Shown: positions 1 to 64,000 of the stretch, in pieces | Layout: every line of letters begins with the position of its first letter | Position numbering within the stretch: the first letter of the stretch is position 1 | NCBI GenBank assembly: GCA_965112155.1 | Contig: OZ218109.1 | Source: Podarcis liolepis | Lineage: Eukaryota | Direction: 5' to 3' (one strand) | DNA: 64,000 nt | Notes under the pieces: generated by a model | What the model was told of the DNA's origin: nothing | The model's database searches: none | Seen by the model: only the letters and a program-made list of their open reading frames with translations | Made by a program: the position numbers and the translations under genes

Positions 1-651
1 ATGTTAATTGTTAACAGTGAAATCTGATAAGAGTGGGAGATCTGATAAGCAAACTACAGTGCCTATGCCTTTCTTAAGGATGGAGTTCAATACTCCTCAA
101 ATTCATGCATGCTCTGCTGTTCCCCTGCTGAAGAGAGAGGCGTAGTGGTCATATTAACAAGTTTGCAGGAATTAGGAGTACAATATAGATTATAGAACTT
201 AATTATTTTGATGCTTAGCTTTTATTTCCCTCCACTCCAACCCCCAGCAAACAGAAAGAAGACGATCTTTCTTCCTATGATAGAAAATAGAAAACAATTG
301 TTTAAGCAAGAAATTAAGAATAAAACGGTCCTTTAAAACAGTGTTTGGGGAAAGTGTTCAGGTCTACTCTTGAATGTTGAAAATTTCGCTTAAGCAGGTT
401 TTTATTACAGATCACAGTATTGATTATATCAGCTCCCCACCCCCACCCCCGATATTAGCTATTTAAAGTACTTTGCAACTGAGACAGTTGATCTGTTCCA
501 CTTAAAAACTAATGAGGATTTACATACAGGTTGGTTATGTGCTTCTATGTTAAAATTAATATGTTGATATTAAGTACCATGAATTACTGGGCAAGCAATA
601 TTCCGTATTGTTTTCTGTTTTGCTGTTTCCCACACAAGCCCTCTTATCTTC

Positions 652-698
<47 letters not shown>
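652..698. repeat. (AAT)n microsatellite
   Basis: About 15 perfect ATA/AAT units. Confidence 0.95.
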
Positions 699-699
<1 letters not shown>

Positions 700-1198
700 C
701 AATAAAATATCAAACATTAAAAACTTCCCTCACTTCTGGTATATGCACTTGATGGTACCTGAATGGTCTTTCACGCACTTTGTGGTTGTCTATCTTTCTT
801 CTTTACATCTCCCTTCTTTCCACACTACTGTTATGTAACTATATTTAGGGGTCCAGAAACCACAACAGCACTGGCACCTAAAAACTGGGTCTGGTAACTG
901 GCATCTTGGCAATGGCTCTCAGGCAAGCTTTGAGCCGCCAGCACCTCTCAATAAGTGATTCATGAAAGGGAAGGAAACAAATTGAAAGCAGCAACAAGAA
1001 CAACCTCTCTTATCTCAGTGATGCACTGGTGTCCCTGACTGGCAACCCGTGGATTAGAGGGAAGCAATGTTTTTGGGCCGGCGGGCACATTTTGGACTTT
1101 GAGAGAGTGCTGAAGGCACCAGACACAAAATTCCTTGGAATAACACAAAACGGCTTGGGGGCTGGGCGGCCTGGTATAACACAGAATTGAGAGAGTAG

Positions 1199-1398
1199 CA
1201 TCGTACCTTGGTTTTCGAACAGCTTAGTTCTCAAATGTTTTGGCTCCCGAACGCTACAAACCTGGAAGTGTGTGTTCCGGTTTGCGAATGTTTTTTGGAA
1301 GCTTCCGATTGAGTGCACGAAGCTCTTGCAGCCAATTGGAATCTGTGCATTGGTTTTCAGACGTTTTTGGATTCCGTTCAAAAACCAAGGTACGACTG
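1199..1398. mobile_element. Tc1/mariner (Tigger/pogo-like) MITE, degenerate left end
   Basis: GTACCTTGGTT...AACCAAGGTACGACTG|TA inverted termini; interior related to copies at 46397, 51985 and 63603. Confidence 0.7.
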
Positions 1399-1540
1399 TA
1401 CAGTCATAATTTCCCCATAATTGTATTTCCATAGTTGATAAGGCTTAACTGATTTTTGCCTTCCATAGGCCCAAGAACCTTGTTTTCCCCCCAGTATCAA
1501 CCCTAAAGCAAAGCCTTCCTGTACCCACTTAATAGATTAA

Positions 1541-1891
1541 AAGGTAAAGGGACCCCTGACCATTAGGTCCAGTCGAGACCGACTCTGGGGTTGCGGCGCT
1601 CATCTCGCTTTATTGGCCGAGGGAGCTGGCATACAGCTTCCAGGTCATGTGGCCAGCATGACTAAGCCGCTTCTGGTGAACCAGAGCAGCGCACGGAAAC
1701 GCTGTTTACCTTCCCGCCAGAGCGGTACCTATTTATCTACTTGCACTTTTGACGTGCTTTTGAACTGCTAGGCTGGCAAGAGCATGAACCGAGCAACGGG
1801 AGCGCGCCCTGTCGCAGAGATTCGAACTGACGACCTTCTGATCAGCAATCCCTAGGCTCTGTGGTTTAGACCACAGCGCCACCCGCGTCCC
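1541..1891 (-). mobile_element. Sauria SINE, full length
   Basis: Minus strand reads GGGACGCGGGTGGCGCTGTGG...ACCTTT tail; 14-bp TSD ACTTAATAGATTAA at 1527-1540 and 1894-1907. Confidence 0.9.
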
Positions 1892-2954
1892 ATACTTAAT
1901 AGATTAAGCCCTATTAAACCCAAAGAGATGTACTTCTGAGTAGAAACTCTGGTTTCTAGGGGGAAAGCAATGGCAAACTATAGAGATCCCAAGAGCAGGA
2001 AAATTGCAGTAAACGGGAGGGATTCCTGTTGCCTCATGCCCAAAGAACTCATTAATCAGTCACACCTCTGCTTTGGTCTTTGGCCAAAAACATTGACAGA
2101 TGGGAGCAGTATGGAAGGTCTCATTTCCTAGATCTCGCTTTGAAGGGTACCTCCATATTTGGCATCATAACTTTCTAAGAGGCCTAGAGACCTACTTTAA
2201 AAGCTCACAGTCTAGGGGCACCAACGAAAGCCATTGTGGGTGCCAGGGGTACCAGGTTGGCAACTCACAATCTAATCTGGTTCCCAGGAAATTTGGTTGC
2301 CTCGCGTTTTCAACACCCAAATTCAAACCGCACCCTGAGACCACGCAGCCCAACCTGGATTTTTTACTTCAAGTCTGCAATCCCATGTGCACATACAGGA
2401 GTAAAAGTCCCTTTCAACTCAGTAGGACCTGCTTCCGAGTAAGATCGCCTGGGGATTGTGCTGCATATTATCTTAGCGTCATGTGGGCAACTCACAAAGT
2501 GTAAACCTCACGCTCAGCAGACTGTCTTGGAGCTGTGCCACGTTTTTCGGATAGCTTTTTACCTGGCGACATAGGGAATAACATAGCCACATTTTTCATG
2601 CTATCTCTTGCAATAAAAGCATGCGTATAATTGCAGTTCATCCTGTGCTCAGTGAGCATCATCTCAACCTTTCAACGCACATTTTAAAATTTTGTTTTCT
2701 ACCTGCCTGTTTATGATTTATCAGTTTGCTAAGGGACACCAGGTGAAATGGGGAATAAGGCAAAATACCGATGTTTTTGTAAACTCGTAGGGGAAGTTAG
2801 AATCTTAAATAAATGGGAGAGGTCGGCGAATCCACCACCACATCTTTTCACAAGAAGCCTCACTGATCTTTGAGGCCTGTGAGCTTCTTCGGGTCTGGGA
2901 AATGAGGAGAAAAACCAAGTGTCCCTCTCTTCCCAGCCCACCCCACTTTGATGT

Positions 2955-3690
2955 GAATTGAATTTATTAATACGGTCACAGATCAGCGTCAACACACACA
3001 ATATCACAGATCATAAAAATATCAGAAATACAAAGGACAATATGAGTATAACAAGGATTTAAATATAAAAATTAAAATTGATTATTAGCGTGCTCCCTGT
3101 AGTTAACATTTGGGGGTTTGGTCATTATGGGATACCACTTGCTTCCTGCGATTGATTGCAGACACACAGAATTTGGCTACATTTAATGTAGTCTTGGGAT
3201 TCTTATCCTCTAGCAGTAGTTTTAAACTATGGAGTTCCGATTCTTTCCTGGACTTTTGCAAAACAGTTGTAATAAAAGTCAAACGTATATCCTCGTAAAG
3301 ACAACAACGTAATAGTACATGTAGAGCAGTTTCAACTTCCCACGAGCCACAAAGGCAGACCCGTGCTGTATATGGTTTACCCTCAAATCTGCCCTGAAGT
3401 AAGGCAGAAGGGAGAACGTTGAATCTGGCGAGAGTAAAAGACCGTCTGTATTTGGGTACCTGAAGGCCTGACAGATAGTTAGCTGGAGAGAAACCTCTCC
3501 CATGGTCCCTTATTGCTGGGTGTTTGATCATTTCGCTCATGTGGCATTGTAATTCTACGTCCCAGATACGCTGGCGAATTGTAGCCCTAGCTTTCTCGAA
3601 GCCTGTCGCTATCAGGGTCTGTAGTGGGATCCCCAAGCCTTTGAGCTTTTCCAGCAGTGTAGCTTTCCATTTGGATTGATGTGTGTTTGT
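2955..3690 (-). mobile_element. 5'-truncated non-LTR retrotransposon 3' end (RTE-X-like), ORF2 C-terminus with CCHC zinc knuckle
   Basis: ORF 3103-3636 has RRSFTLARFNVLPS...CLCGSWEVETALHVLLRC; 3' UTR ends in AATAAA plus short (ATTCA) repeats. Clade assignment is tentative. Confidence 0.7.
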
Positions 3691-3848
3691 AGCTCTGTTG
3701 CTTCAATGGTCAAGGAGAGGGAGTTTCTTGCTGCAGAAGCTTGTGGAAAGCAGGAATTCATAGCTCTGCTCAGGGCAAGAGCCTGCCTGGGTTGGAGCAT
3801 CGCTAAGTGGCTCAAAAGCCACAGAGTGAGAGTCTCTTGGCACAAGAG

Positions 3849-4169
3849 CAGGGGTCAGCAAACTTTTTCAGCAGGGCCCGGTCCACTGCCCCTCAGACCT
3901 TGTGGGGGGCCGGCCTAGATTTTGGAAAAAATATATGAACGAATTCCTATGCCCCACAAATAACCCAGAGATGCATTTTAAATAAAAGGACACATTCTAC
4001 TCATGTAAAAACACCAGGCAGGCCCCACAAATAACCCAGAGGTGCATTTTAAATAAAAGAACACATTCTACTCATGAAAAAACACGCTGATTCCCAGACT
4101 GTCCATGGGCCAGATTTAGAAGGCGATTGGGCCAGATACGGCCCCCAGGCCTTAGTTTGCCTACCCATG
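3849..4169. mobile_element. hAT-type non-autonomous element with an internal ~60-bp duplication
   Basis: CAGGGGTCAGCAAAC...GTTTGCCTACCCATG termini; second copy at 16353. Confidence 0.75.
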
Positions 4170-4279
4170 CAAGAGTGTGAGAGACAAAGAAGGAGGGAGG
4201 GGGCTGCTATAAGTGGGGGGGGGATGTGGGGGTGGTGGAGACTGTTTTCAAGACCACTGGTTGGTTATTTAATCAGTTA

Positions 4280-4521
4280 CAGTGGTACCTCGGGTTAAGT
4301 ACTTAATTCGTTCCGGAGGTCCGTACTTAACCTGAAACTGTTCTTAACCTGAAGCACCACTTTAACTAATGGGGTCTCCCGCTGCCACCACGCCACCAGA
4401 GCACAATATCTGTTCTCATCCTGAAGCAAAGTTCTTAACCTGAGGTACTATTTCTGGGTTAGCGGAGTCTGGAACCTGAAGCATATATAACCTGAAGTGT
4501 ATGTAACCTGAGGTACCACTG
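4280..4521. mobile_element. Tc1/mariner (Tigger/pogo-like) MITE, family A
   Basis: TA|CAGTGGTACCTCGGGTTA...GAGGTACCACTG|TA, with TA TSD and subterminal TAACCTGAAG repeats. Confidence 0.9.
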
Positions 4522-7058
4522 TATTTAATAGGTTTGAATGTCTTGTGTATGTTTTACATGGTTAAATTGAAAATTTTTAATTTTTGCCATTGCAGTTATT
4601 CTTGTTTACCAAACAACAGAATTGTTAATTTGTTGCCTATTGGACCTGTTTATGTGAATTTTTTTATTGTTTTTCCTGTTTGTTTTTATTACTTTGTCCC
4701 TTGTTGTGGGGTTGAAAATATTCAACAAGCTAGAAATGCTGTTTAAAAAATGTGGGAAATTATTCCATTGCTGTTTCAAGAGTAGGCTTTGCATGTTGAT
4801 GCAAATTTGATAACTTATGGGATGTATGCTATAATTGTGGATTTTTTTGAAAAAAACATTTTTTGTAAGGTGAAGCACTGTTGCTTATATATTAAATAAG
4901 CTTCTGGAATTGAATAGGACAAGCTGGGGAATTAAGGGCCCCTTGCGGAATAGAACTGCTTGATTTTATTTTCTATTTCAAAGCCAATACTAAATGGATT
5001 AATTTCTCCTGAACCATTTTTACCAGGGCTTGCTTCTAAATTGAAGTGATTATTGCTGGACTAAGTAGAGGGTTCAGTACACTCTTGAGAATAACCAAGC
5101 CATCCTTCTGACCTCACCCAGAAAAAAGGCTGTGTATTTTGTAAGCCTTTAAGTATGATGTAGAAATTGAACTTTTTTTTTTTTAAAAACCGCTGTGCCA
5201 TTGAATTGGCCTTTTCACAAAAGTATTTGCTTTTTAATCTGTTTGCGCCTCAAAAAGCATGCTGCTTATAACCAAAGGAAAAAATATTCTCAATTACAGT
5301 TCAATTTGTGTGAGTGCTATTGCATATAATAATGTAATTCTAGTATTTATATAGCACCCTGACTACATTGTCAGACTGCTTCACATAGCTTAGCTTGGTA
5401 ATCCCTACAACAGCCTAAAAAGGTAGGCCAGTATCAGTGATGATGATGATGAATTAAATTTATAATTAATCAAAAAAATCTCAGGGCCGTTCACATATCA
5501 CTGTTTTGCTTTCTCTCTGCTCTGCTCTGGCCCATAATGGCTTGTCTTAGACCATCCGTTAAATTCATTGCTGAGGCGACATTTGAATTGGGTGCTTTGG
5601 CTCTTAGTCTATGCTCTTAACAGCCAAACTAATTTGCTTTCTAGTCTTCAGCTGCTGCCTTGTGAATATCAAGCTGCTCTCAAGTAATTGCTCAATTGTG
5701 TGTGTGCTTTTTTTTTAATGTTCTAAAGTATATTTATACCCTGCCACATAACCCAAGTGGTCCTCTAAGGGCAATAGTAATTCAGTAACACGTACGGCTA
5801 ACCACGAAGAAACACAGGCGCATAGCAGATTCACATGCGCTCCCGAGTGCTTTATCTGCCAAGGGGAAACCAGCTGGTATTAGTACGAATAATTCCTTAT
5901 AATAGATGGGCCTTGTGTAATATCCAGTTTCGTTCCCTCTCCATCTTCACTTCAATCCCTAAACCCTTTGTAGACGCTATATAAAGAAATTACAGGCATT
6001 GTTTTGGCAGAGTAGAGAACTGATTATTCTACTACAGCAATAAGACAGACGAGGACTCGCTGTATTCTAATTATGTATCTTAATTTCTGGAAATATTTGC
6101 TGTCGTGCGCCCAACATGGAACGTGTAAGTGTGTGAGAGATGTGGTCTAGTGTGCACAACAACTGCTTGAAAATAGCTTAGATCTTATTTCAGTGCTTGT
6201 TTATAGAGTTGAAGTCCACGCCCTTCATTGTCTTTTAATTTACTTTTAATCGGTTTGCTCTTTCCACAAAGGGAAGTATGGTCTCTGACTCAGCAGAGGT
6301 TTGAGAGAAAGGCAAAGGAACATATTTTTAGTGATCACACCCCCACCCCACCCCCAAAAGCCCCCTGTACCACCTACTGGAGGGTCCTCTAACCTCAGAG
6401 CAGTTTTTTTTTAGGGTGGGAATAGGGAACTGTAGTGGGAAGAAGGAAAATCTCCTCCTCCCCCTCCTACCTATGGGAGCATCCATTCGATTTCCATTAC
6501 ACTACAGTATAGACAATTCTGTATCCAGTCAAGGTTGTCTTCTCTTTTACATTGATTGATAATTCAGAGAGGTTTCTTTACAGTGCAAACATATACTTTC
6601 TTCCACCCCCATTCTCCCTTCCATTGTATTGCCAGGAAGCTCAGAATTCGGAAGTATTTACTCTTTAGAATGACTTGGCTGTATCAATATTTTTCGAAAG
6701 CCATTGTAGTCTAAATAATGCTTTAAGATAGTGTGAATATACAAATATATAGTCCATTTTATAGATCAGGTAACTATAATGGCAGATTCAATCTGTCTTG
6801 CCTCCCTCTGCATTGCAACCCGGCGAGTGTGTGGTGCAATATGGTATATCCATTTACCTGTCTTCTCTGCTTCATCTTTAAGTGTTTTAGCTGCTAAAAC
6901 ATTAATTGGCTATTAGTTCCCATCAGAAATCTAGCTGCGCGCTCATGCTATTTTCAGTGTGTGTGAGAGAGAAGTTTGCTCCTTGATTAACACAGAGAGG
7001 CCACTTCACTGACCTTGTGCTCTCAGTGTCTGGTAAAATAAGCCCAGAAGTTCCTCTA

Positions 7059-7194
7059 CAGGCACCCTCAAACTCTGCCCTCCAGATGTTTTGGGACTAC
7101 AACTCCCATCATGCCTAGCTAACAGGACCAGTGGTCAGGGATGATGGGAGTTGTAGTCCCAAAACATCTGGAGGGCTGAGTTTGAGGCTGCCTG
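7059..7194. mobile_element. Palindromic hAT-like MITE
   Basis: Near-perfect ~60-bp arms CAGGCACC...GGACTACAACTCCCATC / GATGGGAGTTGTAGTCC...GCCTG; close copy at 56121. Confidence 0.85.
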
Positions 7195-8285
7195 CTGTAA
7201 AGGCATCGAGATCTCATTCCTTTCTGATGTCATAAAATCAGCCTAGAACAAATTTCTGTCGAGTGGGTGGACAACTACTGTATATTTGACTAATTTTATT
7301 AATAGCTTTAGACCTACTTCAACTCCACGTTAAAGTCAGAAAATAGAAAGCCTCTTCCCCCAATCTTTGTCACCTCCCCCATGCTTCTTCAAGACATTTC
7401 TTCCCTAGACAATTCATCAATGTAGTTTAATCTTGACACTGAAGAACAGCATGGATCTGTGTGTAATGGAAGTGGACAAACATCGCTCTATTCCATGTTT
7501 TGCTTGTCGCTTGATTGATTGGCATGTTTCTCCTGGGCTGCCGGAGCACAGCAGTCTAAAGGTGTTTGGGTGTTGTTTTTCCAAGAGGGTTTTTTTTTGG
7601 GGGGGGACAGGAGTTTGCCCCCTTGATTTTTTACACTTAGCCTAAAATTAAGACCGATCAAAAAGAACAAAATCCTATCGGTGTTTAATTACTGTTTTCA
7701 AGCAAGGTGTTTTGCAATTAATGGCCATAAGGCATCATTTTGACCCATCCAGGCTGGTCAGGTTCTTTATCGTAACTCCATGAGGTTTTGGCTGTGAAAC
7801 ACTGTAGAATCAAAACAGACGTAAAACACACAACGCTGAAAAAGCTGGCAAATTGTGGCTCAGAGCTTGCCAGCGCAAAACCTGTTGTGGACGATGAGTT
7901 AGAAGAAGAACAACTGGAAACTGGTTCCTCCTCCTCACATCTGTACACGAATAGGCTTCATGCCAGCTCAGATTTCATGATTTGTGAAATCTAAGGTGGG
8001 AGGTAAGCAGCAAGACCTTTCACAGGCACCTCTCTGTTGTTCCTAAACCCAGGTCTGCTGAAAGTCTGCCCGTACGTCTCAAACAAGTGTCAGCTCTCAA
8101 GGCTGTTATCCTTGGAGATAGGGAAGATAGATAAGTTCAGGTACCTCCATCATCCAGACCTCCTGAGAACCTTTCCCTGAGCTGTTTTTTTTTATTTTAG
8201 GGGCTTCTTTTGTGGTTTGATTTTATATGCTCTTAGCTACGTCCAGAGCCAGTTTTCAACTGAAGAGCAGAATAAAATTACAATA

Positions 8286-8508
8286 CAGTGGTACCTTGGT
8301 TTGCAAACGTTTTGGATTACAAACCCGTCAAACCCGGAAGTGCGTGTCCCAGTTTGCAACCTTTTTTTGGATTAAAACCCTTTTTTTTAATTACGAACAA
8401 TTTTTTTATGGAGGTCCCATTGGCGAAAGTGTGCCTTGGGTTACAACCTGTTTTGGTTTACAAATGGACCTCCGGAACAGATTATGGTTGTAAACCAAGG
8501 TACCACTG
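8286..8508. mobile_element. Tc1/mariner MITE
   Basis: TA|CAGTGGTACCTTGGTTT...AAACCAAGGTACCACTG|TA. Confidence 0.85.
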
Positions 8509-9938
8509 TACAATCAGGAATATCTGTATTTGTACTCAGGGAGGGGCCCATCCATCTTGTCAAGGTTTTCTGGCCTCCAGTGATAGTCATGTTGCAAGTT
8601 GCATAGAAGATGCAAATCCTAGGGATGGTTTCTCGTATGTGCTCACGGAAGTTAATAGTGAATGTGGTTTGGCCAAAAATAATACAAAAAAATGCATAAA
8701 TATGTAGTTCACTTTTATCAAGGCCACATAGCCATCCCTCTCAGGAATGGTATTGATCCAGAATAAAGCACATGACATTCATGCTCAGGTGTTATTTATA
8801 CCTAATATGCACTAAGTGGTTGTTTGTCATAGCTAAACACAGGTTCATATATATATTGTGCCTTGAATATGATTCTTCATACAAAGGCAAGGTGTAAATG
8901 CCAGAATAAATAAATCTGAAATATTCCCCCCTCCCCCACAAAAAGTCACAAGCTCTATAGAGAATATTTGACAGCTGCCGTAAAGTACAATGAACGTTAG
9001 CTTTCTTTTTTTGGCTTTAATACTTTAGTTTTCCCTAAGTTGGCCATGTGTTTGACAGCTTGATAGAAATGTGATAGTATGGCACATTCAGCTTAACTTG
9101 AGTGTAATGACTGAAGCTCCTAAAGGTATAATTTTGTATTCATGTGTCTACATAATCTCATGTGAAATGGATTATCTGCATGGATTTACCAGAATATCTG
9201 TAATGCCTCACCTACGGTGTCATTTTAATGTGTCTGATACAGATAGCCTGGTGACACTCAGCGGAAATACTATTGCTTTTTTCAATAAAGCAGCTATTTC
9301 ATTAAAGGGTGAGCAGTCTTCGGCCCGAGTACAACGGGCAGGCTAATTCCATGCGGGTGCTGGGGGTGGGGAATGGGGGGAAAGAGAGGGGCAGAGAGAG
9401 AAAGTGGGGTTCTCCTCCCACTTTTGGCTTCAGCACTGGACATCTCCAACATGTGGCCCCCAATTCTGTAGCCCGCAACAGAAAAAAAGGTTTCCTCACC
9501 TATGCTAAAAGTGTTTGTAACAAAAAAGTTAAATGCCTTGATAGCTTTAAATGTGAATATTAGTTGTTCTCCATGGTATGTCCATATATACATATCCCTA
9601 TTCCATTCTTTTCATTTTTAAGTTTGAAGTCATAAATTTTATGTGGATGATAGATAGGAACTAGGCAAAACAGACAGACCCTTATTCATTGCTCATTTTG
9701 ATGAGAAATAGTTTGTTCAGCATGCAGAGTATTTTTAATGCTTTGCTACATAGATAGCCCATACTCCCATTTGCAACTGAAGAACTTTCATCAAAATATA
9801 CCTGCTAAATGTGTAGATGATTATGGATTTGAACTCTGATTTCTCAGTTTCTTTTTGTTGTCTGATTTGATTTTAACGCGCTGTGGAGAGGTAATACAGT
9901 ATTCCAGTTGTGGATATTCATTTGGTATTGTTATAATT

Positions 9939-10068
9939 NNNNNNNNNNNNNNNNNNNNNNNNNNNNNNNNNNNNNNNNNNNNNNNNNNNNNNNNNNNNNN
10001 NNNNNNNNNNNNNNNNNNNNNNNNNNNNNNNNNNNNNNNNNNNNNNNNNNNNNNNNNNNNNNNNNNNN
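9939..10068. other. Assembly gap (N run)
   Basis: 130 Ns. Confidence 1.
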
Positions 10069-10721
10069 TCTCCCGCTTTTCGGAAATGGAGCAGGCATGC
10101 ACGATCAACTCTGATTTGGATGTGAGAGATTATTGACGATATTTATTGCAGTAACATTATTCAGTTGGGAATGCTTTGCTTTTGGCAACTAGAAACTGTC
10201 TAAAACAGGTCCACAGAAAAGTGACAACATGGGGAGGGGTTAGCCAAGTTCCCTTGTGCATTAAGTTAAGAGATCCTGTTGACAGTCCCAGCTTTCATGT
10301 AGCTGCACTGGAATGGTATTAATGAATCGCAAATACTTGTTCCACGCTGTAGTTCCATCGGGAGATAGTTCCCTAATTCAGTTTGAGGCAATGGTAGTAG
10401 TATTCAGCAGGATTCCATTTACACGATTCCTTGGACTGTTGGCTAAGGGTACTCAAGAGAGCTGTTTCTCAATAAGTTTACACAGCTTAGCCCTGGTGTC
10501 TGTCAAGGCTGATCGTGCAAGTAAAGTAATGTTTACAGCCCATTACATCTCCAGTAACTTCAGAGAGTATATAGATCTGGAACAAGACGCAGAGAAATAA
10601 TTAACGGAGAGATGCGGAGTATCATGAGTCTTTGGGGTACATGGGAAAAGGACTGTTGATGTTCCAAGTTTGATTTCACTGTGAAGTTTTCTAGAGAGGG
10701 AAGGCTATTGAAAGTAAAGTA

Positions 10722-10966
10722 CAGTGGATACTCGGGTTGCGATTGTAATCCATGCGGGAGGCACGTTTGCAACCCGCAGTGCCGTGTCAGCACATGCGCG
10801 GATCGTGATTTGGTGTTTCTGTGCATGCGCAGAGCGTAATTTAGTGCTTCTGCGCATGCGTGAGTGCCAAAACCCGGAAGTAATCTGTTCTGGTACTTCC
10901 GGGTTCAGTTCGGTGCGCAACCCGAAAACACGCAAAGTGAAGCGTCTGTAACCCAAGGTGTGACTG
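10722..10966. mobile_element. Tc1/mariner MITE with CpG-rich interior
   Basis: CAGTGGATACTCGGGTT...AACCCAAGGTGTGACTG; an inverted relative lies at 48954. Confidence 0.8.
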
Positions 10967-11090
10967 TCTCTTAGCTGTTGTGTTCCATTTCAAAAATGTA
11001 TGTTCAGCTTGTAAGTTGGCTTCTGCCTTGCAGCTCTCCTCATACTTCCTCTATAAAGTACTCTTGGTCCATAGTCAAGTCTGAAGAACT

Positions 11091-11858
11091 CCCTGGTCCT
11101 GAATGGGGTAATTGTGTCCCTGAAAGACCAGGTGCGCAGCCTGGGAGTCATTGTGGACTCACAGCTGTCCATGGAGGCGCAGGTCAATTCTGTGTCCAGG
11201 GCAGCTGTCTTCCAGCTCCATCTGGGACGCAGGCTGAGACCCTACCTGCCCCCAGACTGTCTTGCCAGAGTGGCACATGTTCTAGTTAACTCCGACTTGG
11301 ACTACTGTAATGCGCTCAACATGAGGCTACCTTTGAAGGTGACCCGGAAACTACAACTAATCCAGAATGCGGCAGCTAGACTGGTGACTGGGAGTGGCTG
11401 CTGAGACCACATAACACCGGTCCTGAAAGACCTACATTGGCTCCCAGTACGTTTCTGAGCACAATTCAGAGTGGTGGTGCTGACCCTTAAAGCCCTAAAT
11501 GGCCTCAGCCCAGTATACCTGAAGGAGTATCTCCACCCCCATCATTCAGCCTGGACACTGAGGTCCAGCTCTGAGGGCCTTCTGGGGGTTCCCTCACTGC
11601 GAGAAGCAAAGCTACAGGAAACCAGGCAGAGAGTCTTCTCGGTAGTGGCGCCCGCCTGTGTGGAACGCCCTCCCATCAGATGTCAAGGATATAAACAACT
11701 ATCTGACTTTTAGAAGACATCTGAAGGCATCCCTGTTTAGTGAAGTTTTTAACGTTTGATGTTTTATTGTATTTTTAATACTTTGTTGGAAGCCGCCCAG
11801 AGTGGCTGGGGAAACCCAGCCAGATGGGCTGGGTATAAATCAATGATTTTGATGATGA
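11091..11858 (+). mobile_element. L2 LINE 3' fragment
   Basis: Translates to SLGVIVDSQLSMEAQV...LDYCNAL...LQLIQNAAARLV, typical of L2 ORF2; has stops and a 3' UTR ending GGGTATAAAT. Confidence 0.88.
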
Positions 11859-12986
11859 AGGTGCATGAAGCACCAATATTGCTTGGTTTGGTCAGTGCTT
11901 ACACAGAAACCCCATTCCTCCCTGAGTTCCATCATGCTACATAGGAAAGAAATGCAACCAATCAACAATTTGTTGTTGTTACTTGGCCTCTGTCTTCCTG
12001 TGCCAATGACAAGGGATGGCAGTGTCTTTATGTGATGGGAGGAAATCCAGAATGTGAATTCCCATCGTTATTACATCCCTTGCTGGGAAAAGCTTTGCTC
12101 ACTAATTTACCGCTTCAAATGCCTAAAAATTTATCAGCTTGCATCTTAATACAGTGAACCCATTAGCATGGATTCCGATTTTAAGCCTATCCTGAGGAAT
12201 GGGTGTATTTAATTTTTTAAAAATTGTATACTCGTTAATTTATTTGGTACATATGTGAAAGGCAATTCATAAATTCAGCGGCAACAACGATAACTTTCTA
12301 GGATAGTATGTACTCAGCGGAAGCAAAATTGCCAAGCCTCCTATTTGCTCCTTAGGTAGTATTTTAATTTCTTAAGAGGTTTAGGATCTGGCAGTTAGTA
12401 GGTTTGGGCTTTTTGTTTGTTTTCTTCGCTGTTCTGTTATTTATTGGCTTGGGAAAAATCGTATTGGGTGTTCATTTTTGTTCTCTCGGGGAAAATAGAG
12501 AAGTTTTGTTGTTTTGTATTATCTGTTCACATAGAAAGTAATAGTTCTCTATCCCATAAAGCAAAACTTCTGAAAATTGTATGTTTTACTGATGGTGTGT
12601 GCTGCTGAATACTTAAATCATTTGTCCCTGTGCCTTTCACTTACTTTGAAGGAGGAGCCATGAGCGTGGTGGGGGGGCAGCTGCCTCCCCCAAATTAAGT
12701 CAATAAATAAGAATACTTAACTAACAGCTTGGTTCTGCCCCCCCCCCAACATAAATCCTGACTGCACCCATGGGAGCAGCAATATTTCCCTGCTCTTCCA
12801 TCCTCAACATCACCACAGCTAAAATCTGCTTAGATGAAATCTTCCCTCAAGCCGTGCCCTACACTGTTGTCATTGCCTGTATTACAGCCTTACTTTTATA
12901 TCCTGCATATCCTTTGCAGAAATCGAACTGTTTTTCTTAAATATTGGAGGCAAATCTCTGTAAAGGTCTCCTTTCCCCCCTTGTGA

Positions 12987-13148
<162 letters not shown>

Positions 13149-13397
13149 TAATGTTTGCTTCCAGTGTGCGATGCTCCCACTTGTGATTCATGGTAAACAG
13201 GTATTCAGAGCCATACCCATAATATCTCTGGGGATCAGAGGGCATTCTGAGAAAGTGAGTGAGTGGCTGAAGGCCACCTCTTTCCTTACAATACACCTAA
13301 ACAAAAAATGTGGCGTGCGGGCTCATGTGACTGGAGGGGGTCCCATAAGAGTTTGCGGTGGCCGCAGGTGCTGTCTTCGGGAAGGCAGGGATGTAGT

Positions 13398-14290
13398 AAT
13401 AATAATAATAAGAAGAAATAATTTATTTATTATTTATACCCCGCCCATCTGGCTGGGTTTCCCCAGCCAATCTGAGTGGCTCCCAACAGAATATTTAAAA
13501 CATAATCAAACATCAAACATTAAAAACTTCCCTAAACAGGGCTGCCTTCAGATGTCTGACATTTGTCAGATAGTTTATTTCCTTGATATCTGATGGGAGG
13601 GTGTTCCACAGGGCGGGCGCCACTACCAAGAAGGCCCTCTGCCTGGTTCCTTGTAACCTACTTCTTGCAGGGAGGGAACCGCTAGAAGGCCCTTCGAGCT
13701 GGACCTCAATATCCGAGTGGAGATGCTTCTTCAGGTATACAGGACCGAGGCCGTTTAGGGCTTTAAAGGTCAGCACCATCACTTTGAATTGTCCTCGGAA
13801 ACGTACTGAGAGCCAATGCAGATCTCTCAGAACCGGTGTTATATAGTCTCAGTGGCCACTCCCAGACACCAGTCTAGCTGCCGCATTCTGGATTAGTTGT
13901 AGTTTCCGGGTCACCTTCAAAGGTAGCCCCACGTAAAGCGCATTGCAGTAGTCCAAGCGGGAGATAACCAGAGCATGCACCACTCTGGCAAGACAGTCTG
14001 CAGGCAGGTAGGGTCTCAGCCCGTGTACCAGATGGAGCTGGTAAACAGCTGCCCTGGACACAGAATTGACCTGCGCCTCCATGGACAGCTGTGAGTCCAC
14101 AGTGACTTCCAGGCTGCACACCTGGTCCTTCAGGGGCACAGTTGCCCCATTCAGGACCCGGGAGTCCCACCCACCCCGTCCCCCCAAAACAGTACTGTCT
14201 TGTCAGGATTAAACCTGAATCTGTTAGCCGCCATCCATCCTCCAACCGCCTCCATACACTCACACAGGACCATTGTACCCTTCGCCTGCC
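13398..14290 (-). mobile_element. L2 LINE 3' fragment
   Basis: ORF 13849-14187 VPLKDQV...SRLDYCNALYVGLPLKVTRKLQLIQNAAARLV; same family as 11091, opposite orientation. Confidence 0.88.
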
Positions 14291-16352
14291 ATATCGGAGA
14301 AAGTGGGACCATGACAGCATGAAGGTGTTTTGAGATAGTAGATTACCCGTGAAGTGCCATTTTGTTTTGTGTTTTCTTACTCTTTGCTTCAACAGCAAAG
14401 ATGGATTTAGCCTTGTATAACTACAAAGTACTTCGCTACCCTCACATTCCGGTATTTTCCCATTTATTATTTCCATTGTGGCTTAATATATATTCTCTGC
14501 TGTCTTATTCACTAATGTATCTCACCTTTTGGAAGACATATTTTCTATAATTCCAGTAGGTTTGGCAAGCAAAGATCCAGTTCCATAGTTCAAGTCAGAC
14601 AAAAACTGCTTATATGTTCCTTACAGACAGCAATAACTTGTTGCTGTTGACTACTTTTGTAATCTTTCTATTCAGTTTTCGCCTCTAAAACATGTTCACT
14701 GATATTTCACAAAAATGATTTTTATCATTTTTATTTTTATTTTTTTAAAAAAAACCCTTTCAAATGCTCTGAACTCTTGTTTTTCATTTTATTTTTAAAC
14801 TGTTGTTTACAATAGTGCTATAAAAAGCATTTAAACAGCGCGCTTCCTCTATTAGGATCCCAAGCTTCTTCAAAAACTCTGAAATAGCTGCGCTCTAAAA
14901 CGATGTATCTTGTTAATTGCCTTTGAAAATGCAGTTGCCTGGTCAATAAAACACAGCACTCGATAAATAATTTACTCAGTTAAGAAAGACCTAATTTAGC
15001 AAAAGGCCTTTAAATTTTTAGTTAATCCTAATTTTATTAATGTTGTCTGGTGTCCTCGTGGTATAACGAAATACTGGGTTATAATCTTTGCTGTATTCTC
15101 CCCCCGACCCCAATTTGTTCTAAATCGGGATTCTTAAATTCTCACACAAATGTCTTCTGCTGCGTGAGATGGGAAGTATTCTATGTGTGACATTGAAATC
15201 GTATTCTGTGTAGATTTTTCCTCGGCCTTCTGCAACCTTCCAGGGATGTTACCATACTTCAGAAACCAAGGTTGGATCTAGACACATTAAAAAAGTGATT
15301 CAGTTAAACATGTTGTAAACTTCATAAAGGGAAATCCCGTTGGCAAAAGACAAGACTCCACAGCGCCATCGGGTGTCACCGTGTTATAATTCATATAAAG
15401 TGTTTTTTCGTTACTAATCTAGCTGAGTCTCAAGACAGAAATAAGTAAATTTTGAACAAATGGTTTAATTACCCCTGCTTAAGCCTTGTATCTCCTGACT
15501 CTAATCCAAATGAGTGGACCCTGGGTGGATCTAAACACAGGGGGAAAACGCTATACATAAGGAAGAAATTAGATGGTTTTATTTTTTATAATAATTTTAA
15601 TTAGTTTTCAGTTACAATAATCCAGTCATAGTTTCATTATAACAATGCCAAATTATAATACAATTACTAATAACAATCATTCAGATGCCAAATTATAGAA
15701 TTTAGGCATAGAATTATAGAATTTAGGTGGCCCCCCCCCGTGTATAAAAATTGATGGTTTGATGATTTACTTTATTTCTTCGTTCTAAAATCTTATTAAT
15801 TTCAGTTACACTCCAATCAAAATAACAATCCCTTAAACAACAACTGCAATGATTTATAAATCTACAGGCAAAGCATTCAAACTATATCCTTGTTATTTCT
15901 GTGTGTGGCTAGAAATTTGATCGTTTTAACAAAAGAAAAAATCTCTATGGAAAACGGTGCTTTAAAATTTCCTGCTCTCTGGCGCCATCTGGTGTTGCAT
16001 GTTTATAACGCATTCAAATCCCTTTTTCTTTAGTAATGTAGCTGATTCCCCCGTCCTGCTCCATCTCTGGGTCAACCAGCAACCATTTTCCTTAAAGGGG
16101 GGGTCAGACATTTCTGTATTGTGGCCTACGCTGGCCTTGTGCGGGTTACAAAATATGTTTGTGAAAGACACCGTGTGTTTTCTATACGAACACTGAGAAT
16201 TTGAGACCAAATCAGTGTTAAACTATCATGGCAATAAATGAGAAGTTGCTCTGGTGGATCAAAATTTTAAAGCAGAATAATTTTTATTTGTATCAGCCAC
16301 TAGCAATAAAATAAAACATACTGAAGATAGAGGTAAATACTTAACTCTAGGA

Positions 16353-16587
16353 CAGGGGTCAGCAAACTTTTTCAGCAGGGGACCGGTCCACTGTTCCTCA
16401 GACCTCAGGCCGGACTATATCTTGAAAAAAAATATGAATGAATTCCTATGCCCCACAGATAACCCAGAGATGCATTTTAAATAAAAGGACACATTCTACT
16501 CATGTAAAAACGCACTGATTCCCGGACCGTCCGCGGGCCAGATTTAGAAGGCAATTGGGCCAGATCCGGCCCCCGGGCCTTAGTTTG
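16353..16587. mobile_element. hAT (Charlie-like) non-autonomous element
   Basis: Same family as 3849; 8-bp TSD CTCTAGGA at 16345-16352 and 16588-16595. Confidence 0.8.
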
Positions 16588-16634
16588 CTCTAGGAAATAC
16601 ATTTTGTGGGTTTACATCAATAATCAAATAATAT

Positions 16635-17400
16635 ATCTTATTCTAATTGCCCCCACTAAAAACCTTGCAGTTTTTGCTGGCACCTGATCATCTTGATCTG
16701 CTAGAAGGAAGGACACAGTAGCAATGTTGAGTGACCTGGCATGGACAATAGGTAAAGGCCGACTCTGGGGTTGCGGCGCTCATCTTGCTTTATTGGCCGA
16801 GGGAGCCGGCGTACAGCTTCCGGGTCATGTGGCCAGCATGACTAAGCCGCTTCTGGCAAACCAGAGCAGCGCACGGAAACGCCATTTACCTTCCCGCCAG
16901 AGTGGTACCTATTTATCTACTTGCACTTTGACGTGCTTTCGAACTGCTAGGTTGGCAGGAGCAGGGACCGAGCAATGGGAGCTCACCCCATTGCGGGGAT
17001 TCGAACCGCCAACCTTCTGATCGGCAAGCCCTAGGCTCAGTGGTTTAACCCACAGCACCACCCACATCCCCGACATGGACAATAGTAGAGGGGTAATAAC
17101 CTCACTCCTCAAATCTTTAGAAGGAGGGCAGGCCAGAAGCACATGAGCCACTGACTCAATACTGTCATCTCCACATGGAAATAACCATTTCCCCAGGGGA
17201 ATTTTTTTGAAAGCGACCCTCGAGTACAGCCGAAGTCAGTACATTCCATCTTGCGAGAGTGAAAGCGCGTCTGCATTTTGGAATGGTCAAATTTTGCAAA
17301 GAGGGTGTGCCAAAGTGTCAAAAGGACTAGGTGGAAAATAATCATACCATGGACAAAATTTCCTTATCGTGGCCGGATAACCTGCGTTCAGGCTGGATCC
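16635..17400 (-). mobile_element. Old RTE-X-like LINE 3' fragment interrupted by a Sauria SINE
   Basis: Degenerate AFTLAR...PCGDDSIESVAHVLLAC and FLLADQDDQVPAKTARFLVGAIRIR segments on both sides of the SINE, homologous to ORF 3103-3636. Confidence 0.6.
16752..17071 (-). mobile_element. Sauria SINE with a 3' internal deletion
   Basis: Homologous to 1541; 12-bp TSD CATGGACAATAG at 16740-16751 and 17074-17085. Confidence 0.9.
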
Positions 17401-17684
17401 AACCCATATTACTTAATTACTTTTATCTTCTCTGCTGCTCCTGAATAACAGCTTTGCTGCCTCACCTCCAGGGCCGGTGTAGCCATTAGGCAGGGGGAGG
17501 TTGGCACCTCAGGTGACAGAAGTCTCCAGGACGGCACCCCGTCACCAGAGCCAATTTTGGGTGAGATCTTGCCCTCCTGAAACTCTTTGCCAGTGGGGGC
17601 GGGGGTGGCAAGCAGTGAAATGGGATGTGCCGCCCCTGCTCACCTCTGCAGACAGGTAAACTACCTTCTTAGAATTGTAGAAAT

Positions 17685-17758
17685 CTTTTGCCCAAAGTGG
17701 GGCTCAAACCCACATCCCTGAGGTTAAGAGACTCATGCTTTACTGACTGAGCTATCCC
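17685..17758 (-). mobile_element. tRNA-Lys(CTT)-derived SINE head or tRNA pseudogene
   Basis: Minus strand GGGATAGCTCAGTCAGTAAAGCATGAGTCTCTTAACCTCAGGG...GGTTTGAGCCCCAC; mutated B box and no intact acceptor stem. Confidence 0.7.
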
Positions 17759-18375
17759 AATGGGAGAGATATTGGAGGTATGTTTTGAGTGCTGGAGATC
17801 TCGGCAGAGTTGAGCTATTCTGTTCTTGGACACAATACATCCAGAATCAAAGTTAGCCAGGGGACTGGACCATGATAAGAACTTTCTGGATATCTGACAA
17901 CTTCATTGTAGTGTATAAAAATACTTTTGTGCAGTTAATGCAGTTTCTGGGAGACTTATTCCAGACGACGTCATCCAGTTTAGTTTCATGCTGCATGTAT
18001 TGCACATTACCCCCAGGCATATGTTTGAGTAGACTACTCCTGGCATCTGTTCAAGCAAGCCCTTAAGGTTTTAAGGAAACCCAAATTGTGTTACAGGCAT
18101 ACGCATGTAACAGTATACACACACCCTCCACACAGACGGTCATACACCTTTTTTACAGGGGCTTTTTCTTGGGGTGTGGGTGGATGCAGAAGTAGGAGAG
18201 ACATGAGTGCTTTAATATCACTCCACAAAAGCTCAAGGCTTTTTCCACTGATGAGTTTGGAGTTACATAACACTTCTCCACTTATTGCAAACCAGGCGTC
18301 ATTCATGCAGTTAGTGGAGGGGAGAGGGAAACAAACAAGATTTTTACTACCCACCCAATTCTGCTCCTCATACTA

Positions 18376-18584
18376 CCGTATTGGCACGAATATAAGCCAC
18401 ACTCCCCCCCCCCCAAATTCTGACCATGAAAAGTTAAAGTGCAGCTTACATTCACAACCTTACGGGCAGCAAGGCAGCGCGGCTCCCCCCCCCCCCCCGA
18501 AGTTGTACAGGTATTGACTTTTTTTCTTTCCCCCCTTCAGTTTTAAAGGTGCAGCTTATTTGCTGCATATTCGAGCCAATACGG
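18376..18584. mobile_element. Tc2/pogo-like MITE (CCGTATT termini)
   Basis: TA|CCGTATTGGCACGAATAT...ATATTCGAGCCAATACGG|TA. Confidence 0.8.
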
Positions 18585-18768
18585 TACTTTTCTTCTTCCC
18601 TCCACCTTTGCAGCAGCTGGTGTGACTGGCAGGGATCCCAGATTCAGCAGATCACAATCATCTTAAGACAGGAATCTGCTGAGTGCTCCAAATTCAATGC
18701 AACCTGTCATATATAGATACAGAGATACAGATACAGATGTATACTTTTAGGCATGTGTATTTGTGTGA

Positions 18769-19415
18769 CTGATCCCATCACCTCCTGGCAAATAGAAGAG
18801 GAAGAAATGGAGGCAGTGAGAGATTTTACTTTCTTGGGCTCCATGATCACTGCAGATGGTGACAGCAGTCACGAAATTAAAAGATGCCTGCTTCTTGGGA
18901 GAAAAGCAATGACAAACCTAGACAGCATCTTAAAAAGCAGAGACATCACCTTGCCAACAAAGGTCCGTATAGTTAAAGCTATGGTTTTCCCAGTAGTGAT
19001 GTATGGAAGTGAGAGCTGGACCATAAAGAAGGCTGATCGCCGAAGAATTGATGCTTTTGAATTATGGTGCTGGAGGAGACTCTTGAGAGTCCCATGGACT
19101 GCAAGAAGATCAAACCTATGCATTCTGAAGGAAATCAGCCCTGAGTGCTCACTGGAAGGACAGATCCTGAAGCTGAGGCTCCAATACTTTGGCCACCTCA
19201 TGAGAAGAGAAGACTCCCTGGAAAAGACCCTGATGTTGTGAAAGATGGAGGGCACAAGGAGAAGGGGACGACAGAGGACGAGATGGTTGGACAGTATTCT
19301 CGAAGCTACCAGCATGAGTTTGACCAAACTGTGGAAGGCAGTGGAAGACAGGAGTGCCTGGCGTGCTCTGGTCCATGGGGTCACGAAGAGTCGGACACGA
19401 CTAAACAACAACAAC
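18769..19415 (+). mobile_element. Bov-B (RTE) LINE, 5'-truncated
   Basis: LDSILKSRDITLPTKVRIVKAMVFPVVMYGSESWTIKK...VHGVTKSRTRLN with one stop; (CAA)n tail; 10-bp TSD ATTTGTGTGA at 18759-18768 and 19416-19425. Confidence 0.95.
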
Positions 19416-20738
19416 ATTTGTGTGATGTCTAAGCCTCAGTCTGAGTCCACACACAAGTTTTTCTGCAGGAGCCAAGTGTTCCTTTTGTGGGCAGACGCTT
19501 TGCTACCCAGCCTTCCAATTTCTGTACTTTGTCATCCCTATGTAGAGTAGCTGCTTCAGAAACAAGAGCACAAATTAAGTCATGTATCCTGCTCTCGAGT
19601 CCCCAGAGGAAGAATGTGGTAAAATGTGACAGATAAAATGAAAAGTGCGCTTGAAATGTCTAATGAGAAATTCTCCCGTGGACATTGACATTTGTGGCAA
19701 AAGGTTACCAATTTCTGTTCTTTAATCAGGCAACTGTCTGCAGGAGGCACGTGGTGCATAGGTGCACTGTAAATTACATGGTTGTTCTTCTGCGGCCTCG
19801 GAAACCGAGGAAAGTAATGATAGATTATTGCTGTAGCAATCCCAGTGCACCTTTTAAGCCTGTGTAAATCTGATGTAATAAAGACGGTTGGCACAAGAGG
19901 GCAGCAGCTCGCCATTAATGTTGATGCTCGGCCTTATTCTTGTGACTATTCTAATTAGTTTCCAAGGAAGAATAATAGTTCTCACACTGGTGATAAAACC
20001 ATTAGACTAGTAATAGCTCTGTAAATTATACGGGGTTCAAAACATGAAACTTAATTTCACTATTTGGAGCAGAGTTCAGTAATCACTTTAGCAGAGATCC
20101 ATGCGGGCAGGGTCTGTATTTCAGTAAAGTTTGGGGATTTTTCAGTAAAGTAGGGGATAGCAGGAAACCAGAGACTTCATCAACATTTGCATGTATTGCA
20201 GTCACAAAATCATGAATTTTAGAAGCACTTATTGTAACTATTTCCCATTTATAACTTGTAATAAATACATAACCCTCCAACAATTCTCAGATGAAAATAG
20301 GGGTGTTCCATTCAGTCACCATCATTATCTATTCTGGGTAGCTTCCAACATATAATAAAACATTTTTAAAAAACGTTCCCTATACAGGGCTGCCTTCAGA
20401 TGTCTTCTAAAGCTTGTACAGTTACTTATTTCCTTGGCTCGGGGGTTACATAACTCCAAAGCGGCTAACATTTCTCCAATGAAAACAGAGGTGTCCTAAG
20501 GAAAAGTGGGACATTCCGGGATCAAATCAGAAACCAGGACGGCTTCTGTAGACCCAGGACTTTCCCTGGAAAATAAGTTGCGGTCTGGGATTTTCTCACT
20601 CTTCAGATGCTGATTGTAGACATTCTGTTACCCAGTAATTTTATATAGGTTAGAGAGCCAGGCTTTCAAAGCACATAAAAGCCAGTCACTTAATGAAGCA
20701 CTAATGCAACATGTCAAATCCAAGTTGTGTGTATTTTA

Positions 20739-21507
20739 TTTCTTCTCCTCCTTTGGCGAAAACTCGTAGCCGAGCAAGATTGTCTTCCATAAACACGGTT
20801 TTAACAATGAGTCCGTAAGTGACTGTGGAGGCCAATTCTGGATCCACACGTCCTTCCACAGTGGGGACATTGGGTTCTGGGTGGGAGTTGATCACGGTGT
20901 GGATTTGCCAAGCGTGCCTTCCTCTTAGCACGTTTATCCCTTGCGTCCTGAGTTCGAGTGTCTTCAAAGTCCATGACACCTTTGGTAAAGGCTGTTTTCC
21001 AATTGGAGCGCCTGCAGGCCAACATTTCCCAGTTGTCAGTGTTTATACAGTGGTACCTCTGGTTATGAACTTAATTCGTTCTGGAGGTCCGTTCTTAACC
21101 TGAAACTGTTCTTAACCTGAGGTACCACTTTAGCTAATGGGGCCTCCCGCTGCTGCCGCCGCCGCACCTCCAGCGCATTATTTCTGTTCTCATCCTGAGG
21201 TAAAGTTCGTAACCCGAGGTACTACTTCCGGGTTAGCGGAGTCTGTAACCCAAAGTGTTTGTAACGCAAGGTGTTTGTAACCTTAGATTTGCTTTGCCTT
21301 GAGAAAGTCTTTAAACCTTTTTTGTTGACCACTGGCATTACGGTTTCCATTTTTAAGTTCAGAATAGAGTAGTTGCTTTGGAAGGCGATAATCAGGCATC
21401 CACACAACATGACCAGCCCAACAAAGTTGATGTTGAAGAATCATCGCTTCGGCACTGGTGATCTTTGCTTCTTCCAGTACACTGGCATTAGTTTCCTGTC
21501 TTCCCAT
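20739..21507 (-). mobile_element. RTE LINE 3' fragment interrupted by a MITE
   Basis: WAGHVVWMPDYRLPKQLLYSELK (21283-21507) and CPHCGRTCGSRIGLHSHLRTH (20801-21025). Confidence 0.85.
21048..21280. mobile_element. Tc1/mariner MITE family A, right end truncated
   Basis: TA|CAGTGGTACCTCTGGTTA start; homologous to 4280. Confidence 0.85.
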
Positions 21508-22470
21508 TTTATTTAGGGCCGGTTGCTCAGAATGAACCCAGGCACCAAGTGAGCCAGGGGGAATTCACAGCCTGGCCTATGCGAGGTTGATTCTTCATTT
21601 GGCATCTTTCCAGTCACCCCAAATTTACTTTACAGCTCCCAATATAGGTGTATTAAGAGTAGACTCCAAATTCCAGTGCTTCCAGCAAAGCAGGACTATC
21701 AGAACAGTAGCAACGAATTTGCTGTAATACTTTTGGCTGAGGCTGAGTATGAAGGGACTGAGGAGTCGGTGTGTTATGATTCTTCTCAAAGCCAGGTGGG
21801 GTGATATTGAGAGAATAAGTGTAACTTTGAAGAAATTAACCATTTTAGCAAGTTCAGAAATGCCACACACATCGGGTCCAAACAGATGTATGTTAAGAGA
21901 TGCTTAAGTTGATTGTACACCCATTATTATTTTGGGGAAGCATGTTCCCCCCCACCCCCTTTTTTTGTAATTTACTAAAAGACAAGTCTTATTAACTCAG
22001 TAGCCAAAGCAGTGTGGAAATGCCTTCTAATCTAACTTTGAAGATGACATTCCGTTTTTAACAATAGATCAAGACAGATTAGTGATTCGTACAAGGGCCA
22101 GCGTCCTCCATTTAGCCCTTGCTGCTACAGTGGTCAAGGGGTAAAAAACTTTCCTGCCACCCCCTAAAAGAAAGAAAAAACACTCTTAAAATAGTTTTGC
22201 TCATAAATGGATGCATATGGGAGAGCTCAAGTGAGAATCATCTTGCCTGGGGCTGTTCAGAGCACCTCCATCTTAAGTGCTTGAAAGATTAGGGGAAACA
22301 GAATGATAGGTCGGCAGGAAATGAAATTCACCCTGCTGTGTAGGCATCTGCTTTTTAGGATATGAAATTCTTGTGTCTTTTAGCAGACCTCCAAAAAACA
22401 ACAACAGCCTGTCATTGTGTCAGTTTGGTAGAAATAATTAGTTGAGATGGCAAGCGGTAGCCCCTGTATT

Positions 22471-22820
22471 TTGTTGTTGTTGTTTAGTCATGTCCGACTC
22501 TTCGTGACCCCATGGACCAGAGCATGCCAGGCACTCCTGTCTTCCACTGCCTTCCACAGTTTGGTCAAACTCATGCTGGTAGCTTCGAGAACACTGTCCA
22601 ACCATCTCGTCCTCTGTCGTCCCCTTCTCCTTGTGCCCTCCATCTTTCCCAACATCAGGGTCTTTTCCAGGGAGTCTTCTCTTCTCATGAGGTGGCCAAA
22701 GTATTGGAGCCTCAGCTTCAGGATCTGTCCTTCCAATGAGCACTCAGGGCTGATTTCCTTAAGAAAGTTTGATCTTCTTGCAGTCCATGAGACACTCAAG
22801 AGTCTCCTCCAGCACCATAT
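22471..22820 (-). mobile_element. Bov-B LINE 3' fragment
   Basis: ORF 22488-22799 KEISPECSLEGQILKLRLQYFGHLMRREDSLEK...; (TTG)n tail on the + strand. Confidence 0.95.
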
Positions 22821-23016
22821 AAATCATTTTAACTATATTCACTCACCCATGAATGTAAAATCTAAGAACTGATAGTGCTTTGTTGAGATAAACTTGGACA
22901 TATCATGGAACTTGGATTTTTTTTTAGTCCTTGGTCTTAGGACTAAAGGCTATAGCAGGACATTAAAAAGAGAATGCCTCTGTGAGCAGCAGCAACATAC
23001 ATATATATATATATAT

Positions 23017-23177
23017 ATGCAGGTTTTGGTGTCTTCGGGTGTCTTCCCGTGTAAGAGTTGGGGTGTCTAGGCGACGTTTCGACGAGGTCTCACTCGCCTA
23101 GACACCCCAACTCTTACACGGGAAGACACCCGAAGACACCAAAACCTGCATTCCTGTACCCGTGAAAATCTACGAAA

Positions 23178-23228
<51 letters not shown>

Positions 23229-23492
23229 GGTTTTGGTGTCTTCGGGTGTCTTCCCGTGTAAGAGTTGGGGTGTCTAGGCGACATTTCGACGAGGTCTCAC
23301 TCGTCATCTTCAGGCTGGTGCTTTCGGCTTCTTGTTACTGGCTCTGTTCCAGTAACAAGAAGCCGAAAGCACCAGCCTGAAGATGACGAGTGAGACCTCG
23401 TCGAAATGTCGCCTAGACACCCCAACTCTTACACGGGAAGACACCCGAAGACACCAAAACCTGCATTCCTGTACCCGTGAAAATCTACGAAA

Positions 23493-23494
<2 letters not shown>
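23017..23494. mobile_element. Penelope-like element inverted pseudo-LTR remnants (two tandem fold-back units in (TA)n)
   Basis: Unit 1 arms 23017-23074/23094-23151; unit 2 arms 23224-23341/23349-23466; each followed by the same 28-nt tail TCCTGTACCCGTGAAAATCTACGAAAGC and flanked by (TA)n; contains a hammerhead core. Confidence 0.75.
23372..23416 (+). ncRNA. Minimal type I hammerhead ribozyme motif (mirror copy on - strand at ~23274-23318)
   Basis: CTGAAGA (23377-83), T, stem II GACGAG/CTCGTC, GAAA (23403-06), TGTC; predicted cleavage after 23410. Stems I and III are minimal and activity is unproven. Confidence 0.7.
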
Positions 23495-23535
<41 letters not shown>

Positions 23536-23669
23536 CAATATGATAGTCACCATCACTGACAAACTTGGTGCTTGAGTTCTAATGAGAGAAATGCTAGAGG
23601 GCTTGTCTGGAAAATCCCAGACAGAAAGCTATTTATGGCTGGGTCATTTTTGAGTTGAAGAGGCTATAA

Positions 23670-24107
<438 letters not shown>

Positions 24108-24249
24108 TAGATGCAGCTGATGAATTCTGATGGAACAGTTCCACGTGGAAGACATTCATCTTTCGCTTTGGCATCCATCAAATCATTTTAACATCAACAT
24201 TTGCCATGACTTACCCACTTTACTGTATTAGGAACCACTTTCTTGACAA

Positions 24250-24420
24250 GTAGTGTTTTTTTCTTCTGGGGGTACGCATACCCCTAAACATTTTGTGAAT
24301 CTTCATACTATTGTCCATTTACTGTATTTATTCTTCTCAATTTGAACTATAAAACGGTGATTTTCTTGAGTTAAAATGAGAGTACCCCTAAACATTTTTT
24401 TACGGGGGGAGAAAGCACTG
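24250..24420. mobile_element. Short MITE-like repeat
   Basis: AGTGTTTTTTTC...GAAAGCACTG with a repeated TACCCCTAAACATTTT; related copy at 27245-27392. Confidence 0.55.
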
Positions 24421-24424
24421 ACTA

Positions 24425-24652
24425 CAGTTGAAGTAGCTTTGGGTTGAGCATTTTCGGGTTGTGTTCCACGGCGACCTGGAGGTAATGGAGCGCGTTACTT
24501 CCGGGCTTTGCCGCTCGCGCATGCACAGACACTCAAAATGATGTCATGCGCGGAAGCAGTGAATCGTGACCCGCGCCGACGCGGGTTGCGTTCGCTTCAG
24601 GATGCGAACGGGGCTCCGGGATGGAACCCGTTCGCATCCAGAGGTACCACTG
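24425..24652. mobile_element. Tc1/mariner MITE with CpG-rich interior
   Basis: Ends GAGGTACCACTG|TA; homologous to 63329. Confidence 0.75.
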
Positions 24653-24990
24653 TATATGCATAGAAAAATCTGACTGCAGAATCTGAAATACGCATATTTA
24701 GAATCTGAAATATTCCAAACAATTCTAAATTTAGAATTCTAAATTCACAGTGACAAGAGTTGAACATGTTTGATACAATACATAAAATGGTCCATGGACT
24801 GAGAAGCAGCAAAAGAATCTGGGGAAAAAAACATATTCTTATGTGTGTAAGAATACGAGAAGTTTCCTTCTTTCGAGGTGCAATTCTTTTTTGTTTTGAA
24901 TGAATATTAGAGGTGTGCTGTATCTGTAGAAACACCAACAGCCTGTTCTTATGCATAATTACTAAGAAATAAGTTTCCAGGGTTCAGTAG

Positions 24991-25296
<306 letters not shown>

Positions 25297-26092
25297 ACTG
25301 GAATTTTTCTCCAACCCTTGCGTTAAATCGTCTGTGATGGAAAGAGCTGCTTATGATTTTGAAGGGGGGGGAGACACGGGGGGGAGGGGAGGAACTGAGA
25401 AAAGAGTAGGGTATTTCTATAACAGATTTTATTCAGTCTTTTATTTCCTAAGATTTTGTTGTTGTAACTTAAGGTATCTTGCTACAGTAGTCAGCTAGAA
25501 TGGGGAATAGCATATTTTAAAGACTGTCATTAGTTCAGCAATAGTAGCTCTGAATTATAGCACCAAGAAGAATGTAAACTACTTTGGCAATTGGAGGGGC
25601 GGGGGGGGGAGGAAACGGGTGTTTGGTTAACTTGTGATAGGTAAAAGATTAAAAACAGCTTAATTTTGTACAGGTACAAATATTTGGCATTTATGTAAAA
25701 GTTCTTTCAAGAAGACTCGCTATATGCTTCTTCTCTTTTAGTTTGGTTTTATTTTGTAAAAAGATGTTGGGAATATTTTCTTTTCCCCCCATGGGAGGTG
25801 GGAGAATTTGGTATTTAACAGACCCCTTTTAAAAATCAGCCATCTCATTGGTTTGAATTATGGGGGGGGGGTGGCTGTTTGGTTGCCTCACCTAGAACAG
25901 GGGAAGTAGTTCATGTATATTCATTTTTCTATGCCAAGTTAACCTTTGTGAAAACAAAAGGTTTTAACTAGGACTTAGGGCAACCTGTAGTGAAATACCT
26001 TAAGCTGTTTAACTGTAAGGCGTGAAATAGGAGTCACTCAGTGGATTGGTTGTATGTTGTGGGCTACCTAAGTCTGCATTTGTTACTGTGCT

Positions 26093-26098
26093 AATAAA
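26093..26098 (+). terminator. Probable UBE2E1 polyadenylation signal (~0.8-kb 3' UTR)
   Basis: AATAAA after repeat-free sequence; a second AATAAA at 26142-26147. Confidence 0.65.
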
Positions 26099-26155
26099 AA
26101 TATGTACAAAAAACCCCCCACCTCTCCTTCTGTCTAATTGAAATAAAGGTTAGTA

Positions 26156-26829
26156 CAGTGGTACCTTGGTTCTTAAACTTAATCCATTCCGGAAGTCTGT
26201 TCCAAAACCAAGGTGTGCTTTCCCATAGAAAGTACAGTGGTACCTCGGGTTAAGAACTCAATTCGTTCCGGAGGTCTGTTCTTAACCTAAAACTGTTCTT
26301 AACCTGAATCCCCACTTTAGCTAATGGGGCCTCTTGCTGCCGCCCTGTTCTCACCCTGAAGCAAAGTTCTTGACCCGAGGTATTATTTCTGGGTTAGTGG
26401 AGTCTGTAACCTGAAGCGTATGTAACCTGAAGCATCTGAAACCCAAGGTACCACTGTAATTTAAAACGGATTAATCCGCTCCAGATTTTTAAAAACAACC
26501 GCTAAAACAGCAATTTAACATGAATTTTACTATCTAACAAGACCATTGATCCGATCCATAAAATGAAAGCAAAAAACAGTGTACTGCAGTCACACAACCA
26601 ATCAATCAGTAGCTGAACTGGGTTCCACACAGTCAGAAAAACGAAACAAAAAAGCCACAAAAACGCAAAATAAATAGCAAAAGCGGGCAAATTTCAGCAT
26701 AACACTCAAAACGGAGCACGTTTGGCTTTCGAAAAAAGTTTGCAAACCAGAACACTTACTTCTGGGTTTGCAGCGTTCAGGTTCTAAGTTGTCTGAGTAC
26801 CAAGGCGTTTGAGAACCAAGGTGCCACTG
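26156..26829. mobile_element. Tc1/mariner MITE with a nested family A MITE (26235-26456)
   Basis: Outer TA|CAGTGGTACCTTGG...CCAAGGTGCCACTG|TA; inner TA|CAGTGGTACCTCGG...GGTACCACTG|TA. Confidence 0.85.
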
Positions 26830-28705
26830 TATATTCTGACAGAAAAACACCACACTGCAAATTAGTGGTGTCATATAAGTTGCTGACGCCTGGGGTAGGC
26901 AAGTGTTGTGCCCCCTGGTGGACTGGGCAGCTGGGGTGGGGGCAGTCACCAGGGGGGCGCATGCAGAGCCCATACAGAGGGTGAACTGAGCCCACCCCCA
27001 ACAGACTCCTTGCCCGCTGCCTCCATCCACCTGCCCACTAGACCAACCCACCTGCCAGGGCTCTGTGCCTGTCATGGGGCGCCTAATTGCGCCCCCCCAA
27101 AATATACGCCCAGGGGCCACAGCCTCCCTGCCCCCTCCCCGGGTTACACCTTTACATCAAAGTTTATAATCTAAAGGCAATAAGGCGCAGGGTCTCCAAC
27201 TCTGCACATGTTCTTTTTAGAAATGGTTTGTTTATGCCTGAAAGCAGTGGTTTTTTTCCTGGGGGGGACGCAGACCCCTAAACATTTTATGAATCTTAAT
27301 TTTGGCCTCATTGAGGGGCAGTATTTCAATATGAATCGGAAAATGAGAGTACCCCTAAGCATTTATTTATTTATTTAGGGGGAAAAGCACTGCCTGAGAG
27401 TATTTAGCCCTCTCATAAAATACCAGGGAAGTGTACGATGACAAAGAAGCATTCAGAAACCAATAAAAAGCAGTACAGAGAAATTATTAAAATGACTGAA
27501 ATTTTTTAACAACAGCACAGGCCTATCAGGGAATTTGCTTTGACTGTGTGCCTCTGTCAGATATGCTGTCACTTTCTTCGTTTTGGACTAACTGGGCATT
27601 AGTATTCCTGTTGCATGGTGTAAATATGCAAGGCTCGAGAGCACATCCATGGTCTGGGGTGGGGGAGAGCTCTAATGGGAGGCTTTTGAATTTGGCAGCT
27701 GGCTCTACGAAAGATCCCATAAGCAGTAGTGAGAGGAAGAGGAGGAATTGTATAGGAGGAGCACAGCTCTGAAGTCGAGACAGCAAAAGCTTGATAGACC
27801 AAATCCAGAATTTGAGCCAGCAGAGGAAGGAAATGCTATGAACTGATCCCTGCTGCAAAACTGCCCTGATACTCTTAAAAACCTGTAAGCTCTATATTTA
27901 AAGCTCTTCCAAACATCAACTCCAAAGCAGTGTCATTTTCATACAATTCTCCCTTGCCTTGGGAAAACTGGTATGGGTTATCTGTAAGGGCGATGTACCC
28001 CTGCTGGGCTCACAGCTCCTGATTGCTTCTGCTTCTGGACAGCATCTTAAGACATTCAAAGCTGTGAATATAGAACTCGACTGCTAAATCTTGAGCGCAC
28101 AGACGATAGTTATAGAGTTACATATAACACTTCAGGCCACAGTGACTCCCTTTTGCGCAAACCGACATTGTGCCAAAAATAACACTGGAAGCACTGAATG
28201 GTTTGCGTAGTTAAACCTCGGGGCCTTTTGAAGGCTGTCAGTCTCACATCTAACACATTCATCTGTCACACCTTTTTGCAGATACACTAAAGGTTTGATC
28301 ACCTGCTTTTAACTGCCTTTTGCAATCGGAACTTCCTTAACAGTTTGTCATTGGAACAACCTGCCTGAGGTTTCAAGCCATTAGTGCTGATGTATTATTG
28401 AGCAGGCATTCTAAATAGTTGAGAAGCGTCAGTACACCCTGTTTTCTCTATTGTAAACAACCCCACTTCCTCCAGCTGCTTTTAGCCTCTGAATAATTCT
28501 TAAAAGGAGTTGTTTCCAAGTTAGCGGAACAGAGTAGACCAAATGAGATCTTAAGCGAGTGCCGAGCGAAGCAGTGCCATTATTTCCTGTGTCTCGGAAA
28601 GGATAATTCTCTAAATGCAGCCCAAAATGGCGCTGGCATTTTAAAGTGGCAGCTTTGCATTGTTGGTTTGCATTTTGGGGTTCTCAGTAAAACCTCTGGT
28701 TTACA

Positions 28706-29051
28706 GCGGGTGGCGCTGTGGGTTAAACCACAGAGCCTAGGACTTGCCGATCAGAAGGTCGGCGGTTCAAATCCCCGCAACGGGATGAGCTCCCGTCGCT
28801 CAGTCCCTGCTCCTACCAACCTAGCAGTTTGAAAGCACGTCAAAGTGCAAGTAGATAATTAGGTACCGCTCTGGCGGGAAGGTAAACGGTGTTTCCGTGC
28901 ACTGCTCTGGTTTGCCAGAAGCGGCTTAGTCATGCTGGCCACATGACCCGGAAGCTATACGCTGGCTCCCTCGGGCAGTAAAGTGAGATGAGCGCCACAA
29001 CCCCAGAGTCGGTCACGACTGGACGTAATGGTCAGGGGTCCCTTTACCTTT
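28706..29051 (+). mobile_element. Sauria SINE
   Basis: GCGGGTGGCGCTGTGGGTTAAACC...GGGGTCCCTTTACCTTT. Confidence 0.9.
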
Positions 29052-29291
29052 TAAGGAAGCAGACAGTAGACTTGTTAGGAAGCAACAGGAGTATACTGCA
29101 CCTTCCTTACTTACGTGGCTCTTTCCCACTTCATACATGCATTTTCACCAAGGACCAGAACTGTAAGGAGAGCAGCAAACTGAACAGCAGAACATATCAG
29201 AACCGTCTTGACCCTGAGAGCCAATTCAGACAATTAAGAATGGAGATTTCAGCACTTGTTCGCTGATCTGGAAGTATAAACTACTGGACTT

Positions 29292-29436
29292 CTCAGCTGG
29301 TTAGAGCACAGTACTGATAATGCCAAGGTTGCAAGTTCTATCCCCATAAGGGAAAACTGCGTCGCGGGGGGGGGGGGGGTTGGACTAGTCGATCCTCAGA
29401 GGTCCCTTCCAGCTCTACAATTCCACGATTCTATGA
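29292..29436 (+). mobile_element. tRNA-Ile-headed SINE with CR1-type tail
   Basis: CTCAGCTGGTTAGAGC...CTGATAATGCCAAGGTTG head; GGTCCCTTCCAGCTCTAC...ATTCTATGA tail. Confidence 0.7.
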
Positions 29437-29800
29437 ATTGGCCCACAGTATGAATTGGTCAACATTCCATATATAGGACAGTGTCGCTGCTTTGTTGCAA
29501 ATTCAACATATATCCAAAGCCGCCTGTGTTATGTCCCGCTCTTCCGGTGGAGCAGAACAATTTGGCAGAGAGGAAAAAGAGGAGCGCCACTGGTTCTTGA
29601 GGCTGAGTGACATGGGTGAGATAGAACAGTTGTGCGTATAGGATTTTCCTAAGTTCCAACATACTGGAATCTGAGTTTTTATGCTGCTTGTGTCTCATGC
29701 TTTGAGAATTCCATCATGTAGTACAAACGTCACTTGAGGCGACTTTTTTTTAAGATATTGAGATGTGGGATCATTGAAAATGTGGAATGCAACACTGAGC

Positions 29801-30108
29801 NNNNNNNNNNNNNNNNNNNNNNNNNNNNNNNNNNNNNNNNNNNNNNNNNNNNNNNNNNNNNNNNNNNNNNNNNNNNNNNNNNNNNNNNNNNNNNNNNNNN
29901 NNNNNNNNNNNNNNNNNNNNNNNNNNNNNNNNNNNNNNNNNNNNNNNNNNNNNNNNNNNNNNNNNNNNNNNNNNNNNNNNNNNNNNNNNNNNNNNNNNNN
30001 NNNNNNNNNNNNNNNNNNNNNNNNNNNNNNNNNNNNNNNNNNNNNNNNNNNNNNNNNNNNNNNNNNNNNNNNNNNNNNNNNNNNNNNNNNNNNNNNNNNN
30101 NNNNNNNN
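29801..30108. other. Assembly gap (N run)
   Basis: 308 Ns. Confidence 1.
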
Positions 30109-32321
30109 ATTTTTCCACTCAGAACAAATAAATCATCATCTGCAACACTATTGGAACATGAAGAATGGAACAAAAGGAATTTGGTACAATGCTTTGAATG
30201 AAACTGTTAAACAGGCGGGGACAACACATACCTAAATAAGGACCACTTTCAAATAGAGGGGATTTCTTTAAAGCTTAACAGAATAAAAGGGAAAGCAAAG
30301 TAGATCACAACTCAAGGCTTGGTATCATTAGAAAAACTGCTAACAGGATCTGGAGGAGGTGGAACTGTAGTTCTCAACTGCAACAGACAACCTTGCAAGT
30401 TTCTAGCAGAATACAGCAAGAATTTGGTCACTCCCAGAAAATGGCAACCAATTCAATCTGTAAGTGATGATATTCTTTTCCAGTCACACTCACTAGGTAC
30501 ATAGTAAAGATTTTTGATGACCACTTGAACAAGGAAAGACACTTTTTAAAAAATCCAACTGGCATATATTTTAATCAGTTTAGAATGTTGAAATCTTCAC
30601 CCTCTTGGGCTACTAGAGGTAAATTCACAGGAAGAGCCAAAGCACACTGAGAAGTTGCATTCTGAAAGGGTGTTCCAAGAAATGAGAAGACTAAACCAAC
30701 AATCCTGGAATGTCAGCAAGGCAGGCTTTACTGAAATCTGAAAACGCAAAAAGCAAGTTATTTAACAGGACACCTCTAAGCTGCCTTCTATTTGTTGTTG
30801 AAGACTGGCACACCCTCTGTGATGTCTCCTAGACAGCTTAGGCACACGTTGGCGTCTTGGCTGGACTACTGCAATACATGATACTTAGGGTTGTCATTGA
30901 AGATTTCCTGGAAACTCCAGCTAGGACAAAATGCTAGGTTGCTAATTGGGACATAATTTACCTGGTGCTTTCATCATCTGGGCACCAAAGAAAGTGATGG
31001 GCATTACTTAGAAAGTAATTGTTTGGGACCTTATTGAAAGACCTTCTGTGCAAATACTTCATTCTTCATTGGAAGCACCATCTGAAGTCAGGAGGGTGGT
31101 GACTGGGGAAAGACCTCTTGTGATTGCAGAAAGGAGTATCTCTTCCAAACCAGCTCATCTTTTATGCCATTTCAGTATAAGAGAGGACTTTTATTTGCTC
31201 AGGTATTCCAGCATGCTTTATTAACTGTTTTTAACACTTGTTTTACTGGATCCAATTGATTTTATGGCTGCTGCCTTTTTTTCTTTTCTTTTTTTTTGCT
31301 TTTAATGTTTTATATGGACTTCTATTGTACCTGCTACTACTTAAAACTGTTCACTCCCCTGGGAATCTTATGCTGAAGAGTGGCTAATAAACGAACCCTT
31401 TATAAATGACTTATTATTAAAGAGTGGCTCTTTTTCTCACCTACGCTGCCCTACAGGAGAGCAACTGCTTGCTTAAGCACTTAAGCCAAACCCTGACTGC
31501 TTTTTATGTGGGCTTGGCTCTCACTTGTGAAAATCTGGTCCCATTACTCCACGATGGGCAACATAAAACAAACAAGTTGGATCTGCAACAAAAAGTCGCA
31601 GCGTTAACTACTCCTGATTAGCGTTTCAGCTGGCCATGCCCTTTTCTCCATTCCATCTCCTCCCATTTTCTGTCCCTCAACCCAATATAGCAGACAGCAT
31701 TTCATGCCCGCTAAACATTCTCACTCCTCACTACCCCTAATTTCCCCCAAAAAATGTTTTCACCCCCCTCCACTTTTGCAAATCTCAGGGTTCTCCCAAG
31801 GCTTCTGATGCCTCCATCTCGTGCACAGATTTTGGCCACAAAAATATGCAGAATCAAAGTACGAATTCACTATTATTATACACAGGATGCGAGAGGCCTG
31901 CCCTGTGAGAATGGAGCGTTTGTAAATGGCTCACCCTTACCAGATTTTTCTAGGTGTGCAATTGACGGGCGTGTATCCACACCCTCCCCATCTTTTTCAG
32001 TCACAATGTTTTATGGCTTGCTGTCCACACCAGTGGGCAAAATTTGAAGGAATTCATTGGGTTCTCTCAGTCCCTTTTCCTCCATCCTGAACACCCTTTC
32101 ATTCTGGGCAGGTATGCAAGTATTTCTATAGCTTGTTTGTGTACATCTTTTTTTTTAAAAAAAGGGCTATTCATCCCCTTTACAAACGACAGCAGAGAAA
32201 CTGCATACACAAGTTTACTAACTGCAGCGTCAAACTCTGCGAGCACTTGAGGAAGCACAAAAGCAACAGCGTAAAACACAGACCGACAACTCGAAACACT
32301 CCTCCCTGGTTGAAATGGCCT

Positions 32322-32561
32322 TCAGCTGTCGTCGTTATTGCCTTTGGGCTTCCGCCCGGGCAAAGGAAAAGCCGACTTGTTCTGGGCCTGAGAGAGTTTG
32401 CTCGCCAGCACGGCGAAGGGCTCGACCAGCGTCCTTCCGTCGGTCACCGTGACTTCCCACAGCTTCACCTTCTCGAGTTTGGCCCACTGTTGAGCCACGG
32501 CCGCCTCGACTTGCCTTTCCTCCACCAGGTCAGCTTTGTTGCCTAAGACAACAATAGAGCC
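32322..32561 (-). CDS. NKIRAS1: NKIRAS1 last coding exon (240 bp)
   Basis: ttttcag|GGC TCT ATT...TGA encodes GSIVVLGNKADLVEERQV...SAFPLPGRKPKGNNDDS*; NKxD motif, no CAAX box. Confidence 0.95.
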   Translation of the reverse strand, partial: GSIVVLGNKADLVEERQVEAAVAQQWAKLEKVKLWEVTVTDGRTLVEPFAVLASKLSQAQNKSAFPLPGRKPKGNNDDS

Positions 32562-32868
32562 CTGAAAAAAGGAAGGAAGGAAGCAATCCGTCAGAAATGG
32601 CAAAGCATGGGCTTTGCATCCGGTTCAGTCAAGGAACAGAAAGCTGCTCTCTCTCTCTGAGGAGGCAACATTTAGTTCAATGGACCAATGGATCAGTTTG
32701 CATTTTAATTCTAAGGTGCTGCCTTTGATGGAATCTGTATGCCACATAGTGCCCTCCAGATCTTGTTGGTCTACAAATCCCATCACCCCTGTCCGCTGCT
32801 CTGCAAGTTAGAGCCGATGCTGTTCGCAATGGTCAAGGACAATGGTTACTATAGCCTAGCAACACCTT

Positions 32869-33273
32869 GTTGGCAATGGTCAGGCATCATGGGTGTTGTA
32901 GTCTGACAACACTTGATGATGTTGGCAATGGTCAAGGATCATGGGTATTGTAGTCCAACAACACTTGATGATGTTGGCAATGGTCAAGGATCATGGGTAT
33001 TGCAGTCCAACAACACTTGATGATGTTGACAATGGTGAAGGATCATGGGTATTGTAGTCCCAACACTTGATGTTGTTGGCAATGGTCAGGGATCATGGGT
33101 ATTGTAGTCCAACAACACTTGATGTTGTTGGCAATGGTCAGGGATCATGGGTATTGTAGTCCAACAACACTTGATGTTGTTGGCAATGGTCAGGGATCAT
33201 GGGTATTGTAGTCCGACAACACTTGATGTTGTTGGCAATGGTCAGGGATCATGGGTATTGTAGTCCGACAACA
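32869..33273. repeat. 52-bp minisatellite, ~8 units, derived from a MITE arm
   Basis: Unit GTTGGCAATGGTCAGGGATCATGGGTATTGTAGTCCAACAACACTTGATGTT starts at 32869, 32921, 32973, 33025, 33075, 33127, 33179 and 33231. Confidence 0.95.
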
Positions 33274-34205
33274 TCTGCTGGGCACCAAATTGGCTACTCC
33301 TGCCATATATCAATCCATGTAATCTGTTGCTAAAAATAAAAAAAAGTCAGACGCTACTAAGATGGTATTAGGTTTCAAGAGGAGCCCAAGATGTCAGCGA
33401 AGCAAGGAATTGCTCCCAGTTTCTAAAGCCCAGTGACTAAGATTGCCCGTGCAAAAGTATCCTTGGTATGTTGTGGTGTATTGAAAAATACAAGCGGCTG
33501 CAAGCCCAGAAACAAATAGTGGCCAGGAAACCTGCAGGTGAGCATATTAAATTATACTACTTAAATACGGCTCTTCTTTCCTATGAAACATGACACAGGG
33601 ATGTTGCTATGAGCTTCGAGATTATTCAGGCAGGCCACACCAAATCCAGAACACAGGCATGCCAAACGCTTTGGGTGTGTTCAGCTCGGCAGTTACGTAA
33701 GACTCTAAGACTGAATGTTTTTCCTCACCTCCTTGTAAGATGACGAGGTGTATTACTCAGCCTGCAATAAGGCAGCCCTGTTGCGTCTTGGGGCCCAGCC
33801 TGCTCATTTTGCTGAGTAAGTCTGTGCCCCAAAGTATGATGGCAGCACTGGCTGCATTGTGGCTGGGCTGGTTTGGAAGCAAGTTGTGATTAAGATTGTT
33901 CCCGGCTGGTTTTCAACCCACATCGTCCTTTGCGATCTTGCCAGTCTAACTGCAAAGTTAGTTATTCTCCTTTTCTTTCCTAAAGCGATTACTCCAGTTC
34001 TCAGCTTTGCTTCGTTCTCTGCTTCTCTCTTCAGTTCTGCTGCCAATTTTCTTTCCTTTTGGATCTTCCTTCCCCCAGTTCTTTCCTTTACGGTACTGAT
34101 GTACTTTGGCTTCTTCTAAACTGCCACTTTGGCTTCTTCTAAACTGCCTTCCCTTTTCCCTATTTGCCTTATTACAGTCATGGCTGGCGCCCACTGGGAT
34201 TAGTA

Positions 34206-35212
34206 CCATATTTTTCGCTCTATAACATGCACCTGACCATAACAGGCACATAGTTTTTAGAGGAGGAAAACAAGAAAAAAAAAACTGAATGAAACAGTGG
34301 ATGTATCATTTTTGTGCTTCATGCTGAGGCCACAGACATGTGATTTGACGGTGAGTTTGGGGTAGCCCAATGCAAAAATCCTGAGAAGCCATGTGGATCT
34401 GAGCTTGATAACCACGTTTTTGCACCATTGTGGCCCCAGGCAACAGTGGGTGTATGATTTTTTTTGGTGCAGGCTGTAGCCATGGACATATAATGTGATC
34501 TGATGGTGAATTTGGGGTGACCCAATGCAAGGATCCTGAGGATCCATGTGGATCCGTGCTTTGTAACCACGTTTTAAGTGGGGAGGGAAGGAAAAACACA
34601 GAAGGGACAAGGAGCACGAGAGGGGTGTGCGGAGAAGCAGCTGGCTAACAATGCAGGAGAGGGGTATAACGGGAGGAAGGAAAGGAAGGCAAAAGTTTCC
34701 ACCCACCCACCCACCCAAGCCAGCCCCCCCTCCCACCTGCATGTTTTCCGGCTGCCTGCGAGTCCCTAGAATGCTGGATGCACCAGCAGCAGCACCGGAG
34801 CACGGAGAGGAGGAGGTGGTCGCTGTAGGCTGCGCTCCTAGCCGACAGAACCTGAGCCGGGTGGGCTGGAGCCTGCGCGCAGTGTGACTAGGAAGGAATT
34901 AGAAGGAAGGACGCGGTCCTTTCCTTTCCCCTCTGCTTGCCAGGGGGGCAGGGCATTTCCATGCTCTTCGTTGCGTTTGAGCAAACACAGCAAACGAAAA
35001 CAGAAGAGGGTGGGCAGTAAGACCCTGAGGCAGAATGCAGGAAAGCAGCAGCTTCCTCTCTGCAGCCTTCCCTCCTCCGCGCAATCTGATTTTTGCCCCT
35101 GTACTTGGGCCAGTCAGCTCCAGGGACCACACATTCGCTCAATAACACGCACAGACACTTCCCCTTACTTTTTAGGAGAAAAAATGTGCGTGTTATAGAG
35201 AGAAAAATACGG
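34206..35212. mobile_element. Tc2/pogo-like non-autonomous element
   Basis: TA|CCATATTTTTCGCTCTATAAC...GTTATAGAGAGAAAAATACGG|TA; internal ~130-bp duplication. Confidence 0.8.
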
Positions 35213-36853
35213 TAAGCCAGAAGGCAGGGAGGTCAACAGTAGGTGGCACCAGAGATGAGTAATTCTACCCTTGTCCCCAGCCTCCTCCCTACTGAGTTCT
35301 AACAAGGCAACACTGAAACAACATTTAGAGCGCTACGATTCCACTTTAAACATAGTTTCCTCCAAAGAATTCTGGGTTAAAATTCCCAGCATTCCCTGTG
35401 AAGAGGGATTGTGCGCTTTTCTGGTTTTGTGCAAATCTGAGGGATCAAAAGGGGGGGGTTATATAATTTACGAAGACTCTTTTTAATGCCAGCAGACATT
35501 TTAACTGAATTTTTATTTTACAATATTAAACTATTTTTATTTACATTGGATCAAGTTTCTTATTATACACCACTCTAATTATCAGTAAGCGGCATTTAAA
35601 TTATTGAAATAAAATTCTCTAATGTCGCTAATTATAATTTTCTAATTATAAATTATTGAAATAAATTAGTAGCAAGTTTCTAGCAACCATGGTTGCTTTT
35701 GCATTTAAAAAGCAATTTTCTCTAAGGGCGCTGAGACAAGGCAGGATTTGGGGAAAACTTCAAAATGACCAGGGTAAGAGAGTAGCTGTTCACTTTTCAC
35801 AATTTGCTTCTCTTGTGGGTTTTTAAGATTATACCTTTGCTCCTGGTTATTTTATCAAATCCCTACTGTTCTTGAATTTGCATCTAAGGAATCAGGAAGT
35901 AGAATATATGGCACTATTCAAACAACCTGTTCTCTCTTCCAAAAGTGAGCAACAGAGACAGTGCCGAACGTCAGCTGTCTTAACAATATTTGAATTGTTT
36001 TGATTTACGGTTTTGATTTTGTGATGCACTGAATTACAACCACAGATGAAAGGGTATTCACGACTCGTTCCGTCCTTTGTTGTGTCGAACTACAAACCCC
36101 ATGGGAATGCAAATACTACTTTCAAACCGCTAACATTAAAAGAGAGACAGAGAGAGAAAAATCTATTCTGCCTTACAGTTAAAACGAAACAGAGGAGAGG
36201 AATCACAAGGGATCTTTCTGTGCAGCAAAGTGACTCAGTCGATTGCTTGCTCACAGGAGAGGCAGCCTGTGTTTCCAGGTTCTTTGATGCAATGTGTGTG
36301 TAGTCAAATTAGGAAGCCGTATCCTAAATAGCACTTGCTATGACAACCGATTATATAATTGGATTAGGAAAGAAACTTCGTAGTAAACAAAGCAGTTACT
36401 GTGCTGTTAATAACAACCTGTTTCACTTTTCTGAGTTATTAATAGCTGGTTGTAATGACTCACCCTGGTCCAGCAACATATCTGGGCACATTGAGGGGCT
36501 GCCCTTAGGCAGCCCTGGTGAGAGAATCCGCAATACCACCAATCAGCTGTTTGGGGGAGAAAATGTGGGGGTTAAATTTAACCCCTTTCAAACAGCTGGT
36601 CTTGTGCTGTATTGTTTTTTCTGACTCAGTCAATATGGATGCCTGGGGTTCCTCAGGGACACCATGGGACCCTCATATACCTAAGGCACCCTGTCCCTCC
36701 CAATTCTCAGTTTTATTTTAAATCAAGGTATTTTGCATTGACCCTACACATGCAGCAGAAGTGGGCAGGTGTTAAAATGGACTGTACTACTTTGGCTTAC
36801 AAGTGTAGCACACAACTTTTGAACGCTCTGCCATGTTGTTGTTGCTTTATATA

Positions 36854-37218
36854 CCCTATTTTTTGCACCATAACACTCACTTTTTTCCTCCTAGAAAGTA
36901 AGGGGAAATGTCTGTGCGTGTTATGGAGCGAATGCCTACGGGTGGCGGGGGGGATCTGCTGCAGTCGTGAGCAGAGGATCCATGGTTCCCCTTCCTTCCC
37001 TCCTCTGTGGTTACAAAGCATGGATCCACATGGATCCTCAGGATTTTTGCATTGGGCTACTCCAAACTCACTGTCAGATCACATGTCTGTGGCCACAGCA
37101 TGAACCACAAAAATCATATATCCACTATTTCGTTTAGAATATTTTTTTCCTTGTTTTCCTCCTCTAAAAACTACGTGCGTGTTATGGTCTGGTGCGTGTT
37201 ATAGAGCGAAAAATACGG
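36854..37218. mobile_element. Tc2/pogo-like MITE, inverted relative to 34206
   Basis: TA|CCCTATTTTTTGC...GCGAAAAATACGG|TA; interior is the reverse complement of part of the 34206 element. Confidence 0.8.
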
Positions 37219-38402
37219 TATATTTTTCTGAAGTTTTTTTTAATTAAGTTTCCCAAAATTTCACACATACATTTCAATATATAATAAAAACTCCCCCTCC
37301 CCGACTTCCCACCCCCTTTTCTATGCTGTTTCTGTTTCTCTCCCTCAGCTGTCTTCTATCGCTTAAACCTCGACAAAACTACGGTAATTTTCAATCCCTT
37401 CTGTTGCTCATAGTTCACATCCTCCTTGCTCATCATATTATAATATTGCTCATATTATAATATTTTTTTAAATAATCCGAGAAGCGTTTCCATTCTTCCA
37501 CAAAACCTCCTCCATTAGGTTCTCTTATTTTAGCTGTTGACTTTGCCAATTCTGCATATTGCTCAACCATTCTTCTTCAGTGGGTTATTTCTGCCTTTTA
37601 AAAGCTTCCTGTTAATAGAAATTAGCACTTGGGGGAAGAAAATGTTCCCTCGTCCTTACTTCGTTGAGTCTTTGACGCAGGGGAGCATTCGAAAATGCGA
37701 CGTGGTCCATTCTACTCCCTCACGGGTCCAGACTGAGGTAAGCACTGAAGGATTACTTCACAGAATAGGATTGCACTCCTTCCTTTAACCTCCCCGAGTC
37801 TTGCGGTCTGTATGTCAAAGTCAGGAACGCTACGAAATTTGCGGTGATGAAACAGGAGCGATTGGCTGCGCTGCAGGCAGGCCCCATTTTTGGGGAATGC
37901 TGGGAATCCACTTCCTCCTTTACACAAGGCTCAGGATACACAATCAAAGAAGAACACTGAGTAACCACGCCTCTGACTGCTATATTAAGAGTCCATGAAA
38001 AGGTAGCAAAGGCCTCTTTCCGATGCAACCTTAATCGATGCAACCGGCAAGCCCTGAGTTACGTAAGAACTTTGCTCTGACAACAGCCAAACATTACATA
38101 ACTGCAGTCTTGTGCTGACTTGCTTTAAATGGCCCCAGACGAATGCTTCCTTCCTTTCTTTTTTTGTTACAGGCACTTAGTTAAGAGATCTATTATGGAT
38201 TCACTCTCTCTTTACATGTAGAATTTATTGCAGGAAAATACAGAGCCCTGCGTAGGTGATACTGTTCAGCTTGCTGAGCTGCAGCAATCGATAAACAAAC
38301 ATTGATGAAGCCATTTCCCTGTGAAGGGTCTGATTTAGTAGCCACGGTGAAACCCCTAAAAAAAACCCTGATTAAATCCATTATCTTAGTATTACTGTTA
38401 TA

Positions 38403-38636
38403 CAGTGGTACCTCGGGTTAAGAACTTAATTTGTTCTGGAGGTTCGTTCTTAACCTGAAACTGTTCTTAACCTGAGGTACCACTTTAGCTAATGGGGCCT
38501 CCTGCTGCTGCCGCCGTGCGATTTCTGTTCTCATCCTGAAGCAAAGTTCTTAACCCGAGGTACTATTTCTGGGTTAGCGGAGTCTGTAACCTGAAGCGTC
38601 TGTAACCTGAAGCATTTGTAACCCGAGGTACCACTG
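38403..38636. mobile_element. Tc1/mariner MITE family A
   Basis: Perfect TIR CAGTGGTACCTCGGGTTA / TAACCCGAGGTACCACTG with TA TSD. Confidence 0.92.
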
Positions 38637-38799
38637 TAGTTGCTTTGGAAGACGATAATCAGGCATCCACACAACACGACCAGTCCAACGAAGGTACCAC
38701 TGTAATAGTTTTTATCCCGACACTTTCCTTGGCACCTTACAGACTAACCTTACAGATTATGGCAGAAGATGATATTAAGGCAAAAAGCGCTTCCAATCT

Positions 38800-39000
38800 G
38801 TTTTTATTTATTTATGACAATTAGAGGGCAATCTTTATCTTCCAAGGAGCTCAAGGCGGTGTCCGTAGTTCTCCCCCTCCCCATTTAATCCTCACAACAA
38901 CCCTGTTAGGTAGGTTAGGCTAAGAGAGGGTGACTGACCCGAGGTCATCCAGTAAGCTGAGGGGATTTGAAACCGTCTCCCAGGTCCTAGTCCAACACTC
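38800..39000 (-). mobile_element. MIR/CORE-like SINE fragment
   Basis: TTTAATCCTCACAACAACCCTGTTAGGTAGG...GACCCGAGGTCA core. Confidence 0.6.
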
Positions 39001-39967
39001 CATGGGATCCAACCCCTGCCCATAAAATATTTGAGGGAGCTGGGCCCCCCCAAAGTTGATGGGCATTGTCATTCAAATGGTGTGTGCGCGCCATGTCATG
39101 CAGGACGGGGCCTACCTGCCCCCCCCCATATTTTATTCAAGTTGGCACCCCTGCAACACTCTTAACCCTGTAATTCCCAATGTGGGGCAAACGCAATTTG
39201 ATTTTTAAGGGGGGCAACTCGAGAATGAGTTATTAACAGTTCATGGCCTTTTAGGGTTCCTACACGTGAATAGGAGTTCACTTTTTGAATAAGAAGAATT
39301 TTAAGTCATGGGGCAGGCGGGCATCGGGATTTTAGAGATGCTTAGGTGGGGCATGGCCAAAAAAAATGTTGGAAACCACTGCTCTAACCATTATGCCACG
39401 CTTCTTCTTTTGCAGGGAAAGATGGTGTAAAGGGCCTCACCATTTGTTATCAGCCAACGTTTTGTGAACGACTTCTGTTAATTATGTAATTAGCACCGCA
39501 TGTACTTTCTGCATTTCATTTCCCTGGGACCTCACTGCTTAGTGTGTTTACAAGTGTCCCAGCCCAAAACAGTGGATTAAGCGTATGCCTTAATAAATGG
39601 ATGGTTTACGATGCCAAAAAGACTTGCAGTTGTTTCCGATACAACAGACTAACAAGGAAATAGTTACGGCGGGTTTTAAGAACCGTTTACTCTTTTCAAA
39701 CACTGCCACTCACATTAAGCCTTGTGACTACGAGACCTTGCTTTTAACTTGGCAGTTACCCTTTGCAAAGGAGACACACATCTAATGTGAAAGGAGAGAC
39801 ACTAAAAGACTAAAAAAAAATCTGGTCGGCAGAGCAAGTGACCCCTTTGCTGCTTCCTACAAGGGGGTTATTCATAGCAGAGGCCTTTTACTCCTGTCCC
39901 ATCTCTGCACACAACTACACTGACCCCTGGCACATGTAAAATTGCACTATCTTTGGGTAAATAAGTA

Positions 39968-40156
39968 CAGTGGTACCTCTGGTTATGTACTTAATTCGTT
40001 ACAGAGGTCCGTTCTTAACCTGAAACTGTTCTTAACCTGAGGTACCACTTTAGCTAATGAGGCCTGTTCTCACCCTGAGGTACTATTTCTGAGTTAGCGG
40101 AGTCTATAACCTGAAGCGTCCATAACCTGAAGCATATGTAACCCGAGGTACTACGG
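39968..40156. mobile_element. Tc1/mariner MITE family A, internally deleted
   Basis: Homologous to 4280 and 38403. Confidence 0.85.
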
Positions 40157-40264
40157 TGGTTTGGAAAACCTGCTTTTTAGGTGAGGAGCTCATTTTCCCT
40201 CGTACATCATGTTCTCATTATCGTATCTCAGACGCAATTGAAGGGATCGGTGTGTGTGTTTTAC

Positions 40265-40506
40265 CTCTCTTTTGTCTCTACACTTGTCAATCTCCTTCTT
40301 CAGCCAGTCAGCTCTTTCGAAGGATTCCAGGCTGTTCACGGCATAGACGAGAACAAAGCCGTCTGCGAGGGAGAAATAATGTTTGGGGAACTCCTCTCCT
40401 TCTTGCACCCCCCTGGTGTCGTACAGGCGCAACTGTTCTTTCACTCCTCGGTCCGTTTCAGCCAAAGCCACATACACATCTTCGCTTGTGGCGCTGCATT
40501 CTGCAC
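40265..40506 (-). CDS. NKIRAS1: NKIRAS1 middle coding exon (242 bp)
   Basis: aacag|GT GCA...AGA GAG|gtaaa encodes [36 protein letters not shown]...[12 protein letters not shown]; DTRG G3 motif of kappaB-Ras. Confidence 0.95.
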
Positions 40507-40752
40507 CTGTTGTTTTCAAAAAGGAGAAACAGAGTTCTTAGCAAACTTGTAATCAGCTCTGGCCTGGACAAATTCACAAAAGGCGCATCTATACAAGCAA
40601 TTGTTTTGTTTCGGTTTTGTATTTGGTATGAATACCTTCATACTGTTGTGGCTTACGGCCAAACAAGTACACACTTACTCAAGACTAATATTAATGGTAC
40701 TAAATGCAAAAGGTGTGTCTCTCCTCCCTGCCCCAAGGTTGAATCGAAAATA

Positions 40753-40991
40753 CAGTGGTACCTCGGGTTAAGTACTTAATTCATTCCAGAGGTCTGTTCT
40801 TAACCTGAAACTGTTCTTAACCTGAAGCACTTTAGCTAATGGGGCCTGCTGCTGCTGCCGCGCCGCCGCTGCACGATTTCTGTTCTCATCCTGAAGCAAA
40901 GTTCTTAACCAGAGGTACTATTTCTGGGTTAGCAGAGTCTGTAACCTGAAGCGTCTGTAACCTGAAGTGTATGTAACCTGAGGTACCACTG
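40753..40991. mobile_element. Tc1/mariner MITE family A
   Basis: TA|CAGTGGTACCTCGGGTTA...GAGGTACCACTG|TA. Confidence 0.92.
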
Positions 40992-41203
40992 TACACTGGC
41001 TGGCACACACTTCTGTGACTGGCACACATTTTGACAAGCAGCAAGTTTGCTACTCGTCGTCAACAGGCAACGTTGAGAACCGCTTTACCGGCGGCTTCCC
41101 AGCCGTGCCACGATTATGGTTTCGGATTATTTGTTGAATAAGAAAGGCAGGCACCTGCAAGTGTCTCTGGAAGGGCAGAAGGGGAACGGCGTGCATCTCT
41201 TAC

Positions 41204-41297
41204 CCACATCGTGCTTGCCATAGAGGACCTGCTCCAGAATGGCGGTCTTCCCCACCGAGGCCATTCCGCAAACCAGCACTTTGTAGCCCTTCCCCAT
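41204..41297 (-). CDS. NKIRAS1: NKIRAS1 first coding exon (94 coding bp; exon starts ~41308)
   Basis: ccgcag|cctgaaagaagATG...GTG G|gtaag encodes [31 protein letters not shown](G); 94+242+240 bp gives 191 aa plus stop. Confidence 0.95.
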
Positions 41298-41534
41298 CTT
41301 CTTTCAGGCTGCGGAGACTGGGCCCGGGGAGCAATCCTGTCCAAGCACCACAAAAGGTCAATGGCATTTCTTACCGTCCAGCAAGAAGCCAGAATTGGAG
41401 CATGGCTGAATTCACACACACGAAGAGGAGGTCACAGGCTTGCCAGGTCAGTGCAGCAGTTTCAGCCAAAGTCTCTCCTACCTTAGCCAAGGTATGTCCA
41501 ACAGGTCATGGCCAAGGAGGAGATAGCTTTACTA

Positions 41535-42066
41535 CCATATTGGCCCGAATATAAGCCACACTTTTTTTCCCCAAATTCCAACTGTGAAAAGTTAAAGTGC
41601 AGCTTAAATTCACGACCTTACAAAAATTGGCTTTTGCGATATCGCTGCTGAAGCAGACATACAGAAAATGGAACAAAATAATGTTTTCATGCCGATTTGC
41701 AAGCTCGAGACTGTTGTGCAATTAATTCTAATGTCATTCGTCGCCTTCCCCTTACTTTACAGTGCAGTACTGATTTTTTAATTTGCATTTACGGTGCTAC
41801 GATTTATGGGCAGAATTGCAGCAATTGAAAAGCGATTTTAGCGATTGTACGGCAACTTTTGAGGGCTTGCAAGATCAAAGGCTTGAACTGGCTTGGCATA
41901 TGGTAAAATAAAATCACTATTTTAGTCACTGAATTTAATGGACCTTTTTCTTTTTCTCTTCAATTTTAAGGAAGCGGCTTATATTTGGGTATTGTCTTTC
42001 CCGCCCCCCTTCAATTTTAAAGGTATGGCTTATTTGCAGGTGTGGTTTATATTTGAGCCAATACGG
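41535..42066. mobile_element. Tc2/pogo-like MITE
   Basis: TA|CCATATTGGCCCGAATATAAGCC...TTGAGCCAATACGG|TA; related to 18376. Confidence 0.8.
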
Positions 42067-42979
42067 TACGATCCCAGGTTCAGATGCTGCTGATCTCAAA
42101 AGCCCACCAGGAATGATGCAGCTGCAGTCACAGTAAGCCATGTTCCAGCTGCTCTCTGGGACATGCGAACCAGGCCAGTGAATGGCAGCCATTTCAGACA
42201 TGGGGCTTTCCCAGCCCTGTTTAGGAATGCCAGGGATTCTACATGCCAAGCATGTGTGCTAACACTGAACTATGGCACTTACTCAAAGGAATAGGGGTCC
42301 CTTCTGTTTCTAAGGGGTTGCATGTGCACAGACCTCAGATTAATGGTGCGATAATGGCGTCAAATGGATTACTTCCATTGCAAGGACTGTCAGGTATTGG
42401 ACAATAACAGACTATTAAAAGACTAAAGGCCGTGACTATTTTGCATGTGTACAGCTGACGTGCAACCAATGTGCAAGAGGGCAAAACGGGGTGTTGCTGC
42501 CCATATTGCAAGGAGATTCACTGAAACACAAACATAAGACTAGCTGTGGTATAAGGGATTTTATCAAGAATGGATTGTATTTGGTTTGAGCAATAGTCTG
42601 GAGGCAGAATTAAAGGGAATCAGACCTTGAAGTACAGCACGTGGGAAGCCACAAAAAAATTATAACTATTTTGAATTACTCTTAAAAAACCAAATAAAAA
42701 TTATTTCAGAAATAAAACAAAAACAAAAACGATTCAACCCGGGATGAATTTCGAGTTCACCTTGAACTAAGAAGGCAGACACGACCCCTTTTTTCAGTGC
42801 CAAGTCTCAACCCTGGAAGCTGCAAAAAAAGAGAAAAAAGTAGAGGTGAGAGTTCCTCTGAGCGGGTCCAGAGCGCATTGCTCAAAGCATTATCTCTGTA
42901 TTGTTTGCACTTAAGGAGAAGTGTTTCTAGGGGAAATTACATGACTTTCCGGGAAATACAAGGCAGAAACTGCTCGTAG

Positions 42980-43620
42980 CAGGAATCCAGGAATCTGCGG
43001 AACTAGCAGGCGGGGCCACGATCCCTCCGGCGTTTTCTTCCAAGCCTGCCAAGGCACGTGGCCTCTTGAACTACATTTCCCAGCAGGCACCTGAGCGCAG
43101 CCCTTTCCCCCTCCTCCTTCCTCTTGGACGTCACGGCGTTGCCGCAAAGCCTTGTGGGAAAGCAGGCCTCTTCCTTTCCGGCTCCGGGCGCCGCTAGGTA
43201 AGGTTGGCGAGCTGGAGGCCGCCCGTAGTTTAATCCCTCGGCATCCTAATTCGGGGAGGCCTACGGGGGTCCGCTCGGGGCGCCGCCCCACGGTCGGTAG
43301 CTGGGGGGAGAGGCGGGTCGGGGTCTCTGGGAGAAGGGAGGCCGGGGAGGCGTAATTCCGCCGGGTTCGGTTGGGAAGGCGGCGTGGCCTGGGCCTACAG
43401 ACCGAGGCGACTCCGCCAGACGGAGCTTGCAGAGGCCGAGGGGGAAGACGAAGAGAATCATAGAGTTGGAAGGGACCCCGAGGGACATCTAGTCCAGCCC
43501 CCTGGAATGCAGAAATAAGCTCGTGAGGCCTAAAAGGCTGGAGCTCGGGCGCTGCTTGCTCCTGAGTAAACCTCCGAGGAGGGACCATTGCGCACATGCT
43601 TTACGTGTCGACGGCCGCGG
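42980..43620. promoter_or_regulatory. CpG-island bidirectional promoter of RPL15 and NKIRAS1
   Basis: CpG-rich; CACGTG at 43055, ACTACATTTCCCAGCAGGC (ZNF143/THAP11-type) at 43070-43088, GACGTCA at 43127; lies between the 5' ends of two divergent genes. Confidence 0.85.
43168..43197 (+). other. RPL15: RPL15 non-coding exon 1 with TCT initiator / 5' TOP tract
   Basis: CTCTTCCTTTCC pyrimidine tract followed by CTAG|gtaagg donor. Confidence 0.85.
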
Positions 43621-44169
43621 GTTTCAGCCCTGACACCAACCAATAGATGGGGTTAAGGTAGCAGGTGATGTTGGGAGCCACTGCCAGCTGCATCAGATGG
43701 TTTATTTACGTATCTCACATCCCTCTCTTTTAAGATGGGTGGGCAAGTAATTGCTTCCAGGTTTTTGCTTCTGCAAAAGTGGGGCATGCATTGTGCGAAG
43801 CAAGTAGATAATAAATGTCCTGCTATGGTCTCAGGTAGCTTATTGTTTGTGCCCACGCAACTTAAAACAAGTGAGAATTCTCTGAAGTTACAAGTTATTC
43901 ACCTTTAGGCACCAGGCAAAAATGTCCCTTTTTAACCAGGCCTTTGGTTGACCTGATCAACATCCTATACCCTTTAAAATGTGGCTCTTTTTTGCGGGGG
44001 GGGGTGTTATTGGATTATTGTTTTTATTTTGATTCTATATATTGTGATCTTTTTTGTGAACTGAGACCTCCAGGTATAGGGCAGTATATATATTCAATGA
44101 ATGAAAGCCTTGTGTTTGTGTTCTGAATGGGTAATTGGGTAAAGGAGTGAGTTTTATAAAAAGAATTGG

Positions 44170-44305
44170 GATCATGTAGAGCTGGAAGGGACCACAAGGG
44201 TCATCTAGCCCAACCCCCTGCAGCGCAGGAATCTTTTGCCTGATGTAGAGCTTGAGCCCACAGCGTTGAGATTGAGCCTCATGCTCTACCCTACTGACTG
44301 AGCTG
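44170..44305 (-). mobile_element. tRNA-Lys-headed SINE with CR1-type tail
   Basis: Minus strand AGCTCAGTCAG...GTAGAGCATGAG...GATTCCTGCGCTGCAGGGGGTTGG...GGTCCCTTCC. Confidence 0.65.
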
Positions 44306-45001
44306 TTGAGTGACTGTTCTTTCTGGATTGAGGGAATAAGGTACAGCCCCTGGATGCTACAGGAGCTTGCATTTGCTGAAGTTATTGCAAGGGGCTTCAC
44401 CAGGCTGGAAAATCATGCAAATCCTTAGTTGTTGTGGGCTGTCGTGCCATAGATCAGTTGCAGGTCAGTGGTAGATCACAGGCTTTGCGTGCAAAAGGTT
44501 CCAAGTTGTGATCCTGGCAATTCCAGCAGCAGTGGGAAACATTCTAGTCTGAAACCCTGAGGAACTGCTGCCAGTCTCTGTAAACCAGGGCTAGAGAAGC
44601 TGTGGTTTCCAGATGTTAATTATATTAGCAACTTTCATCAGCCCCAGTCATAGACAGTGGTCAGGAATAATGAAAAGTTGTAGTCCAGAATGCCAGAAGA
44701 TCTGGATCCCTCACATAAACAAATGATAGGTTAATAGTCTGACAAAGTAAAAAGCAGCTTCCTTTGCTGCTATGTATCTCATACATACTATTTAAATGTA
44801 AATGACATATTAATGAAATCAAGCACAGTATAGATCAGTAGCTCAGAGGGGACAAAGTTGGTTTTTGAGTGGTTTATGAACAAAATGTGTTTCGTTATGG
44901 ACCGCTTTTATTACTAGAGAATGGAAAACACAGTTGCTTTTTTGTTTTCTGAGAGCAATGAAACGCAGTGTGATTTAAACATATCACTTTTTTGCAGCTA
45001 A

Positions 45002-45220
<219 letters not shown>

Positions 45221-45643
45221 TAGTCACTTGGTTATGCACTAAGACTGGTAGTATTGAGCAAAGATAGCTATGTGCGATAATTCCTACTACTTATTATAAT
45301 TGTAACGTGATAAGAGAAAAGTAATCTTGCTTACCTTTCATGCAAGCATATAGGCAACTATCCCAAGCTACAAGAGCATCCATGATAAGTCAGGATGTTA
45401 GAATGGAAACTTTGCCTAAGACTATCTTGAGACTGAAAATCTTGCCACTGTACTTGCATTCACACAGCTGAAACACAATTCCCACCATTTTTCATGCTTC
45501 GTGCAATCTCAGATGAACAAAAATAGATTTTAAATGCACGAGGTTGTCCAGTAACTGAAGTAGAGTATTTGTGGCATCATTAGCAAATTCAAAAATATTG
45601 CTAGAATGTAAAACGCAAATGCTAAATAAAATTTCTCTTGTAA

Positions 45644-45889
<246 letters not shown>

Positions 45890-46396
45890 TGATCAAATCT
45901 GTGTCGCATTGGTTTATCTCCTTTAACTCATGCCAAATTAGAAGAGTATTTGATGTGTATGAATCAGCTTTTAATATGGTTGAGTTGGTAAACTGTGATG
46001 GAGTAACATGTTAAGCAGCATTTATTGTGAGAATAAGGCAGTATGGTTAATGAATAATTATTTCCCACAGAGCAGTTTTTCCAGTGTCAAGTTGGCATTT
46101 TGGAATTCTAGTTTCTAGGTCGCATATGCAAGTATTTTGGTTTGCAAGGTGCTGTAGCCATCCTCTCTATAGAGACAAAGAACTGTCTTTGTTGTAAACT
46201 GAAATTAGATATGTACAGAAATCAGTGAAAGAGCCAGTGCATAAAACTATGTAACAGATTAAAGTGATTACCCTTTTTTGCATTCAGATTGAATGTCCTT
46301 GGTGGTCAGATTTTTAGTTACTGTCGTTATATTTATGTACTTGTTAGATTACTTGTTATTCAGATAGCCACACTCTACAGTGGTAGAGGTACAGTA

Positions 46397-46630
46397 CAGT
46401 GGTACCTTGGTTCTCAACCTTAATCCATTCCGGGAGTCCGTTTGACTACTGGAACTGTTTGAAAACCAAGGTGCGGCTTCTGGTTGGCTGCAGGAGTTTC
46501 CTGCACTCAAGCGGAAGCCGTGTCAGATGTTCAGCTTCCAAAAAAAGTTCACAAACCGGAACACTTCCAGGTTTGCGTTGTTCAGGAGCCAATATGTTCA
46601 ACAACTAAGTCGTTTGGGAACCAAGGTACT
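46397..46630. mobile_element. Tc1/mariner MITE
   Basis: TA|CAGTGGTACCTTGGTTC...GAACCAAGGTAC. Confidence 0.8.
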
Positions 46631-46851
46631 ATTTTGGGAAATACAGCACAGGGAAGTATTTTTAAGAAGTAGGATAACATCAGGTATGGCAGCTAGGTGA
46701 GTTTAGTTGTGCCGTACAGTATTTGCTTTCCCCATTTCTTGGCCATATAGCATCTCTGTAATGAAGTAGATTGCCATGGTATGTTCTATTATGGTAGCGC
46801 TAACAAATCAATTTTCCTCCACAGGCCAATTTGAAAGATAAAATAGTTGTT

Positions 46852-46991
46852 CATAGAATGGTAGAGTTGGAAGGAGTCCTGAGGATCATTTAGTCAAACC
46901 CTGTGCAATGCAGGAATATGCCGCTGTCCCTTACTGGGGTTGAACCTGCAGCCTTGGCATTATCAGCACAACGCTCTAACCAGCTGAGCTA
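46852..46991 (-). mobile_element. tRNA-Ile-headed SINE with CR1-type tail
   Basis: Minus strand AGCTCAGCTGGTTAGAGCGTTGTGCTGATAATGCCAAGG...CCTTCCAACTCTACCATTCTATG. Confidence 0.7.
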
Positions 46992-47178
46992 CCCATCCCT
47001 GTAAGGAAAGAGTTTCTCAATGGAGAAGTCTTTGTCACTCTAATTCTTAAACGTCATGGCTGAATGTTTGGTTCCTTTGTATGAAACTTGTCACCTTGTT
47101 TTCCTGGTGCCTGTAATATTCACAATCCCCAATTCCTCCCTTTTATGTGCTTACGTGAGGTTGTTTTTTCCCTGCTAG

Positions 47179-47484
<306 letters not shown>

Positions 47485-47511
47485 TTCTTTTGCATATAAT
47501 TTTCTCGTTAT

Positions 47512-47517
47512 AATAAA
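47512..47517 (+). terminator. RPL15 polyadenylation signal
   Basis: AATAAA 27 nt after the stop, with a GT-rich tract downstream. Confidence 0.8.
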
Positions 47518-48953
47518 TCAGCCAGAGTTCACATTTCCGCTGTCTTGTGTTTTCATTGGGCACTGGGTGTACCCCACATCAGCTCCTTTTAAAAGAATTA
47601 AGAATCTGGCAGCATATCCAGTATCTCTTCCATTACAGTTGTCACTCTAATAACAGGGTTATAAAAGTTCTGGTGAAGTTGAAAGCTTTTTGATGACCAA
47701 AAAAAATTGCAGTATATACTCATCCAAAAATTCCCAGAAAGGTTTGTATAACTTAACATGGATATGTTCAACTTTAGACCTACTCGGCATAACTAATTGA
47801 GATTACTGACTGCTAGTAATTTCAGTAAATGTAATTTCTGAGTAAAAGTTTAATTCCACTATGCGTTGTGTGCAAGGTAACTACCGTTTTATCTTCTCTC
47901 ATCAGTAACAGTCACCACAGTTAACACTAATAAGATGCCTTAATGATAGAAGCAGCCTCAAATCTTGGTTAAGAGGGGGCCCTTGTTAAAGCTGGCAGAA
48001 GAAACAAGTTGGAGGATAGGAACATACAATCCCACTGTTCCTAATACTTCATTTTGTGATGTGTTTTCAAAACTGCTTGCTTTTAGATGCTCATTTATTT
48101 TTAGGTTGTATTTTGTACTGCATTGATTTCGCATAAGCCACCTTGGGTGCATTTGTAAGAAAGCAAAGTATAAGTTCATAGTATTTCAAATTTTACTAAT
48201 AAACCTAAAGGAGTGGCTATCAGTGTGAGCCTGTGGCTTCTAGATACGCATGCCAGATCCAAATTAGCTTTCACACAAACTGACGGTTGACTGATTACAG
48301 TCTCTTATAATAAAGCGTTCGTGTCTTAGCTTATATGCTGCAAAATGTGCTTATTACAGTTGCTACGTTATTATTTTTTACTAATTAAGTCTAGATTGTT
48401 AGTATAAATGACTTTCACAGCTGCCCGGCAAAGCTAGTTTAATATCAATACAGTGCTTAAAACCCAAGATAAGGATTGGATAAGGTGCTGCTATTCTATT
48501 AAGGGCAACATAATGGAAAACAGCCTCCCACGTAGTTCATAACCTGAGCGTGTTGAATAGCGTTGGAGCGCAGGCTCTTTCAACATTGCAAGTTTTCATT
48601 ATTAACCATTGTCCGACCTTTTCATGCGGGAAACTGCACAGACTGACCCTGCTGTGTTAACTTGTGTATTTCTACAAGAGCTTTCATTAACCGGTTCTTC
48701 TCAGAGAATGGGTTATACAATCTTCATTCTGTTAACTAAATGTATAGCCGATAATTAGGTTTTTCCAAAAACAAACAGCTGATTTTTAAAAATAAAAAGT
48801 TGGGTTCTTTGTTCATGGCTATAGTAAAGTACAGTAAGAGCCCTTAGAAACTGGTAAATGTGAGATTCTTGTGCTTTGTTCTGTCAGGCTAAGCTAGTGA
48901 CATGAAATGGTGTCTAGGAGTGAGCTATAGCTTGTCTCATACCTAGTATTATA

Positions 48954-49177
48954 CAGTCATACCTCGGGTTACAGATGCTTCGGGTTGCGCACTGCGCTGA
49001 ACCCACGAGTACCAGAACAGGTTACTTCCAGGTTTCAGCTTTTGCACATGCGCAGAAGTGCTAAATTGTTCTTTGCGCATAAGCGCCGAATTGCAACCCG
49101 TGCGTGCACAGATGTGACGCTGTGGGTTGCGAACGTGCTTCCCGCATGGATAATGTTTGCAACCCGAGCGTCCACTG
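48954..49177. mobile_element. Tc1/mariner MITE with CpG-rich interior
   Basis: TA|CAGTCATACCTCGGGTT...AACCCGAGCGTCCACTG|TA. Confidence 0.82.
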
Positions 49178-49756
49178 TAATGCAATTCCTACAGCCAAGC
49201 TAGTGCCAGATATTGCTCTGCTTTCCTTCAGACCACATCAGCAAAGCCAGGATCTGGGGTCATGCTATCTAGGCAACCCAGGGCCTCCGTACACCCCAGG
49301 CTTGCATCCTGGGGATGTCACTTCAGTGCTGCTAATGCATTGGTTTGACTTCACTCCTGGAGGCGCACTCCATTGTCTCAAAACAAATGGATGCCAGCGA
49401 CATTTTGCATTTTAGGGATCAATTTACCGGTAATTCATTGTATATGTTTCCATTATCCATACATAGCAGTAGCTGAGAATTATATGAGACACATAATTAG
49501 CATTTTTTGAGAATGGGGGTGTGTGTGCTAGATTTTACCCTTTATTACATGGGTGAGGAGCAGATAACACCAGGATCCTGAACACCGTCTTTCTATCTTA
49601 CAATACTCAAGGCGGTTTACAAGCTGAAGAAACAAAAAATGTACATCTTACAACAATCTAATACAATACAAAAATGTGATAATAAAACATAACGTTAAAA
49701 TAGGCAGCCTACATCAAAAAATTAACATTCAGCAATCAATTAGAATAGTATAAAAT

Positions 49757-50111
49757 GGGTAAAGATAAAGGGACCCCTGACCATTAGGTCCAGTCGTGGC
49801 CAACTCGGGGGTTGCGGCGCTCATCTCGCTTTATTGGCCGAGGCAGCCGGCGTACAGCTTCCGGGTCATGTGGCCAGCATGACTAAGCCGCTTCTGGCGA
49901 ACCAGAGCAGCGCATGGAAACGCTGTTTACCTTCCCGCTGGAGCGGTACCTATTTATCTACTTGCACTTTGACGTGCTTTCGAACTGCTAGGTTGGCAGG
50001 AGCTGGGACCGAGCAATGGGAGCTCACCCCGTCGCGGGGATTCGAACCGCTGACCTTCTGATTGGCAAGTCCTAGGCTCTGTGGTTTAACCCACAGCGCC
50101 ACCCGCGTCCC
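49757..50111 (-). mobile_element. Sauria SINE, full length
   Basis: 11-bp TSD TAGTATAAAAT at 49746-49756 and 50112-50122. Confidence 0.92.
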
Positions 50112-50267
50112 TAGTATAAAATAATATCAACATAAAAGCTGAACAGAAATCCACTCAACAGTTACAATAATATCTAAACTATAATCAATAAAACGACGGC
50201 AAGCCACAGTACATAAAGCAATACAGTACACATTGAGAAGCAGAGGGTGGGGCAAGGCAGGTGGAAG

Positions 50268-50512
50268 GAAGAAGAAGAGTTTGGATTTGATATCCCGCCT
50301 TTCACTCCCCTTCAGGAGTCTCAAAGCGGCTAACATTCTCCTTTCCCTTCCTCCCCCACAACAAACACTCTGTGAGGTGAGTGGGGCTGAGAGACTTCAC
50401 AGAAGTGTGACTGGCCCAAGGTCACCCAGCAGCTGCATGTGGAGGTGCGGAGACGCGAACCCGGTTCCCCAGATTACAAGACTACCGCTCTTAACCACTA
50501 CACTACACTGGC
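50268..50512 (-). mobile_element. tRNA-derived CORE-like squamate SINE
   Basis: Minus strand GCCAGTGTAGTGTAGTGGTTAAGAGC...GGGTTCGCGTC head (A/B boxes) and (TTC)n tail; sits inside one copy of a ~100-bp local duplication. Confidence 0.7.
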
Positions 50513-51984
50513 CCCTTGCCTGATGGAGTCTATCCCCTCACAGTTCTTCCTCCAGGACCAGTTCCCTCATGAGGACTCCTAGGGCCGGAGGGTGGGGCAA
50601 GGCAGGTGGAAAGAGGCCTTTTCTGATGGAGTCTCTCCCTTCACAGTTCTTCCTCCAGGAACAGCTCCCTTATGAGGACGGGTTCGTCTACGGAGTCCTC
50701 CACTGCTATCATAGGAAACTTGCTGTCAATGCCAATCAGCAAATGGGCATTGGCTGCAACCTTCAGTTGCCAGGGAACGGTTAGGATCCTTTCAAGGCTC
50801 CCAATTTTACACTGGCGTTCACATTTGCACCTGCCCCATGTCTGATGTCACATAGGATGCAAGGTGTGGAGCAGCTGTCCACACACTGAGCAAAATAATC
50901 TTGTGGTAACGAATTGGGGCTTAGGTCAAATGTGGCCTATGAGCCAGGGGTTCCACGATATCTGCTTTACTATTATCCCAGCCCAGATCAGGATCCTGTT
51001 CCACCGTTGTTCTGAGGTGAGGAGAATAAATTGCATGATTGTATTTCTTGTGGAAGCATCTGTCAGCGCTGTGACTCTGCAATGATACTGTGACTGAAAG
51101 ATGACATAGCGTTAAAGTTAGGTGTAATCAGTGTTACATTGTGAAAATGATTAGCAGCAGGGCACAGGCTATTTTGCAATTGAAAAAGAGGTTGAGTATT
51201 TCCACGCTGAATATCGTCGGCAAAACTGCAATCTGATAATGTATAAAAGAGAATCTGATTTCAGCATACAACTGTTTTATATAGGAAATAAGCATTAAAT
51301 ATGGATAAACCCAGAAGAGTAAGTTGTAACTAAACATAAAAACTCGTGTCTGACTCACAAAGTTTGTATTTCAGAAAATAACCAAATACAATGAGATGTT
51401 TCTGTAATATAGTACTGAAAACTGCAATGCAAATTGTTCTAGTGTTAAGAACAAAGGCATATTTTTGTGTCTGCAGGAGGTATTATAGCAATATAGCCAA
51501 GTTAATGTTGTAAAACACAAAGCAAACTAAAGATGAGTTGGCAGAAAACATGTTAAATATTTGCTTTGATTATTCTCTCAACCTTTCCCTGAATTTACAA
51601 ATCTCCACAGAGGCTTATTTAAAAATAGCTATGCTTTGTTGGGCGGTATTTAGCAAGCAACGTTAATTCCATCCTACAGCTCTGAACAGCTTCTCCAGGC
51701 TGCAGGAAGCTTCAGCCACAAATATTTACTATACATTTCACATCCGTGTGCAAAGCTTCTTATTTCTTATTTGTTTATTAAAACATTTCTATATCTCCTC
51801 CCTGTGGAACGCCCTCTCATCAGATGTCAAGGAGACAAATAACTACGTACACAACTTTTAGGACACCTGAAGGCAGCCCTGTATTGGGAGGTTTTTAATG
51901 GTTGATGTTTCATTATGTTTTTACGAGTGTTGGAAGCCACCCAGAGTGGGCGGGGTATAAATGAAATAATTATACTTTACTCTA

Positions 51985-52225
51985 CAGTGGTACCTCGGTT
52001 GTCAAACGTCATCTGTTCTGGAAGACTGTTTGACTTCCAAGACATTTGACAACTGAGGCACAAACAGCAGTCTCCAAAGTCAATGGAGACAACTGAAAAT
52101 CACACAACAGAATCTGTTCGCCTTCCAAAAAGCGTTCGAAAACCGAAGCATTTACTTCCAGTTTTTCGGCGTTCAAAAACCGAAATGTTTGGCTTCCGAG
52201 ATTCTAGAAATCCGAGGTACCAATG
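51985..52225. mobile_element. Tc1/mariner MITE
   Basis: TA|CAGTGGTACCTCGG...CCGAGGTACCAATG|TA. Confidence 0.8.
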
Positions 52226-52329
52226 TAATATTAATAATCATCATCATCACATTAAAAAACACATTAGAACTGCAATTGAAAAACTAGGATTGAGTTAAAC
52301 TTGTAATATTCTGAGACCATGAATCATTG

Positions 52330-52458
52330 AACTTCCTTGGAGGTTTTTAAGCAGAGGTTGGATGGAGATTTGTCATGGATGCTTTAGCAGAGTTTCCTGC
52401 ATTGCAGAGGGTTGGACTGGATAACCCTTGGGTCCCTTCCAATTCTCTGATTCCATGA
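52330..52458 (+). mobile_element. CR1 LINE 3' end
   Basis: TCCTTGGAGGTTTTTAAGCAGAGGTTGGA...GGTCCCTTCCAATTCT...ATTCCATGA. Confidence 0.75.
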
Positions 52459-52589
52459 ATTCCTGTGAACTCCAAGGTCCCTTTCCTAAGCTTTTATGGA
52501 GATTCTCCCTCAAGCACCCTGCCTCCAGTCCAGCTAGTATTAGTCACGACCAATTGCATTTCAGAGGAACTTCGATGCCCTGATCTTGT

Positions 52590-54700
52590 GCGTAATTGCT
52601 ACCGTGCAGCCGGAGACGCGTGTCCGTTTCATCACACATGACTGACATGTGACAAGGGGCGGGTCGCTCGCTCTCCCCGCCTCCCCGAGGGACGGGGAAA
52701 GTGTGTCACTGGGTTGAAAGAGCCGGTCGGGAAGGGGAGGCGGGGCGAGCTGGGACGCCGCTCGGTGCAGCGGCTGTTCCGACGGCGCGCGAGTGGGCAA
52801 GGCGAGGGCGGCGACGGGGCGAGGCACGTGGTGGGCGCCGCCCTCCCGGTGACTCTCCCCGTCCTCGTGCGGGGAAGGGGGAGGAGGAAGGAGCCGGCAG
52901 CCGCAGCCCAGCAAGCCCATCTCCCCAGGAAGGCTCGACGGCGGCGCGGCGGCTGCCTGGCCTCCTCCCGCCTCGCACACACGAGGCGCGTCCACGCAGC
53001 AGCCGGGGGAAGGCGGGAGGCGGGCGCGGCTCGCTTGGGCACAGCTGCCGCAGCGGCTCTTTCGGCACAAGCGGAGAACGAGGCAGGCAGGCGCCCCAGC
53101 AGCCCGGGAAAGCCGTCGGTGAATGATCCCGGCTCTCGGAGGCAGCTGCGGGGAAGAAATCGGGGGACGCCATGGAGGTCAATGCAGGTAAGTGAGGCTT
53201 TGGGGTTGTCAGGGAGGTCAGAAGCGAGATCCGACGTGATGACTGCGGAGCAGGGAGGGAAAGGCGGATCAGGCTTGAAAGCCTTTCCCTTCCCTCCCTC
53301 CACTGATTCCCGGAGGGTCGTGACCCCCGATGCTCAAGCGGACCCCTCCCCAATTTCAGCCTTATGCTGCTCTGCCCCCCACAAAAAAGACCGGCTTTTT
53401 CTTGCGGGGAATGTGCGCGCAATGCGGTGGTGGCAGAAGCGAAGCTGCCCTGGAATTGCCGCACCGTGGTGTGGGAAGGAAACCCCGAGGGTCATCTAGT
53501 CCGACCCCGTACAATGGAGTGGGTTTTGTGTGGATTGGCGCGCGCGCCCTAGGAAGGGCTTCCGAGGTCAGGATGGGGGGTTTTGCATGCCGGGAGGCAG
53601 GAATCGGCCGGTGCGGGAAACCGGGGCCGAGGGGCTTATTCCCTCCTTCGGGGCTGACTGGACTCCCCTCTCCCTGGACGGTGTGCGGGGAGACTCCGCG
53701 AGGCGGCGTCGGCGTCTAGGGGTTCCCGCGGCGCCTTTTCTCTCTCTTTCCCCGGCCGCCCATCCATTTCCCATCCGGCCGGTTCTCAAAAGCAGCCGCT
53801 CACATGGACCGTCGGGCGAGCCACGTGCGCCGCTTTGTTTACGTTCGGCGCCGCCTGCGCGCTGATTGGCTGTGACGTCGGGGATTACACAATCGGGACG
53901 GGGCGGCCGCCTCCCGCTGGCGACCGCGTGGAGAGACACGTGAAGGCGGCGGCGGGAGGCCCTTGTTTTGGTGACCTGCATCCAGGGGGCGGCGCGGGGA
54001 AAGGACACGTGGGGAAGGCAGGCAGGCAGGCAGGAGCCGGCAGAGCGGATGGAGGAGGAGGAGGGAGGCGCGTTGCAAGACTGCGCCCAGCAGACTTTGG
54101 GAATCTCCCTTCCCTGCCTTCTGCTGCCAGGCGGGGACTCTTCCCTCTCCAGCCTTGCCGGATAGGAGGAGCCGCCGCCTTGCGAGGCAGGCACGGCCCC
54201 AAGGCGACCTCGCTCCGCTTCGGGAGATCCGAGTGCATTTGAGGTTGCGGGGCGGAGCTTCGACGCTGCTCTTTTGCAAAAGCTGCTCTGCCGCAAGCCG
54301 GGGAGCGCCGCGATCCTCGCGCCTTCAAGCCCCTCTTTGAGTTCAGACAGATCTAGTAGGATCGCCCCGATCCTCCTCCGTGGCTACCCAGAAGCGAGCC
54401 TGGCCCGGCACGTGGCTGCTACCCCAGATGTTAATTCCCCCCCCTACACCTTTTTAATGGAATAATAGGAGGAACGCTTAGCCTGAGGCTGCGATCCGAA
54501 ACAACCGCACTTACCTGCGAGTAAGCATCACTGAATCCAATGAATAGTTTCCGAGTAGACGGGTCAGTGGCAAGGTCAATGCGGCGACGTTTGCATGGAG
54601 AATCGGATCAAGGAAGAGGCGCGCGCGCGCGTGTCTCCTCGTCCCCGAAATAGGGGGTGCCATGGGCGCTTGTTTGGGGGGGCAGGCTTTACGTAAGGAG
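52590..54700 (+). promoter_or_regulatory. NR1D2 CpG island: promoter, 5' UTR and start of intron 1
   Basis: Very GC/CpG-rich; GC box at 52656; CACGTG at 52825, 53822, 53937, 54006 and 54409; TTACGTAA at 54689. Confidence 0.88.
53172..53187 (+). CDS. NR1D2: NR1D2 (Rev-erb beta) coding exon 1
   Basis: gccATG GAG GTC AAT GCA G|gtaagt = MEVNA(G); strong Kozak context; phase matches the exon at 61641. Confidence 0.95.
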
Positions 54701-55636
54701 GGACAGAACCTCAGTTAAGATTTATTTTTACTAGGTTTAGGGCTGCCCCCCTGGCGTATTTTTACTCGGAAGTAAAGCCTGTGCTCGGAGAGGTTTACTC
54801 TTTAGTTAGTGCGCATTCATCGGGTATCTGAACCTTAGGGACGCTTGAGTTCCTCCTCCTCCTCTGCCGGCTGCTCCGCAGCTGCCTTAATGCTATGGAA
54901 ATCGAGGCTGGCTATTGGTGCAGCTGCTTCTGTGTGCGCGCATCCATGTGACACCGACCGCCTCGCTCTCTCACATGTACAGACGACCCATGTGCACAGC
55001 TCTCGAAATGTAACAGGTCGGAGGAGAGTCCTCTTCCCTGATGGCTGAGCTCACCGAATAGGCAAGTCAGGTGGTGCAACACGAACAGATTCCGGAGGGA
55101 CTTACATAATAACTACGGACGTTGGGCAGTTTGCCTGAGGCTAGGAGGATAAGAACGGTGTTATGTTTTATAAAAGTCTTATTCAAGGACCAGAGGGGAA
55201 GTGCTGCTTCCTCCACCAGTCCTGAAGCCGAAGGAGGCAGGAAGGGAAGGGAATTACGAAATTCACCCTCCCCAAATCCCTGTAATAAAATAGACTGAGC
55301 CGGCAAAATTCATGGAACACTGATTATATAACAACATGTGCCAGCTTCCTAAAGCAACGAACTTTGTGATATTCATTATTTATGACTACTTTTGTTATGT
55401 TTGTAGTTGTGTAATTTTTTTTAATATGTTATAAGCTGCCCTGAGCATGGTTTTAACTTTGCAAAGGAGCATACAAATAAATTGATAATTTGAGCCAAGG
55501 GGAGATGTTGGAAGACTTGAAAAGGCTTTTAAGCCCAATAATAGCAACCAGGTTCTCTTCAAAATGTGTTTGGTAGGTCTCCTAGATAGCAACAAACAAT
55601 TAACAAGGTTGAAGCCACTTAATACCACCAAATAAT

Positions 55637-56812
55637 TATGGGGCGGATCCTCTCCTGCTAACTGCCCCCAATTAAATATAGTGCAACCGTCTCGAGGTAC
55701 ACCAATTACACAAATTTCTACAGTTTACCACAGATTATCTAGTAGGGAAAACTTAAATGATTTAGAGTCTCAGGCAGGAGTTGATCAAACAAACAAGAAA
55801 TGTTTTATTAAACAAAAGGAAGTTTATGAAACCAAGTGCATAAGGAAAGGTAGAAGTTAATTAATTTACTTTAACTATTAAGATGTGTCAGGTTTAAACA
55901 GAATATTATAGATACAACTCTTCTTAAACTTCAGTTACTAGAAATCAGTTGGTACACTTCGGGTGGTTAAATATTCAGGTTTCCAGAATAGATTCCAAAA
56001 TGCTTAACTCAGTTTCTGTCACTTAGATATTACAGTTAAGTACTTTCAACACTTCCTTCACAGCTAAATACTTTGGTTCATGAGCGAGGGCACTTTTCCT
56101 CAGTTACCCACTCTCTTAATCAAGCACCCCCAAACTCGGCCCTCCAGATGTTTTTGGGACTACAACTCCCATCATCCCTAGCTAACAGGACCAGTGGTCA
56201 GGGATGATGGGAATTGTAGTCCCAAAACATCTGGAGGGCTGAGTTTGGAGGTGCCTGCTCTTAACCATCCCATACCTGAGGTCTTCTAAATGGTATAACA
56301 GACCTAGGGAATCATCCCATCTCTTGTTACTGGTTTGGGAGTTGCCTAGTTCCTAGAAGAACTCTCCCCTTCTGGCTATACTGACACCCAGGCAGCCTGA
56401 ATTCCCACAGGATCTACCTCTCCCGGCTCAAACTCAGCCCTCCCAGAACACTCCTGTCTGTATCCCTTTCCCTCAACCCAGACCCTCAACCCGGTCTCCC
56501 TATCCAAGCTACGAGGCTCTGTCCTCTCCCTATGGATAATCAACTCATTGTGTGTGTTTAACTTAACTCAGAACCAGTTCTCCGTATCTCACTCCCGATC
56601 GCCCAACCTGAAACCTGTCTAACATCTCAAATCTAATCTTATTCCTCTTCTCAAATCCAGCCCAAATCTCATCTTAAATCCAGCCCTAACTAACTCACTC
56701 TGTCAGAAAACTGCTCCTTTTATTCCTACCCCCAAAGTGCTGTTCCTTCTAGCTGACTCTGTAGCCAGAGGCTCCTGCACTCTGCTGGAATTTGGGGGGG
56801 ATTGCATCACCA
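55637..56812 (-). mobile_element. Possible solo LTR
   Basis: Compositionally distinct ~1.2-kb block; on the - strand a TATA-like AATAAAAGGAG (~56714-56724) precedes AATAAA (~55804-55809). Termini and TSD are not clear. Confidence 0.3.
56121..56257. mobile_element. Palindromic hAT-like MITE
   Basis: Same family as 7059; 8-bp TSD CTCTTAAT/CTCTTAAC. Confidence 0.88.
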
Positions 56813-56997
56813 GACTCTGGTCTGGCTCTGCAGGCCCTCCCATGTGCATGTATAACAAAAATAGGAAGAGCTTTGCAGGATCCGATGGAGGGGCTTATCT
56901 AGTTCCACTTCCTGTTTCCAGTAGTGGCCAGTGATAGTTTATGGGTTTCCCCCCCTCTCCATTAGCTGGTATTCGGAAGCACTCTTGGCAATAGACC

Positions 56998-57310
56998 CAG
57001 GTTTCCCAAAGTTGGGTCTCCAGCTGTTGTTGGACTACAACTCCCATCATCCTTAGCTAGCAGGAGCAGTGGCCAAGGATGATGGGAGCTGTAGTCCAAA
57101 AACAGTTTGGGAAACCCTGATTTAGATTATCACAGCTGGTAGACTTATCCTCCATGAAACTGTCTTAACACAAGGGTGGTGGGCAGCCTATAGCCTTCCA
57201 CATAACGTTGGACTTCAAGCACCCACCAGCCCTCGCTTGCATGACCAATGGTCAAGGATGATGGGAGTTGTAGTCCAGAAATTTCTGGAGGGCCATACAT
57301 TCCTCATTTC
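56998..57310. mobile_element. Two adjacent palindromic hAT-like MITEs (56998-57119 and ~57171-57310)
   Basis: GGACTACAACTCCCATC and GATGGGAGTTGTAGTCC arm motifs. Confidence 0.7.
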
Positions 57311-59416
57311 TGGTCTAATCTTTTTACGGCCCTCTTAGCTAGTAAACACCAATCACATCTTGTGACAGCAGATCCTCTGTGTTATTTATGCATTCCATGT
57401 ACTTCTACCTTACGTGCACTGTCAGTTAATGTAATCAAGTTGTTCCAAATTGCGGTGTTGCGAGAAAGAGAGAGAAATGTCCTTATATGCTTTCTCTACA
57501 CCAATCACATGTTTGTCATAGCAATGTAATGTTCGTGTTCTGTCCTGGCCAACTTTTTTTCCCTCCGCTAAAAAGAAAGTGTTCTGAATCCAGCACTATG
57601 GATGTCCATAGCACTGTGTGAATATACATAGTGCTTTACAAAAAGCAGTCTTGACAGGTCCCTAAAAATAGACACAGGGAAACAGGAGGAGGAGGGGAAT
57701 CACCTTGTAAAAGTACAGAGAAGAGGAGAAAGCATTATGGAAAGGTACAATGCTAATGGCCATTTTATTTTCACTCCCATTCCTAATAATTCTTAAAAAC
57801 GGAGTTTGCCTTTCTTGCTGCTATTGCAAATCTAGTTGATATTTTCACAAAGCTATCTACTGTGACCCTACTAGGATCCTAGTCACACCCAGTTAAGGTC
57901 CCCTCTTGTGTATATGTGAATTTATTTTCTCTGCACCGTTCTCTGTTCACCATTCTACGTGAACTTCAGTTGCTGTTTTGTTGCCCATTCATTTAGTTTG
58001 GATAAATCATTTTAGAGCTCTTCATAGCCTCTCTCTCTCGTTTTCATCACCCTGAGCGGTTTGTTGTGAGCAAGATCCTTTGTGAATATGAAACAGCACC
58101 CCTCCCAATAGAGATCTTTGGGAATGTAAATGTTTGCTTGGTCCCGGGGGGGGTCATTGCCCTATAAGTCCCAACTCCATGCTTCCTATTATTTAGCCTG
58201 TGTGTAGGTTGTTCAGCATTTTCCCTGCCTGAGTCATTGTACACATTTACACATGACTGCTTATGTGTATGTTAAACTTCCTTACTAAACTGATATTGAG
58301 ACTATGCTAGTAGGTTACGTAATGACTTCCTGGCAAAGCACATGCTCAGTAAGCTATAATTATAATAATTTGCATTATTCTGTGCACATGTGTCCATCTC
58401 TTTTCACACGCAAAAGCAGCATTTTTCACATGACACTGCTAGGATGTGGGTTTATATATGTCCAAATTTGAATGCCGTTGAAAGTTTTGAAAGCGTTTCA
58501 TGTTTTATTTGCAATGGGGCTTCGCCTTTGATACAAAGCTTCATTACCAAATGCGTCACTGGAATGCTAATAATTCTCCCTCTCCGGTCTTAAATATAAA
58601 TAATTATGGAGCCCCAAGCCTTACGTAATTTTCATTGCAGCCTAAATCTACTTCTGTCATTGGTACTATAGTGGTTACTTATGAATTAGAGATGACAAAC
58701 GTTAACCTGGCATATGTGAAGAGGTTAGGACTGTGCCATGATTTTATAAATTATTCCTTGTGGAGGGCAATCTCAATGTGAAGATATTTTCTTAAGGATT
58801 TTTGAGAATCACAATGTTTGAAGGACATTTAGACCTCAAACCTATGCAGATTTACTTAGGAGCATGAATGTAAGAGGGAACATGCTCCCTGAAAATATAT
58901 TTTACCTGCTCTCTTCTCCCCAAATATACTTCCTAGTAATGCTGCTGTAGAGTACTGATAAAATGTGAATCTAATAGGTCATGAAAGCAGTTACAGAGAC
59001 ATTAACACAAAAGCAACAGCCTTCAATATAATGCCTGATCTCCCCAATTTCAAGTAAGCATGTTCCGGATTGCTGCCTTGGGGCTGATTCACACATAACA
59101 AATGCCACATGGTGGCTGTCACCATGTTGCAAGCTATTCCATGGGCGGCGGTGGCGTGCCCTGAGAATGGGGGTGATTTTTCTTTCTGGCACTTGCCGGA
59201 ACCTGGAGAAAATGGGCTCAGTCTGCAAGATCAGCTCCTGCACATCAGTTGTTGTGAAGAAGCCTGTATGATATGATAGTAGCTGTGGACTTAGCTGTGC
59301 GTTGGCGCTCCCCCCCCCCCCACAATTGCACCAGTCTTTGCTTTAGGAAACAGCTAATGTTGGATTGTGGGGTACTTCCATATGGGGCTGAATTTGCAAG
59401 CAAGTTCATTTAATGC

Positions 59417-59756
59417 GGGACGCGGGTGGCGCTGTGGGTTAAACCACAGAGCCTAGGACTTGCCGATCAGAAGGTTGGCGGTTCGAATCCCCGCAACGGG
59501 GTGAGCTCCTGTTGCTCGGTCCCAGCTCCTGCCAACCTAGCAGTTCGAAAGCACGACAAAGTGCAAGTAGATAAATAGGTACCGCTCCAGCGGGAAGGTA
59601 AACAGCATTTCCTTGTTCTGCTCTGGTTTGCCAGAAGCGGCTTAGTCATGCTGGCCACATGACCTGGAAGCTGTACGCCGGCTCCCTCGGCCAATAAAGC
59701 AAGATGAGTCGGCCACGACTGGACCTAATGATCACGGGTCTCTTTACCTTTACCGG
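59417..59756 (+). mobile_element. Sauria SINE
   Basis: 11-bp TSD TCATTTAATGC at 59406-59416 and 59757-59767. Confidence 0.92.
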
Positions 59757-61640
59757 TCATTTAATGCAGCAAATGGTTTGTTGGCAACAGGGTTTGGGGT
59801 TTCTTGTTTTTATTTTATTTTCCCCGGGAAGCGGAAGTCCGCATTAAACGGGGAAGGGGGACAGACTTTGATGCCCTCCAAATTGTAGTCATGCATGTGT
59901 GGGGAGTTCGAATCCCATGAAAAGTACCCATTTGGAGGCACCCACAATAATCTTAAAGTAGAATGCCAGTCTCGTGTCTTCACAGAAAATGTAATTAAAA
60001 TAAGGCTCTTCGACTTAGGACTTGTATATTCCAAGAGAGGGGAAAGTTCATCTGTAGGTTTTGAAATTCTGCTAATGCAGAATTTTCCTTTTCCCCCTTT
60101 GCAATCACTGGAAAGTGGCTTTTCCACATAATAATAAACAAAGGGAGAGAAGCTAAGACAGAATCCTAACAATAAAAATGTGAAAGCTGTGAGATATGTA
60201 AGTTCACTTAGAAAAATGAGAGTGAGAAGCAAGCTGGTTTCAAAAAGTACATTTTTATATTAAAAAAATCATTTGTTCTAGGAATTGTGTTCTCTGAGGG
60301 GTTATTCAGCTGTCATATGACCTGGAAATGGGGATCTTTTTCAACACACAAACTGACTCCCATCCGTGTATAACTGAAGATGCATCTCTCAAGAACATTC
60401 ACTCTTATTTTGCAAGGTAGAATATCAGGTAAAAATTTCAAAAGCACTTCAGTTACTTGGGAACCTGCATCCTTGCAGAAAGCCTGTGGGGAGATGCAGG
60501 CGCCAATGGCCACAATGATCAAACCACTTGCTTTGGAGTCGTCCCATTGTTGACCATAGGACTTCTTCAGAGTAAGTTCTGAGACCATCGCAGCCTGAGT
60601 TTATTTATGTGCTTGTGAAAAAGTTACCCTTGGGGGGAGTATCTGTCCCTGATTGTCTTTCATTCATTCCAAAGAACCCAGGGAATTGTCTTTCTATGAA
60701 GGGGAACTATGATTGTTGAACAAAAGGCTCTCTACAGTTCCCAGGGTTCTTTGGGAGAAGCTTTCATTGTGGAATTATTATTTGTAGAGATACCCGTTTG
60801 TCTTTCGAAAAGCGGCAGTCCCTGGTGAATTATAGAGGTGCGCCAAGCAAATTGCTCCATGTTTTTCTTTCTGTTCATCCTTCATGGATGAAAATACTTC
60901 TTTCTTCCTTTTTGTTGTTTTTGAGACCGTGCCACTTTGTTGCCCAGAGGGAGGCCTGTCAGTACACAATGGGGCTGCAGCTAAACCCGCCATGGAGCCT
61001 GTTAAGGAACCATATGCAAGCTCCCCTGAGCTCCTTTTAGTGGAAGAACGTGATACATGTGAAATAAATAAGGATTATAGTTTTTGTTGGTGCTAAGAGT
61101 TCTCTATTATTTATTTGTTACACTTTTATAATGCTTTTCTGTCAACACACTTGTGCACGTGTTTTAAGCTTGCTGTCTCATAGACATGAAAGAAAAGGAA
61201 AATCTACCTGCAGTCTCAAGTCTTGTCTTGTCTTGTCTTGTCTTTTCTTCTATTTCTATGCTGCTTTTTATTCATATAAATCCCAAAGCAGCTTACAAAC
61301 AAAAAGATAAAAATAATAATGGAACATCACGCATACAGCATAAATCGTATAGAATACTTAGCAAGTCTATCCCACCGATTCCCTTTCTTCCAATCTTTCA
61401 GAAACAAAAGCTATCAAATACTTGCATTTTCTACTTTCCGTTCTTAACTAATTTCATAAACTGTGTCTTGTTTTGGAGCATATTGCTAAAAGCAAGACAA
61501 CTATAATACGTATTGTGATCCGATTCTGAAAACTAGAAAGGCATTTGGGGGTTGTTTACATGTGGTGCGGGAGAGACTTCTGGAAGTGGATTGTAAAGTG
61601 GATCTGTGAGCTGGTAGACTATTCCTGCTTCCTTCGACAG

Positions 61641-61898
61641 GTGGTGTGATTGCTTACATCAGTTCTTCAAGTTCAGCCTCTAGCCCTGCCTCGTGCCACA
61701 GCGAGGGATCGGAGAGCAGCTTCCTGTCCTCATCACCTGTACCGCAGTCACCAAACAGCTCCTCTTCAGACGGCAGCTCTAGCAGCAAGAGCAAAGAGGG
61801 CTCTGATGGAGTACCAAAGAATGACCAGTTAGATGACCGCGTTAAGGCCAGCCAGCCAAGTGTAACTGCATTGGCCAAGGGTCATGGTGGACTTACAA
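61641..61898 (+). CDS. NR1D2: NR1D2 coding exon 2 (258 bp, Ser-rich N-terminal domain); gene continues beyond the window
   Basis: gacag|GT GGT GTG...ACA A|gtaagt encodes GVIAYISSSSSASSPASCHSEGSESSF...KGHGGLT. Confidence 0.95.
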
Positions 61899-63328
61899 GT
61901 AAGTATTCATTTGTAGTAGCTCTGCTTTTGTTTAGGCTCAATTCAGGCATCATGTTTCCAGTCTATGGTTGGGAGAATGGGAGGGAATGTGCTTAGGGCT
62001 CCATCTTCTCCCCTGTGCTTTGCTGCTGGGGCTGGTCTGGGTTTGACTACAGATCAGGATTTTTCAAACTATGGTTTGGAGACTCTCCTAGTTAGCACTA
62101 TCCATATTTAGTCCTGATTCAGGCATAAGGGCATGCTATGCTTATAGCAAAACCTAAAAGGGAGGAGCTGGAGGAAGAAGCCTCTAAACACATTGGGAAT
62201 TCCCAATCTCCAAACCATGATTGGCAAACATAACACCTGAATTGATCATTGATATGTTGTCCACACTAAATAAATATCTTTGTCTGCGGCCTGAGGGCAT
62301 CCTTCTGCCTAGAGCCTGTAGCACTTAACATTCAGTGCTTAACCTCTGACTTCCTTCCTTCTAGATAGACTGTAGCTCTGGTTCTCAACCTCTGGCAAAC
62401 TGGAGCTCCGGCCTCCCAGTGCAAAGTGGTGCCAACAGGCCATGTTGTCCTGTGGTCCACAAGTAAGTTTAAAAGTCGAGATCTGACTATAAAAGGACCC
62501 CCAGACTTGTCCCCCTCCAACCATCCCAGTTAAGCAACCTTCCCCATTTTGAGGCCATCGAGGCTTCCAGTTGTGTAAAAGGTTGCTTTTATACAGCTCA
62601 TGATGTCTTCTTACAGTAAATTTGAAGCAAATTACCGAACAGAAAGCAGGTAAAAGTTTGGCAGCACACTGTACACGGTTAGTAGTGGGAACACCAAAAT
62701 AAAACTCATCATCCACAGATTCTATCTTCCATAGTGCTAGATTCAATCTGTAACAGCACCCAAGTTTTCCTGTGTATATTATTTTAAATGTAGAAGGACT
62801 ATAAGATGCCATATTCCATACTGGGTCCACCTCACCCAATACTGCCTAATCTAACTGGTAGCGCTCCCACACCCGGTCTCAGGCTAAGGTCTTTCCCATC
62901 CCCTAGTAACTGATGCTTTTGAAACAGAGGCATCTCTGAGGGAAAAGTGTGTGCTTTGCCATTGCACAAATCGAGAGTTGCCTGTATGCAATTTTGGCTT
63001 GGGCTGCTATCCCAGAACGTAATCCCAGTATAAAATCTTGGATTACTGTAATAGAACATGGTTTGGTTTGGGTTTTTTTTTTACAAGATTTCTTATGTGG
63101 TTTTTTTCCCAGAGGCCAGCAGCAACTTGGTTGTTATCTGTAGAGCTAAATTAGAAATAATTTTCCTCGAATTTGCTTGGTGCTGAAGTGGTTGCTAATC
63201 TTCCTAACTGTTGATTCTGTATTTGACTCTACTTGGAAACTGTTTCCAACATGATTCACGGATAACAAGATTTTCATCCTTGATAAAGTCAGCACCCAGG
63301 GTGTTTCTTTGTTTGCAATTTGGTGGTA

Positions 63329-63839
63329 CAGTCATACCTCGGGTTAAATATGCTTCGAGTTGAGCGCGTTCAAGTTGCGCTTCTTGGCAACCCGGAAGTA
63401 ATGGAGCGCGTTACTACCGGGTTCCGCCGCTTGCGCATGCGCAGACGCTCAAAATGACGTCACGTATGCACAGAAGCGGCGAAAAGCGACGCGTGCGTGC
63501 TCAGACATGCCGTCGCTACTTACGTTTACCTCTAGATGCGAACGGGGCTCCGGAACAGATCCCGTTCGTATCTAGAGATACCACTGTATATTTGTGTGTA
63601 TACAGTAGTATATTGGTTGTCGAACGGCTTGGTTCCTGAACAAATCTGCTCCCAAACACCACAAACCCAGAAGTGACTGTTCCGGTTTGCAAACGTTTTT
63701 CCGAAGCCGAATGTCTGACGTGGCTTTCGCGGTTTCCAATTGAGTGCTGGAAGCTCCTCCAGACAATCGGAAGCCATGCCTTGGTTTCTGAGTGGTCCGG
63801 GAGTTGAATGGATTAAGTTTAACAACCAAGGTACCAATG
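63329..63839. mobile_element. Two adjacent Tc1/mariner MITEs (63329-63586 and 63603-63839)
   Basis: Each is bounded by TA|CAGT...(C/A)TG|TA; homologous to 24425 and 46397 respectively. Confidence 0.8.
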
Positions 63840-63970
63840 TATCTACATCTATATGTATATGTACACAAATATTGTCTATGGATATATACACACATGCACA
63901 TTTGGTAGTAAAAAGATTGCCCTAGGATACAGGTTTCAAATAACTTCAGGGTAATAATAATAATAATAGC

Positions 63971-64000
63971 GGGACACGGGTGGCGCTGTGGGTTAAACCA
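63971..64000 (+). mobile_element. Sauria SINE 5' end, cut by the window edge
   Basis: GGGACACGGGTGGCGCTGTGGGTTAAACCA. Confidence 0.8.

Follow-up and report, generated by a model that had tools for sequence, protein, structure and literature searches.

Introduction

The closest described counterparts of the locus presented here are found among Penelope-like elements (PLEs), in particular PAc, the Poseidon element of Anolis carolinensis (Frangieh et al. 2024, PMC11167929). According to the text of that study, the open reading frame (ORF) of PAc begins at stem II of its hammerhead, with the cut 26 nt beyond the start codon; reverse transcription is initiated at +111 to +118 in the ORF, two start sites enclose the tail, and cleavage and extension occur on both strands of the target. 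Whether PLE hammerheads cut in vivo is left there as a question. Inverted truncated copies with a one-sided tail are described as typical of endonuclease-bearing PLEs (PMC8557442, PMC3846280), and the origin of these inverted insertions, together with the microsatellite preference, has been named among the open tasks of the field (PMC8557442). The same two sources tie a (TA)n bias to the linker zinc finger of Neptune, Naiad and Hydra.

Cervera and de la Pena (2014, PMC4209133) described minimal hammerheads in metazoan PLEs and reported them in turtle and snakes. They already noted that two motifs can lie 100-700 bp from each other on opposite strands, and gave the minimal motif of D. virilis a 2-bp helix I. 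For lizard Penelope elements, more than 40,000 edited sites have been reported, with an A-to-I pattern that includes depletion of upstream G (Porath et al. 2017, PMC5625713).

The present analysis concerns 64,000 nucleotides of Podarcis liolepis DNA (contig OZ218109.1 of GenBank assembly GCA_965112155.1), a stretch referred to below as the window. It very probably carries, within a (TA)n tract in an intron of UBE2E1, two adjacent and severely 5'-truncated head-to-head insertions of an abundant Penelope/Poseidon family, whose hammerhead is likely inert and is predicted to be buried.

Architecture of the Two Inverted Copies

An earlier note on this DNA had described a perfect 118-bp palindrome with a 7-nt loop and a 28-nt tail set in (TA)n, and this description holds in every detail: 23349-23466 and 23224-23341 are exact reverse complements (118/118), the loop occupies 23342-23348, the tail is present on one side only, and the flanking (TA)n tracts measure 46 nt on the left and 38 nt on the right (Table 1). 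What that account of the fold-back had overlooked is a second, shorter inverted copy at 23017-23179, directly upstream and behind a third TA tract. The sense and antisense arms of this upstream copy overlap by 3 nt, and each contains sequence absent from the other; its antisense arm is devoid of CUGAnGA and retains the family base at 23076. The outer ends of both copies, examined for a target-site duplication, all fall within (TA)n. The three TA tracts that touch the copies are the longest of the window, the other two being 10 nt.

Table 1. Features of the two inverted copies and of the nearby exon, in window positions.
Feature	Position	Strand	Remarks
(TA)n tract, left of upstream copy	23001..23018	.	
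Antisense arm, upstream copy	23017..23096	-	80 nt, reverse complement of 23387-23466 (79/80); without tail
Sense arm, upstream copy	23094..23179	+	86 nt, with tail; equals 23409-23494 (86/86)
(TA)n tract separating the two copies	23180..23225	.	
Antisense arm, main copy	23224..23341	-	118 nt, without tail; outer end at +84 from ORF start; mirror of the rare base at 23283
Mirror hammerhead core, antisense arm	23280..23313	-	
Sense part, main copy	23341..23494	+	Pseudo-LTR 3' end (including loop 23342-23348), hammerhead, ORF start, tail
Minimal type I hammerhead core	23377..23410	+	C3 23377, A9 23383, extra U 23384, stem II 23385-23402, GAAA 23403-23406, rare T 23407, predicted cut after 23410, stem I 2 bp
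First 39 codons, Penelope/Poseidon ORF	23383..23499	+	Last two codons extend into the AT tract
One-sided tail	23467..23494	+	28 nt, +85 to +112
(TA)n tract, right of main copy	23495..23532	.	
UBE2E1 exon with catalytic Cys	23709..23856	+	

The loop of the main copy is element sequence and not a spacer, because contigs and reads of the family align from 23341 and then run on further upstream. In its head-to-head truncated copies, short junction overlaps and tail on one side, the locus resembles the pseudo-LTR insertions described for PLEs. It differs from them in the extreme truncation, in the presence of two copies in one TA tract, and in a tail that, at 28 nt, is slightly shorter than the 30-40 bp quoted in PMC3846280 and PMC8557442.

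The start of the upstream sense arm can be placed in the interval 23409-23412 in main-copy numbering, which brackets the predicted hammerhead cut at 23410/23411. With four break points in about 154 nt, a rough estimate puts the chance of one falling at the cut at about 1 in 10, and the coincidence is taken as a lead only. Separately, one contig from a related species (set X1, described below) starts at 23094, the equivalent of 23409, straight after (AT)n and beside the predicted cut; together with the upstream copy, it offers a second hint of break points near this position.

Assignment to the Penelope/Poseidon Group

An ATG at 23383, overlapping core position A9, opens a frame of 39 codons, of which the first 37 lie in the sense arm and form the beginning of a PLE ORF. 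An exhaustive search of 1.84 billion proteins with the translated peptide returned two matches. The informative one, P0002, shares 25 of 39 residues (64%) with the peptide over its own residues 1-39, at E 8.8e-4; the other, P0001 (E 9.7e-5), covers 19 residues of a repeat protein and was rejected as a chance match. A word-index protein search with a 48-aa frame gave two candidates, none at E up to 1. P0002 leads to P0003 of Crotalus (65%), whose residues 1-39 are 59% identical to the window peptide. A search with P0003 in turn yielded 398 longer proteins (E up to 1e-10). Among the 120 of these matches that were listed, DKG is present in 119 and a GIY-YIG pattern in 93.

The absence of a CX2-5CxxC linker separates Penelope/Poseidon from Neptune and Nematis. 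Such a linker zinc finger, sought in the 60 residues before GIY-YIG, was found in 0 of the 93 relatives with a recognised GIY-YIG, the scan covering those 93 of the 120 listed proteins and the other 27 lying outside the GIY-YIG pattern. The locus thereby departs from Neptune, Naiad and Hydra, as portrayed in PMC8557442 and PMC3846280: it has the (TA)n flanks, yet the relatives of its family are without the linker finger. Pfam confirmed a reverse transcriptase (RT) domain in all four relatives tested and gave a sub-threshold GIY-YIG in two of the four; it assigned no PLE family to P0002 or P0003. P0021, from Podarcis, is 82% identical over 36% of the P0003 query, with RT above the Pfam cut-off and GIY-YIG (E 0.001) below it. 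P0017, from Anolis, has an N-terminus that by eye resembles the PAc template printed in PMC11167929.

Judged by sequence, the stubs are very probably 5'-truncated insertions of an ORF-bearing Penelope/Poseidon family, linked to RT and endonuclease through relatives of 59-64% identity, although a shorter non-autonomous master may also exist. This reading is adopted because the sense arm holds an ORF start and because the family extends past the loop with variable break points. The features that define Penelope are of two kinds here: the single ORF with RT (DKG) and C-terminal GIY-YIG is present indirectly, via the relatives of P0002 and P0003, and the locus itself displays the inverted 5'-truncated copy with its one-sided tail of 28 nt (in both copies) as well as a hammerhead at the junction of pseudo-LTR and ORF, whose stem II begins at the ATG. 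The Penelope-like origin proposed in the earlier note is thus upheld by the match of the ORF start to the N-termini of RT and GIY-YIG protein relatives, and its description of the unit as an ORF-less derivative is not supported, given the PLE ORF start within the unit and the family sequence upstream of 23341. Elsewhere in the window, a motif scan found no PLE RT or GIY-YIG motif; a single YVDD match was rejected, as it sits among stop codons. Exact DNA patterns gave 0 matches in metagenome contigs and 0 in viral contigs.

The likeness to PAc, as that element is presented in PMC11167929, extends to several details. In both, the beginning of the ORF coincides with the head of stem II in a minimal hammerhead, and the cut lies 28 nt from the A of the ATG here and, counted by eye, 29 nt from it in PAc. 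The insertion ends at +112, at the same peptide motif and within the PAc start range of 111-118; the tail is one-sided, the targets are AT-rich, and P0017 is found among the relatives (40% to P0003). The two nevertheless belong to different families (P0002 and P0017 are 39% identical over 146 aa). Stem I has 2 bp here and, in a by-eye reading, 3 bp in PAc; the flanks consist entirely of (TA)n, in contrast to the ATT motif preferred by PAc; and just about 150 nt of the element survive.

The Family in Related Species

Four of 24 listed sets of records were aligned to 22825-23700: DNA contigs from three organisms (X1, X2 and X4) and a raw RNA run from a fourth (X23). The unique left flank is covered at a depth of 13.2 in X1 and 18.1 in X4, and the summed contig depth at 23407 exceeds it about 3,800-fold and 1,400-fold, respectively, ratios that are not to be read as copy numbers. 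The family is very abundant in these related species, which supports a high copy number, a point that the earlier note had proposed to check. Many different loose ends in all three DNA runs mark it as interspersed, and it is young and uniform, 235 of 314 aligned X1 contigs being at least 99% alike. Family sequence extends upstream of 23341 in 4/4 runs (46 reads in X23), and tail-less family ends at +84 run into (AT)n in 4/4 runs, in agreement with the (TA)n targeting that had been proposed. A third inverted junction was seen in one X4 contig, which joins 23087 to 23343 with 3 letters fitting either side; its depth of 14.2, against 18.1 for the left flank, is about single-copy.

At the locus itself, the palindromic arrangement is confirmed in the assembly only. 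The window is a gapped assembly with two runs of N, and none of the four related-species sets contained a contig or read bridging the locus. Likewise, no locus-spanning record for the insertion was found in the three DNA runs, where the right flank had zero depth and some records were filtered.

Hammerhead Core and Predicted Folding

A scan of the whole window for a CUGAnGA / 6-bp stem II / GAAA core returned two occurrences, at 23377 on the plus strand and at 23313 on the minus strand, in keeping with the earlier claim of one core per arm; no further CUGAnGA/GAAA core with a stem of at least 4 bp is present elsewhere in the 64 kb. The bare spacing pattern, stripped of the stem, matches twice against 0.39 expected, and two matches were reached in 4 of 100 shuffles. 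The sense core has what a minimal type I hammerhead shows: the invariant core, an extra base at 9/10.1, the G10.1-C11.1 pair and stem II. With the Rfam covariance models, recommended earlier as a check, 62 matches were obtained at E up to 5, none of them to a hammerhead; all 62 were below gathering scores, most belonged to miRNA precursor models lying on the hairpin, and they were rejected as fold-driven. With Rfam silent on a hammerhead, the grounds for the ribozyme call are the motif itself and its location, which matches that of the PAc hammerhead.

With the minimal hammerheads of PMC4209133, the core shares CUGAnGA, the extra base before stem II, G10.1-C11.1, a 6-bp stem II, the lack of a loop 3 and, in the family, palindromic positions 15.2-16.2. 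It differs from them in the U-G that replaces C-G at 15.2-16.2 in this copy, and in its stem I of 2 bp, short of the roughly 4-5 bp described there. The palindromic stem III that had been proposed to act in dimers is therefore a property of the family, with C at 23407, and not of this copy, with T. The T23407C exchange, put forward earlier as a repair, does restore the family base, C being found in 104/104 X23 RNA reads and in 100, 98.7 and 99.7% of the DNA depth in X1, X2 and X4; the base of this copy accounts for at most 0, 1.3 and 0.3%, respectively. For the 4-mer duplex of stem III, the calculated energy is -1.7 kcal/mol with the family base and +2.6 kcal/mol with that of this copy. The rare T on the sense arm is mirrored at 23283, both main-copy arms sharing it, and the upstream copy carries the family base. 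At codon 9, which includes 23407, P0003 of Crotalus has Cys, as does this copy, and P0002 has Arg, a pattern that would fit recurrent CpG decay at the stem III position.

In the arm alone, stem II is predicted with a probability of 0.996. This probability drops to 0.0 for the main copy, for the two copies combined and for all three nascent lengths modelled, in support of the suggestion that the antisense arm masks the core. When the left arm was forced to remain unpaired, the upstream copy paired with the core arm instead. Stem I is predicted at 0.0005 even for the arm alone. These values assume equilibrium and leave protein out of account; the PAc hammerhead is assisted by protein. Since the 118-bp hairpin is predicted to enclose it, the hammerhead of this copy is likely inert. 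A pile-up of read ends at 23410 was sought in one fragmented RNA run (X23, a related species), a weak test, and none was seen.

A-to-G Changes in Family RNA

In X23, A>G changes appear in 138 of 839 reads of one mate orientation and in 1 of 407 of the other, and T>C changes in 123 of 356 versus 4 of 616. Among adenosines preceded by G, 3 of 16 are listed as changed, compared with 20 of 29 for the rest (p = 0.002). The core adenosines A14 and A15.1 are changed in 14 and 13, respectively, of 64 sense reads. Ten clipped X23 reads over 23378-23407 show nearly all core adenosines as G; they may stem from few molecules.

The counts use 23 of 30 listed rows. Positions 23113, 23134, 23283, 23407, 23428 and 23449 were left out as family or species differences, because the change is found on both mate orientations and in DNA. 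Position 23292 (3 of 8 reads, on the mirror arm) was left out as lying outside the scored range. No weight was given to the tail being free of listed edits, the last 17 nt of the arm being equally free of them. As X23 has zero depth on both flanks, the edited reads represent the family in another species, without matched DNA.

The changes match the ADAR signature described in PMC5625713, both in the A-to-I pattern and in the depletion of upstream G; the available text of that report, in contrast, does not tie editing to self-contained inverted insertions or to lost core adenosines. On this evidence RNA of the family forms duplexes in vivo, a conclusion that concerns the family in another species and not this locus. 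The A-to-I editing that the earlier note had named as something to look for is thus indicated for family RNA of a related species; at the locus itself the flanks have zero depth in that run. Hyper-editing would erase catalytic core adenosines of the hammerhead.

Host Gene and Other Repeats of the Window

The placement of the palindrome in a UBE2E1 intron, with the core some 300 nt before the catalytic-Cys exon, had been proposed earlier and is secure: the exon at 12999-13115 is identical to solved UBE2E1 chains at 39 of 39 residues and scores lower against E2 and E3, the element ends 214 nt upstream of the catalytic-Cys exon, and the predicted cut site lies 298 nt upstream of it. The core is sense to UBE2E1, and the antisense arm is transcribed earlier than the core. 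In the pre-mRNA, the antisense arm, being made first, would capture the core as it emerges; the arm duplex would be a substrate for ADAR and would be removed together with the intron.

Other inverted repeats were observed in the window. The pair 19063-19416 / 22472-22819 (354 bp, 95.8% identity, about 3 kb apart) lies in the same UBE2E1 intron and constitutes a second possible long RNA duplex; we take it to resemble BovB LINE sequence. Three related imperfect palindromes of about 105-137 bp, at 7059-7194, 56121-56257 and 57014-57117, are unrelated to PLEs and presumably resemble a squamate MITE. The pair 11088-11840 / 13432-14165 (753 bp, 85.7%) flanks the UBE2E1 exon near 12999-13126. Inverted repeats that flank an exon can favour its circularisation.

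Origin of the Inverted Arms

The four arms of the two copies point outward as minus-sense cDNAs, and their outer ends meet (TA)n at +84 or +112. The mechanism we favour, at roughly even chances, is two-strand priming, with one RNA or source copy serving both strands and the products then joined over 1-3 nt. The element endonuclease would nick both strands of an AT-rich target, and each free 3' end would then prime cDNA synthesis, the template for both being one element RNA or else RNAs from a single source copy. Priming at +112 would yield an arm with the tail and priming at +84 a tail-less arm; both cDNAs would stop early and be joined by microhomology of 1-3 nt. This route is favoured because it needs only activities shown for PAc and because it explains why the upstream arms each hold sequence that the other lacks. 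The correspondence of +84 with the inner start of PAc is read from the tail, the text of PMC11167929 giving that start no coordinate.

A single minus strand, either cDNA or antisense RNA, could also have folded on 1-3 nt near its 3' end and copied itself, the hairpin being trimmed at +84 by the endonuclease before it joined the target; the two steps taken jointly are possible, if somewhat doubtful. The short loops (7 and 19 nt, with overlaps of 1 and 3 nt) and the rare base common to both main-copy arms fit such self-copying at least as well as two primings, and precedents have been proposed both for self-priming on an antisense template (PMC3846280) and for endonuclease resolution of the tail (PMC8557442). 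However, the loop of the upstream copy derives from the tail-less arm, so that a target-attached cDNA could not have templated the tail and this copy would require an unattached intermediate as well as a precise cut; moreover, PAc extends both strands in vitro from internal starts (PMC11167929). Two junctions cannot decide between these mechanisms. It is unlikely that the present shape is secondary, that is, that the centre of a longer palindrome was lost by microhomology deletion and the arms were gene-converted, the upstream copy perhaps being a local duplicate. The copies are adjacent and identical except for one base (86/86 and 79/80), and microhomology-mediated deletions are described for Penelope copies (PMC3846280), but the upstream copy has the family base where both main-copy arms have the rare one, and in so young and uniform a family independent insertions would be equally similar.

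A discrete non-autonomous and ORF-less palindromic family, MITE- or retrozyme-like and mobilised by PLE proteins, would account for the high family coverage across this short unit, and non-autonomous PLE derivatives do exist (bioRxiv 10.64898/2026.07.22.740005; PMC8557442). We consider it improbable, as the unit carries an ORF start, three different junctions are known (two here and the X4 contig joining 23087 to 23343), and sequence continues past 23341 in 4/4 runs. The non-LTR retrozymes of the bioRxiv report are likewise short PLE-derived units with a type I hammerhead, yet they are described as head-to-tail tandems with complete hammerheads in consecutive units; the units here are inverted and hold one complete sense core, which places them outside the retrozyme definition. 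An assembly or fold-back read artefact is very improbable. A gapped assembly, the lack of an independent record spanning the locus and the possibility that polishing produced perfect arm identity at the rare base speak for it; the outer flanks, however, are unique and do not mirror each other, the asymmetry of the arms corresponds exactly to the tail, the two copies have different junctions, an inverted junction occurs in a contig of another organism, and family RNA is edited on both orientations. Least probable of all, to the point of being barely credible, is the idea that the intron contains a working ribozyme or RNA switch by which UBE2E1 pre-mRNA is cut or regulated, although the sense core retains all invariant positions about 300 nt from the 3' splice site and domesticated intronic hammerheads exist in RECK, CTCL and DTNB of amniotes (PMC6155905). 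Those are also type I hammerheads within introns, but they are described as conserved across classes and endowed with tertiary contacts, whereas here a young repeat copy bears a minimal core masked by its own antisense arm. The core is predicted to be fully paired, stem I has 2 bp and stem III is weakened, a second sense core is absent from the 64 kb, and the one RNA run shows no accumulation of read ends at 23410. Minimal hammerheads, moreover, are reported to be without activity as monomers and of low activity as dimers (PMC4209133), and the PAc hammerhead requires protein (PMC11167929). The potential self-cleavage of UBE2E1 pre-mRNA raised in the earlier note is unlikely for the same set of features: the rare T, the 2-bp stem I, the single sense core and the antisense arm that is made first.

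Conclusion and Outlook

The palindrome in the UBE2E1 intron is real, had been correctly assigned to PLEs, and is probably inert. Nothing suggests an effect on UBE2E1, and the locus as such matters little, being one of probably thousands of stubs. The family, on the other hand, offers a useful system in which to study how the inversions arise, whether the hammerheads cut in vivo and how TA repeats are targeted: it is young and abundant, and its short junctions are fully readable, which makes a genome-wide test possible. The pattern of changes points to self-contained hairpins as a source of the heavy editing already known for Penelope RNA in lizards.

A broader reading, which we offer tentatively and hold to be rather unlikely as a whole, is that the stubs are footprints of two-strand priming by a dimeric Poseidon-type RNP at two internal starts, that the upstream sense arm may come from ribozyme-cleaved RNA, and that (TA)n is targeted without a linker zinc finger. 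No argument for 'twin priming' or two-strand priming in PLEs was found in the literature searched, subscription papers being mostly outside it. If this reading were true, two-strand priming would account for head-to-head inverted insertions with a tail on one side, which have long lacked an explanation, and the start of the upstream sense arm would be a genomic trace of hammerhead cleavage in vivo. Thousands of young copies would then make priming, the cleavage trace and TA targeting computationally testable.
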